The notes beneath the pieces are model-generated. The model did no database searches and was not told where the DNA came from. It saw nothing but the letters and a program-made list of their open reading frames with translations. Both the position numbers and the translations under genes were made by a program. Positions 1-64,000 of a stretch of DNA of 64,000 nt are shown piece by piece; position 1 is the first letter of the stretch, and every line of letters starts with the position of its first letter. Origin of the DNA: an uncultured Methanosarcinaceae archaeon. Its GTDB lineage: Archaea > Halobacteriota > Methanosarcinia > Methanosarcinales > Methanosarcinaceae. The DNA lies in NCBI GenBank assembly GCA_963847185.1, contig CAWJYV010000004.1, positions 128,001-192,000 of the forward strand, given 5' to 3'.

Positions 1-71
1 TCAATGAAAGGAAGGGATCTAAAGGAACCTTCTTGAAGAAAGTTCAGAACATCAGGTAAAAGAACAATTAA

Positions 72-165
72 CGGGCCCGCCGCGATTCGAACACGAGTCA
101 ATGGGTCTCTTCGTAATAGAATTACTTCGAAGCCCATTAGGATATCCTGGCTACCCTACGAGCCC
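72..165 (-). tRNA. tRNA-Arg(UCG) with 20-nt intron at 37/38 (intron 107..126)
   Basis: Minus strand GGGCTCG...CGGGCCCG acceptor stem, TTCGAA T-loop and ATGGG/CCCAT anticodon stem with TCG. A bulge-helix-bulge motif (CTTC/GAAG helix, GAA and AGA bulges) flanks the intron. Confidence 0.93.
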
Positions 166-647
166 GCAGTGCAGCATAGTGATAGAAGCAATCCATATTA
201 AAGGTTTCTCTCAAAATAAAGAGAAAGGAAAGGACAGAACCTGGAAAACTTCAGTACAAGGAATTTTGATAAACTGAATATACAGTCAGGTGAAATTTAA
301 TTAACTGAAAATACAGCCAAATAAAGTTTAATTATTTGAGAATACAGGACAAATGATTAAAAAAATATATTAAGTTGAACAATATAGTAAATAATATAAA
401 AAGTAAAAAATGTCGCGCCTGATTGTCTAATCAGGACCAGTGTTAAATTATAATATTAAACTATCAAGATTAAACAGCCTATATAAATCTACCAATAAAT
501 ATCACGTTTATTTTAGGCCTGGACAGTTGCCGGCACTCGTGGAAATTTAGAAGTCGTTCTAACTATTTCAGACCTGGATTCTACTGAATCTTATACTTCA
601 AAAATACAGATAAAAAACAAAAAGATATAAAAACGAAGGTATAATAA

Positions 648-1370
648 ATGAAGAGAGTTTCGACAGGCATAGAAGAGCTGGACAAAAAGTTGATTGGGGG
701 TTACCCTGCAAATAAAGTGACCCTTATTACGGGTGTAGCAGGAAGTGGAAAAACAATCTTCGGACTCCATTTCATTTACAAAAACTGTCTTGAAGGCAGG
801 AAATGTCTGATTATTGCAACTGAAGAAACTCCTGAAGATATCCTATATCAGGCAAAAATATTAGGGAAAGACCTCACTCCTTATTATGAGAGCAAAAGGC
901 TAATCATAGAAAACATGTTTGAGCACCGCTCCGAACTAATGGAGCAGACAAGATACGGCTTTAAGCCCGAAAGTCCGGATATTGAAATCCCCAACCTTGT
1001 TAAATTAATAAATGAAGGAACTGAATGCCTTGTCATAGACAATATAGGAACTTTTGCTCTCAGAGTATCTACAAAAAAACTCAGAGACCAGTTTGACGGG
1101 TTAAATTACCTGGTAAGAAAAAAAGGCTGTACTGCTCTTTTGATCATGGACGAATCCGCACATGATATGACCCATCAACTTGCCGAATACTCGGTATACG
1201 GGTCTATCCGCCTGCTGGTAAAAGAAAACTCTTACCTTGGAAAAATGGAACGTTACCTGAGTATACCCAAGATGCGTAGCACGCCTATTTCTCCCGAAAT
1301 GTCTGTTTTTGAGATAACTTCCGAAGGAGTTAAGATTCATGAGTCAAGGGGCGAAAATATTGCTGAATAA
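648..1370 (+). CDS. KaiC-like/RAD55-family single-domain RecA-fold ATPase
   Basis: N-terminal STGIEELD..GGYP, Walker A GVAGSGKT, TEE motif, Walker B LVIDN, C-terminal KMR motif. Confidence 0.88.
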   Translation: MKRVSTGIEELDKKLIGGYPANKVTLITGVAGSGKTIFGLHFIYKNCLEGRKCLIIATEETPEDILYQAKILGKDLTPYYESKRLIIENMFEHRSELMEQTRYGFKPESPDIEIPNLVKLINEGTECLVIDNIGTFALRVSTKKLRDQFDGLNYLVRKKGCTALLIMDESAHDMTHQLAEYSVYGSIRLLVKENSYLGKMERYLSIPKMRSTPISPEMSVFEITSEGVKIHESRGENIAE

Positions 1371-2217
1371 AAAAAATAAACTGAAAATCCTCATTGTAGA
1401 TGACATGCAGGAAAATATAGAACTTTTGAAAGAATACCTTTCAGCAGAGCCCTATTCTCTAATCACTGCCTGCAGCGGGGAAGAAGCTCTCCAGAAAACA
1501 AAAGAAGAAAAACCCGATCTTGTTCTTCTGGATATTCTTATACCTGACATGAGTGGCTATGATGTTTGCAAAAGTATCAAAAACGATCCTGAAACCCAGT
1601 TTATTCAGGTGCTGATGCTTACTGCTCTTACGGAACTTGAAGACAGGATCAGAGGGATCGAAGCCGGAGCTGATGATTTTCTAATAAAACCGATTAGAAA
1701 GCTGGAACTCAGCACCAGAGTAAAATCCCTGCTTCGGGTAAAATCCATGCATGACAGACTGGTAACTGACCGTAACAATCTTGAGATTAAAAACAGGATA
1801 CAGAGTATCCTTACGGCAATAATTCCCACTTTGCTCCAGTCTATTTCAAATGAAGAGAAGAAGATTGTCATTAACCAGATGACAGGTATGGTCGAAAAAA
1901 TGCTTCTTGACATGTACCATTTTGAGAATAGGAAAATGGACTTCGCTTACGCCGGGGAGGTTTGTGCCGAAATCATGAATCAGTTAGGTGGAAACTTTTC
2001 CTTTATGATAGGTGAAAATGAAAAATTCTGGATAATAAAAGGAGCAAAGTGCCCCTGGGGGGGAGAAGAAGCCCGCAAAAACCCGATTTTATGCACTCTG
2101 ACCCGAAAAATCTTTTCAAGTGTAACTCTCAAAGTGGACTCCGACTTCATTCTTGAGGCGCGCAAAACGATAGGTAATAAAAACGACTGCTGTGAGTTCC
2201 TTATTAAAATAGAATGA
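1339..2217 (+). CDS. Response regulator receiver domain fused to a V4R-like methanogen output domain
   Basis: ILIVDD, LLD phosphoacceptor, LTA, ADDFLIKP. The C-terminal CPWG...LC...CCEF pattern resembles V4R/MetOD1. Confidence 0.85.
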   Translation: MSQGAKILLNKKNKLKILIVDDMQENIELLKEYLSAEPYSLITACSGEEALQKTKEEKPDLVLLDILIPDMSGYDVCKSIKNDPETQFIQVLMLTALTELEDRIRGIEAGADDFLIKPIRKLELSTRVKSLLRVKSMHDRLVTDRNNLEIKNRIQSILTAIIPTLLQSISNEEKKIVINQMTGMVEKMLLDMYHFENRKMDFAYAGEVCAEIMNQLGGNFSFMIGENEKFWIIKGAKCPWGGEEARKNPILCTLTRKIFSSVTLKVDSDFILEARKTIGNKNDCCEFLIKIE

Positions 2218-2423
2218 TATTATTGGCCAGAAAAATGAAAGAGCGAAGAATAAGAAATTGAATTTATTCCCAGAGCCATCAAATAAATATACAGGTAAGG
2301 AGCTGGAGCAAAATTATACAGGTAAGGAAGCTGGAAAGGGTGTTTTTTCAGCTAATAAACTTTAAAGAATATATATTTAAAATAAGTAATTCACCAGCAG
2401 TCTATTTCATACCTATAATAAGT

Positions 2424-3134
2424 TTACTTCATAGCGCTAAGAATTCTCATCCCTTCTGATGTGATATCAAATAAAGAATATTTTACAGGGACAGCTTTGT
2501 TTCGCATTTTTTCGATATAGAGATACTGTTTAGTCTTCCCTGCGCTGAGATTCTCCTGCGACATGAGCCGGATCAACCCAAAAGCCATATAACCTGCAAG
2601 CCTGTGGGTCATTTCGTAAGAATCCTCATCCATAATAAAGAGGCTTGTACATCCATTTTTTTGAAGAATTATACTTATCGAGCTAAATTCATCCGCAAAT
2701 TCCCTTATATCGTAATTTATAGCCATTACACCAATATTATCAATGACTACAACATCAACTTCAGAAGATATTATGCTAAGATATTCTATTATATCCGCGT
2801 CCACGGAGCAGAGTCCTTTCCCAAATTTGGAAACGAATTTTATTTTATTCATTTTGTCTTCAAAAATATTTCTGATACTAAGCTGCCCACTCTCCAGAAA
2901 AGGTCTCAGGTCAAGGTTTAGACTTCCTGACTGGCTGAGGATATCCTCCGTAAGTTCCCTTGTAAGAATAAGTATGCATTTCTTGCCTTCCTGGCAGCTC
3001 CTGTGCAGGAAATGCAGCCCCATAATGGTTTTTCCGGAGCCAGTAGGACCTGTGACCAGAATACCTTTTCCTTTAGGATATCCCCCATCCATAAGTGAGT
3101 CAAGCCCTTCGATTCCCGTAGATAAACTCTCCAT
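2424..3134 (-). CDS. Second KaiC-like/RAD55-family ATPase
   Basis: STGIEGLD..GGYP, GPTGSGKT, VVIDN, EKMR. Clear paralog of 648..1370. Confidence 0.88.
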   Translation of the reverse strand: MESLSTGIEGLDSLMDGGYPKGKGILVTGPTGSGKTIMGLHFLHRSCQEGKKCILILTRELTEDILSQSGSLNLDLRPFLESGQLSIRNIFEDKMNKIKFVSKFGKGLCSVDADIIEYLSIISSEVDVVVIDNIGVMAINYDIREFADEFSSISIILQKNGCTSLFIMDEDSYEMTHRLAGYMAFGLIRLMSQENLSAGKTKQYLYIEKMRNKAVPVKYSLFDITSEGMRILSAMK

Positions 3135-3254
3135 TTTATCACATCTTAAATGTTCTTAATATTATAATCTGTTTTAAGTAATATGTTCTTCCATCAAAGA
3201 CAAATCAGTATATAACAAGCTAACAAGCAAACCCTTAGGAAATAAACTCCTGAA

Positions 3255-3306
3255 ATGCAAATTATGAATGCAAATTATGAATGCAAATTATGAACGCAAA
3301 TTATGA
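3255..3306. repeat. 13-bp tandem repeat x4 (ATGCAAATTATGA)
   Basis: Three perfect copies and one single-mismatch copy, intergenic. Confidence 0.9.
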
Positions 3307-3316
3307 AAGCAGGTTA

Positions 3317-3994
3317 TCAATCAAGGTATCTTTCTTTAAATTCCGAAATCTGCTTATTGCTTCCTATAACAGCAACCATATCTCCTTCCTTTATTGCAGT
3401 CTTTCTGGAAATATCAGTTATAACAACTCTTCCCCTTTCAATGCCTATAATAGTGCATCCGATTTTTCTTTCCAGGTCCAGGTCTTCTATTGACTTATTC
3501 TCAAGAAGGGAGCCCTTTTCAATACGGTGCTTTTCAATCTCTATACCCTCATAAAGCATTATGTCTTCATCTATCCTGCAGATTTTTCCCACACAATTCG
3601 CAGTCATTTTGGCAAGCATCTGGCCAGCTACTATGGAAAGAGAACTGACATAGTCCGCACCTGCCTTGTAAATCTTATCTATAGATTTTACCGAGTTTGC
3701 CCTTGCCACAATGGTATTTTCAGGACTCAAACTTCTGCAGATGAGGGTTGCAAAAATAATATTTGTATCGTCATTAAGGGCTACAAACACAAAAGAAGCG
3801 GTTTTTACTCCAGCCGCGATCAGGACCTCTTCATCCGCTCCGTTGCCAACTAAATATTCAAAGTCAACGTTCTCAAAGACGTTTTCGTTAGAGTCCACAA
3901 CTACAAAACGAAATGGTCCTCCGGCGAGAGTGCTGACGATACTTTTTCCAACATCTCCGTATCCAAGTACGACCAGATGCCCCTTTGACTCCAT
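3317..3994 (-). CDS. TrkA-family RCK (TrkA-N + TrkA-C) potassium uptake/regulatory protein
   Basis: LVVLGYGDVG Rossmann motif, AGADYV, C-terminal IIGIERG...GDMVAVIG TrkA-C. Confidence 0.88.
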   Translation of the reverse strand: MESKGHLVVLGYGDVGKSIVSTLAGGPFRFVVVDSNENVFENVDFEYLVGNGADEEVLIAAGVKTASFVFVALNDDTNIIFATLICRSLSPENTIVARANSVKSIDKIYKAGADYVSSLSIVAGQMLAKMTANCVGKICRIDEDIMLYEGIEIEKHRIEKGSLLENKSIEDLDLERKIGCTIIGIERGRVVITDISRKTAIKEGDMVAVIGSNKQISEFKERYLD

Positions 3995-4113
3995 TTTTAA
4001 CTCCAGAATTTTCAGAATTACTAATTTGAAGTTTAACTAAAGATTTATTGCGCAATACTCAGAAATTTTTTATTTATACAGATAAAATTTATAATGTATA
4101 TCAAACTATCGGC

Positions 4114-5160
4114 TTAGTGCGTCAATTTTTTCAGATTTGAAAGTCCTTCACGAGTTCCAACAGCCAGTAGAACTGAATTTTCCCGGACTACATCTTCTTC
4201 CTTAGGATCAAAGGAAAGAGTCCCACTTTTCCAGATTCCAACAACTTTAGCACCTGTCAATTTCTGCTGATTGGAAATCTCCTTAATCGTTTTTCCTATA
4301 AGGGGGCTTTTCAGGTAAATAGGAAATTCAACTACATGAACGCCCGCGAAAATCTCCGTTGATCCGGTTACCCTGCTCACAAGCCTATCCATGGCTTTTT
4401 TTCCTATAAATTGCCCGAGCATTGATTTGGGAGAGACAACTGTATCGGCTCCTGCGTATTTAAGGTATTTTGAGTTGGATCTATCCTCGACAATGGCAAT
4501 TATATTGAGATGCTGATACTCTCTGGCTGTGAGTACGATATTCGCATTTCTTTCATCGGACTTGTTGGCAATAAGGAGTCTGGCTCTCTCAATACCGGCG
4601 TTAATAAGAGTCTGTTTATCACTTGAGGACCCAAAAATGCAGGAAATACCCTTATAAGAAAGTTCCCTGACCAAATCTTCTTCATCTTCTATTATAACAA
4701 AAAACAGTTCTTCCTCTGTGAGTTCATCTATTAGAGTCTCGACAAGCTGATTATACCCGCAGATAATAATATGATCTTTCACGCCAGAAGAGACTTTTCT
4801 TGGCAACCTGAACTTGATAACTTTGTCCATCCAGGGAGTGACAACGTAAGTTACAAGAAAATCAGAAATCAGGATGAGACCTAAAATCTGTACAATTATG
4901 GAAAAAATCCTGCCTGCCAGAGAAGTAAAGACTATATCACCGTATCCAACCGTTGCAATGGTAGTGGTGGCCCAGTAGATAGCAGTGATAAAATTTGCGT
5001 TTTCAGGCTTATTCTCAAGAATCATGAGATATTCGAAAAGCAGGACATATGTAATGAGCAGGAACACAGCTGCAATCTTGTATGCCAGGTGGGCTTTTTT
5101 ACGGATAATCTTTCGAAATTGGACCCCATTATTAGTTTTTTTTCTACCTGAAATAGACAT
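4114..5160 (-). CDS. Potassium channel (2TM pore + RCK domains)
   Basis: Selectivity filter TIATVGYGD between two TM helices, followed by HIIICGY RCK and TrkA-C. Confidence 0.93.
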   Translation of the reverse strand: MSISGRKKTNNGVQFRKIIRKKAHLAYKIAAVFLLITYVLLFEYLMILENKPENANFITAIYWATTTIATVGYGDIVFTSLAGRIFSIIVQILGLILISDFLVTYVVTPWMDKVIKFRLPRKVSSGVKDHIIICGYNQLVETLIDELTEEELFFVIIEDEEDLVRELSYKGISCIFGSSSDKQTLINAGIERARLLIANKSDERNANIVLTAREYQHLNIIAIVEDRSNSKYLKYAGADTVVSPKSMLGQFIGKKAMDRLVSRVTGSTEIFAGVHVVEFPIYLKSPLIGKTIKEISNQQKLTGAKVVGIWKSGTLSFDPKEEDVVRENSVLLAVGTREGLSNLKKLTH

Positions 5161-5357
5161 ACTTGGTTCCTGCCTGATTTCTTCTAATATAATTAGCTAA
5201 AATATCTTATAGTTGTTACTGAAGATCTAATGATAAATCTGCGACATCTTTAGTCATTACGAGCAAAAAACCTTATAGATGATGAAAAAAGAAAAAGGTG
5301 CTAACTCAGGCCTTCGAGTTTATTGAAGGCCTGAAGTAATGAAGCATTTGATACCGA

Positions 5358-7154
5358 TTAGATCCACTGTCCTATGAAGGGCCCGAATATCATAAACATA
5401 AACGAAAACAATATCAGCATCGAGAAGCTCGCTGTGATAGAGTTTGAAACCTTTTCTGACGTCTTTTCACTTCTGGTAAGCCTGTACACAAAGGAATAGG
5501 TGTAGTCCTTAAATACGTGGCCTCCGTCCAGAGGTACTGCAGGCAGGCAGTTGAACAGGCCCACATAGAAATTCAGCCAGCCGACCCAGAGCAGGGTATT
5601 TGCAATCCAGAAAATTCCGATTCCCAGAGGTTCTGCCCAGCCCACCGGATGATAAAACTGCATTATCGTGCCTGAAAAGCCGCGGAACCCTTCGCCGGCA
5701 AATCCGTAGATAGGAAGCCCGAAAAGGACAATCCATCCTGCAGGCATTGTAAGCCAGGACGGGATTTGCTTGAGAGCTTCAAGATATAATTTTGCCTGTG
5801 GCATCCAGATAGAGATTCCGAGTATAGGGCTTTCTGCAACCTGGTTATTCCCGTAGATAACTCCAAGGAAGCCGTGCTCGCTTTCGGTGGGATTGGAAGC
5901 CAATTTCACATTATAGATAAGAGTGCCGTTTTCGGTGAGATTGCCAGTATAATTTGCAGGAGGCTGCAGTTCAATCTCTATGATCTGGTTTGCCTTAGTT
6001 GTCTCCATGAAGTTTACGAAGTTTGCAACATTTTGCATTTTTGTATCATTGATCCGGATCATAGTCATTCCGGTTTCAATCCCTGCAACTTCTGCCGGAC
6101 TTTCTTTAACAACTCCTCCTACGGTCACTCCAGGGACATAATTATTTTGAGCTGAAGCGGTTTTTACATCATGTACGGAAGCAACTCCGTCTTTAGTAGT
6201 ATAAATGCGCACGAAGTCCCCAGGTTTGACGGTTTCAAGATAGGTCAGGAGATCTATGGCTGTGCTGACATTCTTATTATCAACCTGTGTTATTACCATA
6301 TCTTTCTGGAGCCCTGCAATATCGGCAGGCGAGCTTTCGTTTACACTCAGGATCATGGCATCACTCAGAGGAGCAATTGCCCCTAACACGGGTCCGAAAA
6401 AGAGCAGGAAAGCGATAAAAGCAACTGTGAAATTGGCCATAACACCTGCGGCAAGAATTCTGGCTCTTTGAGTCCTTGTGGCAGCTATTATAGGCTCGGA
6501 TTTTGTCTCCATGGGTTGAAGAGTCTCAGTTTTCTGCCTTTTTTTCTCTTCTTCCTCCCACGTTTTGATTTCCTCGATAGAGGCTGTGAGAGGTAGTTCC
6601 TTTTTTGCTTCTTCCTTCTTTCCGAAAAGCTGCTCATCATCAGGCTCTGCAAAACCTCCAACAGGAACCAGGGCAAGCAGAATTCCCATAGACTTGACCC
6701 TGATATTTTCAACCCTGCAAAGAATAGCATGGGAGAACTCATGCACGACAAGGGTGACTATGAGCGCAATTACTCCCCAGGTAAAGGGAATAAATTCGTT
6801 TATCCCGGGTATTAAAAAGATATTTCTTGGAGCATTATATTTTCCAGGCTCCGGCATATTCCCATTCAGGAAAGAAGTATAAAGCGCAATGTCCGAAAGG
6901 GCGATAACCAGAAACATGGCTATCATGCCTGCAAACATCATGAGGATTCCAAGGTTTGCAAAGTTTCTCCAGTAAGATTTCGGACGGGCCAGTACATCCA
7001 GCAGTTTCAGGCCCTTTGTCGTCCTGATCATAAGAATAGGAAGCGGCCCGAAGGTACTTATGTTATATTTCTTCAGAATACCTTTCCTGTCAAGAACGGA
7101 GATAACGAACCAGTACAGTAAAAAAATACCCAGTGCAATGCTTGTGCTATTCAA
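5358..7154 (-). CDS. Site-2 (M50) intramembrane metalloprotease with two PDZ domains
   Basis: HEFSH zinc motif, NCLPAVPLDGGH motif, two SPA..AG PDZ segments, multiple TM helices. Confidence 0.92.
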   Translation of the reverse strand: MNSTSIALGIFLLYWFVISVLDRKGILKKYNISTFGPLPILMIRTTKGLKLLDVLARPKSYWRNFANLGILMMFAGMIAMFLVIALSDIALYTSFLNGNMPEPGKYNAPRNIFLIPGINEFIPFTWGVIALIVTLVVHEFSHAILCRVENIRVKSMGILLALVPVGGFAEPDDEQLFGKKEEAKKELPLTASIEEIKTWEEEEKKRQKTETLQPMETKSEPIIAATRTQRARILAAGVMANFTVAFIAFLLFFGPVLGAIAPLSDAMILSVNESSPADIAGLQKDMVITQVDNKNVSTAIDLLTYLETVKPGDFVRIYTTKDGVASVHDVKTASAQNNYVPGVTVGGVVKESPAEVAGIETGMTMIRINDTKMQNVANFVNFMETTKANQIIEIELQPPANYTGNLTENGTLIYNVKLASNPTESEHGFLGVIYGNNQVAESPILGISIWMPQAKLYLEALKQIPSWLTMPAGWIVLFGLPIYGFAGEGFRGFSGTIMQFYHPVGWAEPLGIGIFWIANTLLWVGWLNFYVGLFNCLPAVPLDGGHVFKDYTYSFVYRLTRSEKTSEKVSNSITASFSMLILFSFMFMIFGPFIGQWI

Positions 7155-7427
7155 GGAAATTCTCCGAATATTAAGCTGAACAAATTATAGCTTTAAAATA
7201 AATTATAACTTTATAAGCTAATGTATTAATTGTGGTTTAACTATCCATTTTTATGTCTGTTGATTTATGTTACTATTTAATAAAATTTCGCTTCAATAAA
7301 GAAGCCAATGATGTACGCTTTTCAACAGGAATCTTGGTCCAGAACTAAAAGCCATAGGACTCAAAGCCGTTATTCGTGCCTTTAAATGAGTTGCTGAGTT
7401 GTAAGTTACAATCTGGTCAACAAGAAT

Positions 7428-7497
7428 CAGCCTGAGTTATGGGGTATCAGCCTAGGTTATGAGGCTTTAGCCTGAGTTATGGGGTTTCAGTTTGAGT
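7428..7497. repeat. Imperfect 20-bp tandem repeat x3.5 (CAGCCTGAGTTATGGGGTAT)
   Basis: Seen directly in the intergenic region. Confidence 0.75.
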
Positions 7498-7943
7498 ACA
7501 AAGTATCAGTTATTCAATATGAAACTATGTAGTAATACGGTTTTCAATTTAAGATTACGAGACAATTAATTCATAATATTAGTCCGTGTCCTTAATGCTA
7601 TTCCGTACTCTACAATACACGGAAGCATCATAGTGCTTTTTGTTATTTTAAATTCGCTATATTTTGAGGGCTCCTTTTGCCATTGGCTCTTTTTTGAGAA
7701 TGGTATATAATAAATACATGATAATTATATAAAAAGATATATGGAAATTGGGGATTCAGTGATACTCAGGAAAAGTGACTAGGTCAGTTATGGAAATTAA
7801 TTTTGCAACTAAAGATCAATCTTATATCGAAAACAAAAAAAATTCACTTGGTTAAGATATTTCACTTTATTAAGTTATAGAGAAAAAAATAATTACATCA
7901 AATATTGTTTGATGTTCTGAATTTTCCCGAGGTGTTTACTTAT

Positions 7944-8261
7944 ATGCTTGGAATTATATACATAACTGCAGGAAGCATGGAGAATGCATCAGGAATCGCA
8001 AAAGAACTGGTTTCAAAGAGGCTTGCAGCCTGCGTGAACATGTTCCCGGTGTCTTCAATCTACAGGTGGAACGAAAAGATAGTGGAAGATAACGAGATCG
8101 CCATGTTCGCAAAAACGGATTCATCCCATCTTGAGGAAATAACGAGAGTAGTAAAATCATTGCATACATACGAGCTGCCTGCAATTGAATTTTGGGGAAT
8201 CGAAGGAGAAGAAGATTACCTTGACTGGATTCGCGTAAATGTCTCAGAAGAAGGTGCATGA
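7944..8261 (+). CDS. cutA: Divalent-cation tolerance protein CutA
   Basis: LAACVN, SIYRW and HTYELPAI motifs. SD GAGGTG favours the ATG at 7944 over the TTG at 7905. Confidence 0.92.
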   Translation: MLGIIYITAGSMENASGIAKELVSKRLAACVNMFPVSSIYRWNEKIVEDNEIAMFAKTDSSHLEEITRVVKSLHTYELPAIEFWGIEGEEDYLDWIRVNVSEEGA

Positions 8262-8389
8262 AAACTTCATAAACCATGTTAATCACCTTCAGCTTCAAAA
8301 AAGAGGAGAATTAACTCATTTACAGGATTAGCTTTATATGCTAGTTGTCTATTTAGCATATTGGCTTCCATAAATTAGCTTCCATAAAT

Positions 8390-8472
8390 GCGGGAGTAAC
8401 CAAGCGGTCAACGGTGGCAGACTCAAGATCTGTTCGTGCAGACGTTCAGGGGTTCGAATCCCTTCTCCCGCA
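8390..8472 (+). tRNA. tRNA-Leu(CAA)
   Basis: GCGGGAG/CTCCCGC acceptor stem, GCAGA-CT-CAA-GA-TCTGT anticodon arm, long variable arm, GGTTCGAATCC. Confidence 0.95.
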
Positions 8473-8613
8473 CTAAACTCATTATAATTTCTTTTTTCAC
8501 TTAAGCTCTCATTTTCATTTATTTTTTCTAACATATCTATATGTCTTTTGAGTTGCGGCAAGGAACTGAATTACAGGCGCCAGATACATGGAAGACAGAG
8601 AACAATATATTCT

Positions 8614-8746
8614 GAGCTCATCCTAAAACTAATTAGGTCCTCAAAAATTAGTAAAGTTTCAGAACTATTTTTCCATGATCAGAAACTGGATTGATTATTC
8701 GGAATATGGGATTCAGAGAAGCAATTTTGAGTTTTGGGATGAACTC
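8614..8746. mobile_element. MITE family A copy (133 bp)
   Basis: Imperfect TIRs GAGCTCATCCTAAAACT / AGTTTTGGGATGAACTC. Differs by one base from 14887..15019. Confidence 0.85.
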
Positions 8747-9167
8747 TAAGAAATAATACCTTAAAACCTGAAGAAACTTGAAGAAATTGGAAGAAATTGG
8801 AAGAATTGAAGGTTAACTTCTTTTTTTAATACGTTCTATTGATAGTGTTTTTGTGCAGTAAATATGGCTGAATTTTTAACTTTTTTTAACCTTTTGTCTG
8901 ATGGCATTTTTAACCATGTAAAGTCAACTTTCTTTTTTCATTCATGCTTATTGATATTGCTTTTTGAATAAAAACCGGGTTGAAAAATTGATGTTTCTTG
9001 ACTTTCTTTTGTTGCTGTTTATATGTGCCAAAAGTGACAAAATACAACTGTCTTGGATATGCTGAATTAACACAAAAAGGGCAATTCCCTTTTAATATAC
9101 TCTCATGACTCTCGGTTGTTGGTCAAACAACGCAGAGCGACCACAGAGAGATAATTAAGTAAAAAAG

Positions 9168-9196
9168 TATCAGAAACATGTATTACATGTTTCTGA
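9168..9196 (-). terminator. Hairpin + U-tract after the 9211..9288 peptide gene
   Basis: TCAGAAACATG-TAATA-CATGTTTCTGA followed by TACTTTTTT on the minus strand. Confidence 0.6.
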
Positions 9197-9210
9197 AAAC
9201 GTTCTTGAAA

Positions 9211-9288
9211 TTATAGGAGATATGTGAAATCAAAATGAAAGCCGTTAATAATAGCAAAAAACTGACTAAAATTAAATGCAAACATCAT
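9211..9288 (-). CDS. 25-aa Phe-rich small peptide MMFAFNFSQFFAIINGFHFDFTYLL
   Basis: SD GGGGTGA 7 nt upstream, TATA-like ATTAAATA upstream, hairpin + U-tract downstream. Similar to the peptide at 15264. Confidence 0.6.
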   Translation of the reverse strand: MMFAFNFSQFFAIINGFHFDFTYLL

Positions 9289-9499
9289 GTCCTTTTCACC
9301 CCTTCTTAATTGCTCTTTTTCTATGAAGTGTTTTCAGAGCATAGGGTATTTAATTCTTTTTACATGTTTAACAGTCAGAATGTTAACTATTACTTTCACC
9401 AATAAGCTTGTTAAATTTTTTACTCTGAAATATTCATCAGAAGTATGTGTTCTTTAAATTTTATAGAACAGAACGACATAGTTAGATTGTAAGATAAAC

Positions 9500-9895
9500 C
9501 TAGATTCGTAGATGCGCAGGGAGCTTTGAGGGGGGCTTCCTGCACAATCTCTTCCTTCTAAATGCTTTCTCAAAAAATGGATTCTCTTTCTTTCTTGTTT
9601 CTCCTGAAAAAGGTATCCTTACATTTTGTGAACAGTATACCCTTTTCGGGTTATCTGTGGTAAAAGGGGTATTACATTCAATGCAGTTCTTTTGAATTTG
9701 GCCTTGCTCTTCTTTCCTGGCAGCTGGCTTATCTTCCTTATCATATTCAATATCTGGATTTTCCTGAACCACGTAACTATAAGCGCTTGATTCCTTTTCG
9801 ATGGGGGCTCCTAAGACTCTCTGGTTAATGAGAGTTTGAATCTGCAGGAAATAATTATTATACGTTGTTTTGAGGTCCTCTTCTCTTTGAGTCTT
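9500..9895 (-). pseudogene. 3' remnant of a coiled-coil + zinc-ribbon protein (paralog of 10387..11022)
   Basis: The frame extends upstream as REEDLKTTYNNYFLQIQTLINQR without a start. C-terminal CIEC...YCS. Confidence 0.65.
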
Positions 9896-9967
9896 GGAGA
9901 ATTAAGTAAAAATAGGTATCAGGAAATATGAAATTCACGTTCCTGATAGTGTTCTTGATATCATTTA

Positions 9968-10021
9968 TTATCTAAAGAATTCTAATAAAAATACATAAAA
10001 TTCCCAAGGGTATGGTAACAT
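9968..10021 (-). CDS. 17-aa hydrophobic small peptide MLPYPWEFYVFLLEFFR
   Basis: SD GAGGTGA 8 nt upstream. Same promoter and terminator context as 9211..9288 in a duplicated unit. Confidence 0.55.
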   Translation of the reverse strand: MLPYPWEFYVFLLEFFR

Positions 10022-10386
10022 GTTAATTTTCACCTCTTCTTAACAGATTCTTTTTCTTATAATATTAAAGACTGTCATGTATTTAATTATTTCTTCATGT
10101 TTTAATATATTTATTGAAAATTGAATATTTGTAAAAAAATATACCAAGGCCTCTTATTACCAGGTGCCTCTATAGCCTTCTAATTCTATAAGTTTGTTCA
10201 ATTTTTTGCCCTGAAAGATTATTCAGATGGATTTCTTCTTTAAATTTTATGAAAAAAGGATATAGTTAAATTGTAAGATAAACGCTGCCCCGTAGATATG
10301 CAGGGAGCTTTTGGGGGTCAACTCCCTGCAATTTAAAATCTATCTTTTCTCATTTTCTCCTATTAAACGCACTCCTGCATTTCTGA

Positions 10387-11022
10387 CTACATGCTTCTTT
10401 TTTCGGATTTGTTGTAAAAAAAGGGCTCCTTACAATTTTTACATATTTTTCCATCAAGGGCTTTCCTGCCTTCTGTGGAGACACTCTTTTCCTGCAGCTG
10501 GCTTTTATCTTCCTGATTGCTTCCTGTTGCTTCTCGTGAGCTTCCTATGGACTTCTGGTTAATCAATGTTTGAACCTGCAGGAAATAATTATTATGCATT
10601 TGCTTAAGGTCCTCTTTTCGCTGGCCTGCTTTCTTAAGGTCGTTCTCCAGGCGCTCTATGCTCTTATCCTTCTCTTCAAGTACCATTTTAATAGCTTCAT
10701 ACCTGGCCTGCTGCTGGACGAACTCCACAAGATCCGGAGCTTTTGCGAGATCATCTTTCAATTTTACACTTTCAGATTGAAGAGCCTTGATATCCTGTCT
10801 GTATCCTAAATATCCTGAAGATATCCTTCTATATCCTTTCTGTATCCTTCTTGGATCCTTTCCATATCCTGCTTGTATCCTGTTATATCCTCTTGTGGAT
10901 CCTCAAAGAACTTTTCTAGGGCTTTTGTTAAGGCCTGGGTAATATTCATACCCTGCAGTTTCTAACTTATTATAGAGGCTTACAGGTATCCAGGTGTTTA
11001 TTTTGCGTTTCTCTTCGGGCAT
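10387..11022 (-). pseudogene. Frameshifted RHH-like + coiled-coil + zinc-ribbon protein
   Basis: Reassembled across two frameshifts: MPEEKRKINTWIPVSLYNKLETAGY/NITQALTKALEKFF...HNNYFLQVQTLINQK...KICKNCKEPF. Confidence 0.65.
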
Positions 11023-11113
11023 AAACTTGTATTAAATTTTTTAGGGTATTAGTATATCCCTTTGTATCCTGGTTATATCCTATTGATATCCTGGATGTAT
11101 CCTTTGTGTATCC
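10790..11113. repeat. Two arrays of (T/G)ATCC motifs with 9-12 bp spacing
   Basis: 11 copies in 10791..10902 and 6 copies in 11055..11113. Confidence 0.85.
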
Positions 11114-11845
11114 ATGGGAGTGAGTTAGATCAATTTTATAATTCACTCTTTTATATTGCCTATGTGTTTCTTGCCTTATTTTTCTCTTGAAGTATGGGGT
11201 TAATCGATAGGAAAAAAGTTCTACCCAAAAATGGAATAAGCCCCCTGATGTTTAATTTTCACATATGTATTGGGTTTTGTATTCCATAGTACTATGGAAT
11301 GAATCTGAGCCCAAACACATAGGCACATTTTACCGATAACGATTAAAAAAACGAGTAAACAAAAGATTGCCTGATATTAAGCAACATGTCTGATTTCAAA
11401 GATGATTTTATTGAGTAAATTATTGAGAGTAATAAACTCAAAAAGATTTTTGCAAATAAGGCGAAATCGTGTTATGATATATTATGCTTTTATCGTTATT
11501 TGTAAGATTTTTCAGCGAGGTAATATTAAGCCTATTTTTCAATAAGAATATCATACCATAGCTAGAAATTTTAACCTATATATTTATTACACAATTTCAA
11601 AATCCATATATGTCATAACCATAGAATCTACGTAGAAAGAAATAGAGAGTTAAGATGGTGAATAAAGTAAACTGTATTTTTCATAATGCTAACTATTTTT
11701 CTTTTTAATATTCTCGTGTGTACAAAGTCAGGAATTTCTGATAATAATGTGCTTCATATTCCCCCGAAAACAACAGTATCTACTTAATAGATAAACACGC
11801 AACAAAGACAACTGTATGTAATATAACTAAATCAAGGAGAAAACA

Positions 11846-12381
11846 ATGAGTCATACGGCTGAGACTAAACAGGAGCCTGAGACTAAACAGGAGCCTGAGA
11901 CTAAACAGGAGCCTAGACTAAACAGGAGCCTGATTATAAGAAGAACAAAAAGATTTCGGAAATCATCTTAGATTATGTAAATCATATAGCTTCAGGCTTA
12001 TCTATATACTCATTTATAAAGGATTCTACTACAAAGGATTGTAATGAGGCGGTTACAGATTATTACCAGCATAATACAATGGCCACCGATATACCGTTTA
12101 AAATTATTGAACCAAAAGACGGTAGTTATGTACACAGAGTATTCACAGTTTATGGTATATGTGCAATACCTAGCTCATCAATAAACGTATGTGTTATCGA
12201 TAAGTATGGCCAAATATGGCGCGTAGGAACTGCTAACCCAACCACTGATGGACTATGGAAGTGTAGTGTAAGGATTGGGCAGTATGGTAACCAATATGCA
12301 GGAATTTTCACTCTATTTGCGAATTTAACAAAAGATAATAAATCCTATGAAACACCACACATTGATGTAATAAGGTCTTAA
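11846..12381 (+). pseudogene. Hypothetical protein with ETKQEP repeats, frameshifted in the 4th repeat; C-terminal beta-rich (Ig-like?) domain
   Basis: SD AAGGAG and ATG at 11846. GAGACTAAACAGGAGCCT x3 plus one 17-bp copy. Restoring 1 nt joins this start in frame to ORF 12079..12381. Confidence 0.7.
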
Positions 12382-13026
12382 TTTTTGAATTTCATCTTTT
12401 TATTTGCATTCAATGTCTTACACTTGGTGGGGTTATCGATAGTAAAATATAGCTACTCAAAATATTAAGCCTATTGATAGTGTTTTTGAGAATCCTGTCT
12501 ATAGTATATGGAATAGCTATTAACAAAAACACATAGGCACGTTTAACCGAAGCTGTTTTATTTTGTTGAGTAAACAAATTCACTAAAAAACCTTAATTTT
12601 AGTTCATAATTGATTAAATATATCTGCGTAAAAAAGAAATTCTGTTTTAGTTATTAGTGTTACTTTCATTAATATATTTACATAACTAGTATGTTTTGCA
12701 TATATACTGAGAAACTGGGAAAAATAATCTAAAAATTGCAGTATCCTTTTAATACTATCAATATTTCTTGATCGGAATATCTGTCTAGTAGTTTTGTGCT
12801 TTTAGAGTTGCTAATCCTTTACAATAAAACATAGGCTTACTGTCTGCCTCTATGTGAGGCTTTCAGGGAATGGATGGGACGATTTACCCGTTTTAAAAAG
12901 CTTCTTAGAATGGCTTAGAATTAGAAAGTTAAAAGATCGGCATTTAAAAAAGATTGAGCTCTGATAAAAAGTACGTGTTTATTTCAGGCTCGTTTAATTT
13001 TTAATGCTTTTTTGACCAGCAGATTA

Positions 13027-13569
13027 TTATGGTGTTTCTTCCACTTCCATGCCATCTACTTCGTACAATCCTGCAAGTGTGAGTGTCACGTATTCTGGGG
13101 AATAGATTGGATGGCAGGCAGTTATTACTCCTATGTCATTTTCGAATATGACTTCTTCTACAGTCGGGATGTATGTACCGTGAATTGATTCGTCGAGTAT
13201 TCCTGTTCCTGTAAATATGAAAGAATTATCATCGGTATTGAATGTAAGATAGCCTAATGTGGTGTCCATGCCTGTGAATTCATTATGGATTACGATATCA
13301 CATGAAGTAAATGTTTTTTCGTTGCCTGTGTTCGGGTCTATTAAAGAGTAATTCATGACGTTTACGGCTTTCGTGCTGTTGTTTATTAGGATTGGTCCAG
13401 CGTCTAGCATATTGTTTATGTATGCTCTTACTTCTGGGCTCATGTTAATCGATACGTATTCTGGTTTTGGTACTTCTAGACCATCATCTGCTCCTGCTAT
13501 TCCTAAAAACAGAACAAATACTGCTAAAAAAAGGCACAGCGTGATTGATGCTTTGTAAAATGCTTTCGT
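13027..13569 (-). CDS. Secreted hypothetical protein with ACG at the expected start (non-canonical start or start-loss pseudogene)
   Basis: GGAGG, 8 nt, then ACG AAA GCA, followed by a signal peptide KAFYKASITLCLFLAVFVLFLGIAGA in frame with ORF 13027..13443. Confidence 0.6.
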   Translation of the reverse strand, partial: TKAFYKASITLCLFLAVFVLFLGIAGADDGLEVPKPEYVSINMSPEVRAYINNMLDAGPILINNSTKAVNVMNYSLIDPNTGNEKTFTSCDIVIHNEFTGMDTTLGYLTFNTDDNSFIFTGTGILDESIHGTYIPTVEEVIFENDIGVITACHPIYSPEYVTLTLAGLYEVDGMEVEETP

Positions 13570-13881
13570 TTCTTATTCCTCCTAATATTTTTTCATTGCA
13601 TTTTACAGAATTTTAAAGATTTTAAATGTTATTATGTTAAATTGTGTATTTCCTCTTCAAAACTTAACAAATGCACAGAAGACTATAAAGGCTTATTATC
13701 TCCTTCTCTATGCGTTTTTCTCCTTCTAAGAGCTACATTCCACTTTTCCGGCACTCTAAAAACTTCTCTAAAGGGCTTATAATCGCTCAGTTCTACTGAT
13801 GCTTATTTTATTTTGCTAAGTAATGTTTATATACTTTACTTGCGTATATAGTAAATAGTCAAAGAATAAGGAGCGCAACAA

Positions 13882-14150
13882 ATGACCTACACCAGAGAAT
13901 TAGCAAGAATTAAAGCAGTCCAGAACCATGGAATAAAAACCACTATGGAAGACAAGCATTAAGAAACCCTGAACCTGTTTCTTTTGAAAGATGGTTCTTG
14001 ATAGGAATAAGAAGACAGGAGAAAAAGGGCGCTGAATTTGATTTTCTTTCTTCTGGATTGATCCGGATAAAATGGCCGGAAAAGGTCCCAATGCTCCGAA
14101 CAATGGCAGACTTTGAGAGGGAATTTCAAAATTACCTCTCAAAATTTTAA
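13882..14150 (+). pseudogene. Frameshifted small hypothetical protein
   Basis: SD AAGGAG; MTYTRELARIKAVQNHG then a shifted frame YGRQALRNPEPVSFERWF...QNYLSKF*. Confidence 0.45.
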
Positions 14151-14215
14151 TTCTTTTTCTTCCCGAAAGTGGTATAATGTTGCGCTCCGCTTTAGAAGAG
14201 AAACGAGGCTAATAT

Positions 14216-14593
14216 ATGACTGAAAGACCATCAAACAGGCCTAGTAAATCTGAACCATGGCCGAAGCAATACAGAAAATTAACAATGCAGCTGGAACCCT
14301 CAGATAGGATTTTCTTTAGGTCTGTAAATGCTCGGGGTATTCCTGCAGGTGTAGGGGCTGGAAACGCTGGGAAGGCTTGCACAGTGATAATAAGACAAAA
14401 AGAAATAGAAGGGCTGGAGAAGGTCCGGAGCTTTAGGGATCTTGAAGAATTCGCGGGCTCTTCTGTGGATATCTTCCCGGAGGACATGGTATTTTCTTGC
14501 CTGGTTGATTCTGTGGGGGCTCCTTATTCTGTGGGGCTTCCAAACAAGGGAAAGGATGTTACTATTATTGTTTTTGGAGAAGAAGAGGCTTAA
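14216..14593 (+). CDS. Hypothetical protein with two internal repeats (DUF2080/AbrB-like by inference)
   Basis: The two halves end in VGAGNAGKACTVII and VGLPNKGKDVTIIV. SD GAGG. Confidence 0.55.
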   Translation: MTERPSNRPSKSEPWPKQYRKLTMQLEPSDRIFFRSVNARGIPAGVGAGNAGKACTVIIRQKEIEGLEKVRSFRDLEEFAGSSVDIFPEDMVFSCLVDSVGAPYSVGLPNKGKDVTIIVFGEEEA

Positions 14594-14616
14594 ATTCTGG
14601 AAGGAGGAATAAACGC

Positions 14617-14859
14617 ATGAAAATGTCAATAATTGAAGCACTTGAAAAGCTGGCAGAGCTCAACAACTACGAAGAAATTTTAGTAAAAATCAAAGATGAT
14701 GAACCTACTTTAATTGATTTAGAAATTGATGATATCCGAAAGTTCGCGGATGATCCGGACCAAACTTTTGATTTGATAGTCACAGAGTACACGATACGAG
14801 AGCTAGATGAAAACGGAAATGAAAAATTAGGAGAACCTCTTTATAAAGTTGTAAGATAA
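14617..14859 (+). CDS. Small acidic hypothetical protein
   Basis: Strong SD AAGGAGG, 80-aa ORF, T-tract after the stop. Confidence 0.7.
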   Translation: MKMSIIEALEKLAELNNYEEILVKIKDDEPTLIDLEIDDIRKFADDPDQTFDLIVTEYTIRELDENGNEKLGEPLYKVVR

Positions 14860-14886
14860 TTAATTCCTTTTCTTTCCTTTTTATGT

Positions 14887-15019
14887 GAGCTCATCCTAAA
14901 ACTAATTAGATCCTCAAAAATTAGTAAAGTTTCAGAACTATTTTTCCATGATCAGAAACTGGATTGATTATTCGGAATATGGGATTCAGAGAAGCAATTT
15001 TGAGTTTTGGGATGAACTC
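14887..15019. mobile_element. MITE family A copy (133 bp), direct repeat of 8614..8746
   Basis: 132/133 identical to the copy at 8614. Confidence 0.88.
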
Positions 15020-15263
15020 AGGATATAATACATCCAGTCATCGTTATCAGAAAATATATAATGAAGTAATATTAAGAAGAACATATTCTATTTAGATTAT
15101 AAGTCTTGAGCTAATATATGCATATGTACTCATCAATAGAAAGGATTGAATATTTCTGTCCTTTTACTATGGTGAATATACTTTGAAGAAAATATCATTA
15201 TAATAAATTCTAAAAAATAAATATGCTTAATAGACAGACAAAATAAAGATCGGAGGGACCAAA

Positions 15264-15341
15264 ATGAAATTTGTATTTAACCTTAATTTTTTATTTCAAG
15301 CTATTGCAGGCATTAACCCACAGTTCTGTTTTGAATTTTAA
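15264..15341 (+). CDS. 25-aa Phe-rich small peptide MKFVFNLNFLFQAIAGINPQFCFEF
   Basis: SD GGAGG 7 nt upstream. 8/25 identities, ungapped, with the 9288 peptide. Confidence 0.6.
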   Translation: MKFVFNLNFLFQAIAGINPQFCFEF

Positions 15342-15427
15342 TCAAAATAGCTGCAGGTTAAAATTTAACTTAAATTTAACGCGTAAAAATAATCAATATA
15401 CAATACAAAATAATGGAGGGAGTTTTA

Positions 15428-15505
15428 ATGTCTATACTGTTTGAATACCTTACTATCTGCAAGACTTTTCAGCTGGAAAAATTCAGATTCATCCAGATTT
15501 GTTAA
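15428..15505 (+). CDS. 25-aa small peptide MSILFEYLTICKTFQLEKFRFIQIC
   Basis: SD GGAGGGAG. The SD+ORF unit is duplicated 138 bp downstream. Confidence 0.6.
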   Translation: MSILFEYLTICKTFQLEKFRFIQIC

Positions 15506-15565
15506 GACGCATAAAAACTGGATTAACCGAATGAACAGACAAACTAAAGAGTGGAGGGAGTTTTA

Positions 15566-15643
15566 ATGTCTATACTGTTTGAATACCTTGCTATCTGCAA
15601 GACTTTTCAGCTGGAAAAATTCAGATTCATCCAGATTTGTTAA
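15566..15643 (+). CDS. 25-aa small peptide MSILFEYLAICKTFQLEKFRFIQIC
   Basis: Copy of 15428..15505 with one substitution (T9A). Identity spans from the SD to the stop codon. Confidence 0.6.
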   Translation: MSILFEYLAICKTFQLEKFRFIQIC

Positions 15644-15936
15644 AGCCAAGAAATCATTATGAGGAAAGTCTATAGGAGGATTTACCAGGAACATAATGTT
15701 CGTGGATTAAGCCTTGACATAGACAAGAATACAGAAAATAGAACTTACATAGTTGCCCAGAGAGCAGGCAACTTTATTTATCATCTTTTTTCACTTTTTT
15801 GTCATACGGATAACTTCATTTATCCTAGATTAGAGCTTGAATATGACCGCTCTCCATAAGTTCCCTGAAATTTCTAGGAACTCATAACCTTACTGTAACT
15901 TACTCTTAATTAAGAACATTAGAACACTTAGAACAG

Positions 15937-16066
15937 GAACCTATCCCAAAACCCATTTCTGTTTCCATATCCATAGGAATTTCATACTATTTTCCTGATC
16001 TGTAGCTCAATTGATTATTTAAAAATCGAAATTGAAAGAGCAGTTTTTAAGTTTTGGGATCAGCTC
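15937..16066. mobile_element. MITE family A diverged copy
   Basis: Ends GAACCTATCCCAAAAC / GTTTTGGGATCAGCTC. Interior resembles 63587..63716. Confidence 0.75.
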
Positions 16067-16430
16067 ATACATTATTTTTTCAGTCATCCATATGTAAAGC
16101 TGGGGATTTCTCCAGCTGCAAAAACGTATTATCTCTTTTTATCTTTTAACAAATTGTACAAGCTCGATGTACATCATCAGACACACTGCGAAAAACAAAA
16201 CCCCTACTGTAAAAATCAAATGCGTGCGGCCATCCCACCCTAAAGAATGGGTACGCTTCGGGCCTCCCGCCGGGTTACTTGGAAAAGAAGTCACAGTGTC
16301 CTTTAACAAGGTTTCATTGATCTAAGTGATTGAAACTCTGCCACCGATATCTGTCGGATTTCCGATAACTTTCCAAAGAAGAGACGATTAAGATATGTAA
16401 GGGGAAAAACGAAGAGGCGAGGGTTCACAT

Positions 16431-16487
16431 CATCCCCAATCTAAAGAATGGGGTATTCGTGACCCTCTGCGCTCCCCATGTAATAAA
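16431..16487. mobile_element. Hairpin repeat, possibly an IS200/IS605-type end remnant
   Basis: CCCCAATCTAAAGAATGGGG hairpin plus a tail shared with 48602..48647. A related hairpin lies at about 16231. Confidence 0.45.
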
Positions 16488-17092
16488 CACAATCGGTTAA
16501 ACTTACCTATGTGTTTTGTTTAATGTATTCTAAAGGCTATATGCATGGATTTACAGTTTTTTGAGTTTTCCAGAGAAAATGGATAAAATAGCTATCAGTA
16601 GAAATCTTCATCCTATCAGAATTGTGAAAATCGTATTTAGTGATAGGTATTCCCTTCGATAACGCGTATTCTAGCGTAACATGGAAAGATTTCCGAAAAT
16701 CTTTCATGATTCCCCAGGACAGCAGCTACAAAAACTCCGATAAATCAGTTAATTCTCTCGTAAGAAGGAAACAAGAGAATTCAAAAAATCAATAATCTGG
16801 AAACATCAGCCTGTTTGTAAGGCTTTCATTCTTTGAGCAGAAAACAGTCTTACCGAAGTCGAGATTGTAGCTTACTGGATAGATTGTTCTCAAAACTAGT
16901 AATCGTGTTTACTCGGAAAGATTGTAGTTCTGGTAGTTTTTATTAAGGTTCTTTTTGGCAAATGCGAACAGGATTCTTAAAACATAGATTTAAATCTTTA
17001 GGTGTTCTAACTGTCTTAGTATATTTTCAATGTGTATCTGATTTTGCTTTTTTTTTAGTTTGTTAGTTTATAAAAATAAGGAGGAGATATTA

Positions 17093-19969
17093 ATGAAAAT
17101 TAAGACAAGGTCACGTTCAATATTTCTAGTATCAGCATTTCTGATTTTATTTTTAATTTGTATTTCTTCTACTGCTTTAGCATCTACCACACAGCTAAGT
17201 AATTCCGATGGTAGTGATACAGCTGAACCATACGCATTTGTTACAAAATGGGGTTCTTATGGCAATGAAGATGGACAATTTAATTATCCAGCTGGTGTTG
17301 CAGTCGATTTATCAGACAATGTTTATGTTGCTGATTGCGAAAATAATCGCATTCAGAAGTTTGACAGCAACGGAGAATTTATAACCAAATGGGGTTCTTC
17401 TGGAAGTGAAGATGGACAATTTGGTTATCCAACTGATGTTGCTATAGACTCGTCAGATAATGTTTATGTTACAGATTTCGAGAATCATTGTATTCAGAAG
17501 TTTGACAGCAATGGCATGTTCATAACCAAATGGGGTTCTTCTGGAAATGAAGATGGACAATTTATTAATCCACTAGGCGTTACTATAGATTCGTCAGGCA
17601 ATGTTTATGTTGCAGATTTCGAGAATCATTGTATTCAGAAATTTGACAGCAATGGCATATTCATAACCAAATGGGGTTCTCCTGGAAGTGAAGATGGACA
17701 ATTTGTTTATCCAACTGATGTTGCTATAGACTCGTCAGATAATGTTTATGTTGCCGATTCGAGAAATGACCGTATTCAGAAGTTTGACAGCAATGGCATG
17801 TTCATAACCAAATGGGGTTCTCCTGGAAGTGGAGATGGACAATTTGGTTATCCAACTGATGTTGCTATAGACTCGTTAGATAATGTTTATGTTGCCGATT
17901 CGAGCAATGACCGTATTCAGAAGTTTGACAGTAACGGCGAGTTCATAACCAAATGGGGTTCTTCTGGAAGTGAAGATGGACAATTTGGTTATCCATGTAA
18001 TGTTGCTATAGATTCGTCAGACAATGTTTACGTTGCTGATTTTGAGAGCCATCGAATTCAGAAATTCGCTCCAATAGAAACACATAATCCCGCTCCAATT
18101 TACAATCCTGAAAATGGCCATTACTATGAAGTGAAAAATGTGCCAGGAAGCATTACCTGGGAAGATGCGAATAATGCAGCTCAATCTTCATCTTATTCAG
18201 GTATGAAGGGGTATCTGGCTACAATAACCTCTCAGAATGAAAATGAATTTATTGTTAACAACTTCGACATGCATCCAAATTACAATTGGTTAGGTGGCTT
18301 CCAGCCAGATAGCAGTGCAGAGCCAGCCGGTGGTTGGCAGTGGGTAACGGGGGAACCGTGGGATTATACCAATTGGAACTCAGGAGAACCTAGTAACGGT
18401 GGTAATAATGGAGAAGATAGGCTTCACATTTATGCCAATGGATTCTGGAATGATGATTCTGATGATTCTACAATACAAAATGGGTACATTGTAGAGTACG
18501 AAGGAATAACACCTAAACCTCCTGCACCAGCAAGGGAAATTACAGTAGGTAATAATTCTGAAGCTGATTTCATATCAATTCAGGAAGCGGTAAATAATTC
18601 CATGCCGGGAGACACCATAATCGTGATGTCTGGAATTTATACTGAAAATGTTCTTGTTAATTTGCCAGGGTTAACTATAAGATCAGAATTAAATTATGGA
18701 AGTGTGCAGGTAAAACCTTTGGACGAAAGTAAAAGTACCTTTATGATAACAGCTGATAATATAACGATCAGTGGTTTAAATATAGTAGGACCCGGTCAGG
18801 ATTATGAGAAAAGTGCAATCTTCATTTATGGCGATATGAACAATCTGACAGGCAATACCATTGAAAATGGTTGTATTCTTCTGGGACCCGAGAGAAGAGG
18901 CAATTTAATAGCCGAAAATAAGATATCAAACGGTGAAGGTAAAGGCATACATATTTCCTGTTGTGGATTTGATACAAATATAGTATCAAATAATACGATT
19001 TCAAATTGTTCCACTGGCATATACGAATATGATCAGGCAGCAGATATTCGTAATAACAGGATTACTGACTGTAGTTATGGGATTGAGCTTGCCCAAGCAA
19101 GTTCAGTAATTGACAATAATACAATATTAAACTGTGACGTAGGGATTCTTTTAGGAGAAAGTTGTTATGTTGACATAGTCAACAATAAAATAATGTTCTG
19201 TAAAGAATGCGGAATTTTTGATCAGGAAAACTTTGGCGGCCAACAAATTTATAATAATTATTTTAACAATATTCTAAATGTAAAGCTTGGACCTGGCGAA
19301 GGCGGGAATACCTGGAATACTTCACTTACTCAAGGTACTAACATTGCCGGAGGCCCTTATATTGGAGGAAACTTCTGGGCAAAGCCAGATGGAACTGGGT
19401 TCTCCCAGACCAGTGTAGATATGGATGAGAACGGGATTGGAGACCTGCCTTATAATATTTATGAGGATGAATTTGATTATTTGCCTCTTGTATCTCTATC
19501 CAATCTAGTTATTCCAACTGCGAACTTTACAGCTAGTGCCACTAGTGGTACTGCACCTCTCTTAGTTCAGTTTATAGATCTCTCTGAAAATGCAATAGAA
19601 TGGAACTGGAACTTTGGAGACGGAACTAACTCAACAGAGCAAAATCCGGTACACGCATACTCAGCAGCAGGAAACTATACTGCTACCTTGACGGTAAGTA
19701 ATATGGACGGTATAGATTCGAAACTTTCTACAATTACTGTTTTTGGACCTGTGCCTCCTGTTGAAAATGCAACAAATGTTTATGCTCCGGTTAATGTTCA
19801 AATTGGAAATCTTTCACAGAATGCAAACGAAATAAACTGGAACATTGGATCTCAGCAATTGGGTAAAATTTTCGGTTGTAACGGGCAAAACGTTTTTGCT
19901 CCAGTTATTGTGCAAATTGGAAATCTTTCACAAAATGCAACCACAATAAACTGGAATATCTCAGCTTAA
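17093..19969 (+). CDS. Secreted surface protein: 6 NHL repeats + C-type lectin-like + NosD/CASH beta-helix + PKD
   Basis: Signal peptide; six 47-aa KWGSxGSEDGQF..NVYVAD..RIQKFD repeats; NGHYY..W..A..GYLATI..ENEF..WLGG..WND lectin; GGPYIGGNFWAKPDGTGFS; WNFGDG PKD. SD GGAGG before 17093. Confidence 0.88.
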   Translation: MKIKTRSRSIFLVSAFLILFLICISSTALASTTQLSNSDGSDTAEPYAFVTKWGSYGNEDGQFNYPAGVAVDLSDNVYVADCENNRIQKFDSNGEFITKWGSSGSEDGQFGYPTDVAIDSSDNVYVTDFENHCIQKFDSNGMFITKWGSSGNEDGQFINPLGVTIDSSGNVYVADFENHCIQKFDSNGIFITKWGSPGSEDGQFVYPTDVAIDSSDNVYVADSRNDRIQKFDSNGMFITKWGSPGSGDGQFGYPTDVAIDSLDNVYVADSSNDRIQKFDSNGEFITKWGSSGSEDGQFGYPCNVAIDSSDNVYVADFESHRIQKFAPIETHNPAPIYNPENGHYYEVKNVPGSITWEDANNAAQSSSYSGMKGYLATITSQNENEFIVNNFDMHPNYNWLGGFQPDSSAEPAGGWQWVTGEPWDYTNWNSGEPSNGGNNGEDRLHIYANGFWNDDSDDSTIQNGYIVEYEGITPKPPAPAREITVGNNSEADFISIQEAVNNSMPGDTIIVMSGIYTENVLVNLPGLTIRSELNYGSVQVKPLDESKSTFMITADNITISGLNIVGPGQDYEKSAIFIYGDMNNLTGNTIENGCILLGPERRGNLIAENKISNGEGKGIHISCCGFDTNIVSNNTISNCSTGIYEYDQAADIRNNRITDCSYGIELAQASSVIDNNTILNCDVGILLGESCYVDIVNNKIMFCKECGIFDQENFGGQQIYNNYFNNILNVKLGPGEGGNTWNTSLTQGTNIAGGPYIGGNFWAKPDGTGFSQTSVDMDENGIGDLPYNIYEDEFDYLPLVSLSNLVIPTANFTASATSGTAPLLVQFIDLSENAIEWNWNFGDGTNSTEQNPVHAYSAAGNYTATLTVSNMDGIDSKLSTITVFGPVPPVENATNVYAPVNVQIGNLSQNANEINWNIGSQQLGKIFGCNGQNVFAPVIVQIGNLSQNATTINWNISA

Positions 19970-19988
19970 GATTGCTTTAAGCTGAGAT
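19958..19988 (+). terminator. Hairpin overlapping the stop of the surface protein gene
   Basis: ATCTCAGCTTAAG...TTTAAGCTGAGAT inverted repeat. Confidence 0.5.
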
Positions 19989-20298
19989 CTAATAAGAAGA
20001 GAAAAAGTTAGGAATATCTACATGGGACAAAATCCCATGTTTAAATTTTTGATGGCCACTATTATGAAGTGAAAAACATGCGTGACGGCGTTACTTGGGA
20101 AGATGCGAATAATTCAATTCAATCTTTATCATATTAAGGCATAATTGATTTTTTGCTCCGTAAAGTCTCACAAAAATAGCTCCGTTTTGACCTGAAAGGT
20201 AGTTATTTCTTTAAATTTTAGCTAAACTTTGAGGCAAATTATTAACATATTCTTCAAAAATAGCTACGTTTTAATATTTTGTAGCTCTCATCTTTTCC

Positions 20299-20869
20299 AT
20301 GGAAAGTGGGTTAGTTACTGCAGATGGAACCAAAGTCCTAACTGTAGAAATATAATAGTTTTATAAACGCTATTCCTGAATCAATGAAAGCGATTTCTGA
20401 GATTAACACAATTACAGGTCTTCGATACATCGAGCTTCAAAGGCCCTATGAAAATCCTCAATGGTACTACAAAGAAAGAAATCATTATACTACCTAGAGA
20501 AGCACAGAAAAAGGAAAAGCAAAAGTTTCCTAAAAGGACTATTGATAAATTGCCTACTACTTTTTCCTATGTGTTTTCTCATTTCCTAAATGCAAAAAAC
20601 CGCCTTATGGGTCTTCATGGAACAAAGATTTAGCTAGGTGGTCAGAGAAAGCAGGTATAAACCCAAAAGTAGGACCAAAAACTCCAAGAAAGACCATGGA
20701 GAGCTGGATGCTAAAAACCGGAATCACTGAGATTGAAATATATTCTCGTGCTGGACATGACCCAATAACATCTCTAAAGCATTACCAGAGCCTATTTTTC
20801 ACAGATTATGAAATAAGGGACATCGAAAAGAGGCTCATGGAATGGGGAATTCTTAGAAGGGGAATTTGA
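20299..20869 (+). pseudogene. Frameshifted tyrosine recombinase/integrase
   Basis: Joined frames give TGLRYIEL...PKTPRKTMESWM...SRAGHDPITSLKHYQ, matching the R...R, H, Y catalytic pattern. At least three frameshifts. Confidence 0.75.
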
Positions 20870-21004
20870 GCAAATGTTGCCCCTTGATACTAAATATTGG
20901 ATGATACGCCAGAATATTACAATAGAAACATACTTTTTTGAGAGGTTTCTCAGGTAATGACACTCTCACCGGCTGCGAAGCAGACGGCCTTTCAACAAAT
21001 ATGT

Positions 21005-21298
21005 TTATATATTGTCAGAACTAGCTTCCAAAGTAAGAAGATACTGTATTGAAGCTTCTTCTTTGCGTCCTAATTCTTCGAGGAGAACTCCATAATTCCA
21101 ATGTACATCTATATCATTTGGGTCGGCTTCTAGAGCAAGTTTATACTGTTCTTCAGCTTCCTCCATGCGACCTACTTTGCTCAGAAAAACTCCATAATCT
21201 GTATGTGTAGCTACATTATTTGGGTCGATTTTAAGAGCCAGCTTATACTGTTTTTCTGCCTCTTCTTTTCGATCTCTTTCTTTCATAAGCAGAGTCAA
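21005..21298 (-). CDS. Short TPR-repeat protein (probably a fragment)
   Basis: EEAEKQYKLALKIDPNN / EEAEEQYKLALEADPND 34-aa repeats. Confidence 0.7.
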   Translation of the reverse strand: MTLLMKERDRKEEAEKQYKLALKIDPNNVATHTDYGVFLSKVGRMEEAEEQYKLALEADPNDIDVHWNYGVLLEELGRKEEASIQYLLTLEASSDNI

Positions 21299-21383
21299 TC
21301 CATTAAAACGTAATTAATATACTCCCCTTGATGAGTATTTTATTGTTTTAATGATTAAAATTATTGGTCATCTCCTAATTTTT

Positions 21384-21519
21384 GGCAGTGTCTCAAATTT
21401 GCTGTAAATTCTAAGTCAATTTTTTGTATACTGTATATAAAACTAATCTAATGATCTCAAATTTTTAACTTAAAAACCTCTTAAAATTTGTAATTTTACA
21501 GAAAAATTGGCACATTGCC
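21384..21519. mobile_element. MITE family B copy
   Basis: TIRs GGCAGTGT / ACATTGCC. Interior is a reverse homolog of 33129..33263. Confidence 0.75.
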
Positions 21520-21904
21520 AAAATCAGGGTTTTTCCTCTAAAATTTAAGCCGCTTGCTTTGTAATTTAACTTCATTAACCCTAAATTCAATCTTGAATTA
21601 TAGCTCAGGTCTTTTCTTTTATAATTTCATTTCAGCCAGAAATTGACAACATTATATCGCAGGGTGCTTAAAAAGTAATAATATTTGACAACATTCCCGA
21701 AATCTTCGAATTATTAACTAATGAAAAAAGGAATATATGATTAATGGTCGTAATTAAAGAAAATCAATCCGCGGAGATTTTCCTATTAAACCTTAATAAA
21801 GACAACAAGAGTTAAATTTTCCTAATTTATGTATTTAAATAAAAAATGCGAAAATACCTGAATTTTAGTACAATACGATATATACATGTTTAGGAGAAGT
21901 GTCG

Positions 21905-22921
21905 ATGGGATTCTTATCTAATTTATTTGGTAAAGATAAAACCACTGAATTTTTAGATGCTTGCAGATTAGGGCAGACCGAAATAGTAGAGAAACTTCTA
22001 AAAAGCGGCAAAATTGAGGTCAATTCTCAAGATGCAAGTGGTAAGACTGGTTTGATTTATGCGGCAGATATGGGACATAAGGATATTGTTAAGTTGCTCA
22101 TTGAAAATGGTGCCAATCTGAATCTTCAAGAAGAAAATGGTAATACAGCTTTGATATCTGCAACAAAGATCGGACGTGATGATATAGTCTATTTGTTGAT
22201 TGATAGCGGTGCGGATCTTAACATACAGGACAAAAATGGCGAGACTGCTTTGAAGTTTGCGGTAAAAGTAGGGTACAGGAATATTGTAGATTTGCTTCTT
22301 GATAATGCTACTAATCTCAATATCCAGGACAAAAATGGAGAAACTGCATTAATTTGTGCAGCAGACAGGGGACAAAAATCCATTGTTGAGGTGTTAATCA
22401 ATAGTGGTGCAGATCTTAGTATTCAGGACAAAAATGGTGAGACTGCTTTGAATGCCGCAGCAAAAAAGGGACATAAAGATATTGTCGAGTTGCTTATTAA
22501 AGGTGGTGCTGACCCTAATATTCAAAATAAAAATAATAACATCTCTTTGACGTATGCGGCAGATAGAGGATTTAAGGATATTGTCGAGTTGCTTATTGAA
22601 GGTGCTGTCAATCTTAATATTCAAGAAGAAAATGGCCTTACGGCTTTGATGCTTGCGGCACAAACAGGACACGGGGACATTGTTGAATTGCTCATTAAAA
22701 GTGGCGCTGACCTTAATATTCAAGAAGAAAATGGCCTTACGGCTTTGATGCTTGCGGCACAAACAGGGCATAGGGACATTGTTGAATTGCTCATTAAAAG
22801 TGGTGCCGACCTTAATATTCAAGAAGAAAATGGTAACACTGCTTTAGAGCTTGCGGCAAATATGAGATTTAAAAATATTGTTGAGTTACTTGTTAAAAAT
22901 GAAGCCAATCCCGGATCATAA
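21905..22921 (+). CDS. Ankyrin-repeat protein (about 10 repeats)
   Basis: 33-aa G.TAL..AA..GH.DIVELLI..GADLNIQ repeats; two are nearly identical at DNA level. Confidence 0.93.
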
Positions 22922-23526
22922 TTTTTCAGATAAAATTTTAAATTTAAGGGTTTTTATCTAAAGTAATTACCTCAGAAAAATTTAATTTTTCCCAATCAAA
23001 GTAGAAAAATACTCAGGATAATTGGCTGCAATTAACTTCCAAATGGAGCTTTAAAAGGATAAAACTTGCAAATATTGCCAGATAAATGAAAAAAGAAAAC
23101 AAACTCAAATATATTTGAGAGAAAAGTTTTTATGAAAGAACTGCACTATTTTTATATAATATAATTTTATAACTTTTTCATAGAGATATAGGGGGAACTT
23201 CTCTGTGTTTAAGGGTAAAGTATCTCGCTCTGAACCTTCAATTTGACATTTAAGGTTACTTGCTGTGATATTTACCGGATGAGAACACATAGATCAACTT
23301 CCATCTTTTGAAGAAGAAAAGTAAACGAAATCGCAGTACAGACTATTTAAGTTTGGACTGTTTCAGAAGAAACTCGTAGAACTCACTCAATAAATGAGAA
23401 CATAACGTCTGTTAAATCGGGGGGTTTAACTTGGAAGGGTATATTCTCATTAGCAGTGGGAATTGGACTTAAAAGCAACGATTTTGAAAATCTATGTATA
23501 GTGGATACTATGGAGGATGTATAATA

Positions 23527-24315
23527 ATGCAAAACGCTATGTTTAAGGCACTAGGTATTTTTATAATAATTTTTTTTGTTATGTCAGTGACAGGAGCTGC
23601 AGCTACAAGCAGTGTCAGTAAACCAGTTGCAAAAGCAGATACTTTCTCTTTAAGCCCGAGTAAGAAATGTAGCGGTAATGTCCTGTCCAATGACAAAGGA
23701 AGTGGCCTGAAAATTGCTTCTACGGGGTACATCAAAACCGCAAAAGGTGTAAAAGTGTACCTCAAAAGCAACGGTTACCTCTGCTACTATCCGTCTTCCT
23801 CTTTTAAAACAGGTACTATAACTGACAGTTTTACATATAAAATAGTAGACAAATATAAAAGGTACAGCACTGCAAAGGTAACAATCTACTACAAATGCTC
23901 CTCAAGCAGCTCCACAAACTCTGGAACCCAGACAAAAAGCGTTGTAGAAGTAACCAAGCTTTCGCAGATAGACTCAGCCCTGAAGAATGGCCCGGTTCTT
24001 TTAAAACTTGGAGCTGAATGGTGCGGTCCATGCAAGGAAATGAAACCTGTTCTTGCTAGCCTGGCAACGGAATATGCAGGAAAAGCAACAATCATGTCCA
24101 TAGATATAGATGACAGTCCTGACCTTGCCACCTACTTCGGAGTAAATTCTATTCCCGACATGGCTGTGATCGTGGGTACTCAAAACGGAAAATACGTTTA
24201 CATGAAACAGGATGGAAAAGTCACTACGAGCAGATCCCAGGCCAGATTTACCGGAGTTACGAGTAAAAGTGCACTAAAAAAAGTTCTGGACCTTGGCGTT
24301 AAATACACAAAATAA
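23527..24315 (+). CDS. Secreted Ig/cadherin-like domain + thioredoxin (WCGPC) fusion
   Basis: Signal peptide, PVAKAD..NVLSND..DSFTYKI Big_9-like motif, Ser linker, WCGPC. SD GGAGG. Confidence 0.85.
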   Translation: MQNAMFKALGIFIIIFFVMSVTGAAATSSVSKPVAKADTFSLSPSKKCSGNVLSNDKGSGLKIASTGYIKTAKGVKVYLKSNGYLCYYPSSSFKTGTITDSFTYKIVDKYKRYSTAKVTIYYKCSSSSSTNSGTQTKSVVEVTKLSQIDSALKNGPVLLKLGAEWCGPCKEMKPVLASLATEYAGKATIMSIDIDDSPDLATYFGVNSIPDMAVIVGTQNGKYVYMKQDGKVTTSRSQARFTGVTSKSALKKVLDLGVKYTK

Positions 24316-24688
24316 TAAATGTAAATCAGGGAAGCAATTGATATTTCTAGGAATATAGGGTATATCATATCAGGGCAATATCTTTAACGATGTATTCGAA
24401 TGATATTGCCTGATTTCCCTCTGAGCAGAATCTTATAGGAACATTCATAGTTATTGATTAAAAAGCAATAATAGTCATTATAAATAATCTTTTAGATTAG
24501 TTTCAGTCTAATTGCAATTAATTGACATCGTCATCCATTAAAGCAAAACTTTTCGAAATATTATTCTTTGTATCTTTTTTAGCCCAATAAACGAAAGCAA
24601 TTTAACAGCGATCTAAAAAAATTCTGAAATCAGACTAAATTATGTAATTGTGTCTTCGTTTAACATTTTTAATTTTAATTGAAATAAT

Positions 24689-24818
24689 GAGCTCATCCCT
24701 AAACTAACTTTATTCCTACATCAATAAGGATTTTCAACTTGTTTTCATAATCAGAAGCACTATTAATTATTCCAAATTTGAGAGTTTTAAATAAATGTTC
24801 GAGTTTTAAGATCAGCTC
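24689..24818. mobile_element. MITE family A diverged copy
   Basis: Ends GAGCTCATCCCTAAACT / AGTTTTAAGATCAGCTC; 130 bp. Confidence 0.72.
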
Positions 24819-24845
24819 AATCAATACACAATAATTACCTCAAAT

Positions 24846-25367
24846 TTAGATTCTTTTTAGGCATTCTGCTAGCTTGTCGAAAGATTCGTTCCATCCCTGA
24901 TGCATATTATTACGATCCTCAGCACTTATGCTCTTACTACCGGAATGTTTCAAGGTGAGCTTTGTCTTACCTTCACATTCTTCAAACATTACCGTCACAA
25001 GCATTTCAAGAGGCCAGTTTTCACTCATTCCATAGTACGAAGCAGGAACTGTATTGCCTTCCTTATCTGCAAAAGAGTCAGTCATAACGAGTCGCTCAGG
25101 CTCAATTATTTCACGGAAAACACCTTTACTCCAGAAATCCTGACCTCCTGGCGAGCGCATGGAGCCAAGGTATTCCCCTCCGACATGGAAATCGGTTTTG
25201 TAGACAGGTGATGTGAAGTCTTTTGGTCCCCACCAGCATTTTATGCTCTCAGGTTTAGTCCACACTTTCCATACGAGTTCACGTGGTGCATTGAAGATGC
25301 GTGTAATGATAAGATCCCAATTCTCAATATAAGCTGCATTGTTGCTTTCTGCTTTGCTTTCGACCAT
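24846..25367 (-). CDS. SRPBCC/AHSA1-family protein
   Basis: ITRIFNAPRELVWKVWT, WWGP, GWNESFDKL. Confidence 0.88.
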   Translation of the reverse strand: MVESKAESNNAAYIENWDLIITRIFNAPRELVWKVWTKPESIKCWWGPKDFTSPVYKTDFHVGGEYLGSMRSPGGQDFWSKGVFREIIEPERLVMTDSFADKEGNTVPASYYGMSENWPLEMLVTVMFEECEGKTKLTLKHSGSKSISAEDRNNMHQGWNESFDKLAECLKRI

Positions 25368-25551
25368 ACATGTTCCCCTTTTGATGATTTCTGTTTCAAG
25401 ATTGTTCTTGAATCTGATCTCAGTTTCGGATCAATTCTATTTTCATTAGATTATAAGTAGTTAGATAATAAATAAGCACGCTAATTCAAAAGATAAACGC
25501 AAAAACTTCATTTTTGGACTGAAATACGATGTCAGGATGGAATGATTCAGG

Positions 25552-26217
25552 ATGGAAACTATGAAGTACAGTACCATTATTTTTGATTTTGACTACACAC
25601 TGGCAGATGCAACGAATGGTATTGTAACAAGTTTTAACCACGCTTTTAGCAAGCTGGAGATTGCTGAATGTGACATTGAAAGCATTAAAAAAACCATAGG
25701 GTTATCTCTGGATGAAGCGTTCGTGGAACTGGCAAAAAATGAAAATAAAATATTAATAGATCGCTTTAGGAGTTTGTTCAGAGAGAAGGCTGATGAGATT
25801 ATGTCAAAAAATACAGTGCTTTACGACGACACTATAAGTACATTAAAAAGATTAAAACTAAAAGGCTTCAATACGGGAATCGTAACTACAAAATATCATT
25901 ATAGGATTGTTGAGACATTAAGCACACATGGTGTTTTGGACTTAATAGATATTATTGTTGGGGGAGAAGATGTTAAAGTTCCAAAACCGTCCCCTGAAGG
26001 CTTGTTGCTCGCAATTGACAGTCTTAACTCACGACGAAATAATGTGCTATATATAGGAGATAGTCTGGTAGATGCTAAAACGGCTTTAGCAGCAAACGTT
26101 GATTTTGCAGCAGTAACTACGGGTGTAACAAAAGAAAGCGAGTTTTTACAGTATCCATATATAAAGATATTAAAGAATTTGTCAGAACTTTTTAACGACA
26201 AAAATATTTTTATTTAA
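25552..26217 (+). CDS. HAD-superfamily hydrolase (phosphoglycolate phosphatase-like)
   Basis: FDFDYTL, VTTK, KPSP and YIGDS..D motifs. Confidence 0.9.
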   Translation: METMKYSTIIFDFDYTLADATNGIVTSFNHAFSKLEIAECDIESIKKTIGLSLDEAFVELAKNENKILIDRFRSLFREKADEIMSKNTVLYDDTISTLKRLKLKGFNTGIVTTKYHYRIVETLSTHGVLDLIDIIVGGEDVKVPKPSPEGLLLAIDSLNSRRNNVLYIGDSLVDAKTALAANVDFAAVTTGVTKESEFLQYPYIKILKNLSELFNDKNIFI

Positions 26218-26386
26218 CTGCCTCTAAATTTTTGGTTACTTAGTTTTTATCTTAATCTTCGATTTCTAAGCAGTTTAGAAATTTCGGACTTCTGTTTTAC
26301 ATGATGTTTTACAGAGAAGACAGAAAATTTAGTTATATACTCAAGAAACTAAATATATTAGTAAAGTCATAACTTATTGGTTAATT

Positions 26387-26809
26387 ATGCCAGCTAGTGA
26401 CCCAGATATAGTTGTGTGTCCAAACCCAAATTGTGAATACTATCTTAAAATTGAAGGGAAATCTATCATAAAACGTGGGAAATACAGGACAGGACATCAG
26501 AGATACTGGTGCAAGAACTGTGGAAAGTTTTTTATGGAAACAATAGGCACCTCAATTTATCGTAAGCATCTGTCAAAGGATGAAATAAAGTTAATATGCA
26601 GGTTATTTCTTGAAAAAAACGGTATTCGCAGCATTGAAAGAATTACGGGACACCATAGGGATACAGTAAGCCGTTTATTAAATGATACTGTAAAAAATGA
26701 AAAGACAGAAGAATATCTGGAAAAACAAATCGGACTGACGGCTAATGAGTGTCAGAAATTATGGATAGTCCTGGAAAAAAAGAGAAGTACTAAACGAAAG
26801 TCATCTTAA
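26387..26809 (+). CDS. IS1-family InsA-like zinc-ribbon/HTH protein, no InsB visible
   Basis: CPNPNC..GHQRYWCKNCGKFF; GIRSIERITGHHRDTV HTH. Confidence 0.75.
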   Translation: MPASDPDIVVCPNPNCEYYLKIEGKSIIKRGKYRTGHQRYWCKNCGKFFMETIGTSIYRKHLSKDEIKLICRLFLEKNGIRSIERITGHHRDTVSRLLNDTVKNEKTEEYLEKQIGLTANECQKLWIVLEKKRSTKRKSS

Positions 26810-27714
26810 AAAAGGATACAATATTTTCTCCCAATATTAGTTTTTTGAATACCGGCACACGAGCATATATTATATGACACGCTTTACAATTATTCCTCAC
26901 AAATGTCTAAATATGTGCACATTATTATAAAAATGTCCTAATTTTTAAAGAGATGAATACTGAATCTATATTTGCAAAATATTTTTCTTTTCTCCCTTTA
27001 TGGGATAAATAATCAGCCTATAAGTTGAAACACATTAAGAACTTATTTCCCAGTTTAATTTTGGCCCTCAAGGGTGCTGAGCTTTATATTAAAGTTTTAA
27101 TATATTTATATATATATTAAATACGTGTTTAAATATGTAGTTTAATGTGTGAATTGTTAGAGACTTTGGACACAAAAATTATATTCACTTCTACTAGTAG
27201 TAACTTCTGGAGTTAAAAACGATATTAAAAAAGTAATTGAACTCTAACCTTAAATGGCTCAGACCCTGAAAGAGATAAATCTGCACAGTTTATGGATTGA
27301 TCATATGTGCAGATTTTATTCCTAAAAACAGTCAATTAGTCCTTCATAATTTGATATTCGTTACAGGATCCCAAAGTTTCCAAACTTCCTTTCTATCCAG
27401 TATTACAGATTTGGCTAGAATAAATTTTAGTCAGATAAAGTGCAAGCATTCGTTACTTTGGAAACTTTAACCATAAAAACTTCAATCAAATATTGGGGTA
27501 CTATAAGAATTTATCAAACCCACAAGTATCATATATAAGGACGAGACATAGACTTATTACATTTTGAAAAAATGAGACGCTTGTGAGCTTCTTACAAAAT
27601 TCTCAATTTGAGCAATCAATAGTTTCATACTTTCATACCTGACGGGCGCCTCGAAATCTTTAGTAAGCCGATTACAAAGTTTTGAATCTTGACTAAAAGA
27701 AAGGAGATAGAAGT

Positions 27715-28977
27715 ATGAGTAGAAATAATGGAGTGAAGGCAATATCCCTTCTATTGGGAATACTTCTTTGCCTTGCATTAATGCAGGGTGCATTCGCCAA
27801 ACAGGAAAAGTCTGACAAAGACGAAATAGAAAATGTCACAAACTCCGAACCGGAAAATTGCACTTACACGAAACATACTATAGATCCAAGTTACTATTCT
27901 GTGTACTTGATGGCCGGAAATAGCAAAACTTTTACTGTTAGTTTTACAAACGAAGGTAATAAAGCGCTTAATATCACACCGAAACTTGTAGATATCCCTT
28001 ACAGCAATGTCGGCTTGAATGAGAATTGGATTACTATCACTCCGGCATGCGTAAAGGTAAATCCGGGCACAGGGCAGGCTTTTGAAGTTAAAGTAAATAT
28101 CCCGGAAGACGAAAAAGCAGGGTACTATCAAACCTCCATAGTCTTTACCGATGATATTGCCCCATCAGTTGAAGGCTCCTTTGATCAATATATTAATGCA
28201 ATGAATCTTGATGTAAATGTCAGGGCTCATCCAAAGCTCGAGCTTCAGTCAAACTCAATCTCTGACACTCTGGAAGCCGGAAAAAAATATGAATATATAA
28301 TAAAAATGAAGAATGTGGCAGATGAAGATATTACCATTGATCCAGAACTAACTGAAAATGACTATTATGATTTGTATCGTGACTCTGAAAATTCTGATCT
28401 CAGTAGCGACATTATAGAGATCTCTGCACCTTCAACTATAAAAGCAGGTGAAGTAGCAAATATGACCATCCGAGTACCTGTCCCGGAAAGTACAACAGGA
28501 ACTTATGATGGATACGTTGAAATGAACGTTAATGGGGAAATAAATGACGGATCTGTTCCGCAAGTCAATTTATATTTCACAGTTGCTAAAAACCCTGCAG
28601 TTCCTTATGTTAAAACCTTTAGCACCACAACTACTGAGCCGATAACGATTGAAGTTTCAACTGACACTTACAACTCGGATATGGGGCTCCGCATCTCTCC
28701 TATAAGGGAAAAGCCATCCTTTGAACTGAGCCTGAAATGCAATTCCAGCCCTGTTAACCTTACACTTGAAAAGATACTGAACAGTGGTACTGTCTATACA
28801 GGAGGGTACTCGTATCCCGAATGGGCAATGGATGAAAGTACAACCTATCAGAATAGTGGCAACCACTATGTGGAAACTTATACTATCCCAGGAACAGTAG
28901 GTGATTGGGAACTTACAATTCTCCCGAAGAATACGGAATATTTTGGATATTCGATAACTTTTGGAGATTCACAATAA
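27715..28977 (+). CDS. Secreted Ig-like (COG1470-type) cell-surface protein
   Basis: Signal peptide, acidic beta-rich repeats (F.V..TN.G...P....G.Y), SD AGGAG. Confidence 0.7.
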   Translation: MSRNNGVKAISLLLGILLCLALMQGAFAKQEKSDKDEIENVTNSEPENCTYTKHTIDPSYYSVYLMAGNSKTFTVSFTNEGNKALNITPKLVDIPYSNVGLNENWITITPACVKVNPGTGQAFEVKVNIPEDEKAGYYQTSIVFTDDIAPSVEGSFDQYINAMNLDVNVRAHPKLELQSNSISDTLEAGKKYEYIIKMKNVADEDITIDPELTENDYYDLYRDSENSDLSSDIIEISAPSTIKAGEVANMTIRVPVPESTTGTYDGYVEMNVNGEINDGSVPQVNLYFTVAKNPAVPYVKTFSTTTTEPITIEVSTDTYNSDMGLRISPIREKPSFELSLKCNSSPVNLTLEKILNSGTVYTGGYSYPEWAMDESTTYQNSGNHYVETYTIPGTVGDWELTILPKNTEYFGYSITFGDSQ

Positions 28978-29385
28978 AGGGCAGAGTCCGGAGTTAACGT
29001 AAAAAGTTAAATTGAGAATCTGGTAATGATTTAATGTCATTAAATGATTTAATGAATTGATAAGTGAAGAATTAAAGTGAAGAGCTAAAGTGAAAATGAT
29101 TTAAAGCTACGGATTCAGCATAATTATTTCTGATTTTAGCTCTTCTCATTTTTAATGATTTTTTAGTTCTCCACTTTCTTGTTTTTATTTTGTTTCTGTT
29201 TTTTCCTGTTATTCAGCTTTAAGAGCTAATCCTCCCGCATCCCCCTTTAGTTTCATCGGAATTTTTCAGATTATTCTCTTAACAGTGTATTTATTCGATC
29301 AGCAAGAAATATGTTTAACAGAATGCCTGGTTTATTTGACCAGGATAAATAATTTTGATGTTTCTTAGTAACAAGAGGTAATTGT

Positions 29386-30453
29386 ATGGATAGAAAACTG
29401 GTGTCAGGTATTATTTTATTTGTAATATTACTTGCAGCACTGCCTTTTTCAGCAGGAGCAACAGATAACGAAACTTACATTAAATATACGAGCTCTGGAA
29501 ACGCTTTTGGTGCGGGAGACAACCTTCAGATTGACCAGGATATTCAGGGAGATCTGGTGCTTGCAGGCTCTTTACTTGAGATAAATGGAAAGACTGGTGA
29601 CGATTTTATTGGTGCCGGCGGGGAGATAATTGTCAATGGTAACGTTTCAGGAAATGTTATTGTAGCTGGGGGTTCAGTAAAGATAAATGGCAATGTAGGC
29701 GGAGATGTAGCAACATTCGGAGGACAGATCTTCCTCTCCAGGGACAGCGTGGTTGAAGGGGACATCCTGCTGGGTGGAGGAGAAGTGACTCTTAACGGTA
29801 TCGTTAATGGAAACGGCTCAGTGTCAACAAGTACTCTTCGGACAGGAAATGATTTTAAACTTAAAGGAAACCTTGAACTCGAAGCAGAAAACTACCCTGC
29901 CAATCTGAAAGATAATGTAGGTGGGGATCTGAATATCACAAAAACAAACGTCAATGAAGACCAGTATGAAGGCGTTTCTAAAGGATTCGGTGTTTTCTCG
30001 TTTATAATTGGATTACTTGCAGCTCTTGTTCTTGGTTTTCTCCTGATCTATCTTTTCCCGGATTTTGTAAATGAAGTTGCAAAAATTGTAAAAGGTTCAG
30101 CATTTAAGGCAGTACTAGTTGGTTTTTTGATACTTGTTTTCCTCCCAATAATCTCAATAATCCTGCTTATTACCCTCTTCGGCTGGAGCCTTTCGGTTTT
30201 ACTCATCCTTTTCCTGGCAATTACCATTCTTATTGCTACAGTACCGGTAAAATTGCTTGCAGGAGAGGTTATTTATTACAAAATATTCAAAAAAGAAGCC
30301 GGAAAAATGGCTTATTATGCTCTTGGAACCCTTATGTTTGCACTTGCCTACGAAATACCTCTAATCGGAGGGTTTATACGCTTCATTGCATTACTTATTG
30401 GGTTAGGTGGAATAGTTGTCTGGATTGGAGAACACGCAAACCCAACAAGTTAA
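29386..30453 (+). CDS. Membrane protein with an extracellular bactofilin-like beta-helix and C-terminal TM helices
   Basis: Signal peptide, repeated GDxxxAGGxVxINGxV, 4-5 hydrophobic helices. Confidence 0.75.
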   Translation: MDRKLVSGIILFVILLAALPFSAGATDNETYIKYTSSGNAFGAGDNLQIDQDIQGDLVLAGSLLEINGKTGDDFIGAGGEIIVNGNVSGNVIVAGGSVKINGNVGGDVATFGGQIFLSRDSVVEGDILLGGGEVTLNGIVNGNGSVSTSTLRTGNDFKLKGNLELEAENYPANLKDNVGGDLNITKTNVNEDQYEGVSKGFGVFSFIIGLLAALVLGFLLIYLFPDFVNEVAKIVKGSAFKAVLVGFLILVFLPIISIILLITLFGWSLSVLLILFLAITILIATVPVKLLAGEVIYYKIFKKEAGKMAYYALGTLMFALAYEIPLIGGFIRFIALLIGLGGIVVWIGEHANPTS

Positions 30454-30548
30454 CCGGGCTGATTTACAATATTTCTTTTTTAAGTTCTCTTTTTTAGCAA
30501 AAAGATATTTTGAAACTGAAGAAGACTTAAAAGAATTTAACGAAAATT

Positions 30549-31406
30549 TTAGGGAAGAACCTCTCCTCTATATTTTTCGATTCCCAATCTTTTAAGTAGA
30601 TCTCCAAATCTTTCTCCATCAAGGCCTTCTCTTCTGTAATAGTTCAGGCTTTTTTCCAGAATCGAAAATAGCTGCTCCCCGTTTGCAAGTTCAAGAAGTT
30701 TTATCCCGTGCTCTGGCTGGCGTCCTCCCCTGCCTCCGACAAAGATAGTACATCCGGTCTTTTCTGCTCTTAAAGCATCTTTTCTGCAGGCTGAAATACA
30801 GACTCCGCAAAGGATGCATTTTTCACTGTCTATTCTCACTCTATCGTCCTGGATTTTTATAGCTTCCATTTTACAGGCTTTTTCACAACGTCCGCAGCTA
30901 ACACAGTTTTCTTCAATAATTTCTGGTTTTGTTGTCCCCATGATTCCAAAATCATTGTCCTGAGGTCTTACACAAGCAGACGGACATCCACTTATTGCAA
31001 TTTTTAATTTTTTAGGGACTGCCTCTCCGAAATATTTCTCATCAATTCTACGTGCCAGTTTCTGGCAGTCAATTAACCCATATCTGCAAACAGTATCCCC
31101 CTGACAGGCAACTACGGCCCTTACCCGCTTTCCTGAAGAACCCTCGAAAATTCCCTGCTTTTCAAGCTCTGAACTTGCTTCTGCAGTCTTTTTAAGTTTA
31201 ACAAAAGGAATCTCAATCTGCTGCCTTGAGGTTATATGGATATATCCATAACCATATTTTTCGGCAGCATCCGCAATTTTTCGCAGTTCTTCTGAGCTCA
31301 CCCTGCCGCCTACGACTTTAAGGCGCATTGAAAACATGTCTTCCTGCTTTTGGGGCAGAAAGCCTCTGCTTTTGAGTGAAGACTGGTCAATTTTTTTCTC
31401 AGTCAT
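30549..31406 (-). CDS. Sulfite/nitrite reductase-like (Dsr-LP) siroheme/4Fe-4S protein with ferredoxin insert
   Basis: ITSRQ, CQGDTVC, KIAISGCPSAC, two CxxCxxCxxxC motifs. Confidence 0.85.
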   Translation of the reverse strand: MTEKKIDQSSLKSRGFLPQKQEDMFSMRLKVVGGRVSSEELRKIADAAEKYGYGYIHITSRQQIEIPFVKLKKTAEASSELEKQGIFEGSSGKRVRAVVACQGDTVCRYGLIDCQKLARRIDEKYFGEAVPKKLKIAISGCPSACVRPQDNDFGIMGTTKPEIIEENCVSCGRCEKACKMEAIKIQDDRVRIDSEKCILCGVCISACRKDALRAEKTGCTIFVGGRGGRQPEHGIKLLELANGEQLFSILEKSLNYYRREGLDGERFGDLLKRLGIEKYRGEVLP

Positions 31407-31577
31407 AGAAAGTCACTTCACTTCAAAGGCATAATTATTGATGTATATATAAATTATGACTGACTCTTACTTTCCGACTGAATCCGGTCTTCTGGCATTG
31501 TAACAAAATCAAGAAATGAATGAAGGAAATAGTTCGGGAAATAAAAAGATCTGAAGGGTTAGAAGAAAACAGAAAAA

Positions 31578-31916
31578 TCAGAGAAAAGAAAAAACATTCA
31601 ACTGAACAAGTACCATATAAAGCACCGTTCCACTAAAGATGCTAATCATAGCATTTCGCTTCCAGAAGTGCAGCCCTGCAACAACACCTATAGTAAACAG
31701 CTCCGGAATCCCGTATGGGGCTGAAAACCACCGTACGTCCTTTAAGCAATAAATTACAAGCAGCAGGAGAATCATCGGAGGCAGATTTTTTTCAATTGTA
31801 GAGAGCATTTCCGGAGGCTCTCTCGAGCCAAAACACATAAACGGAAGAGCTCTTGTTGCAAAGGTTGCAAGAGCTATAACTACTATTGTTACCAGCATAT
31901 GAAGAGTACCAAGCAT
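31578..31916 (-). CDS. azlD: AzlD-family branched-chain amino acid exporter subunit
   Basis: TFATRALPF, LPPMIL..LVIYC. Overlaps the azlC stop. Confidence 0.85.
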   Translation of the reverse strand: MLGTLHMLVTIVVIALATFATRALPFMCFGSREPPEMLSTIEKNLPPMILLLLVIYCLKDVRWFSAPYGIPELFTIGVVAGLHFWKRNAMISIFSGTVLYMVLVQLNVFSFL

Positions 31917-32719
31917 TATCTTTCCTCCCTTTCCTCAAAAGATTGTACAGCAGGCCGTAATGACGAAGTATTGGTTTTCCTGACTCCTTGCCTCAAACTC
32001 AAACTCTTCTGCACTGCTTTTTCCTTTCCAATCAGGACTAGAGTCCCAAGAATTATTGAAGAAAGCAGCATATTGTCAGAGTTAAAAAGTATGAGAGAAA
32101 GGATTCCTGCGCCTATTGCCACTATGAAAGGAAAGCGGGCTTCTGAACTGAAGTACTGCTCTATAGTTAGTACAACAAAGAGTGCGGTCAACACAAAACT
32201 CATGCCCTCAAGGTTAAAATCCATAAGGGAACCAAGAACAGCTCCGAGGACCGAACCTGTAACCCAGTAGAGATGATCGAGGGCCGCAATATAAAAGTAA
32301 AACCTTGACTTTGAGCCCTCTGAGAGTACCTCTGTAGTGGTCAGGAGAGCATAAGTCTCATCTGTCAAAGCAAAGATGAGATAAGGCTTAATCCTTCCAA
32401 CATCAGAAAACTTATCCAGCAGAGATAGTCCATAAAAAGCATGTCTGAGATTTAGAAGCAGTGTAGCTATTATAAACTCTGTAAGCCCGGAACCAGCAGC
32501 AAGTAGAGCTACTGCCAAAAACTGTCCTGATCCCGCATAAATAAAAAGGCTCATGAGAAAAGCATATCCCCAGTGGTACCCTGCTCCATCAAGTAAAAAG
32601 CCGAAAGCCACTCCAAGGGGTATGTATCCGAGAAAAACTGGAATTGTGGTCTTGAAGGCTTCTCTGAAAAGGTTTTTATTATAATCGTCCACTTCCCGTT
32701 CAGTCCCAGTTTTGGCCAT
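31916..32719 (-). CDS. azlC: AzlC-family branched-chain amino acid exporter
   Basis: GYIPLGVAFG, YAGSGQF, NLRHAFYG, LTDETYA. Confidence 0.9.
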   Translation of the reverse strand: MAKTGTEREVDDYNKNLFREAFKTTIPVFLGYIPLGVAFGFLLDGAGYHWGYAFLMSLFIYAGSGQFLAVALLAAGSGLTEFIIATLLLNLRHAFYGLSLLDKFSDVGRIKPYLIFALTDETYALLTTTEVLSEGSKSRFYFYIAALDHLYWVTGSVLGAVLGSLMDFNLEGMSFVLTALFVVLTIEQYFSSEARFPFIVAIGAGILSLILFNSDNMLLSSIILGTLVLIGKEKAVQKSLSLRQGVRKTNTSSLRPAVQSFEEREER

Positions 32720-33128
32720 GTTATCTTTCTTCTGCTATACTTGTATGATAGTTTCTTTCGAAAAATGAAAAACAAAAATTATATTTATACTATATATTCT
32801 TTGTCAGCACAGATTTATTTTCAGAAATAAAATTTTCAGGAATAAAAACCCTTAATTAATTGAAATTAAGTCAGGCAAAACCGGCATCTTTTCTAAGAGA
32901 AAAAATTGTAAGGGGATGCATCGACAAAAGAAAGTAAATATGAGATTGTTTCCAATATGGAATAAATTTCTTGCAGCTTAATCAATGAGTGCTTCATTAA
33001 TGTTTTTCTTCGCTCCGGCTCTCACCGGTCGCAAAAGCGACCGGCTTTTTCCTGAAAAAAAACAAGAAAACGCAAGCGTAAAAAATACATTTGTACCAAA
33101 TGGTGACAATTAGAATGAGAGAGTTATC

Positions 33129-33263
33129 GGCAGTGTGTAGATTTTTCTGTAAAATCACAAATTTCGAAAAGTTGTTGAGCAAAGAATTCTATATCTGAAG
33201 ATTAATTAGTCTCATCTTACACAAAAAATTGACTTCAAATTACAGCAAATTCGCTACACTGCC
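33129..33263. mobile_element. MITE family B copy with perfect 8-bp target-site duplication
   Basis: TIRs GGCAGTGT / ACACTGCC flanked on both sides by GAGTTATC. Confidence 0.88.
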
Positions 33264-33495
33264 GAGTTATCTGTTCATGTTTTCACATTTCTCCATATCA
33301 TCTTTCAATTTTTTTCTCTAATTTTCCCCTATATGGACTTTTAATTTATAGAATATTTCGGAAACAGCAGAATAGGCTCTAAGAGCGGGGCCATGTTATG
33401 TTTTTTGTATGTATTTTCTAATGTTGCTCTGTTATGCAATTCCACTTTATCAATCACTTTCAATTTTCAAGGAGTAATCGTACATTTTCATCTTC

Positions 33496-35790
33496 CTAGT
33501 AACCCCAGCTCGACCAGCTATTAGAGGATATCGCCTTGCTCTTGAATTCAGGCTGTGACTCCAGATTTTCGTAATATCTGTTTTTTCTGGCAAGAAGTAT
33601 ATTCTTATCAATTCCTTCTTTCTCAAGTTTTTCCTGTGCAAATTCTCTGACAATTCTATGCTCTTTGTAAACTATCTGATTATATCCCTGGTTTTTTGAG
33701 ATCATATCCCACTGAATAAGTTTTGTAAGCGGATCCCTTATGGAATGGCATTCTTCTTTTTCGGTCCCCATTATCCATGATAATGCTTCAACAGGCACGG
33801 GATCTTCATAAATAGAAGCGCAGAGAAAAAGTCTTTTTGCGGATCTGTCCAGTTTTGAAAAGGATTTTTCCAGCGCAGTAAACTCGATAAAATCCTCTTT
33901 TAACTGTTTCAGGTCAAGCATTAAACTGTCTACTCCCTGAACAGCAGCAGATTTTGCAAACTGGCCTATTGTCGAGGGGTGTCCACCTATTAAATCGTAT
34001 ATCTCTTTTTTTTTCGGAATACCCAGGTCTTCCAGCACTGTATAGTTATTCATCAACCAATTGGTCTGTGGAAAACTAAGTTCAGGAAGGGAAATGTGTT
34101 CTATACCTTCTGGAAGTTTTCCTTCCAGAGGATCGAAATCATAACAAGTGGTAATGATAAATTTTGTATTGCTGACAGTATTATTTAAAAGATGTTGTAG
34201 AAATTCTCTGAGTTCAGGATTTTTAATTTTATCTCGATCTTTATCTAAACAGTCTTTAAAACCGTCTTTAAAACCGTCAAATATTATTAGAAAACGTCGT
34301 TGATTAAATACACTTGCCAGCACGGAAGTTATGTCTTCAAGATTAGTCTGGTGACCCGGTGATATCTGCGGATTTAAGATCTGGTCGAGCTCAGATATTC
34401 CTTTCATAATGAAGAAGTTGTTAATCTTTCCCAGGATGTCTTTAGGCTGTGTAGCTAAGTTACACTCCATTCCAAAAACCCCCTCGAAATACTCATTCAT
34501 TTTTAGTGCGAGCCTGGTTGCAAGAACAGTTTTTCCCATACCAGCTAAACCGTAAATAATAGCTGCACGCTTTATATCGGATTTGAAGCCCTCTTCCAAA
34601 ATTCGAAGCTCTTTTTTCCTGCCAACAAAGCCCTTATTCATCACCTGCAAATCTGGCAACATCATATTGCATTCAATTTTGGCAGGTTCTGGATTTATGT
34701 TTCCTACCCTTACGCAGTTGCAGTCTGATAGATATAGCACCGGTGTTGCGAAATCAAAACCGTTGCTCTTTTCCGAATTCTTCATCGTTATTCTTGCTTC
34801 ATTAAGTGCAATGTCAACAGATTTTCCGCTTGCAATCGTCCTGTAAAAAGTGTCTGCAAACTGAATAGCTACCTCGTCAAGTACAGAATATTGCATAGCC
34901 ACAACAGCAGGAATTCTTCTTCTTGAGAGCATACTGGCAAGGTCACTGAATGCTTCTTTATTTGATCCTTTAGCTGAATTACAGGAACTGAGCACAACAA
35001 GCCTTATGCCGAGGTCTGAAAAAAGATCTGCAAGAACTTTGTTATCTATCAATCTGGCTTTTCTGTCTTTGGATTCAAATACAAGGTGACTTCTCCCGTT
35101 AATACTTATTCCATGTCCTGTGAAATGTACGATGTGATAATTTTGTTCATTAAGATAGTTCTGAACATTTTCAAAAGTAGCATCTTCAGTAAAATAAACT
35201 TTTATTTTTTGCTCTCTATCAAGCTTGTCTACAGCTTCAAGGATAATTTCCTGTTCTTTTTCAGTGTTTAGAGATGGAACTCTGGGGTCATCAGGATTCG
35301 AAATTACTACTAGCATTCGGAGAACCGAATCTATGAGTTGAGCTTTGGTTTTCTTTGCCTCAGGCGGGAGCCTTGAGAGCAAAATGCTTCTTCTAGTGGT
35401 TAAAAAATTTTCTCCGTTGTGCAAATATTCCCATGGCAAAGATGCAATTTCAGGAACATTCTTATTGAACTGCATAGAAATCCGGAGTCCATTATTCTCT
35501 TCCTGGGCTTCGTTAAAACGTTTATTGAAATAGTCTCCCAATTCCCCTGAAAATAGAGTATCGTATAATGTTTTTCCAAATTCTATATGAACTGTTTCTT
35601 CAGGCTGAGGATTGGGGATTACAGCTTTTTCTTCAATTTGATCCAGCATCTCAACAAGTCTAGAGTCACGCTTTAGTTCAAAATCTCGAGTTGCCACAAC
35701 ACTTTCATTTTCCAGAATTGAAGCCGTATATAGATCACAGAAGCCTTCAGGTCCTTTTGATATTTGTAGTTCTAGAGGATAATACTCCAT
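33496..35790 (-). CDS. CHAT (caspase-like) peptidase fused to a STAND/NB-ARC-like NTPase
   Basis: LPWEYL, HFTGHG and LSSCNS catalytic His/Cys, VVAMQY. Then FVGR, Walker A GLAGMGKT, LIIFD, GGHP. Alternative GTG start at 35799. Confidence 0.85.
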   Translation of the reverse strand: MEYYPLELQISKGPEGFCDLYTASILENESVVATRDFELKRDSRLVEMLDQIEEKAVIPNPQPEETVHIEFGKTLYDTLFSGELGDYFNKRFNEAQEENNGLRISMQFNKNVPEIASLPWEYLHNGENFLTTRRSILLSRLPPEAKKTKAQLIDSVLRMLVVISNPDDPRVPSLNTEKEQEIILEAVDKLDREQKIKVYFTEDATFENVQNYLNEQNYHIVHFTGHGISINGRSHLVFESKDRKARLIDNKVLADLFSDLGIRLVVLSSCNSAKGSNKEAFSDLASMLSRRRIPAVVAMQYSVLDEVAIQFADTFYRTIASGKSVDIALNEARITMKNSEKSNGFDFATPVLYLSDCNCVRVGNINPEPAKIECNMMLPDLQVMNKGFVGRKKELRILEEGFKSDIKRAAIIYGLAGMGKTVLATRLALKMNEYFEGVFGMECNLATQPKDILGKINNFFIMKGISELDQILNPQISPGHQTNLEDITSVLASVFNQRRFLIIFDGFKDGFKDCLDKDRDKIKNPELREFLQHLLNNTVSNTKFIITTCYDFDPLEGKLPEGIEHISLPELSFPQTNWLMNNYTVLEDLGIPKKKEIYDLIGGHPSTIGQFAKSAAVQGVDSLMLDLKQLKEDFIEFTALEKSFSKLDRSAKRLFLCASIYEDPVPVEALSWIMGTEKEECHSIRDPLTKLIQWDMISKNQGYNQIVYKEHRIVREFAQEKLEKEGIDKNILLARKNRYYENLESQPEFKSKAISSNSWSSWGY

Positions 35791-36102
35791 AATAACCACC
35801 TTCTCAGTAACAAAAATCAGAACTTATTTAATTTATAGTTATTGTTTTTGTCGTCACCCCTGACTATAAATATAAAAAAGCAGTTGTTTCAAAGAAGGGG
35901 TGATAAACAAAAATATTCAAAAAGGAGTGATAACAAAATTGGAGAAAAGTGAGATGAGGGTATATTTTTATTTCCCGAAGCCAACGGGTTCTACAACTCT
36001 CAAGCATAGGACAAGAACGCCCGATAGATGGTGTTCAGTTTCCCCTTAAATAATTTCAGCCAATTTCCCCACGAAACACTGAAGATCTGGATAGTACTGT
36101 TT

Positions 36103-36258
36103 TTACTCCGTCTTTTCTTCTTCTGGCATATAGCACCCGAAATACGTATTTTGCTCGACTTTTTTCAGGACATTATTAATGCTCTCAAGCGCTGCTTCCA
36201 TTTTTTCCATTCTCTTCTCAATTTCCTCGACTTTGGTAAGAATTTCCTGTTCAATCAT
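36103..36258 (-). CDS. Small coiled-coil hypothetical protein
   Basis: MIEQEILTKVEEIEKRMEKMEAAL heptads. Start codon uncertain. Confidence 0.55.
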   Translation of the reverse strand: MIEQEILTKVEEIEKRMEKMEAALESINNVLKKVEQNTYFGCYMPEEEKTE

Positions 36259-36372
36259 AATATCTCGTCCCGTATACCTATTACATTTATTCACAATGGT
36301 AGTGAAAGTTTAATTACCCTTTAATAGGTCTTGCAAGGTTCTTATATACGTCGTCAAGGTAACATATTAGAT

Positions 36373-37137
36373 TTAAATAAGAAGCAAACCGCGTTGCCAG
36401 TCATTGATTATTTTGGTGGCTGTCCTTGTTTCATCTACTTCACCTTTTTTTTGCAGGAAATTGCACTGCCTGCCTATAAGTTTAAGGACATCGTAAGTCC
36501 CTTCGGTTTCTATTTTTATCTTATAGAAAGCTTCAAGAGCGGGTTTGTTTTCAGCCAGGAATTTTTCGATTATTTTCAGGGCAACACCAATTTGGTCTTT
36601 TAGATGAGTTGAGTCCTTTATACCCATCAGGCCCTGCAGGTATTCATCGTTTTCGTCAAAGGGAATCACTCCTGGGGTATCAATAAACATAATTCGTGAA
36701 CCTGCATCCACGTGCTGGACTCCTTTTGTGTGACCGGATATGGAAGATGTGCCTGCTCTGTGCCTGCCTGTTACACTATTGATTACCGAGGATTTGCCTA
36801 CATTGGGATAGCCCAGAATACCGACAAAGATATCGTGCCCTTTTATGCAGGCGGATTCAAGAATCTGGTGCCTCAGCATCGTCGTTCCTGACCTGTCTTT
36901 ACTGGACACAAAAATAGTAGGTGCTATTTTCGAGAGACTAATTTTTGTTTTCTCAAGTTTTTCCCTTGATACAAGGTCGCATTTATTAATAACGATTATA
37001 AAAGGTTTTTTTAGGCGGATTATCTCACGCTCTACTTCGCTGTTTCTTGTTTCATCAGGAAACCGAGCATCTATGACTTCAAGAAGGACATCAGCTTTTT
37101 TAATAACTTCTTTTACAAGTGTTTTATAGCCGGCCAT
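36373..37137 (-). CDS. Circularly permuted YlqF/RbgA-family GTPase
   Basis: DAR, NKCD (G4) before GYPNVGKSS (G1) and DTPG (G3). Confidence 0.92.
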   Translation of the reverse strand: MAGYKTLVKEVIKKADVLLEVIDARFPDETRNSEVEREIIRLKKPFIIVINKCDLVSREKLEKTKISLSKIAPTIFVSSKDRSGTTMLRHQILESACIKGHDIFVGILGYPNVGKSSVINSVTGRHRAGTSSISGHTKGVQHVDAGSRIMFIDTPGVIPFDENDEYLQGLMGIKDSTHLKDQIGVALKIIEKFLAENKPALEAFYKIKIETEGTYDVLKLIGRQCNFLQKKGEVDETRTATKIINDWQRGLLLI

Positions 37138-37189
37138 ATACTGCGGCTATGGTACAGGATAATATATGAATATATAGTGAGCTCACCAG

Positions 37190-37269
37190 TGTCGCGTCGA
37201 TCATCAAGAATTGAAAAATTCTAAATGATTGTAATCGAATTTATACGACATTTTATCGCTGACGCGACA
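37190..37269. mobile_element. MITE family D (80 bp)
   Basis: TIRs TGTCGCGTC / GACGCGACA flanked by CCAG on both sides. Reverse homolog at 44117..44196. Confidence 0.75.
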
Positions 37270-37324
37270 CCAGTGCATCGATTATTAATTAATTCCTGTT
37301 ATCTTAGATTACAATTCCACCAGT

Positions 37325-37640
37325 AGAAAAAAGAAATCCAAAACCATAATTTTTACGTTGTCTGTCCGAACAAAGACTGTAAGCTCTATGGCCTTATTGA
37401 TCAGGACAATATTACTGGAAATGGTACTTACATAAGTCATGGAAATAAAACAAGAAGATATCTTTTCCATGAATGCGGCAAAGCCTTTTGAGACCACACA
37501 GGCACTTTTTATCATGATCTTCACAAGATGAGATACTATTGAATTAGCTCTGAAGATATCTATGAAAGGGATGAGCATTGAAGACATTGCCGATGTTTCA
37601 AGGGTACAGTCTGCCAGTGTAAAACTATGGTTAGCCCGTC
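37325..37640 (+). pseudogene. Degraded IS1-family transposase N-terminus
   Basis: CPNKDCKLYG..GNGTY..RRY..HECGKAF*..GTFYHDL / KGMSIEDIADV..SVKLWL, with an internal stop and a frameshift. Confidence 0.7.
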
Positions 37641-37783
37641 ACAGATGGACTGAAATTTGCAGAGAAGCTCTTTTAAAACAATTTGGAGTTATAGAAGCGC
37701 ACCCAGATACTGGGAAAAGCTATCTGGAGAAGTATGAAATTTAACCCAGGCAACGGGGTGTGCCTGGGTTATGGGTTTTTTTT

Positions 37784-37828
37784 TTGGGTTTGGGTTTGGG
37801 TTTGGGTTTGGGTTTGGGTTTGGGTTTA
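37784..37828. repeat. (TTTGGG)7 microsatellite
   Basis: Seen directly, after a poly-T run and a GC-rich hairpin. Confidence 0.9.
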
Positions 37829-38387
37829 CGGAATATGATTGTAGTACAGCTTGTACGATTAATAGAATGGTTCGTCAATATATATTAGAGCGGTCATCTA
37901 ATCAAAAAAAATTAACTGTAAACATGTTTGAGTGAAAGATCGCAGATATAAATGCAAAATAACTATTTTATTAATTTTCGATGAATATAAAGAATAATTC
38001 TGAAGAGGTATATTACTTTACTAGATCTCTTTTGCAGTTTCATCTACAAGTGTTATGGGTTATACTCAATATACAGTTTTATTGTCCCTTTTTTGAACTT
38101 TCTATAAATTCCACAGTATGTCTTATCTAATTCTTTTGTGCAGGTGTATGAATCAGCTCGATAAGCGGCACATTCTGAGGCATATTCACATTTTGTGCAG
38201 GATATTTTTGTTCTTCTTTTAACGATTTATTCAAAGTTTGGTAGCATTAGTATTCATTTGCCTTTACCTTATTTTGCATAATTCAATTTTATATATCAGT
38301 ATTCATTTATTTGCGTTCTGTTGGAAATGCCCGCGAGCAGGAATCAGTAAAACAGGAAACAAGATAGGCTTTGTTAATCACATATTT

Positions 38388-39533
38388 CTGGACTTTCAGC
38401 CAGCTTCAAAAGCTTTTGACCACCTTGAGGTATTTCACAGGCTTGGCCTTCGAGTTCCCGAACCCGTTGAGTTCTGCCAGAGCCTCGGAATCAAAGCCAG
38501 TCCATTGAGTGTCAGTAGAACTCTTGCCTTACTGAACAGGGAAAAATTTGAAGAAAATAGAAGAATTCCTCAGATCTTTCCGAATGCGGAAGAAAATACC
38601 GGTGCAAAGGAAATTTTCAGGATCAGCTCTGCCTGGAATGATCATTCCATACATGCAGTAAAAACTCCTTCCATACCCGTAATAAAGGCTCCTTCTATAA
38701 ATGCAGTAAACGACCCTTCTATAATTTCTATTCTGGATATGTGGTCTGGTTATGAGAAAAACAGAATGGTACTGAAAGGGATAAATCTGGAAATTAATAA
38801 AGGTGAGAGGGTTGCGGTTATGGGCACAAACGGCTCAGGAAAATCAACCCTGCTTTTACATCTTGCAGCCATTCTCAAACCACATAAAGGAAGTGTAAAG
38901 GTTTTTGGAGAGGATACTAAATCCAAAAATCCGTATTCCTTTGCAGGAAGAGTCGGATTCGTGTTCCAGAACCCTGACCTCATGCTCTTCTGTGATTCGG
39001 CTGAGGAAGAAACAAGATTTGGACCTGTTCAGTTAAAGTACAACAATATTGAGGAACGGATAAGAGACTCTCTTGAAGCAATGTCAATTCTGCATCTCAA
39101 GAGTGAACTTCCTCAGGCTCTGAGCCGGGGGCAGAGACTCAGGACAGCCGTTGCTTCCGTACTGTCCATAAATCCCGAAATTATTCTTCTTGATGAACCC
39201 ACAACAGGGCAGGATAGAGTGAATATAGAACAGATGATGAATTATTTCAAAAATAATAATTCGACACTGGTTTTCTGTACCCATGATATTGAGGTAGCTA
39301 TGTCCTATGCCACAAGAATCCTGGTGATGAACGAGGGGCAGATTATAGCAGACGGGAAGGGAAAAGAAATTATAAAGAACACAGAAATTCTCAGAAAGGC
39401 GTCCCTTACCCAGCCCCCTATTGTTGAGATTGCTAATTATCTTGGTGTAGACGCCTTTTCAGTTAAAGAACTTGTAGAAATGCTGACATGCAGAAGGGCT
39501 GAAGGGATAAGTGTTGAAGCGATAAAATGTTGA
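38388..39533 (+). pseudogene. 5'-truncated ECF-type ABC ATPase (one intact NBD)
   Basis: GTNGSGKS, VFQNPD, LSRGQ, LLDEPT, THD. The upstream part of the ORF (38238-38390) reads like non-coding DNA, while 38390-38480 resembles the tail of a lost first NBD. Confidence 0.65.
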
Positions 39534-39566
39534 AGTGATTAAATACTGAAAGTGATAAAATGATAG

Positions 39567-40454
39567 GTGCCAGATCAATTGCAGAACCGACAATTAAAGA
39601 TACAATCATTCACAGAATGGACCCACAGGGCAAAGATCCTTATCCTGATTTCTACCGCATTTGTCGCAGTTACCCTTGATAATCCAAAAACTATGTTTTT
39701 GTTGTTTCTGATCGTACTTTCCGGATTTGCGCTTGCAAGAATGCCGGCAATAAAGATCAAGACCCTGGCCTTATTACTCGCACTTTTGATCTGGGGAACT
39801 ATTTATTCTCAGGCTCTCTTTTATTCTCAACTTCCAAGAACTGTAATTTTTACCATAATAAGTCCTGATTTTCCGGTTCTGGGCTGGCTGACCAGCGGAG
39901 GGTTGTTCATATACGAGGAAGGGCTCCATCATGGTGCAATTCAGGGCCTAAGATCGGCTTCAATCCTTTCTCTCGGGCTGTTGATGTGCTGGACTACGGA
40001 TTCAAGGGATATGCTAAACGGGCTTGTAGGGCTCAGGGTCCCCTACAGTGTAGCATTCATGGTGGTCACAGCAGTCAGGTTCCTGCCAATAATAATCACT
40101 GAAGTAGCGACTGTAATTACAGTCCAGAGGCTCAGAGGGTTTAATCCGAAGAAGTTTGGATCAGGAATAGTAAAAACATCACTTAATATACTGACTCCAA
40201 CTCTTGCAAACTGTGTAAGAAGGACCGGAACTCTTGCAGTTTCAATTCAGAGCAGGGCATTCAGGGCAAATCTTGAAAGGACATACCTCAAAAAGCTGAA
40301 GTTTTCGGATCTTGATAAAGCAGTGGTTGCAGTCTTTATTTTTGCAGCCATAAGTATTGTTACCATAAAGCTTCTTTACAATATGTACACAAGTGGAATT
40401 TATTATACTTCAGGTTTAAGGCCTGTTTATGCAATTGCAAGGGGATACCTGTGA
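39567..40454 (+). CDS. ECF transporter transmembrane component T
   Basis: Hydrophobic; AVRFLP, QRLRG and SRAF coupling motifs. Confidence 0.85.
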   Translation: MPDQLQNRQLKIQSFTEWTHRAKILILISTAFVAVTLDNPKTMFLLFLIVLSGFALARMPAIKIKTLALLLALLIWGTIYSQALFYSQLPRTVIFTIISPDFPVLGWLTSGGLFIYEEGLHHGAIQGLRSASILSLGLLMCWTTDSRDMLNGLVGLRVPYSVAFMVVTAVRFLPIIITEVATVITVQRLRGFNPKKFGSGIVKTSLNILTPTLANCVRRTGTLAVSIQSRAFRANLERTYLKKLKFSDLDKAVVAVFIFAAISIVTIKLLYNMYTSGIYYTSGLRPVYAIARGYL

Positions 40455-41218
40455 TAGAAATAGAAAAATTATCCAGATCCTTTGGAAACCTGATCGCGGT
40501 TAACAATCTCGATCTTAATGTTGGAAACGAGATCTTTGGCCTTCTGGGTCCCAACGGGGCTGGTAAGAGTACCACGGTTATGATGCTTACAACTCTACTA
40601 AAACCAAGCAGCGGCACTGCAAAAGTCTGCGGGTACGATGTAGTAAAAGAGTCAAAAAAAGTAAGGTCAAAGATAAGCTATGTCCCTCAGGACATGGCAG
40701 TTGACCGAAAACTCACAGGCAGGGAAAATGTACTGCTTTATGCAAAACTCTATGGAATCCCGAACAGAAATTCAAAGGTAGAAGAAGTGCTTGAAATGAT
40801 GGGGCTTTCAGACCGTGCCGGTGATCTTGTTGCAACATATTCAGGAGGGATGAGAAGGCGCCTTGAACTTGCCCAGGCGCTCGTGCACGAGCCTGAAGTT
40901 CTGTTCCTGGATGAACCCACCCTTGGACTGGATGTGAGCGGAAGAAGGAAAATATGGGAGCATATCAGGATGCTTAAAGCAGAAGGCATGACTATATTCA
41001 TGACCACACATTACCTTGAAGAGGCAGAAAAGTACTGTAACAGAGTTGCCATTATTGATAAAGGTAGAATTGCAGCTGTTGGTTCTCCTGAAAACCTGAT
41101 AAGTTCCATAGGAGAAGATGCTTCCCTTAATGATGTTTTCCTTGAGAAAGTCAAGACCCCTGAGGAACAGGCAAGTTTCAATTCAACCCAGTTTAGAAAC
41201 CTTCTGAGGCGGAGATAA
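40451..41218 (+). CDS. ABC exporter ATP-binding protein (DrrA-like)
   Basis: GPNGAGKS, YSGGMRRRL, FLDEPT, TTHY. Confidence 0.92.
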   Translation: MIEIEKLSRSFGNLIAVNNLDLNVGNEIFGLLGPNGAGKSTTVMMLTTLLKPSSGTAKVCGYDVVKESKKVRSKISYVPQDMAVDRKLTGRENVLLYAKLYGIPNRNSKVEEVLEMMGLSDRAGDLVATYSGGMRRRLELAQALVHEPEVLFLDEPTLGLDVSGRRKIWEHIRMLKAEGMTIFMTTHYLEEAEKYCNRVAIIDKGRIAAVGSPENLISSIGEDASLNDVFLEKVKTPEEQASFNSTQFRNLLRRR

Positions 41219-41943
41219 TGAGAGCAGTATTCTACTATTTTGAAAGAGATCTTGTAAAATGGCTGAGAGGGAAAGTGACAGTTATCTCTTCACTTATAAT
41301 GCCAGCAGCCTGGCTGGTATTTGTCGGGATGGCCCTGCCCACGAAGTTTACCGATAATTATATTCAATTTATCACACCTGGCATTCTTGTCATGACCATG
41401 CTTTTTTCTTCCCTGCAGGGCGGATCCCTTATGATTTTTGATAAAATACTGGGTTTTTTGAATAAATTCCTGGCAATGCCTTCTCCACGGGAAAGCATAC
41501 TGTATGGAAAAATCCTTTTCATTGGGGTAAGAGGACTGATGCAGGCAACTGTAATCCTCCTGATAGCCACGCTTCTTGGAGTAAGGATATCGAACCCCGT
41601 AAGTATAGTTCTGATATACCTTACACTTTTCATGTTTTCGGTATTTTTCTCTGCTCTCTCAACCATGATAGGACTATACTTGAGTGACCATGACAGCTAT
41701 TCGGCTGTGAACAGCATGATCAGCATGCCGTTATTCTTCACAAGCAGCGCACTTATGCCTTATGAGGTCATGCCTTCCTGGCTAAGGACACTGGCAAGAC
41801 TTAATCCGGTAAGTTATGCAATAGACAGCACAAGGATACTATTTGAAGGAGGAATACCTGTTAATGGGCTTATAGGCCTTGCCATAGGAGCCGGAATTAT
41901 GGTGCTTCTCGGCACATATCAGTTTCGGAAGGCATTTGTATAA
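41218..41943 (+). CDS. ABC-2 type permease
   Basis: Six TM helices, FITPGI, LNPVSYAID. Coupled to the ATPase stop. Confidence 0.9.
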   Translation: MRAVFYYFERDLVKWLRGKVTVISSLIMPAAWLVFVGMALPTKFTDNYIQFITPGILVMTMLFSSLQGGSLMIFDKILGFLNKFLAMPSPRESILYGKILFIGVRGLMQATVILLIATLLGVRISNPVSIVLIYLTLFMFSVFFSALSTMIGLYLSDHDSYSAVNSMISMPLFFTSSALMPYEVMPSWLRTLARLNPVSYAIDSTRILFEGGIPVNGLIGLAIGAGIMVLLGTYQFRKAFV

Positions 41944-42247
41944 ATAAGTGCCGATTTTTTTCCAGTCTTGTTTTATCCTGAAATGATTTCGCAGATTCAA
42001 AAAAATTTAAAACTTCAATACACGACACAACAGAGGGCGCCGCAAAATATTAACATAGAGTAAATTCCAATTACATCTTGGTATTTGGAATGACCATGTA
42101 ACATAAAACAAATTCGAAGTTAAAGTAAAAATAATGGGTTGCTTATATACGATAAATAACTGGAATAAAAGAAAATTAAAAAGTGAAATAATTTCAGGAT
42201 AAAACACAGTTGAACCATAGATAATTTCTATAAAATAATAGTGGGCA

Positions 42248-43675
42248 TTAAACCCACACAATAGAAACGCTCTTGTCAGCAACAAGTGAAACATTGGCTA
42301 AAAGAGCAATAGGGCCACTTATTTTGTAAGTACGTCCACTTTTAAGATGAACGCTGTTAAGTTTATTCTCATTTGCATATTCAATGGCTTTATTAATTTC
42401 TACCTGATCGTCTGTGCCGTCACAGTTGAATTTGCCAGTACCATCAGTTGTAACTTCAATTTTGTCTAAAATAATAGTTTCATCAGTGACAACAATGTAG
42501 TCTTTTTTAGTTGTAGTTATACTTCCATTTTTATTCTTAATTGTAAGACTTACAGTGTAGACACCAGGGTTCTTGAATGTATGTACAGCGGTAACAGCAT
42601 GTTTACTGCAGTAGTCACCGGACGTCTCTGGCTCAAAAATCCAAAAATACCCGGTTGGATTGCCAGTTGTAGTGCTTATGAAGTTGACTGAGAGAGGAGC
42701 TTTGCCAGTTACAACACTGGACTTAAAGTCAGCTGTAAGTTCTTCTACTGGTGTGTTAGGGTCAGTCTCTACAGGTCCTTCAGGCTTTGAGTTACCTTCA
42801 GCACCATATCCGTAACCCTGCTTTACCCAATAATGCTCATCCTGTGGGTTAGCATCAAGTATGTTATCAATCATTTTTGGAGTTCCACCACGTACCCATC
42901 CGCCAGGACAGTCCCACATAACACAGTTCTGGACAGTCAGTGAACCTGAGGCATGCACATATTGTATAGCAGCGTTTCCGGTAGATCCATGCATGTTCCT
43001 TATGATACAGCGATCAATTACGTTATTGTTCTGAGAATTTTCAATTTCAATTGCACACCAGCCAGAATGAGTATTGTCGTAGATAGTACAATACTCAATA
43101 AGGCAATTAGATGCATTGTCAAGCCTTATACCTGTATTAGTCTGAACATCAATTTTGCAGTTAGAAACTTTTGAGTTTTTTGTTCCGCTAAGAAATTCTA
43201 CAAAGTCGTGCCCAACAGAGAAACTAAGACAGTCATATACTATAACGTTGTTTCCACGATGACATTTTATACCATCATTATAGAGGTATCTCTGGAAATA
43301 CAGATCATGTATCTGTACATTACTACAGTCTTTAAGCAAGATACAGTTTCTTGTTTCCCCACGTCCGCCATCACCAGTTCCAGTTGCCGTGCTTGTGAAT
43401 TTCAGGCCACAGATTTCAAAATTGCTAATTCCATTGCAATAGATCCATCCATTCGATTCTTTTCCACTTCTAACTCCACCGGTAGTTCCTCCACCTACGA
43501 GTATAGTGTTATTGTAATTTTCTCCCTGTAATAAAATACCACTTTTCATTACCAGTCGGTCAGCAAGTGCATAAGTGCCTGCATGAACATAAACTGTGTC
43601 ACCAGATTTTGCATCGTTTACTGCACTCTGAATTGTACTATATGTCTGATCAGATCCAACGTGTAATATACTCAT
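42248..43675 (-). CDS. Right-handed beta-helix (pectin-lyase-like) + PKD protein with a short C-terminal module
   Basis: YSTIQSAVN..GDTVYVHAGTY, Asn/Cys-rich coils, APLSVNF..HTFKNPGVYTVSL PKD. SD GGAGG. Confidence 0.8.
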   Translation of the reverse strand: MSILHVGSDQTYSTIQSAVNDAKSGDTVYVHAGTYALADRLVMKSGILLQGENYNNTILVGGGTTGGVRSGKESNGWIYCNGISNFEICGLKFTSTATGTGDGGRGETRNCILLKDCSNVQIHDLYFQRYLYNDGIKCHRGNNVIVYDCLSFSVGHDFVEFLSGTKNSKVSNCKIDVQTNTGIRLDNASNCLIEYCTIYDNTHSGWCAIEIENSQNNNVIDRCIIRNMHGSTGNAAIQYVHASGSLTVQNCVMWDCPGGWVRGGTPKMIDNILDANPQDEHYWVKQGYGYGAEGNSKPEGPVETDPNTPVEELTADFKSSVVTGKAPLSVNFISTTTGNPTGYFWIFEPETSGDYCSKHAVTAVHTFKNPGVYTVSLTIKNKNGSITTTKKDYIVVTDETIILDKIEVTTDGTGKFNCDGTDDQVEINKAIEYANENKLNSVHLKSGRTYKISGPIALLANVSLVADKSVSIVWV

Positions 43676-43982
43676 ATTTTATCCTCCCCATTTTATGAGT
43701 CATCAGATTTCAAAACTCAAAATTTGCTTCTTTAATAGTATTTTTTGTAGATTAACCAGGTTTTTAATCATGAAGATTTCAAAAATCTTAACGCTAATAG
43801 CAAAATGAGTCTGGACCAAGCTCTTGGTCAAGGCTTTTGACAGGCACTATTAAACTATATGAATAAATGGTATATGTAATTGCCGAATATAAGATATTTA
43901 TTAATATTAATACGTTGAATAAAAATAGTATAAGAATATTTGTCAATTCTTACAGAGATACACCATTGAATAAATTAAATAA

Positions 43983-44113
43983 GAGCTTATCCGAAAAGTG
44001 GTTACCCACTATAACTTTCACAATCTGCGATATGCAAAACAGGGACTGAGACTCTGAGATTATAGACCTATTGTAACTTTTCAACATGCATTAATGACTT
44101 TTCGGATAGGCTC
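43983..44113. mobile_element. MITE with family-A-like TIRs but a different interior
   Basis: GAGCTTATCCGAAAAGT / ACTTTTCGGATAGGCTC; 131 bp. Confidence 0.75.
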
Positions 44114-44116
44114 TAA

Positions 44117-44196
44117 TGTCGCATCAACAGCAAAATGTCGTGTAAAATCGATTGTAACTATTCAAAGCTGTCAGATTCTTGAGGATTGACGCAAGA
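44117..44196. mobile_element. MITE family D diverged copy
   Basis: Reverse homolog of 37190..37269, flanked by CTAA/CTAG. Confidence 0.6.
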
Positions 44197-44376
44197 CTAG
44201 TAATGATTTTTATGAAATCCCATTAATATTTTCACCCAACAAACTTTAACTTTATAGAAAAGAGACTTATTGAGTGGGGAATTCCAGGAAGGATGATTTA
44301 AAAATATCGATAAAGTACAAGATACTTACAAATATATAAATAGAGTGTGACCGCTAGTTTTGTATGGAGGCCATAA

Positions 44377-44511
44377 ATGGAAGATAAGCACGAAGAAGTT
44401 GAGAGGGACTACATAGAATTCAGGAAAGAAGTCGAAAAGGAAGAGCATGGAAAGGGTGAAAAACAGCGCAAAAAACCAGATAATGGAAGAGATTCGGAAA
44501 CTAACAAATGA
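44377..44511 (+). CDS. 44-aa charged small protein (possibly frameshifted)
   Basis: SD GGAGG 6 nt before ATG; MEDKHEEVERDYIEFRKE... Confidence 0.4.
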   Translation: MEDKHEEVERDYIEFRKEVEKEEHGKGEKQRKKPDNGRDSETNK

Positions 44512-44909
44512 AGGATAATACCTTTCCACATATTTCACTTTTTACGCTATTATATCAGACTATTTATAAATAAAATCTAGCAAGTTTGTAAATTTTGTTA
44601 ACTCAACAAATAGAAACGATATCATTTGAAGTCTGCTATGTGTTTGAGTTGAATCTTATTCCAAAGACTATGCTACTCTTTTGAAAACAGCTATCGGGGA
44701 ACCGTATAGTTGAAAACAAATCTTTTACTTTCGACAACCTTACATGTGAAAAAATTATCAGACAGACATGCTATATATTGATATTTTTATCCAATACATG
44801 TATATATATAACATGAGCTTCATATATAGGATTATTACAAAATATAATGTTTTAGTATTTTCTGTTTTTTGAGAGATTAAACTACTGAAAAATGACATAA
44901 GGAGTATTT

Positions 44910-45098
44910 ATGGAGTTTATGGATTCTTCGATAACATTTAGGCAAAAAAATTTAGTAATAAAGTCTCTTAATTATATCGAGAGGCATAAAAAAATTAATC
45001 AGTGTTGCAAAGAATATTGCAAAAAGAACTGGACTGACCTGTCCTTTGATGAAGCAAGTAACTTAATCAGGATGCTTGACAAGATGGCTTGGCGGTAA
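44910..45098 (+). CDS. Small hypothetical protein
   Basis: SD AAGGAG, 62 aa. Confidence 0.55.
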   Translation: MEFMDSSITFRQKNLVIKSLNYIERHKKINQCCKEYCKKNWTDLSFDEASNLIRMLDKMAWR

Positions 45099-46949
45099 TT
45101 ATTCTTAGCTTCTATGGTTTAACCTTGAGGTTAAAACATCCTACAAATTATTCTAAACGCCTACAATGAATTTTGTTATGGTCTTGGTATAATTTTGTAT
45201 TCCCTTTTCTTGGAATCATTTAGATCCAATTCCAAGGAGACTTTTATTATTTTCTGTTTTTATTGATTGTAGTCAATTGCTAGCGGAATCAATGTCCGGA
45301 TAGGAAAAAACTATACCCACCAAAATGACCTCGAATATTGGCTCTGTATTCCTCTAAGCCAGGATTTTTGTTGAGTCAGGAGTATAATGATTACCTTTGG
45401 ACTTTTTACCCTTAAAAGAAGACCTATTGTCTATGTTTTCATCCATTCTGGGCTTCATCTCAGGTCTAAACTGCCCCAAAAAAAGGCAACTATTTTTAGG
45501 CCAAAGAAAAATCAACATTCTCGAATTTAGTCCTTGCTTATTCCGTGACTTACATGAACGTGCGTAAATTCCCTTATTATTATATAGGAGCGCCGTCCGA
45601 CTCTTCCTCTTTTACTTATTTCAAAATTATATTTTCAATTTCAGTTCCCAACTTTCTCTGTCTTCTTTATGAATTCCTTCAAAAATTCGTATTTTTGTAA
45701 ATAGAAAGTAAAGAAGCTGTTTTAACTATATGCAGAGGCTTTTACTCTTTTCTACTTCGTTCATGCCGAAGTTTACCCCGGGGAAAAGTAAGGCAGTTTA
45801 TCTAATTTCATGGCAATTAACTGGTTGAGCAAGATGTCAATCGATCAAATTTTAATTGGTAAGTTTTCCTTCATGACCCGCCTCTCGCAAAAAGTTTCGA
45901 GCTCTATGACCGGAAAGGGTTGCTTGTTCCGGAAGCAGAAGTAATTAAAGGTATATTTTATCTTTTTATTAGCCTATAAGCTCTTCAAGCACCCAAATTT
46001 GCCTATGTAATCTAGAAAATGGAGTTTATTTCTCTTCCGATAAGTTTTCTAAGGGATCTTACAATATTATCTGTGATAACCTTGTATCTTCAAAGGTTAT
46101 GTAAACCAGATGGCTCTTATGCACTAACCTGATTCGAGTGTTTGACGGAAAAAAGTTGGCTTGAAAGTGATCACTAAAACAAGAAGATGGGGATGTTGTA
46201 GGCCGGCTCCTTGAATTATTTTTTTATTTGGGAGTGTTAAGAGGTTGACGCAGTCGGAGAGTAGTATGGGGAAACTACTATCTTCGGGATAAAATAGACA
46301 AGTAGCTGTTTTTAATTGAGTGTAGAGGCTCTGGGAGAGTTAGAAGAAGCTAGATTTTGGCACTGACTACCCCGTTTCTTACAGCAAGGTGCGTGAGTGC
46401 AACTTTGATTCAGCTCTTTAATATGTATTTTCACCTTTTTACTTCTTTCTCGCATCCTAAGCAAATTACATCTGCCATAGTCCTAGGGTGCTTAATACAA
46501 AGTCCTCCGTATTTGCATTGAACTATTAATTTTATTCCATCATTTACCAAATTGCTTTTATCTCTCTTTCTTTTTATCATAATTTACCCTATTCTACCTC
46601 TCTAACTCGTTCTGCCAGCTTATTAAGCTGCTCCTGTCGTCTAGCAAGGTCATCTTTAAGTTACTTCATTTTCTCTTCCTGCTTTGCGGTTTTCTTATAG
46701 AAGCCATCTACAATGTCCAGGGTTATCGCTCGTAGCCAAATGGACTAATATTAATATATCCCGGACGGCTCCACATTCATCTGTTTAAGTTAGGACAATA
46801 CCTTATTTTTTTGTCTCCTGCTTCTCAAACACTTAAGAATCAACTTCATCATCCCATTTCTGGTATTGCTCAACCCTTAAACAAAAGCTACATGACAAAT
46901 GACACTTCTCCGATGAACATGGGCAGGCCAAGCACAATCCGGAAGTTTG

Positions 46950-47936
46950 TTAGGTTTTGTCATTGTATTCAAAAGTTATAATCACATTTCCCTTCTTGTG
47001 CCCTTTCTCAACATACCTGTGAGCCTCAGCGATCTGTTCCGGCGGATAGCGCCTGTCAATGACCTGTTTTATCTTTCCGGCCTCGGCTAGCTCTTTGAGG
47101 AAGAGCAGATCTTTCACCTTTTCGCTTGCCGGTCTCAGACCCGTGGCCGCAAACATTGCCTTTTTGCTGCTAAACTTCGAGGTCCATATCGCCTGCAGCA
47201 TTATTCCCGGCGAAGGGAAAGTGGTAAGATAGACCCCTTCTGGCTTTAGTGTATTTTTACATCGTGAAAATGAGCTCCTAGCCACGACGTCAAAAATGAT
47301 ATCGTAGGTCTGGCTGCTTCTGGTGAAATCCTCTCTGGTGTAATCTATCACCTTATCAGCACCAAGCGATCTGACCAGCTCCAGATTCGCTGTACTGCAT
47401 ACGCCGGTCACTTCCGCCCCATAGTATCTGGCAAGCTGCACCGCAAGAGTGCCTATGGACCCGGAAGCACCATTGATGAGGACTTTCTGCCTGCTCTTAA
47501 TACTTGCCTTGTCTCGAAGGAAAGGCAGTGCAGTCAGTCCGGCATAGCAGACTGCAACGGCTTCCCCATAGTCCACGTTGGCTGGTTTTATTGCCAGCGC
47601 CGCTTCCTCGGGCAGGCATTTGTACTCCGCATGAGCACCAAAAGCAGTACCGCCTGATCCGAAAACCTTGTCCCCCTTCTTGAATCCCCTTACGTTTTTG
47701 CCTGCAGCCTCAATTTCTCCGGCTATCTCGTCCCCCGGTATGAACTTCGGCTTAAGGAGGCCGGTGAATAATCTTGAAATGAAGGGGTCACCTTTTCGAA
47801 AAGCGACATCTGCCGGAGTTACAGTTGCCGCTTGAACCCTTATCAGCACTTCATTATCCTTGGGAACAGGCTTTTCAATCTCGGCCAGCCGAAGAACTTC
47901 CGGCGGACCGTATTTTGTGCATATAATTGCCTTCAT
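46950..47936 (-). CDS. NAD(P)-dependent MDR-family oxidoreductase (quinone reductase-like)
   Basis: [15 protein letters not shown] start, [20 protein letters not shown]. No catalytic Zn ligands visible. Confidence 0.9.
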
Positions 47937-48919
47937 AAATATTCTTCCTGATTTGTCAGGTTTGGTCATTTTATCTAGTAAATAGGAATTTAAGAGTATA
48001 TAACCTACTTTCGGCAGGTCGATATTACAAATCAAAATGTATCTGCCGATGCCGTTTTAGAACATTAGCTAATTATATGTCATGTTTAAAGCTAGTTAAC
48101 GTGTGTCTAAACTCCCTCGAAGCATATAAACACTGAATACTTTATTCCCCAAAGTTTAGTATGAGATTTCATGTTTGGACCATATGTAAACCTAATAACT
48201 AAACACAATTATGGAACATTATCCCAAAATCGCCATCAGTAAAAAGTATTAAAAATTAAGGTATTGTTAACTAAATATATCTAACTCTTTATTTCTGTAT
48301 TTCATTAAGAGAAGAACCGAGTACTTTAGCATTTCAAGACTCTTAGTATAACAGTTTGTCTTTCCTGAATAGTTATATCCACAATCATGGCATTTGTAGC
48401 GTTGACGTCCACCAACTATACCGTTCTTTTTGTGATTGGAACTCTTACATCTTGAGCAATTTATGCAGAAATATAGTTTCTCATAATATATAACTATATT
48501 TAATTACCAATACCAAATAAAATATTCTTAATAAAATTATATAATAATCAATGTATTCAAAACAGAAACTCTAATATCAAAGGTAATTATCGGACAGCCT
48601 GTAAAGGGCGGGGTATTTATGACCCTCTGCGCTCCCGATGTAATAAATCCTTTTTTCCGAAATAAATGCATCCCAATCAAATTTGTTGACTTATTTATTA
48701 GTATTTATATAATACTCAATATAAATAACTATCAATAACTGATTTTTAAAATTATTTTAAAGATAATATTATCAATAGTTGATAAAGAATTGACTTATGG
48801 GAAGACATTATTGGTGGCATTCTTAGAATTAAATTCATGTTAATTCTGTTGGGCAAGGGGTTATATAAATATATTTAATGCAGGTACTAGTACCTGTTTT
48901 AAAGAAATGCTGAGGAACT

Positions 48920-50605
48920 ATGACTTTTTTTAACTCTCCAGATAAAGATGAACTTGAGCTCCAGCTGCGAAAACGGATAGCTGAACTGGAGAAAGCTAAT
49001 CAAGACTTGCGTGTTGAAAATATTGCACTAAGCCGTGACATAACCAAGATGAAGCAGGTGGAAGAGGGCCTAAAGGAGAGTGAGGAACGTCTGCGCCTTT
49101 TGGGCGACAATCTGCCGGACAATGCCCTTTATCAGTATGTCTATGAGCCCGACGGTAGTGTCCGGTTTCTGTACATCAGCACGGGCATCGAACGGCTTAC
49201 CGGCGTCAGTGTCCAGGAAGTGCTGCGTGATTCCAACGAGCTATACAGGCAAGTTCCCGCTGAGTATTTAGAACGTCTCTTCGAAGCCGAGGCACACAGC
49301 GCTCGTGAGTTATCAGATTTTGAGATGGAATTGCCTATGCAACTGGCCAACGGCCAGATACGCTGGATGCGATTGCACTCCCGCCCGCGCAGAATGCCCG
49401 ACGGTCGAACAATCTGGAACGGAGTGCAAATAGATATCACTGAGCGCAAGAGAACCGAAGAAGCTCTGAAAAAAGCGCATCAAAATTTGGAAGAAAAAGT
49501 TAAAGAACGTACAGCAGAGCTTGAAGAAGCTTACAATTCATTAAAAGAAGCTAAAGAAAGTCTTGCTGAAGCTCAAAAAATGGCTCATATCGGAAATTGG
49601 TATTGGGATCTCGTAACAGATGAAGTATACTGGTCTGACGAACTTTATCATATTTTTGGACGTGATCCTGAAAAATTAGCACCATCTTACAAGGAATATT
49701 TGAATTATATACATCCCGATGATCGAGCTTACTTTGATAGCATCGTTAGGAAACCCAATAATGATAAGCCTCACAGTCTTGATCATAGGATCATTTTAGA
49801 TAATGGGGAAGAACACATAGTCAATATACAAGCTGAAGTTGTTTTTGATGAAAGAGATATACCTATTCGAGTAAAGGGAATAGTTCAGGATATTACTGAG
49901 CGTAAAAAGGCTGAAGAAGCTCTTAGAAACCTTGAAATAATCCGTAAGAAGGAAATCCACCACAGAATTAAAAATAACCTTCAAGTTATTTCCTCTCTCT
50001 TAGATCTTCAGGCTGAAAAATTCCAGAACAGACAATGTGTGGAGGATTTTGAAATTATTGAAGCCTTCAGGGAGAGTCAGGATAGAGTAATATCAATTGC
50101 CTTGATTCACGAGGAATTACATGAAGAGGAAGGAACAAACGATACCCTGAATTTTTCTCTATACTTGCAAAGACTCGTTGAAAGTCTATTTCAGACATAC
50201 AGATTTGGAAATACTGGTATCAGCCTAAATCTGAACCTTGAAGAGAATGTTTTCTTTGATATGGATACTGCAGTTCCACTAGGAATGATTGTTAATGAAC
50301 TTGTTTCTAATTCCTTAAAATATGCATTTCCAGACATGGATAAGGGAGAAATTCAAATTAAACTCTTTGGAAATAGACTAAACAACGATAAAGTGGAGTT
50401 CTCTAAAAAAATTAATAAGTACACTCTTATTGTCTCAGATAATGGGGTTGGCATTCCAGAGAATATCAATTTTGAAAATACAGAAACTCTTGGTCTGCAG
50501 CTTGTAAACATTCTCGTTGATCAATTAGATGGTGAAATCGAGCTAAAAAGGGATAAAGGTACTGAGTTTATAATAAGATTCAGCGTAGAAGAAAAAGAGA
50601 ATTGA
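48920..50605 (+). CDS. PAS/PAC sensor histidine kinase (HisKA_2 type)
   Basis: Two PAS/PAC modules (DITERK), EIHHRIKNNLQ, NELVSN, DNGVG, LGLQLV. Confidence 0.92.
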   Translation: MTFFNSPDKDELELQLRKRIAELEKANQDLRVENIALSRDITKMKQVEEGLKESEERLRLLGDNLPDNALYQYVYEPDGSVRFLYISTGIERLTGVSVQEVLRDSNELYRQVPAEYLERLFEAEAHSARELSDFEMELPMQLANGQIRWMRLHSRPRRMPDGRTIWNGVQIDITERKRTEEALKKAHQNLEEKVKERTAELEEAYNSLKEAKESLAEAQKMAHIGNWYWDLVTDEVYWSDELYHIFGRDPEKLAPSYKEYLNYIHPDDRAYFDSIVRKPNNDKPHSLDHRIILDNGEEHIVNIQAEVVFDERDIPIRVKGIVQDITERKKAEEALRNLEIIRKKEIHHRIKNNLQVISSLLDLQAEKFQNRQCVEDFEIIEAFRESQDRVISIALIHEELHEEEGTNDTLNFSLYLQRLVESLFQTYRFGNTGISLNLNLEENVFFDMDTAVPLGMIVNELVSNSLKYAFPDMDKGEIQIKLFGNRLNNDKVEFSKKINKYTLIVSDNGVGIPENINFENTETLGLQLVNILVDQLDGEIELKRDKGTEFIIRFSVEEKEN

Positions 50606-51397
50606 TGAAAATCAGCTTAGAAGTAGATGGTAGAGTTTTGAGTCCCTATTCTCAAATCCCTACCTGCGATCCAACCCAAAGATTAAGAGGAAACCCTATT
50701 GCTCTTAATCTGGACATTTATAATGGCAGAATTATATATCATATTCGTCGTGAAAGATTTGATCTAACTTAAAATTTCAATATAATAAAAAAACTATATT
50801 ATTTTAAAAATTTTAATGACATTGAAATAAAATGATTAAAACTATCTTTCAATTAAATACAATTTTTGATATAATTTATTTTAAATAATTTATCTTATTA
50901 GTATATGCTGGAGTTGGGGAACAGCTGGGGTATCATCTATCCATAAACGAATCGCCTGGAGTCGCTGATCTTCTTCGAACAAATGTGTTTGGGGGAACGC
51001 AAATTCGAAGAGACTGTATTGGGGGATACAGTAAACAGCGCCTCTGGGCTTCTTCTTGTGTAACTCTTTTTGGTGCCTTTCTACTATATCTTTCTTAATG
51101 TTTTCAATCTTGGTTTGGACAAGTTACCCTATTTCATCAAATTTTTTTCACATCTATCCATGGACGTATGTTCCATATACCTTTTCCACGCACATATGCT
51201 TAGAAGCCACGAACATATCCAGGGCTATCGCTCGTAGCCAAATGGACCAAATATATCCCCGAGGGTCTCATAACGCAATTAGCCAGAGAAGAAATGATCC
51301 ATTCTTTTTACTCTCCCTATCACACTAGAATACAGGACAAAAAAACAAATACAAGCAAAATAATATAACTAATATATTTTAAATCGAGGTTATGAGC

Positions 51398-51541
51398 ATG
51401 GATCAGGAATGCGAAACTGAATTTAAGAAGATTAGGGATGAAATCGAGAGTTTAAAGAAAGAGATTGAAAATTTGAAGAAGGGGAGAATGAATGAAAAAG
51501 AAGATCTTGGGGACCTATTTGATGCATCAGAGGTAGATTAA
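51398..51541 (+). CDS. 47-aa acidic coiled-coil small protein
   Basis: SD GAGGT; MDQECETEFKKIRDEIESLKKEIENLKKG... Confidence 0.45.
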   Translation: MDQECETEFKKIRDEIESLKKEIENLKKGRMNEKEDLGDLFDASEVD

Positions 51542-52387
51542 GGAACAGATCATATCCGCCTGGAAGCCGTATAAAATATCCGGATCTATTGCTCGTAGCC
51601 AGATGGACAAATATTTTCCTGACAGCTTCACAGCATAATTAAAACAAGTAAAATGAATACTTCCTGTTTTCTTTGCTACTTTTAGAGCCTTCTGACTATG
51701 TTTCCCAGACATCCAGACATGGAACATCGGCATTAAGATTCAGGCTCTGGGATAATTATCGAAAGCTGGGGAGATGTATCCATCACAAGGGCGTTATTTG
51801 TATTTTTTACTATGTTTCGTATGGAAGGGATAGAAGGGATTTGAATCAAACTTAATGTATAAGGTGAAAAAAAATATTTTTTTTAATTTTTTGTATTATA
51901 CGTATAATTATTGCTTCAAATCTCTTCCATTACCATCATAAAAGTCCCGTAAAGTTTCACAATAATATTAAAAAAGTAACATGATTATTCTATGTAGACA
52001 CTTTTTTGTAAAGCCAGAAGACTATGTTTCCTCGACGTCCCAGATCTGGGACGTCTAAAGATTTCCACGATAATTGTGGAAAGGTGGCACCGTTTAATAG
52101 CCTGTGAAACATTGCACGGTTTTCAGGAGAAGAGAGTAAGGTGGCTGTTTTTAATTGAGTGTAGAGGCTCTGGGTGGGTTGAAAATAGTATCAAGATGGC
52201 TTCTTAGTATGCACCATATTATTATAGAACAATTTTATAAATATTGAGTGAAGAATTAATTTGTAATTCGGCATTATTGGGATCTGTTTAGTATCATATT
52301 AAGGTCAAATCTATTAGACAATAGTATCAGACAAATGAGGATCTAACAAAAGTGTTATGCCCTGTTTTAAAGCAGGGTTGGGGAATT

Positions 52388-52597
52388 ATGACTTTTTTTA
52401 ACTCTTCGGATAAGGATGAAATAGAGATCCAGTTGCGAAAAAGGATCTGTAAACTGGAAAAGGCTAATCAAGACTTGCATACTGAGAATATGGTACTAAA
52501 TCAGGAGATCACCAAGCGCAAACAAGCTGAAGAAGCACTGAGGGGAAGTGAAAAACGTTTTTATTATAATACTCTTTTCTGTAGAAAAACTCTCTAA
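52388..52597 (+). pseudogene. N-terminal remnant of a kinase paralogous to 48920
   Basis: MTFFNSSDKDEIEIQLRKRI..LEKANQDL matches the 48920 N-terminus, then homology stops. Confidence 0.75.
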
Positions 52598-52973
52598 TAA
52601 GCTATAATAGGCTGAAATGAATCCTCAAAAACATATCATTTTCATTCAGTTCAAATTAATGGAGACTTCTCATCTCAGAGGGCTTCTAAAGAGCTGCAGT
52701 GAATCAATATTATAAATCCAATATTGGCAGAGTATAAGCAAGAAAAGAGCCTTGAATTTAAAAAACTTCAACCCCTTCAGCATAGTACAGATTCTCGAAG
52801 GTATTTTATACTGTAAGACTATTATAATATTTGGGGTTTTTACTCACATGCCGATTTGAGTCAGACATATGCGTTGCTCATTTTTCGTAAGCGTCTGGCA
52901 ACATACTCCCGGAGTAAGCCACAACAAATATGATTAGTCCTAATGGACATCTAAAGGAATATAATGTGATAAA

Positions 52974-53081
52974 ATGACTGAAAAGAAAGAACGATCTATC
53001 TACGGTGTGCACTTTGGGGGCGATGTGGAATTTGAAAGAGCTTTAGCAATTATGCTTGAAGACCTTGAAGAAGAAGACTAA
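52974..53081 (+). CDS. 35-aa small acidic protein MTEKKERSIYGVHFGGDVEFERALAIMLEDLEEED
   Basis: GTGAT SD-like site, protein-like composition, hairpin TGCCCGAGAGGGCA just after the stop. Confidence 0.4.
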   Translation: MTEKKERSIYGVHFGGDVEFERALAIMLEDLEEED

Positions 53082-53186
53082 TGCCCGAGAGGGCACACTC
53101 TTTATTCATTTAAACAAATTTATAATCAGATCTAAAAATAAATTATGTAATAAAGATATAAGTTATAGCAACCAATTTATGGTTTA

Positions 53187-56003
53187 CTACTTTTCCAGTA
53201 AATTAAATATAATTCTAAATTCTGTCCCTTGCACCCGCCTAAGCTCTATTTTTCCATCCAATTGATCAATAAGAGTACTTACTAACTGCAATCCTAGTGA
53301 TTCAAGCATTCCTAACTCTATATTTTCAGGAATTCCTATTCCGTTATCTAAAATTGTCAGACTGAAAAGGGATGTCTGTGTTTCATAATTCTTTTTTTCT
53401 CTGCAAAGTTTTATTTGGATTTCTCCTCTATCTCTTCCTTGGAATGCATGCTTTAGAGAATTCGAAATAAGTTCGTTAACAATTATTCCTAGTGGGACAG
53501 CGATATCCATATTGAAGAATGCGTTTTCTTCGAGGTCAACGTACAAACAGATATTTTTATTACTTAGGCTATAAGTCTGGAGAAGGTTTTCAGCTAGTTT
53601 TCGAAGATATATCGAAAAATCCAATTTATCGTTTTCTTCTCCTCTATAAAGTTCCTCATGAATAAGAGACATTGAGAGTACACGATTCTGACTTTCTCTG
53701 AAAGCTTCAAGTACTTCTTTGTCGCTGAATTTTTCAGCCTGAAGATCTAGCAGGGAAGAAATTACCTGCAAGTTGTTCTTAATTCTATGATGGATTTCTT
53801 TTTTTCTGGCATCTTCAGCTTTTGCAAGTAATTTTTCTGCTTTGATTATCTGAGTGATATCTCTAACAATAGCTGAGATGGCCACAAGCTTTCCAGATAC
53901 GTCAAAAACCTGAGAAAGAGTTATTGAAACATTAATAATGCTACCGTCTTTTTTCAACCTTAGAGTTCTGTAACGCTGGATTTTTTCATTCTGTTTAAGC
54001 TTTTCAATTAACTGTTTTGTTTCTCCTTTAAGACTACCCGGTTCAAGTATTGACAAATCTTTTCCAAGAATTTCTTCAGCTGAGTAACCATAGATCTGCT
54101 CTGCACCCTTATTCCAGCTGGTAATAATACCTTCCAGAGATTCAGTTATGATAGCATCGTCCGATGATTCCACTGCATTTACCAGTGTTTTTATCTTCTC
54201 TTCAGCTTTTTTACGTTCAGTAATATCCTGCACTATTCCTTTTATTCGAACAGGAATATTTTCATCATTAAATACATATTCTGATTTTAGATGGACTGTG
54301 CGTTCTTCTCCATTAGCTAAAATAATCCTATAATCAATACCAAAGGGCTTATCATTTCCAGCTTTTTTAATGGCATTACAATAGTAATCTTTATCGTCGG
54401 GATGTATATAACTTAAATATTCATTGAAAGATGGTGCTAATTCTTGAGTATTAAGTCCAAAAATACGATACATCTCTTTAGACCAGTATGCCTTATCACT
54501 AGCAATATGCCACTCCCAGTTTCCGATATGAGCCATTTTTTGAGCCTCAGCAAGACTTCCTTCGCTCTCTTTCAATGAATTATAAGCTTCTTCAAGCTCA
54601 ATTGTACGTGCTTTAACCAGTTCTTCTAAGTTATCTAGTGTCTCCTTCAACTTAATGTCCACTTTTTTTCTCTCTGTGATGTCAGTTAGCAAGCTTATAG
54701 ATCCTATAAACTTGCCTTCCGTGTTAAAAAATGCTTTAGCACTTACAAATGTCCATAATGATGCTCCATCTTTACATATCAATCTCAATTCATAGTTCTC
54801 ATTGATACCCTGCAACCTCTTCTTTATATTCTTCTTAAGGACAAGTTTTCCTTCTTCATCAGCAAAGTCCCATACAAATCTGCCAATCATCTCTTCTTGA
54901 GCATATCCCAGCATCTCGGCAATTTTCTTATTTACGTAAGTAATCCGCACTTCTGCATCCACTACGCATATACCTTCATTTACTGTCTCTACAATAGTGC
55001 GGTACTTTTCTTCGCTTTCTTGCAATGCTTCTTCAGCTTTTTTGCGTTCATTAATATCACGGGCTACATGAATACACCCAGTGAGTTTTCCTTCTAAATC
55101 ATGAAGTGGCGAGACGCTTACTATGAAATCACCACCCAAACTGTTCTCTTGAACTTCTTTTGTATGCTCAAGTCCATCATTAAGCAATTGCAGGTGCGGG
55201 CAAAAAGAAGGAGGTTCGTCCGTCCCATGTACAACACGATAACAGGTTAACCCCACACACTCTTCCGGCGTTACTCCTAGCTTTGTTGCCATGGCTTTGT
55301 TTGCACGAATAATTCGATATTCAGTATCAATTATAGTGATCAGGTCTGGAACAGAGTCAAACGTATATTTCCAATTTTTTGTAGCTTGAATAGCTTCTTC
55401 TTCCGCCTTCTTGCGTTTGGAGCTTTCTATTCGTTCCCATTCCCCTTCTTTTTTGATCAAAGTAAATTGATGGTTCAAGACAACATCAATTATCTCGGTT
55501 ACTTTACATTTAGTGAGGGGATAGGTGCATAGAGCTATGATTCGGTAGTTCCCGATCAAATTATCTGTTTTTTCTTTATATTCAATGAAACTATTCCAAT
55601 CTTCATTTCCCAGCCAGGAGGTATTTCCGCTAAGCCTCATGCCATCGTGGCCATTTTTGAAAGCATGATTAAGCTTTTCAACCCAACCATTTAAGATTTT
55701 CTCTGAACTGAAAACTCCTTCAGTAACAAACCAGTCAGTGTAAGAGATAACTTCAATTTGTCCTTTCTCCAGATAAGAATCAAGATCAGGTACAGCTATT
55801 TTCAAAGCTTTTTTTGCATCCTCTATTTCAAGGGGACATGACGTGACCCAGAGGCAGAACTCATTGTTTTCCAACCCTGCTTTGAAGTAAGGAACTAGAA
55901 TATCGGTCAAATCTTCTTTTGTTTCATAGAATTGGCAGATGTGCGTTCCCCAGGGTACACCTCCAATAATGTCGATACCAAACTTTCGCAATTTTTCTTC
56001 CAT
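53187..56003 (-). CDS. MEDS-domain multi-PAS histidine kinase (HisKA_2)
   Basis: VPWGTHICQFYET MEDS, four PAS/PAC modules, EIHHRIKNNLQ, HATPase motifs. Confidence 0.93.
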   Translation of the reverse strand: MEEKLRKFGIDIIGGVPWGTHICQFYETKEDLTDILVPYFKAGLENNEFCLWVTSCPLEIEDAKKALKIAVPDLDSYLEKGQIEVISYTDWFVTEGVFSSEKILNGWVEKLNHAFKNGHDGMRLSGNTSWLGNEDWNSFIEYKEKTDNLIGNYRIIALCTYPLTKCKVTEIIDVVLNHQFTLIKKEGEWERIESSKRKKAEEEAIQATKNWKYTFDSVPDLITIIDTEYRIIRANKAMATKLGVTPEECVGLTCYRVVHGTDEPPSFCPHLQLLNDGLEHTKEVQENSLGGDFIVSVSPLHDLEGKLTGCIHVARDINERKKAEEALQESEEKYRTIVETVNEGICVVDAEVRITYVNKKIAEMLGYAQEEMIGRFVWDFADEEGKLVLKKNIKKRLQGINENYELRLICKDGASLWTFVSAKAFFNTEGKFIGSISLLTDITERKKVDIKLKETLDNLEELVKARTIELEEAYNSLKESEGSLAEAQKMAHIGNWEWHIASDKAYWSKEMYRIFGLNTQELAPSFNEYLSYIHPDDKDYYCNAIKKAGNDKPFGIDYRIILANGEERTVHLKSEYVFNDENIPVRIKGIVQDITERKKAEEKIKTLVNAVESSDDAIITESLEGIITSWNKGAEQIYGYSAEEILGKDLSILEPGSLKGETKQLIEKLKQNEKIQRYRTLRLKKDGSIINVSITLSQVFDVSGKLVAISAIVRDITQIIKAEKLLAKAEDARKKEIHHRIKNNLQVISSLLDLQAEKFSDKEVLEAFRESQNRVLSMSLIHEELYRGEENDKLDFSIYLRKLAENLLQTYSLSNKNICLYVDLEENAFFNMDIAVPLGIIVNELISNSLKHAFQGRDRGEIQIKLCREKKNYETQTSLFSLTILDNGIGIPENIELGMLESLGLQLVSTLIDQLDGKIELRRVQGTEFRIIFNLLEK

Positions 56004-56114
56004 TCCACATTTACTCCAGGCTTGGATATAAAGGCAAAATTTTTTCCTCTAGGGATTGAGTCCTATGATCATTAAAAATTATTTCCCACTTCGAATATTC
56101 TGACTCAAATATTT

Positions 56115-56232
56115 TAGGACTTACGCGGTTGAACTGAATAATCAACAGCCTCAAACCTTCAACTGTCTAATGCATCGATTTGGTAGTAATGTCTATTGAT
56201 TTTGATTTTGAACCTCAAATGCGTAAGTCCTA
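56115..56232. mobile_element. MITE family C (118 bp) with 5-bp TSD TATTT
   Basis: TAGGACTTACGC / GCGTAAGTCCTA TIRs. Confidence 0.85.
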
Positions 56233-56939
56233 TATTTACAAAAAAATTCTCTTAAAAGAACATGCGCCTTAAATAATTATTAACGTTGAAACGCCTACCA
56301 CAATACGGATAACTAAAAATAATATTCTTTATATAAAGAATATATAACTCAATATGTCCATCATCTATGTGCTCTTTACTTATAAGAATTATAGTTACCT
56401 ATAGGAATATAATTGATAGGAAATATATTTCAACAAGCCTATGAAGGAAAAATGCAAAATTGTCTCAAAATTATGGTGCAGATGCTCAAAGCAAAAAATT
56501 CTGGTTACAAGCTAATTTTAAGCTCAAAAACGATTATCCAACCTTCGAATTTTTAATAATCAACCAGGCTTTCTGAAAATTGGTCTGCTTATTTAAACAT
56601 ATATTTCTGAGTATCTCAAATATTTCGATCATGTGCCTTTATCGAAAGTTTTTAACCTCTAACGGAGAATTCAGTTGAGATAATCATTTCAAGTTATTGA
56701 GCAAATATCAAAAGATACTTAGCAAGAAAAATGTTATTTTTGTTATCAAACAACGGGAAAAAAGGAGAAAAATATATCCTTTAAAAGCTTCCTTTTGAAA
56801 AGATTAATTGAATCAGATAAGATTCCCTGTTATTTGAAATGGAAAAAGTCCGTTAGTGCCATTGGGACAATATATGTAAACACTCTGGAAATGGCAGGAA
56901 AAATATGGAAAAGATGGTGTAAACAACTTAAATGGAGTT

Positions 56940-57284
56940 ATGTATAAAATAGGTATTAGTCAATCAACAGAGATTCTGGAGATGCTGGATTTGAAACGAG
57001 ATTCGGAAGGTTGTGCTTATGCACTGCTGGTGATGCACCGAATTTTCGGGATCAAAAGCAAAATAATACAGAATAACAACAATAAAATAATTATTCATGC
57101 CAGGAAGTGCTGTTGGGCAGGACAGATAAAAGGATGGAATGGCAGAACCTGTTTGTCCATGGACAACTACGAAGCCGGGTTGATTGAAAGTATATTGCCA
57201 GCTTCGAGACATGTATACACTAAAAGAAGAAGTTGTGGTGAGAATGTCTGTGAACTTGTTATAAACTTTAGCGAAGGTAATTGA
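56940..57284 (+). CDS. V4R-like small-molecule-binding protein (probably 5'-frameshifted)
   Basis: KCCW..C...E.G...G..CEL pattern. Coding-like sequence continues upstream in a shifted frame. Confidence 0.55.
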   Translation: MYKIGISQSTEILEMLDLKRDSEGCAYALLVMHRIFGIKSKIIQNNNNKIIIHARKCCWAGQIKGWNGRTCLSMDNYEAGLIESILPASRHVYTKRRSCGENVCELVINFSEGN

Positions 57285-57539
57285 TTTTTTTCGTTGCCAT
57301 ATTCGTATTCTCTTCAAATTATACTTTTTAAATCATAGCAAAAATATAATAGTTATTTCACTTCACCTTAATCTCTAAACTTTTCTCTGTTTACATGCGG
57401 ATTTAATGCTTGACTTTGATATACACTCATCATCGTTTCAAAAGTCCTTTGGATTCCATATCTGTTCAGATTGATGTCAACAATTCTGATGTATTATCGC
57501 AAACATTGTGCTTCAATGCAAAGTATATTGAGCCATTTT

Positions 57540-57900
57540 TCAGAATGAGCTATTGAGTTTCTTACAAGAGAATAAATTCTTCTGCCAACTATTCTTGCTC
57601 AGTCCGAGTGATATCAACATTGCTTTCCAGAGTATAGCTTCAATCACCTGCATATTCTTCGTTTCAAGAACTTTCAGAGCGTATTTACTTTTCAACTCCT
57701 TAAACAGCAGTTCTATGTCCCACCTTGCTCTATATAATTTTGCAATGTTTTGCATTCAAAACATCTTTCTGAATGTTTGTGATATATTTGTGGTGCTTTT
57801 CGTCTCGTACTATAATACCAGTTTCTTAATACCAGTTTCTTTAGCGTTTTGCCTTTGCCCTTCTTCGGGAAACATTTCCCGAAGATAGTCTTCAAAAGTA
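57540..57900 (-). pseudogene. IS4-family transposase remnant
   Basis: LYRARWDIELLFKELKS (YREK motif), fragmented. Confidence 0.75.
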
Positions 57901-58393
57901 GGTGGGGGACGAGGAGACATAGATACAAAGAGATTTGGTCATTATTATAAAAACATATGCAATAGATGGAATTTAATGATTAACCGATGATGAATGAAGC
58001 ATCATTAAGCCCAAAAAAGCTGTAAATAAAAAATAGTTTCCAATTTCATACACTATATACCAAAAGGATTTCATCTTATAAACAATTTATACGCCCGGCG
58101 ATATAGACTGATAACTCTTCCTTCCTATGCTCTAATTCATCTATATTATTTTTCATGCTGTCAGCCGTACAATCTAAAAAGAACTGGAAAACCGTGATTT
58201 TTGCAGATTTAAACGGAATATTCAAGTTCAAAATTATAACTTAATATTTTATATAAAGTAGACATTATTATATAGGATGGGAAACTATTAGGATTTAGAA
58301 TCTTTGTTCTCTTTTAAGATTCATGTTTGGGATATTTCTAGAGAAAGGTTCTTGAAATAAATTATTATTGGAGTTATTTGGGGGGGAATCAGT

Positions 58394-58621
58394 ATTAAAA
58401 GAAGGAGTAGGACTGATATAGCCGTAGATATTTTAAGAGTAGCAATGAATGGAGCAAAGAAAACTCATATTGTATATGAGGTAAATCTAAACTTTAATAT
58501 TGCCCAAAAATATCTGGAAATGTTGAACGAAAAAGAACTCATCAGGCAAGAAAAAGGGCTTTTCATTACCACTGAGAAGGGAAAGTTTTTCCAGGAAATG
58601 GCTAAACAAATAAAGCTTTAA
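58394..58621 (+). CDS. Winged-HTH transcriptional regulator with ATT at the start position
   Basis: KRRSRTDIAVDIL..GAKKTHIVYEVNLNF..KYLEML..ITTEKG. G-rich SD 7 nt upstream and an in-frame stop further upstream. Confidence 0.75.
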   Translation: MKRRSRTDIAVDILRVAMNGAKKTHIVYEVNLNFNIAQKYLEMLNEKELIRQEKGLFITTEKGKFFQEMAKQIKL

Positions 58622-58674
58622 CTTACTTTCTTATTTTTAAATTTTTATAATTATACTTTTTGTAATTTTTTGTA

Positions 58675-58809
58675 TGTAATGTATCTAAAGTTCTGTAAAA
58701 TCACAAATCTCAAGAAGTTACTGGGACGAAAATACTGTTTCAGAAAAATCTAATTTCATATTGTGAGAAAAAATTGACTTCAAACTTACAGCAAATTTGC
58801 GACACTGCC
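58675..58809. mobile_element. MITE family B diverged copy
   Basis: Interior matches 33129..33263; right TIR GACACTGCC, left TIR degenerate. Confidence 0.7.
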
Positions 58810-58953
58810 ATATTCGCAATGATACTTTTTCTCAGAAGGTATATGGCACTATCTACAAATTTTAGACTATTTGATTTAAGATTTTTACCTTTTTAGATCT
58901 TTTTTGTGTTTCAGAGTTTTACTCCATCTATAAAAAAAATCTACTATCAGGTA

Positions 58954-59071
58954 TAGGACTTACGCAGTTGAGGTTCAAAATCAAGGCCAATAGACATTAC
59001 TGCCAAATCTATGATTTAGACAGTTGAAGGTTCAACGCCTTTGATTATTCAGTTCAACTGCGTAAGTCCGA
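58954..59071. mobile_element. MITE family C (118 bp) with 5-bp TSD AGGTA, inverted relative to 56115
   Basis: TAGGACTTACGCA / TGCGTAAGTCCGA; interior is the reverse homolog. Confidence 0.85.
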
Positions 59072-59636
59072 AGGTAATCATATCAAGTTCGGAAATGATT
59101 TTTGAATAATATGTATTGAATAATATGTGCTATGCATGTAGTTTAAATTAATCCGATATGAACCTTACTTCCATTAAGCAAACAAAATATATTTTTTCCT
59201 GCCGACAATAATTCCAATAAATAAAAGTATTAGATTAAATAATGAGATATTTATTTATACTTAGATGCTCTAATTATATATTTGACGATGTTCGAGCATT
59301 TATCCCCTCGATTCGTCATTACACCATAAAGCTGTCGGGGTATTCATTTCCCCGACACACATTTTTACAGTTCAGATTTTCTGCTTAAAGAATCTTCCTA
59401 ATATTTAGAAGCCATTTTATATCCGCACTATAAAGCGAGACCGTGCTTCTTGTTTTATCGCTATTTATATCGGCAGAATCCACCAAAACGTATTCACAAT
59501 CTATTTTTTCTGATTAGATCGAATATATAACATATATTAACAATGTCTACTATTAATCGCACAAGAAGTGCAATGTTCACTTCCGTAAACCCATAAAATC
59601 AAAACCCAGGCATACCTCATAGCCTGGGTTTAATTT

Positions 59637-59767
59637 CATTTGGATTCGGTTAAGGAACAAAAAGTCAAAAAATGCTATTTTTTATGCAATATCTAAGAGA
59701 ATTCTCTTTGAAAATCACTATACGTGGTATTCGAAGTTGTATAAAATTCGTTAACCGAATCCAAATG
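59637..59767. mobile_element. MITE-like element E (131 bp)
   Basis: Perfect 17-bp inverted repeats CATTTGGATTCGGTTAA / TTAACCGAATCCAAATG; single copy here. Confidence 0.6.
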
Positions 59768-60180
59768 GGTTTAATTTAACTTCATTGATCATCGGTTAAG
59801 GATTTCTTTCCTTCTCCTGTTATTCTTTTTTGAATCCACCCTTGATTTCTTATTCAAACTATTCTTTTGTAGATTTAAAAAGAGTATTTTTCAGCGGTGA
59901 TAAGTTTTGCTTTATCGGATAATTAGCTGGAATTAGAATTTCAGGCATTTTTATCTACTCCAAACCCTGATCACAAAGTATTCTCTCATTTAAGAGAATG
60001 TATGCTTTATTTTCACAGAAAACATTTATATATATTAAATGCTAAGTGTATGCGTATTGAAAATAAAGAGACGTATAATCATCTGTTATTAAAAACCAAG
60101 TTTTGTTTTTAATCAAAGAGTTCTATACAATCTTATTTTTAAACAATTAACTAAAAAATCAAAACCAAGGTGAAACAAAA

Positions 60181-60369
60181 ATGGCTTTTAATGACAGAAA
60201 CTTCAGAGGAAACTCTAATTTCGGCGCTCCCAGAGAAATGCACACTACAACCTGTTCTGACTGTAATGTTGAGACGCAAGTACCTTTCAAACCCGATCCG
60301 GAAAGACCGGTTTACTGCAGAGAGTGTCTTCCTAACCACAGGACACCCAGAGAAAACCGCAGATACTAA
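60181..60369 (+). CDS. CxxC-x17-CxxC zinc-ribbon protein
   Basis: PREMH..TCSDC....VPFKP...RPVYCREC; SD AAGGTGA. Confidence 0.9.
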   Translation: MAFNDRNFRGNSNFGAPREMHTTTCSDCNVETQVPFKPDPERPVYCRECLPNHRTPRENRRY

Positions 60370-60607
60370 GTGTTATTTGTGTAATTGAGTTTACATCAAC
60401 ACTTATTTCTTTTTCACTTTTTTAAATACATCTTAGGCTCAGAATATACTTTTTTCTTAATCTAGAGCTCTTGCAGAATTAGAAGGAGCGCTTTGCAGAG
60501 TCTTTTTGATCGAAGTACTTCTTTTTGGTGGAATCTATTTAAATTTATCATACGTTAAACTCTTTTACCTATAGAAATTTAAGCAAAAAATCTTATACTC
60601 GAGATCT

Positions 60608-60824
60608 GTGAAGTTCAAAATTATCCTTGAGGAAGACTGGGAAGCCGGGGGATTTGTTGCCAGTTGTCCAGGCGTACCGGGCGCTTTTCTCAGGGCGACA
60701 CAGTAGAAGAAGCTGTTGAGACTTTAAAGAAATAATTCAGGCTTGCTTAGAATCACTGGCAGAAGATGAACTGCAGGAATGCATTGGGAAATCCTACTGC
60801 AGAGTGGTTGATGTGGTTGCTTGA
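60608..60824 (+). pseudogene. hicB: HicB-family antitoxin, frameshifted
   Basis: KFKIILEED..GGFVASCPGVPG / SQGDTVEEAVE / EIIQACLESL. Confidence 0.75.
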
Positions 60825-61044
60825 ATGTCGGGACTTCCTATTATTTCAGGGATGCAGACAATTAAAGCCTTTTCGAAAGCTGGCTTTCTCACCGGCAGGT
60901 GGACGATCACGTTGTACTTAGAAAGGAAGGTTCGAAAGTTACGTTGACCGTTCCGAAGCACAAAGAACTGAAACCGGGTCTTTTAAGAAATTTAATAAAT
61001 TTTCAGGACTTGCGGTAGAAAAATTCGAAGCTCTTTTGAAATAA
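60825..61044 (+). pseudogene. hicA: HicA-family toxin, frameshifted
   Basis: MSGLPIISG..IKAFSKAGF / DHVVLRK..LTVPKHKELKPGLLRNLI. Confidence 0.75.
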
Positions 61045-61261
61045 GTTTTTTGGGTTTGGCCATTCATTTTATCGAGAAAACTTCATTTATTAAGGTATTT
61101 TTCTAAATTCGTTCTAACTAGATTCTAATGTATATTTCCTGTCAACGGACTGGCCTAAATACCGGAAATTTGCGAACTTTCGCAGCTTCAGGAGAGAATT
61201 CGAAGAACCGATTAATTTTCACAATTTGCAGATCTTTCTAGAAAAGACTTTCTTGTTCTAA

Positions 61262-61849
61262 TTAATTTCTTGTAGCCGATAAAAGGTAGGCTTTTCTGCT
61301 ACTCGGACTGAGTAACGAATCGAAAACCGCGTCTTTTATATAGATTATATTGAAAAGAGGCGAAAAAGTACTCTCTATATCAGCTTTTGAGACCCTTCTT
61401 GGCAGCTCGTATTCTCCCGGTTCCTTATCGGAGAAACACAGCATGAAATATTTGCCGCCTTCCTTGAGTACCCTGTGTACCTGTCGAGCAAAGACTGGCC
61501 TCTCCTCGTCCGTCATAACGTGAAACAAGCCGGAATCAATGATAATATCGAATTCTCCCTCCTTGAAAAGCTGATCCATCTGCAGTACATTTCCTACGGC
61601 AAAATTTACCTTAATATGACGCTCTATGGCCTTTGCCTTTGCCTCGGAGACAGCCTCTTTAGCAAGGTCTATACCCGTGACTTCACAGCCACTCATAGCT
61701 AGCATTATAGCATTCTCACCCCGGCCACACCCTATATCCAGAGCTCGGCCAGGCTTGATCTCTCCACTTTGTATAAGAGCCTGAAAAGCGGGCTGGGGGT
61801 AACCAAGATCCCACGGTGGCGTACCCTTATATACTTCATCCCAGAACAA
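61262..61849 (-). CDS. Class I SAM-dependent methyltransferase (TPMT-like)
   Basis: PPWD..PQP, ALDIGCGRG, DSGLFH. Confidence 0.9.
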   Translation of the reverse strand: MFWDEVYKGTPPWDLGYPQPAFQALIQSGEIKPGRALDIGCGRGENAIMLAMSGCEVTGIDLAKEAVSEAKAKAIERHIKVNFAVGNVLQMDQLFKEGEFDIIIDSGLFHVMTDEERPVFARQVHRVLKEGGKYFMLCFSDKEPGEYELPRRVSKADIESTFSPLFNIIYIKDAVFDSLLSPSSRKAYLLSATRN

Positions 61850-62574
61850 TTTTCTCCTCCTCGCAGCTAAAAATATTAAGTTACAATTTGATATATGGTT
61901 AACGATAAACTTTATTTTAATAACTTTCTGGGCGACCTTTTTTGGAACTTCTAATTATTTTTGACAAAAACTTTGAAACACCGACCGGTTTTTTTAAATA
62001 AAAACCGGATTAATGCATGTGAAAAAGGTTATTTTTTCCCTAATTTGCGGATCTTTGTAGATTTGGAAGAAGTACTTCACAGGACCTATCTTTTAGACCA
62101 AAGTGATTCTTTTCCGTTGAGGAACGTTTTAGAATTATGGTGAAATGTCAAAACTGGACTGATGAATACTAACGAAAATCTCCCCCTATAAATTTCAGTT
62201 AAAATATATTTTTTCCTACTCTCGGCTCGCCCGAATCTAAAGAGAACTAACAAATCCGTGGTATTTGCAGATTTGGAAAGAGCGCTTTTCAGGGTCGATA
62301 AGTTTTGCTTTATCGGATAATCAGCCAGAATTGGAATTTCAGGCGTCTTTGTCGTTCCATATACCTACCTCATAAAGTTTTTCCTCATTTAGAAGGTGCA
62401 CTTCTATAATTATAGGAAGATTTATATATTTTAATTGCTATGTATGTGTGTTGATAAATAAAGATCCGTATAATCATCTGTTATTAAAAACCAAGTTTTG
62501 TTTTTAATCAAAGGGTTCTATACAATCTTGTTTTTGAACTATCAACTATCCGCTAAAGCGGAGGTGAAACGAAA

Positions 62575-62757
62575 ATGGCTTTTAATGACAGAAATTTCAG
62601 GGGAAATTCCGGAGGCTTCCGCGGTAACAGCGGTCCAAGGGAAATGACAAAAGTGACCTGTTCTGACTGCGGTGTTGAGACCGAAGTACCTTTCAAACCC
62701 ACCGAAGGCAGGCCAGTATACTGCAGAGAATGTCTTCCTAACCACAGGAAATTCTAA
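62575..62757 (+). CDS. CxxC-x17-CxxC zinc-ribbon protein (paralog of 60181)
   Basis: Same motif; SD GGAGGTGA. Confidence 0.9.
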   Translation: MAFNDRNFRGNSGGFRGNSGPREMTKVTCSDCGVETEVPFKPTEGRPVYCRECLPNHRKF

Positions 62758-62973
62758 AGATAATATGCGTCAGACGTTAATTTTGCATTAAACTTACATT
62801 ACGCCTGACTCACTTTTTTGTTTTTTTGCTTATTCTCTTTGTTTCTTTATTTGTTTCCACCTCATGCGGCAGAGAAAGTAAGAACAAACCGGCATTAATA
62901 ATGAGAATCTGTGTGAATTATTCAATACTAAACTTCTAAAAAATAAAACAAAATCTATTAAGGAGGAATTAAC

Positions 62974-63327
62974 CTGGCTAATTACAGAAGCACCATTAGA
63001 AAAAGAAGAGTAGGATCTACAAAACCAGTAAACTCAGGAGATACTTCTGAAGTATCCAGAGTAAGAATTCCCCGCAAGGACAAAAATGAAGTCCTGGCAA
63101 CGGTTGCAAGTTTACTCGGCTCGAAAAGAGTAACACTTCAGTGTATGGACGGGGTTGTCCGAATGGGCCGAATTCCAGGCTCTAAAAAGAAGAGAATGTG
63201 GATCCGTGAAGGCGATGTTGTCATAGCCAATCCATGGGAAATCCAGGACTCTAAAGCCGAAATAAACTGGAAATACACAGGGCCTCAGGTAGAATGGCTT
63301 GAGCGAAAAGGCTACATTAAGTACTGA
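62974..63327 (+). CDS. eif1a: Translation initiation factor aIF-1A with CTG start
   Basis: VRIPR..EVLATV..LLG....[30 protein letters not shown]...WKY. SD AGGAGG 7 nt before CTG; in-frame TAA just upstream. Confidence 0.92.
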
Positions 63328-63586
63328 TTTAAGATATCAGAATAAAGATACCTGATAGAGGTATCTGAAATGAAGGTGTCTGAAAAGATGCCCTGAAATC
63401 TACATTCTACTTTTCTACAGAGCGTGTCTATATTGATGCGGGTAAGATCCTGCAATACAGCAGTTTATAGCAGCTTACTAATATATCCCACAAGAATAGC
63501 GGCTTACTAATATCTTACAGGGATTTATAATTATTAAAGAAAGATACTAAATTTCTTCTATTCTCTCTTATTTCTACTTTAATATA

Positions 63587-63716
63587 GAGCCTATCCCAAA
63601 ACTACTTTTTATATCCAAATTCATAAGAATTTCAGAATACTTTCCCGATTAGCACTCGGTTAATCATTTAAAAATCGAAATTCTAAGAGATGATTTTTGA
63701 GTTTTAGGACCAACTC
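63587..63716. mobile_element. MITE family A diverged copy
   Basis: GAGCCTATCCCAAAACT / AGTTTTAGGACCAACTC, TA flanks. Confidence 0.75.
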
Positions 63717-64000
63717 TATAATTTCCTGCCGGCGATCTACCCTAATCTTCCTCGAATCCTTTTGTAGAATAGGTAAATCGAAAATCTATGATGTTTTGCT
63801 GCTTGAGAAAAGGGTATTTTGCGGAGCCGATCAGTTTTATTATTTTCCGATAAATTTCCCTTGGGATTATCTTTAAGAACAACAATGGATTTTTTGCATA
63901 CCTTCTATATATTTACCATTAGATTACTATTGGAAAGAACAAAAATGATAAGGAGCATCAATTAACTTCCAGATCATTAAAACGATTGGTCTAAGCTTTC

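Follow-up and report, generated by a model that had tools for sequence, protein, structure and literature searches.

Escherichia coli carries repeated type I toxin–antitoxin loci, with Ldr/Rdl pairs in long direct repeats and Ibs/Sib pairs in SIB repeats, and we know of no type I toxin–antitoxin system that has been established in archaea. Phage morons are promoter–gene–terminator units inserted between conserved prophage genes, and CDI or Rhs genes can be followed downstream by orphan cassettes of toxin tips and immunity genes. No other part of archaeal genomes is as poorly charted as their small proteins, and gene callers overlook open reading frames (ORFs) of 17 to 25 codons. Methanosarcina mazei is reported to express small-protein RNAs (spRNAs), some of them with antisense RNAs, and at least one of the encoded proteins is reported to integrate into membranes (bioRxiv 10.1101/2025.10.28.685009; PMC11456600). 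The former report presents the spRNAs as individually conserved loci, with spRNA23, 24, and 33 most probably leaderless (bioRxiv 10.1101/2025.10.28.685009). The locus described here carries two copies of a repeat unit that we read, with a probability of roughly 0.55 and on the strength of comparative sequence analysis, as members of a family of self-contained micro-genes for tiny, likely membrane-acting passenger proteins.

The window, i.e., the whole stretch of 64,000 nucleotides that was analysed, contains a diverged tandem duplication at 9150..10620 (no strand assigned) with units of ca. 735 to 785 bp that is apparent from repeat families, unit alignment, and blastn. Direct-repeat families at 9402-9885 and 10188-10619 place the two units 733 to 786 bp apart at 75% to 91% identity, and an alignment of the minus-strand units (9140-9900 versus 9886-10640) spans 829 columns with a mean column identity of 76% and several indels. 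With one repeat copy as query against its own genome, blastn returns the other copy (E = 3e-24 and 8e-13). These results bear out the original prediction of a tandemly duplicated, diverged unit of about 750 bp, though the repeat extends to ca. 10620 and not, as had been proposed, to 10330. Read on the minus strand, each unit is composed of a broken 3' piece of a coiled-coil/zinc-ribbon gene, an element that we call X, a promoter-like box, and a leader, followed by a Shine–Dalgarno site, a tiny ORF that starts with ATG, and a hairpin plus T-run.

All parts of both micro-genes lie on the minus strand. Micro-gene A has a TATA-like box at 9346..9355 with conserved bases upstream, as seen in the alignment of modules, and a conserved leader at 9289..9327 (5' end estimated at ca. 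9325) with its Shine–Dalgarno site at 9296-9302. Its small ORF at 9211..9288 (25 codons plus stop) encodes a hydrophobic peptide of the class that we call S1 (GRAVY 1.04, 36% aromatic) and is closed by a hairpin of 12 pairs (9170-9196) and T-run at 9160..9196 that was also picked up in a terminator scan. Micro-gene B repeats this layout with a TATA-like box at 10079..10088, a conserved leader at 10022..10060 (Shine–Dalgarno site 10030-10036), a small ORF of 17 codons plus stop at 9968..10021 that encodes an aromatic-rich peptide of class S2 (GRAVY 0.62, 41% aromatic), and a hairpin (9918-9947) with T-run at 9908..9947. In both copies, the Shine–Dalgarno site lies 7 to 8 nt 5' of the ATG and complements the 3' end of the genome's own 16S rRNA, and a conserved short box separates stop codon and hairpin. 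The TATA-like box is invariant in all 12 aligned modules and would act as a promoter. The shared promoter-like box, A-rich leader, Shine–Dalgarno site, and terminator that had been proposed are thus all found in both copies, and the two mutually unlike peptides of 25 and 17 residues read exactly as claimed, with a nucleotide identity between micro-genes A and B of 0.36 in the ORF and of 0.61 and 0.65 in the flanks. Downstream of the hairpins lie a startless gene fragment (copy B) and unique non-coding DNA (copy A), and a leader-peptide transcription attenuator was rejected since neither hairpin has a regulated gene downstream on the same strand. A collection of 15 billion proteins does not contain the copy-A peptide, and blastn of micro-gene A found no match among public plasmid records. 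In a search of the window against Rfam 15, tRNA alone reaches its gathering threshold.

Altogether, we count 18 micro-gene modules, 17 of them in 10 genomes and one on a metagenome contig. The 5' block was matched in 8 of 59 Methanosarcina genomes (E ≤ 1e-4) and in 2 of 6 genomes of one neighboring genus, with matches of the 5' model in other genera at E > 1e-4 counted as noise; as judged from these matches, the family is limited to some Methanosarcina and this one neighboring genus. Stretches retrieved by an exact-pattern scan for the leader motif held real modules, as recognized by nhmmer, in 0 of 10 viral and 1 of 111 metagenome cases. A second match in genome G009 (E = 7e-5) was dropped because it offers no ribosome-binding site with an ATG behind it, and a leader-pattern match with two mismatches in G015 was dismissed on sight as A-rich chance. 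A further weak match of 31 nt was seen at L189 (E = 1.8e-4). Three of the modules seem to be damaged: the copy at C7 is shorter than expected for its class, the one in G158 has lost half of its hairpin, and the ORF of G169b runs through the hairpin to 56 codons.

In the modules compared for this spacing, the ATG lies 5 to 10 nt 3' of the Shine–Dalgarno site. Pairwise comparison of the first 12 modules (66 pairs) gives a mean identity of 0.69 in the 5' block, 0.44 in the ORF, and 0.51 in the 3' block. For ORF B, the counterpart in genome G169 has flanks of 77% and 85% identity and an ORF of 50% identity. Homologous flanks elsewhere were also checked for the loss of intact ORFs, which would have refuted the original prediction and did not, and the ORF is open in 18 of 18 modules. 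Constant expression signals around a variable small ORF are therefore supported, and it is these shared signals around unrelated peptides in relatives that make the modules look like real, previously undescribed small-protein genes.

The superior conservation of the 5' block would also fit a non-coding small RNA of which this block is the functional part, with the ORF that follows the conserved ATG being there by accident. Runs of five to seven T can terminate archaeal transcription, and such runs shortly after the ATG of S1 ORFs could end a short RNA there; in addition, a single ORF of 17 to 25 codons is not very improbable, with a chance of 0.16 to 0.43 that the frame stays open in shuffles of single modules. 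Several coding signatures nevertheless make this reading very unlikely. Over the first 17 codons of the 18 modules, stop codons occupy 0 of 306 positions in frame but 27 and 30 of 306 in the other frames (0, 21, and 22 of 204 for the first 12 modules), a contrast that overstates independence because the modules are mutually related and for which the 17-codon threshold was set after the shortest ORF was known. In codons 2 to 13 of the six S1 members, pairwise differences by codon position (84, 37, and 80) follow a three-base periodicity and are fewest at the second position, indicating that this position, which sets hydrophobicity, is conserved; with 105 non-synonymous versus 25 synonymous codon differences, the constraint in S1 seems to lie on composition and not on sequence. 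Between two genomes, S5 ORFs show four synonymous and no non-synonymous codon differences and are better conserved than their flanks, and comparison with a third genome gives 6:6 and 5:6 with third codon positions varying most. Judged by these substitutions, class S5 shows purifying selection. A canonical Shine–Dalgarno site at the correct spacing also speaks against a non-coding RNA, as does the result that no Rfam 15 family matches 8474-11300 (best score 25.9 bits versus a cut-off of 50).

At least five unrelated classes of peptides can be told apart among the ORFs, each of them conserved between species, with similarity within S2 and S3 judged by eye. Copy A belongs to the largest class, the hydrophobic S1, and copy B to S2, which is known from two modules only; on this classification, the two copies are members of different old paralogous classes. 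Contrary to the original prediction, the peptides are hence not hypervariable. GRAVY values are positive for 15 of the 18 peptides (0.32 to 1.69), with the three S5 peptides at -0.75 to -0.88 forming a basic class with two cysteines. When S5 was searched for elsewhere, matches were confined to its three modules, and a weak match in G015 was rejected because it falls on the shadow strand of a flavodoxin-like gene. The hydrophobic and aromatic character of most classes suggests that they insert into membranes, though this is uncertain for peptides of 17 to 25 residues with one to four charges. Toxin-like action of the peptides is possible; the original prediction had put forward toxin, signalling, kin-identity, and exclusion peptides as candidate roles.

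If the hydrophobic peptides were membrane toxins whose translation is curbed by a small RNA, either antisense or located nearby, the locus would be a type I toxin–antitoxin-like repeat, and the tandem copies would resemble the long direct repeats of E. coli that carry such pairs; we regard both this mechanism and the analogy as unlikely. They would account for tiny hydrophobic ORFs that have their own promoter, terminator, and strong ribosome-binding site and for multi-copy tandem repeats beside mobile-element debris. By eye, the opposite strand has TATA-like AT-rich stretches at the box between stop codon and hairpin and a T5 opposite the leader, which would allow an antisense RNA over the ORF, but TATA-like stretches opposite a T-run are expected by chance alone, and the basic, non-hydrophobic class S5 does not fit a membrane toxin. 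The terminal hairpin has 83% of cells paired versus 27% to 59% when partner columns are slid, with changes on both sides in four pairs, and it shows no strand preference when G.U is tested against A.C (7 sense versus 5 antisense G.U cells). It is also the sole conserved predicted structure in the six S1 transcripts, so that the ribosome-binding site does not seem to be sequestered.

Another candidate for such an RNA is the X element, which is strongly conserved in each unit and had not been singled out before. Its copies lie on the plus strand at 9394..9560 (copy A; nhmmer E = 9e-51; hairpin 9516-9543) and 10171..10350 (copy B; nhmmer and an alignment of 17 copies; hairpin 10299-10330). For the copy-A hairpin, the plus strand gives the more stable fold, and in this orientation 13 of the 17 aligned copies show G.U at one hairpin pair. 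X is thus a candidate divergent small RNA located 100 to 160 nt 5' of the micro-gene promoter, a position that would suit a type I-like arrangement. A trans-acting role of X on the micro-gene mRNA was, however, rejected, since the predicted duplexes do not surpass those of shuffled sequences (z = -0.90, -1.12, and +0.18; 40 shuffles each). A broader proposal, that promoter, leader, and terminator form a reusable slot into which unrelated micro-ORFs recombine and that at least the hydrophobic classes are membrane toxins held in check by antisense RNA, seems quite improbable to us. If true, it would provide the first archaeal counterpart of the bacterial repeated type I toxin loci and a miniature cassette exchange that makes use of the conserved 3' box in a gene family linked to viruses.

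This gene family, with coiled-coil and zinc-ribbon regions, is present in the window as debris. A genome search with the family gave a match with an internal stop at 10350..11022 (minus strand), which is a pseudogene with at least three frame breaks according to a three-frame reading against intact relatives; its layout comprises a ribbon–helix–helix-like N-terminus, short repeats, a coiled coil, a conserved C-terminal box, and a zinc-ribbon tail. A second, 5'-truncated copy of the 3' part of the same gene with a divergent, frameshifted zinc-ribbon tail lies at 9570..9895 (minus strand; 45% identity to the copy-B ORF by tblastn). At 10135..10190 on the same strand, between X and the copy-B promoter and 169 to 113 nt 5' of the copy-B ATG, tblastn detects a remnant of the coiled-coil gene, namely of its short type of C-terminal end that lacks the zinc ribbon (78% identity), and the order of parts in genome G169 is identical to that of copy B, including the remnant between X and promoter. 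The coiled-coil/zinc-ribbon genes that the original prediction had placed upstream of each unit are therefore not intact.

More generally, the coiled-coil family is multi-copy and fragmentary, and its members end in either a short aromatic tail or a zinc ribbon, both joined at the same box. Searches against Pfam, NCBIfam, and PHROGs gave sub-threshold coiled-coil noise and nothing above cut-off. With the range set to 600 nt upstream and 900 nt downstream of the ATG, tblastn finds a coiled-coil fragment next to 11 of 18 modules and none next to the other 7. One might thus take the modules for parts of orphan 3' cassettes, in which coiled-coil tails are swapped at the 3' box and stored tails keep a cognate small partner gene, akin to orphan arrays of toxin tips and immunity genes. 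The order of a full-length gene, a 5'-truncated fragment starting at the box, a divergent tail, and a different small ORF fits this idea, as do the two tails joined at the same box, the 77% to 88% DNA identity of the conserved 3' box between genomes, and the high frequency of pieces with only the last 40 to 60 residues. Still, the search of the tails found no toxin or enzyme domain beyond a weak match to an HNH-type zinc finger (E = 3.5e-5), both large genes of the window are broken, and most coiled-coil genes have no micro-gene downstream. Peptide class is also independent of tail type, given that an S1 ORF follows a zinc-ribbon tail in the window and a short tail at C7 and in G007. Both this cassette model and its likeness to toxin-tip arrays therefore appear to us improbable.

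The surroundings of the locus agree in part with the mobile element that the original prediction had envisaged. In favor of it are the multi-copy, fragmentary nature of the coiled-coil family, the position of one relative's coiled-coil gene next to a gene for a terminase small subunit, and the presence of the family on one viral contig. Against it, the window contains no integrase, and for integration at a tRNA-Leu we found no second part of this tRNA in window or genome beyond chance matches of 10 to 11 nt. A full-length coiled-coil protein had no tblastn match among public phage records. Between 8.5 and 17 kb, coding density is low and we found a MITE-like repeat and ORFs without recognisable family, with no Pfam family among those between 11 and 17 kb. 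This sparse neighborhood, the two large pseudogenes, and the occurrence of the copy-B class in two modules only might mean that the copies in the window are unexpressed relics of a decayed integrated element, even if the family is functional elsewhere. We find this hardly credible, since all signals are intact in both micro-genes although their neighbors have gathered frameshifts.

In the reading that we prefer, that of micro-genes for small membrane-acting proteins, an archaeal TATA-type promoter would drive transcription through a conserved leader of ca. 37 nt with a canonical Shine–Dalgarno site to the ATG, the ORF of 17 to 25 codons, and the hairpin with T-run, giving a predicted transcript of ca. 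150 to 170 nt. This RNA would be translated into a tiny peptide that may be located in the membrane. Recombination between conserved 3' boxes may have created tandem arrays and moved cassettes, which would make the box of this multi-copy gene family a possible recombination hot spot. The array in the window appears to be decaying, with both large genes reduced to pseudogenes and both micro-genes apparently intact. The product would most likely be a small protein that acts on the membrane and is carried as a passenger by remnants of integrated elements, similar to a phage moron or an spRNA. The family offers a compact test bed for the expression of tiny ORFs in methanogens and for the role of very short hydrophobic peptides, and it bears on the question of whether archaea have RNA-controlled toxin peptides.

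Compared with known systems, the modules share with CDI or Rhs arrays the succession, seen in the window, of a full gene and 5'-truncated copies with a conserved box, a divergent tail, and a small gene, but the search for a toxin domain came up empty, the small ORF does not vary in step with the tail, and the large genes are broken. With the Ldr and Ibs loci of E. coli they have in common tandem or dispersed repeats of several hundred bp, each with a tiny hydrophobic ORF that is served by a promoter, ribosome-binding site, and terminator of its own. Unlike those loci, with their conserved peptide and their defining antisense partner RNA, the modules encode peptides that differ between copies and include one non-hydrophobic class. 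They resemble morons as self-contained transcription units beside a gene family linked to viral or integrated elements, though with a far smaller payload, the same signals around different payloads, and a putative prophage context. The spRNAs, as reported, are likewise short independent Methanosarcina transcripts (predicted in our case) for very small proteins. By description, the modules are set apart from these spRNAs through their conserved leader with a Shine–Dalgarno site. They also differ in being multi-copy, in tandem, and tied to fragments of one gene family, with signals common to unrelated ORFs. The family provides 18 natural replicates of one set of signals around at least five unrelated peptides.

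Read on the minus strand, the stretch between positions 8400 and 11200 is laid out as the original prediction described, and the proposed tandem duplication is borne out by three kinds of comparison. Several families of direct repeats are consistently spaced by 733 to 786 bp at 75% to 91% identity, an 829-column alignment of the two units (9140-9900 and 9886-10640), broken by indels, has a mean column identity of 76%, and a blastn search of the genome with one copy recovers the other (E values of 3e-24 and 8e-13). The duplication is thus real and old, though it ends at ca. 10620 rather than at 10330 as first proposed, starting from ca. 9150. Beyond it, on the strand opposite to the micro-genes, lies a tRNA-Leu gene (8390-8473), no part of which is duplicated elsewhere in the window or the genome. 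Between this gene and the cassettes sits a dispersed repeat of ca. 146 nt (8613-8759) that occurs dozens of times, on each of the ten contigs, at 68% to 97% identity and appears MITE-like because of terminal inverted repeats of ca. 20 nt judged by eye. Two short tandem repeats were noted as well: at 11859-11931 an 18-nt unit occurs four times within a 41-aa ORF, and at 7429-7490 a 20-nt unit occurs three times.

In the 5' to 3' direction of the minus strand, each unit begins with the 3' portion of a gene encoding a coiled coil and a zinc-ribbon tail. Based on three-frame reading against intact relatives, the upstream copy (10350-11022) has a ribbon-helix-helix-like N-terminus and a reading frame broken at three or more points, the downstream copy (9570-9895) is missing the 5' part and is frameshifted within the zinc ribbon, and both are pseudogenes. 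One upstream zinc-ribbon frameshift falls into a run of seven T on the minus strand (10420-10430), where six T would restore the reading through, so that a homopolymer sequencing error may lie behind this break. Next comes the X element of ca. 170 nt (9394-9560 in copy A, 10171-10350 in copy B), the most conserved part of the unit, joined in copy B only by a remnant of the other, short type of C-terminal end that occurs in the same coiled-coil family (10135-10190). The micro-gene itself, also on the minus strand, comprises a TATA-like box (9346-9355 in copy A, 10079-10088 in copy B), a conserved A-rich leader, a Shine-Dalgarno site 7 to 8 nt 5' of the ATG that matches the 3' end of the genome's own 16S rRNA, an ORF of 25 codons in copy A (9211-9288) or 17 codons in copy B (9968-10021), and a short conserved box followed by a hairpin (9170-9196 and 9918-9947, respectively) and a T-run.

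The source genome holds parts of the unit at four more places. Across 177 genomes of the family, a leader pattern with up to two mismatches is matched in eight, and a covariance model of the block 5' of the ATG, built on sequence only, detects eight of 59 genus members (E ≤ 1e-4) and also gives a strong match in two genomes from a neighbouring genus. Metagenome contigs, scanned once with an exact pattern, yielded 111 stretches, of which nhmmer confirmed one, and none of the ten stretches obtained likewise from viral contigs is a real module. After inspection, we retained 18 modules, of which six belong to the source genome and eleven to nine further genomes, with the last one lying on a metagenome contig. 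A second tandem pair lies on contig 10 of the source genome (295600-296260, loci L031/L221) and encodes peptides of the classes S5 and S3, with a degenerate 3' fragment of the coiled-coil gene behind each module. Arrays that combine unlike peptides in tandem are thus not confined to the window.

The first 12 modules form 66 pairs, over which identity averages 0.69 in the 95 nt 5' of the ATG, 0.44 in the ORF, and 0.51 in the 75 nt after the stop; in 40 pairs, conservation is lowest in the ORF. Constant signals around differing peptides are therefore a feature that extends well beyond the window, while the description of these peptides as hypervariable does not hold. Seven modules including copy A share the N-terminal half of their peptide (class S1), copy B groups by eye with one module of genome G169 (S2), as do two further modules with each other (S3), three form class S5, and four are singletons. 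Hydrophobic peptides are encoded by 15 of the 18 modules (GRAVY 0.32 to 1.69), six of them with 35% to 41% aromatic residues. The S5 peptides are basic with two cysteines and come from a GC-rich ORF, which rules them out as a drifted form of the other classes. The peptides fall into distinct classes, each kept across species, within one common expression frame.

The ATG occupies the same position behind the Shine-Dalgarno site in all 18 modules. Within the first 17 codons, a limit picked post hoc from the data, these related and hence not independent modules contain no stop among 306 in-frame codons compared to 27 and 30 in the other two frames (0, 21, and 22 of 204 for the first 12 modules only), and a single shuffled module would have an open frame with a probability of 0.16 to 0.43. 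Two substitution tests do not depend on this threshold. Among six S1 members including copy A, codons 2 to 13 differ pairwise 84, 37, and 80 times at codon positions 1, 2, and 3, and the minimum moves correspondingly when the frame is shifted; with this three-base rhythm, the position that sets hydrophobicity is the conserved one. For S5, two of the three genomes compared (the source genome on contig 10, G009, and G024) differ by four synonymous and no non-synonymous codons, the third differs from them at synonymous to non-synonymous ratios of 6:6 and 5:6 with third positions changing most, and the flanks are less conserved than the ORF. We take the ORFs to be protein-coding and putatively translated.

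Across ten aligned modules, 83% of cells in the 3' hairpin pair, compared to 27% to 59% with partner columns slid, and four pairs show changes on both sides, a count reached in 26 of 500 shuffles; a strand bias of this hairpin was not detected. It is the sole conserved structure in six predicted S1 transcripts, none of which has a conserved structure masking the ribosome-binding site. An attenuator is ruled out because no gene lies downstream. That the micro-genes are autonomous small-protein genes is the best-supported structural statement.

The X element was aligned from 17 copies, six in the source genome and eleven in G001, G005, G019, G158, and G169. One of the 12 pairs of its hairpin reads G.U on the plus strand in 13 of the 17 copies and would be A.C on the other strand. 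A TATA-like stretch lies on the upstream side and a T-run on the downstream side. X looks like a candidate for a small RNA gene that converges on the zinc-ribbon gene; it has no match in Rfam. A type I toxin-like system would fit tiny hydrophobic ORFs placed in tandem repeats and AT-rich promoter-like stretches seen by eye on the opposite strand, yet it lacks its defining partner. The complementarity of X, the sole candidate RNA tested, is no better than chance, and we consider the type I reading unlikely. The original observation stands, and the interpretation attached to it is supported in part. On contig 7 of the source genome, a minus-strand ORF (ca. 249060-249610, loci L040/L196) that by its look is presumably a TATA-binding protein paralogue is flanked by an X element on one side and, on the other, by a 3' fragment of the coiled-coil gene with a micro-gene. 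Judged by eye, another short element with inverted repeats at its ends is inserted beside further X and zinc-ribbon fragments at L014:1362-1504 (contig 4, immediately upstream of the window) and at L021 (contig 1).

Of 100 database candidates for the coiled-coil ORF, 75 are relatives at E ≤ 0.01, whereas Pfam, NCBIfam, and PHROG give nothing significant except coiled-coil noise. Full-length members comprise a ribbon-helix-helix-like start, short repeats, the coiled coil, and a highly conserved C-terminal box, to which one of two tails is joined, a zinc ribbon or a short aromatic stretch. Of the 59 genomes in the genus, 35 contain matches to the family, as many as 21 in a single genome, and many matches cover only the last 40 to 60 residues or contain stops. 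In this family (10350-11022 in the window; loci L042-L071), the 3' box retains 77% to 88% DNA identity across species, which together with the two tails suggests that the gene contains a site of recombination or attachment. In G175, a family gene is convergent with a 122-aa ORF (L047:1039-1407, plus strand) matching a terminase small subunit (phrog_4102, E 2.5e-13), and similar convergent sequence was seen by eye behind the family gene in several other loci. One IMG/VR contig encodes a family member and GenBank phages none. A coiled-coil 3' fragment lies near 11 of the 18 modules (no further from the ATG than 600 nt on the upstream or 900 nt on the downstream side), the hairpin-fragment junction is shared by five modules of different genomes, and the order of parts in copy B is found again in G169. 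Recombination between copies of the conserved 3' box may thus create and reshuffle the arrays. The truncated coiled-coil copies would also suit a reading of the micro-genes as orphan cassettes, for which both domain content and co-variation fail, making it quite improbable.

We favor, with a probability of roughly 55%, a role in which each micro-gene would express a small peptide, in most cases predicted to insert into the membrane, from its own leadered mRNA while riding as a passenger on integrated-element remnants. A limited literature search, which does not imply absence, found no description of one expression frame common to unrelated micro-ORFs. The nearest described kind are the small-protein RNAs of M. 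mazei, an organism for which a Ribo-seq census is reported (PMC11456600). A subset of these RNAs is accompanied by antisense RNAs, and one codes for a protein that integrates into membranes (bioRxiv 10.1101/2025.10.28.685009). According to that preprint, three of them are most likely leaderless and they are individually conserved loci, whereas the micro-genes described here share a conserved leader and place one frame around unrelated ORFs.

Follow-up and report, generated by a model that had tools for sequence, protein, structure and literature searches.

The window, a stretch of 64,000 nucleotides from an uncultured Methanosarcinaceae archaeon, holds just the fringe of a system that is confined to one lineage and consists of two families of small-peptide genes, unrelated to each other, which we call type A and type B. 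Three of its genes form a mini-array in the window and a fourth lies by itself on the opposite strand (Table 1). An earlier note had pointed out four ORFs of 25 codons behind strong Shine-Dalgarno (SD) sites; all four are present, with coordinates and SD sites as read from the sequence, and the SD-to-ATG distance is 4-7 nt in every case. The note had also grouped the four into one family. The similarities on which this was based are literally there, namely Phe5, Phe21 and hydrophobic residues at positions 3, 7, 10 and 14 in all four peptides, and the ungapped alignment of the 9288(-) and 15264 peptides is correct (8 of 25 residues identical, 32%). The family of four was nonetheless rejected, since 15428 and 15566 are of type A, 15264 is of type B and 9288(-) is marginal, and a profile-profile comparison of types A and B detected no relation (probability 0.2%).

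Table 1. Features of the small-peptide genes in the window (SD, Shine-Dalgarno site)
Feature	Position	Strand	Sequence	Remarks
Type B peptide gene	15264-15341	+		ATG, 25 codons and stop; first gene of the three-gene mini-array
SD of 15264 gene	15252-15257	+	GGAGGG	
Type A peptide gene, copy 1	15428-15505	+		ATG, 25 codons and stop
SD of 15428 gene	15416-15423	+	GGAGGGAG	
Type A peptide gene, copy 2	15566-15643	+		ATG, 25 codons and stop
SD of 15566 gene	15553-15560	+	GGAGGGAG	
Candidate archaeal terminator of the mini-array	15786-15800	+		Two T6 runs; first oligo-T past the last A gene
Solitary gene, possibly divergent B-type	9211-9288	-		ATG, 25 codons and stop; no A gene behind it
SD of 9288(-) gene	9296-9302	-	GGGGTGA	
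Leader and promoter-like region of 9288(-) gene	9289-9402	-		Conserved; match on contig 7 of the source genome
Putative terminator of 9288(-) gene	9161-9195	-		Hairpin 9171-9195, then T6 9161-9166; directly past the stop

Type A peptides have 24-26 residues with invariant Glu6-Tyr7-Leu8, Phe19 and Gln23; type B peptides (23-25 residues) are hydrophobic and highly Phe-rich, with invariant Met1, Phe3, Phe5, Phe11 and Phe21. The 15264 peptide matched the B profile with E = 6.5e-14 and is 64-68% identical to the products of B genes in the large arrays of the source genome (G000, contig 8) and of genomes G023 and G173, and 15428 matched the A profile with E = 7e-16 and is 60-71% identical to A copies on G000 contig 8. 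The 9288(-) peptide scored E = 0.17 (14.7 bits, rank 15 of ~148,000 frames) against a B profile built without it; it aligns ungapped with 10 B-type peptides, keeping the five B-invariant residues and the exact length. Over 124 nt its leader shares 81% identity with G000 C7:248726-248849, a segment upstream of a frameshifted, clearly B-like pseudogene that is the only close paralogue of the gene and is followed by a similar hairpin. It is mainly because of this paralogue that we place 9288(-) with type B, possibly as a divergent and perhaps decaying branch that has a separate promoter-like region and a putative terminator.

The window contains 23 ATG-initiated ORFs of exactly 25 codons, and only the four described above have GGAGG or GGGGTGA 4-16 nt upstream. 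First-order Markov resampling of the window, repeated 100 times, gave a mean of 0.19 and a maximum of 2 such SD-led ORFs, a comparison to be read knowing that the SD pattern was picked only after the four ORFs were known, and that 15428 and 15566 count as a single event because they lie inside 101-nt direct-repeat units (15405-15505 and 15543-15643) that are 96% identical, the two peptides differing at one residue. The region is AT-rich (GC 0.34-0.35), and the earlier note had cautioned that Phe codons favored by such DNA could produce part of the similarity by chance. The similarity is not a by-product of such DNA, and the outcomes that the note had said would refute its proposal (no homologues, a frame lost in relatives, a frequency consistent with chance) were all contradicted.

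Most of the system lies outside the window. Profile searches of ~148,000 stop-to-stop frames from G000 and five loci uncovered 40 type A copies in three genomes, and G173 has 10 additional copies. A second locus of the source genome, C8:336183-338190(-), comprises 14 genes (ten of type A, three of type B and a single short B'), and arrays of 3 to 17 genes are present in three further species of this genus of methanogens. Cistrons are spaced at ~130-160 nt. All 11 multi-gene arrays, found in four genomes, contain both A and B; a B-type gene is at the head in 9 of them (one a weak match) and the other 2 begin A-B-A. The same A/B layout was seen on one metagenome contig. Besides the arrays there are dispersed single copies and one pseudogene. 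Within the genus, 4 of 59 genomes have the family, and 333 other genomes of the class yielded no copy; eight peptides matched no Pfam or NCBIfam family at E up to 10, and among predicted proteins there was one match in 1.84 billion representatives and no candidate in 5.8 billion clusters. The proposal of an unannotated archaeal small-peptide family is borne out for the gene system, which has homologues in relatives and is under purifying selection, as described below. The "one island" in which the note placed the genes did not hold up: the 134-nt repeats that seem to bracket it belong to a dispersed family of ~30 genome copies, the bulk of the system is on another contig, and neither an integrase nor any other mobile-element gene turned up.

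We examined whether the reading frames are conserved among copies. Type A genes have 24-26 codons and type B genes 23 or 25, and among the copies listed all 39 A and all 13 B genes have a GGAGG-like site within 22 nt before the ATG. The called frame is open in all distinct sequences (31 A and 8 B), whereas each of the other frames is interrupted by stops in 6-30 of the A and 2-8 of the B sequences. Among the six frames the called one had the lowest pooled pN/pS for both types: 0.41 against 0.54 to 1.25 for A, and 0.57 against values starting at 0.64 and 0.71 for B, where the margin is small. These pooled counts overstate independence because copies inside arrays arose by recent duplication (3.7 units at 99%). 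Four G000-G023 pairs drawn from different subfamilies are the only roughly independent comparisons; they show 21 differences at 50.3 synonymous sites and 20 at 246.7 non-synonymous sites, giving pN/pS of 0.19 (binomial p = 5e-7). At 50% amino-acid identity, G000 and G150 genes still agree in start codon, SD and stop position, and in an alignment of 38 units column conservation is 0.7-0.99 in the SD and ORF versus 0.3-0.6 in the spacers. Among the in-ORF metagenome differences listed, those at 15287 and 15332 in the B gene are synonymous third-position changes, and that at 15627 in an A gene replaces Phe with Tyr, towards the family consensus. RNAalifold on 20 units yielded no consensus pairs, and an Rfam scan of the window detected tRNA-Leu alone. 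Judged from this pattern of conservation, the peptide families are very probably real and translated.

The arrays are probably, though less surely, polycistronic. Sense-strand runs of at least five T occur once in the 2008 nt of the G000 array and are missing from the 2449 nt of the G023 array, compared with 4.1 per kb genome-wide. Sense-strand runs of at least five A number 12 and 19 in the same arrays, and would supply oligo-T terminators for antisense transcripts. The blocks upstream of head genes are conserved within three groups, and some cistrons contain T5-T7 runs within the ORF, which might end part of the transcripts. We propose that transcription of each array would begin at the conserved promoter-like block in front of its head gene and end at the first oligo-T past the last gene, producing a single mRNA, and that one transcript would give rise to many peptide molecules, with A in excess over B. 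Amplification to 10-17 cistrons per locus implies that the product is made in quantity.

AlphaFold2 predicted a single helix for type A (pLDDT 82) and a central helix with extended Phe-x-Phe ends for type B (pLDDT 68), using constructs that included 5 or 10 leader-encoded residues, and a helix is nearly the default for peptides so short. Mean Eisenberg hydrophobicity is 0.31-0.66 for B and 0.04-0.30 for A, the net charge of A ranges from 0 to +4, and hydrophobic moments of the whole peptides, calculated for helix or strand, were not above those of shuffles (z at most 1.3, p at least 0.1). Most A peptides end in Cys or in Cys plus one residue; some G150 copies have no Cys. The peptides, which lack a leader, a signal peptide and a modifying enzyme, would be used as made. 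Type B, which is hydrophobic, and type A, helical and neutral to cationic, would jointly target a membrane, be it that of the producer or, after release, that of a competitor, in a way reminiscent of staphylococcal phenol-soluble modulins (PSMs) or of bacteriocins made of two peptides. We suggest such joint, membrane-directed action tentatively and with considerable doubt. As to the explanation we favor overall, in which arrays confined to one lineage yield two co-acting, membrane-directed peptides in bulk from polycistronic mRNA, we are almost evenly divided between accepting and doubting it, with a slight lean toward doubt.

The earlier note had seen no adjacent modifying enzyme or exporter, and inspection of the neighboring genes confirmed this for the window copies. 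A MacB-type ABC operon adjoins the big arrays of G000 and G023, but 52 of the 59 genomes of the genus carry this operon and only 4 of them carry arrays. The array on G150 C250 adjoins an ABC-2 transporter and a homologue of the 415-residue protein of that operon, and most other arrays reside in mutually unrelated genomic contexts. Because the ABC operon is not co-distributed and the other contexts are mostly unrelated, no dedicated exporter or immunity gene could be identified. Radical-SAM, cyclase, peptidase or other tailoring genes were adjacent at none of the loci examined in the four genomes. Since no enzyme gene accompanies the arrays, a RiPP is the least likely of the functions that the note had envisaged (toxin, amyloid-like peptide, pheromone or RiPP).

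Several known systems share features with the arrays. The PSM alpha operon of S. aureus encodes, head to tail, several leaderless peptides of ~20-25 residues, each cistron having its own ribosome-binding site, and the peptides are made in bulk and left unprocessed. PSMs are described as amphipathic, membrane-active peptides exported by PmtCD (PMC12623860, PMC7527219). The arrays likewise carry head-to-tail genes for leaderless peptides of similar length with an SD for each cistron, but they show no sequence relation to PSMs (no Pfam match), belong to an archaeon rather than a bacterium, and combine two unrelated peptide types in up to 17 cistrons. Furthermore, the helix predicted for A has a moment no higher than that of shuffles, and in place of a dedicated, linked Pmt-like exporter there is only the adjoining ABC operon, which does not follow the arrays. 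Class IIb bacteriocins of lactic acid bacteria are encoded by two different small peptide genes side by side, and in the systems known the peptides are active on the membrane only together; the known precursors have a double-glycine leader, and an immunity gene and a peptidase-domain ABC transporter lie alongside. In the arrays, too, two different small-peptide gene types are always adjacent; however, the peptides total 23-26 residues with no leader, the A:B ratio is far from 1:1, and neither an immunity gene nor a peptidase-domain ABC transporter is present at the window or accompanies the arrays. The M. mazei spRNA and small-ORF proteins come from the same archaeal order, fall in the same size class and are encoded by SD-led intergenic ORFs, and some are membrane-associated (PMC11456600; bioRxiv 10.1101/2025.10.28.685009). 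In contrast to the arrayed genes described here, the words "tandem", "paralog" and "copies" do not appear in the main text of PMC11456600, nor "copies" in the searched text of the preprint. The conserved N-terminal 8-residue motif of type A had no match in the searchable literature, supplementary ORF lists lying outside the search.

[quoted passage not shown] Short, unannotated, tandem ORFs in long gene-poor intergenic regions are what Fozo et al. (2010) searched for, and two of the features used are an intergenic, tandemly repeated ORF of 16-70 residues and, as a transmembrane proxy, a 15-residue stretch in which ten or more positions are I, V, L, F, C, M or A (PMC2887945). The genes described here are tandem intergenic ORFs of that size, and by hand count 11 of the first 15 residues of the 15264 B peptide are of these kinds; in contrast, the 15428 peptide reaches at most 8 of 15, and type A, which has no transmembrane-like stretch, makes up most of the cistrons. 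The patchy occurrence, the dispersed single copies and the pseudogene also suit such modules. [quoted passage not shown] The ~55-nt spacers of the arrays contain an SD and no separate conserved promoter, and the lack of sense-strand oligo-T suggests one long transcript rather than control unit by unit. No archaeal locus of the ibs-sib or ldr-rdl kind was described in the literature searched, supplements lying outside the search. We know of no precedent for 10-17 toxin copies within one operon, and we consider this reading quite unlikely.

A somewhat better, though still unlikely, alternative is that these are intracellular small proteins modulating an enzyme or complex, as in Methanosarcina mazei, with the arrays raising dosage. 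Hundreds of unannotated small ORFs are reported to be translated in Methanosarcina, some of the products acting on enzymes or membranes (PMC11456600, PMC13370731, PMC12774963), and purifying selection on subtypes A1, A2, B and B', kept in two species, fits specific partners. Against this, no conserved neighbor hints at a target, the contexts of arrays and solitary copies mostly differ, amplification to 10-17 copies is rare for regulators, and the family is absent from 55 of the 59 genomes of the genus; any target must therefore be dispensable or lineage-specific. Runs of many near-identical precursor genes are typical of some RiPP classes, and the tandem layout together with the C-terminal or penultimate Cys of most A peptides could recall RiPP or pheromone precursors processed by enzymes encoded elsewhere. 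We consider this very improbable in view of the missing tailoring genes, the scant space that 24-25 residues leave for a leader and a core, the variable Cys, and the failure of NCBIfam, which includes many RiPP precursor models, to match any of the eight peptides. Least probable of all, to the point of being hardly credible, is a non-coding tandem-repeat or small-RNA array with incidental ORFs favored by Phe-rich, AT-rich sequence. The copies are indeed DNA repeats in an AT-rich region, and gene callers nearly always miss the ORFs; this reading is largely refuted by the frame-specific conservation and the synonymous excess in the cross-species pairs, and it also conflicts with the start, SD and stop retained in G150, the better conservation of ORFs than of spacers, and the lack of an RNAalifold consensus structure or Rfam family.

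Returning to the production of two co-acting peptides, its furthest extension, which we offer as a rather unlikely speculation, is that the arrays represent, for the first time in archaea, an equivalent of the leaderless peptides that bacteria deploy as weapons or surfactants: two unmodified peptides of ~25 residues, mass-produced by a methanogen from one multi-cistron transcript, would co-assemble in membranes, A in excess and B as the hydrophobic partner, and would kill or inhibit rival methanogens or shape cell aggregates, the fast-changing copy number and subtype mix reflecting an arms race. Type I toxins, surfactants and antagonism by peptides are familiar from bacteria but barely documented for methanogens, whose dense consortia populate sludge and soil. 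No part of archaeal genomes is less charted than their small proteins, and the two families have been almost wholly missed by annotation, with a single predicted protein among 1.84 billion, although both are conserved and under selection. A defined pair of 25-residue peptides is readily synthesized, which makes the question of their action directly testable, and the arrays offer a natural case of numerous SD-led mini-cistrons per archaeal mRNA that may serve studies of translation re-initiation and of termination signals.

The four ORFs that an earlier note had picked out of the window, 9288(-), 15264, 15428 and 15566, were all present, each encoding 25 aa behind an upstream SD site (see table). 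Twenty-three ATG-initiated ORFs of exactly 25 codons occur in the window, and an SD-type site was found at only these four. The number of such SD-preceded ORFs in 100 Markov resamples averaged 0.19 and never exceeded two, compared with four in the window, a result that favours the note, with the provisos that the SD pattern was picked after the four ORFs were known and that 15428 and 15566 count as a single event because both lie within a 101-nt direct repeat that is 96% identical.

Positions of the peptide ORFs in the window, of the MacB-type operon and of a T-rich repeat near array heads. L011 and L052 are loci on contig 8 of the window's own genome (G000), L032 is a locus of G023, another genome of the genus, and L048 is another array locus.
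Feature	Position	Strand	Remarks
25-codon ORF, ATG start	9211-9288	(-)	SD GGGGTGA, 4-7 nt 5' of ATG
25-codon ORF, ATG start	15264-15341	(+)	SD GGAGGG, 4-7 nt 5' of ATG
25-codon ORF, ATG start	15428-15505	(+)	SD GGAGGGAG, 4-7 nt 5' of ATG
25-codon ORF, ATG start	15566-15643	(+)	SD GGAGGGAG, 4-7 nt 5' of ATG
MacB-type operon	L011 6972-8000 / L052 945-4194 (G000 contig 8); L032 262-3497 (G023)
13-nt T-rich repeat	L011 ~5290-5330; L032 ~6755-6800; L048 ~8080-8120		upstream of array heads

The window holds just the edge of a larger peptide-gene system. When G000 was searched with window DNA 15380-15660, a cluster of matches, 67-79% identical, was found on contig 8, where one strand carries, within at most 2 kb, ten genes of the kind seen at 15428 and 15566 (type A, 24-25 codons), three of the Phe-rich kind seen at 15264 (type B, 25 codons) and, at the head, one shorter B-like gene of 23 codons (B'). 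Tandem Repeats Finder resolved this array into two periods, one of 414 nt with the order B-A-A (2.8 copies, 89%) and one of 133 nt covering A (3.7 copies, 99%). Profile searches of ~148,000 stop-to-stop frames from G000 and the fetched loci yielded 40 type A copies in three genomes, and a further 10 were found in G173 and nine on one metagenome contig. Both types are present in all 11 multi-gene arrays of the four carrier genomes; a B-type gene heads nine of them (one being a weak match), and the other two begin A-B-A. Solitary copies were also found: an A gene adjoining a MarR-like regulator gene is kept in G000 and G023, and the others are 9288(-) and, on contig 7 of G000, a B-like copy with a frameshift.

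The earlier note had assigned the four peptides to a single family, and here two types have to be distinguished instead. Profile-profile comparison of type A (19 sequences) with type B (11 sequences) detected no relation (probability 0.2%), which argues that the common Phe5, Phe21 and hydrophobic positions are a compositional likeness without detectable homology. The 9288(-) peptide aligns ungapped to the B types, and a B profile made without it recovered it at E = 0.17 only. Its putative membership in type B rests on context, namely a leader and first codons (124 nt) that are 81% identical to the region before the contig-7 copy, itself a clear B-type when one frameshift is permitted. A hairpin and a T6 run directly follow 9288(-), and no A gene lies downstream; we regard it as a divergent, monocistronic B offshoot that is possibly decaying. 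Signs of decay were also seen in the frameshifted contig-7 copy (G000 C7:248573-248756(-)), which extends beyond the usual stop, and in one G023 A copy (L032 8783-8860), which has a TTG start, not ATG.

Comparison of the copies indicates that types A and B are very probably translated genes. No distinct copy has a stop within the called frame (31 of 31 A and 8 of 8 B are open), and each of the other frames is interrupted by stops in 6-30 of the 31 A and 2-8 of the 8 B sequences; these statistics took in A of length 24/25 (31 of 35 distinct) and B of length 25 (8 of 11 distinct), from a copy table whose start-codon pattern had excluded a false B hit and, among the A copies, L032 4905-4982. Pooled pN/pS was lowest in the called frame, at 0.41 for A, with 0.54 and 0.86-1.25 in other frames, and at 0.57 for B, a small margin below the next frames (0.64 and 0.71). 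Because array copies are not independent, selection was tested on four G000-G023 pairs, each taken from a separate subfamily (B, the solitary A and two A subtypes), in which 21 synonymous and 20 non-synonymous differences fell on 50.3 and 246.7 sites, respectively (pN/pS 0.19, binomial p = 5e-7). The A peptides of G150, a more distant genome, are only 50% identical to those of G000, and start, stop and SD are still kept; the frame is preserved in relatives. In an alignment of 38 units, conservation was 0.7-0.99 over the SD and ORF and 0.3-0.6 in the spacers; RNAalifold found no consensus pairs in 20 units, and tRNA-Leu was the sole Rfam match in the window. A search of sequencing runs for the window DNA listed no RNA run. 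Short metagenome contigs from four DNA runs carry related copies, and among the differences from the window that were listed, three variants fall within ORFs: two synonymous third-position changes in B and one Phe-to-Tyr change in A, directed towards the family consensus.

A profile from the wider A alignment matched 4 of the 59 genomes of the genus (G000, G023, G150 and G173), three beyond the window's own, which favours the note; the 333 genomes of the class outside the genus gave no match (392 searched, the same four matching). Weak matches with in-frame stops in G025 (E = 0.009) and G095 (E = 0.001) were rejected as chance, being absent from the class-wide search. Identity of a conserved membrane protease to that of G000 served as a rough guide to relatedness. 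By this guide, G173 (87%) and G023 (85%) are among the nearest relatives; G171 (97%) is nearer and gave no match, which carries little weight because its assembly, split into 520 contigs, is only 81% complete. Many non-carriers are at least as close as G150 (79%), and the pattern argues that the family is either old and often lost or has moved. A 41-residue stop-to-stop query run against 5.8 billion protein clusters yielded no candidates; 1.84 billion protein representatives contained one match, a 30-residue protein. No Pfam or NCBIfam family matched, and the ESM Atlas gave no usable match for type A and only unnamed clusters, at 0.75-0.77, for type B. When viral and metagenome contigs were searched for related loci with alignment A1, the wider A3 being too variable, none of 37 viral pattern matches was confirmed and four metagenome contigs carried the family, two of them near-copies of G023. 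A text search of the literature found no paper containing the A motif, and the main text of a study of the M. mazei small proteome (PMC11456600) does not use 'tandem', 'paralog' or 'copies'. Types A and B are two unannotated families confined to one methanogen genus and, within it, to a few species.

The window genes lie within a gene-poor stretch (8474-17060; GC 0.34-0.35, compared with 0.38-0.41 upstream) that contains many dispersed repeats and is bordered by a tRNA-Leu and, at the other end, a 969-residue NHL/NosD/PKD surface protein. That this is one island, as had been proposed, was not upheld: the bracketing 134-nt repeats (8613-8746 and 14886-15019), considered as att sites of an integrated element, belong to a dispersed family of ~30 genome copies, and Pfam recognised no mobile-element genes among nine ORFs. 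Copies of this family are 70-88% identical genome-wide, the bracketing pair 97-99%; a second ~130-nt family (15936-16069) has at least 15 copies, 73-97% identical. Both have the appearance of miniature elements that are mobile or prone to recombination, and ORFs translated within them are probably spurious. Other repeats include a ~780-nt duplication holding paralogous ORFs of 90 and 124 codons (9500-9772(-) and 10387-10761(-)) with Cys-x2-Cys zinc-ribbon-like C-termini and no Pfam family; more copies (75-87%) lie on contigs 1, 4 and 7, one adjoining the B-like pseudogene. A 280-nt repeat (16210-16490) has three other copies, ~90% identical, on contigs 7 and 8. An 18-nt unit in four tandem copies within a 41-codon ORF (11859-11931) and a 21-nt unit in five spaced copies over minus-strand small ORFs (10787-11103) would encode repeated short peptide motifs. 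At 71-166(-), ARAGORN predicted a 96-nt tRNA-Arg(TCG) of intron-compatible length, not reported at the Rfam gathering threshold.

In both G000 and G023, the big arrays and a conserved three-gene MacB-type operon are divergently oriented. The operon encodes an ABC ATPase, a ~415-residue protein whose CARDB/NPCBM-associated matches are weak, and a MacB-PCD/FtsX permease; a second paralogous set lies ~4 kb away. We rejected the operon as a dedicated exporter, since it is present in 52 of the 59 genomes of the genus and arrays in 4 of the 59. Neighbours of the G150 and G173 arrays are mostly unrelated genes, except on G150 contig 250, where an array adjoins an ABC-2 transporter and a homologue of the ~415-residue protein. 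Across the loci examined in the four genomes, the arrays showed no consistent link to any enzyme, exporter or immunity gene.

Oligo-T on the sense strand is an archaeal termination signal. Such runs number one in the 2008 nt and none in the 2449 nt of the two long arrays, compared with 4.1/kb genome-wide, and resume directly 3' of the last cistron; A runs are frequent (12 and 19 in the two arrays). Head genes have conserved upstream blocks common within each of three groups. These features suggest that each array would give a single polycistronic mRNA, with each mini-cistron initiated separately at its own strong SD. A 13-nt T-rich motif, directly repeated 75-100 nt 5' of the B' heads in G000, G023 and G173, could be a regulator-binding site or an array promoter element.

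Type B reaches the hydrophobicity of membrane peptides; type A is less hydrophobic, neutral to cationic and predicted to be helical, and the hydrophobic moment gave no significant amphipathic helix or strand. The constant pairing of A with B, the excess of A, the maintenance of subtypes across species and the fast turnover of copy number lead us to propose, tentatively, a two-component, membrane-directed peptide system produced in bulk. A role as intracellular modulators appears less probable. The array layout resembles that of tandem type I toxin loci and of bacterial leaderless-peptide operons, and no feature tested places the arrays in either; type I-toxin-like modules are, in our judgement, unlikely, slightly more so than modulators. 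With neither a leader nor a partner enzyme, the peptides are probably used as made, and we consider RiPP or pheromone precursors quite improbable. Least credible of all are non-coding repeats. The small-peptide idea of the earlier note stands in its core and not in its extent or structure, the system being larger than described and consisting of two unannotated peptide families arranged in multi-cistron arrays.
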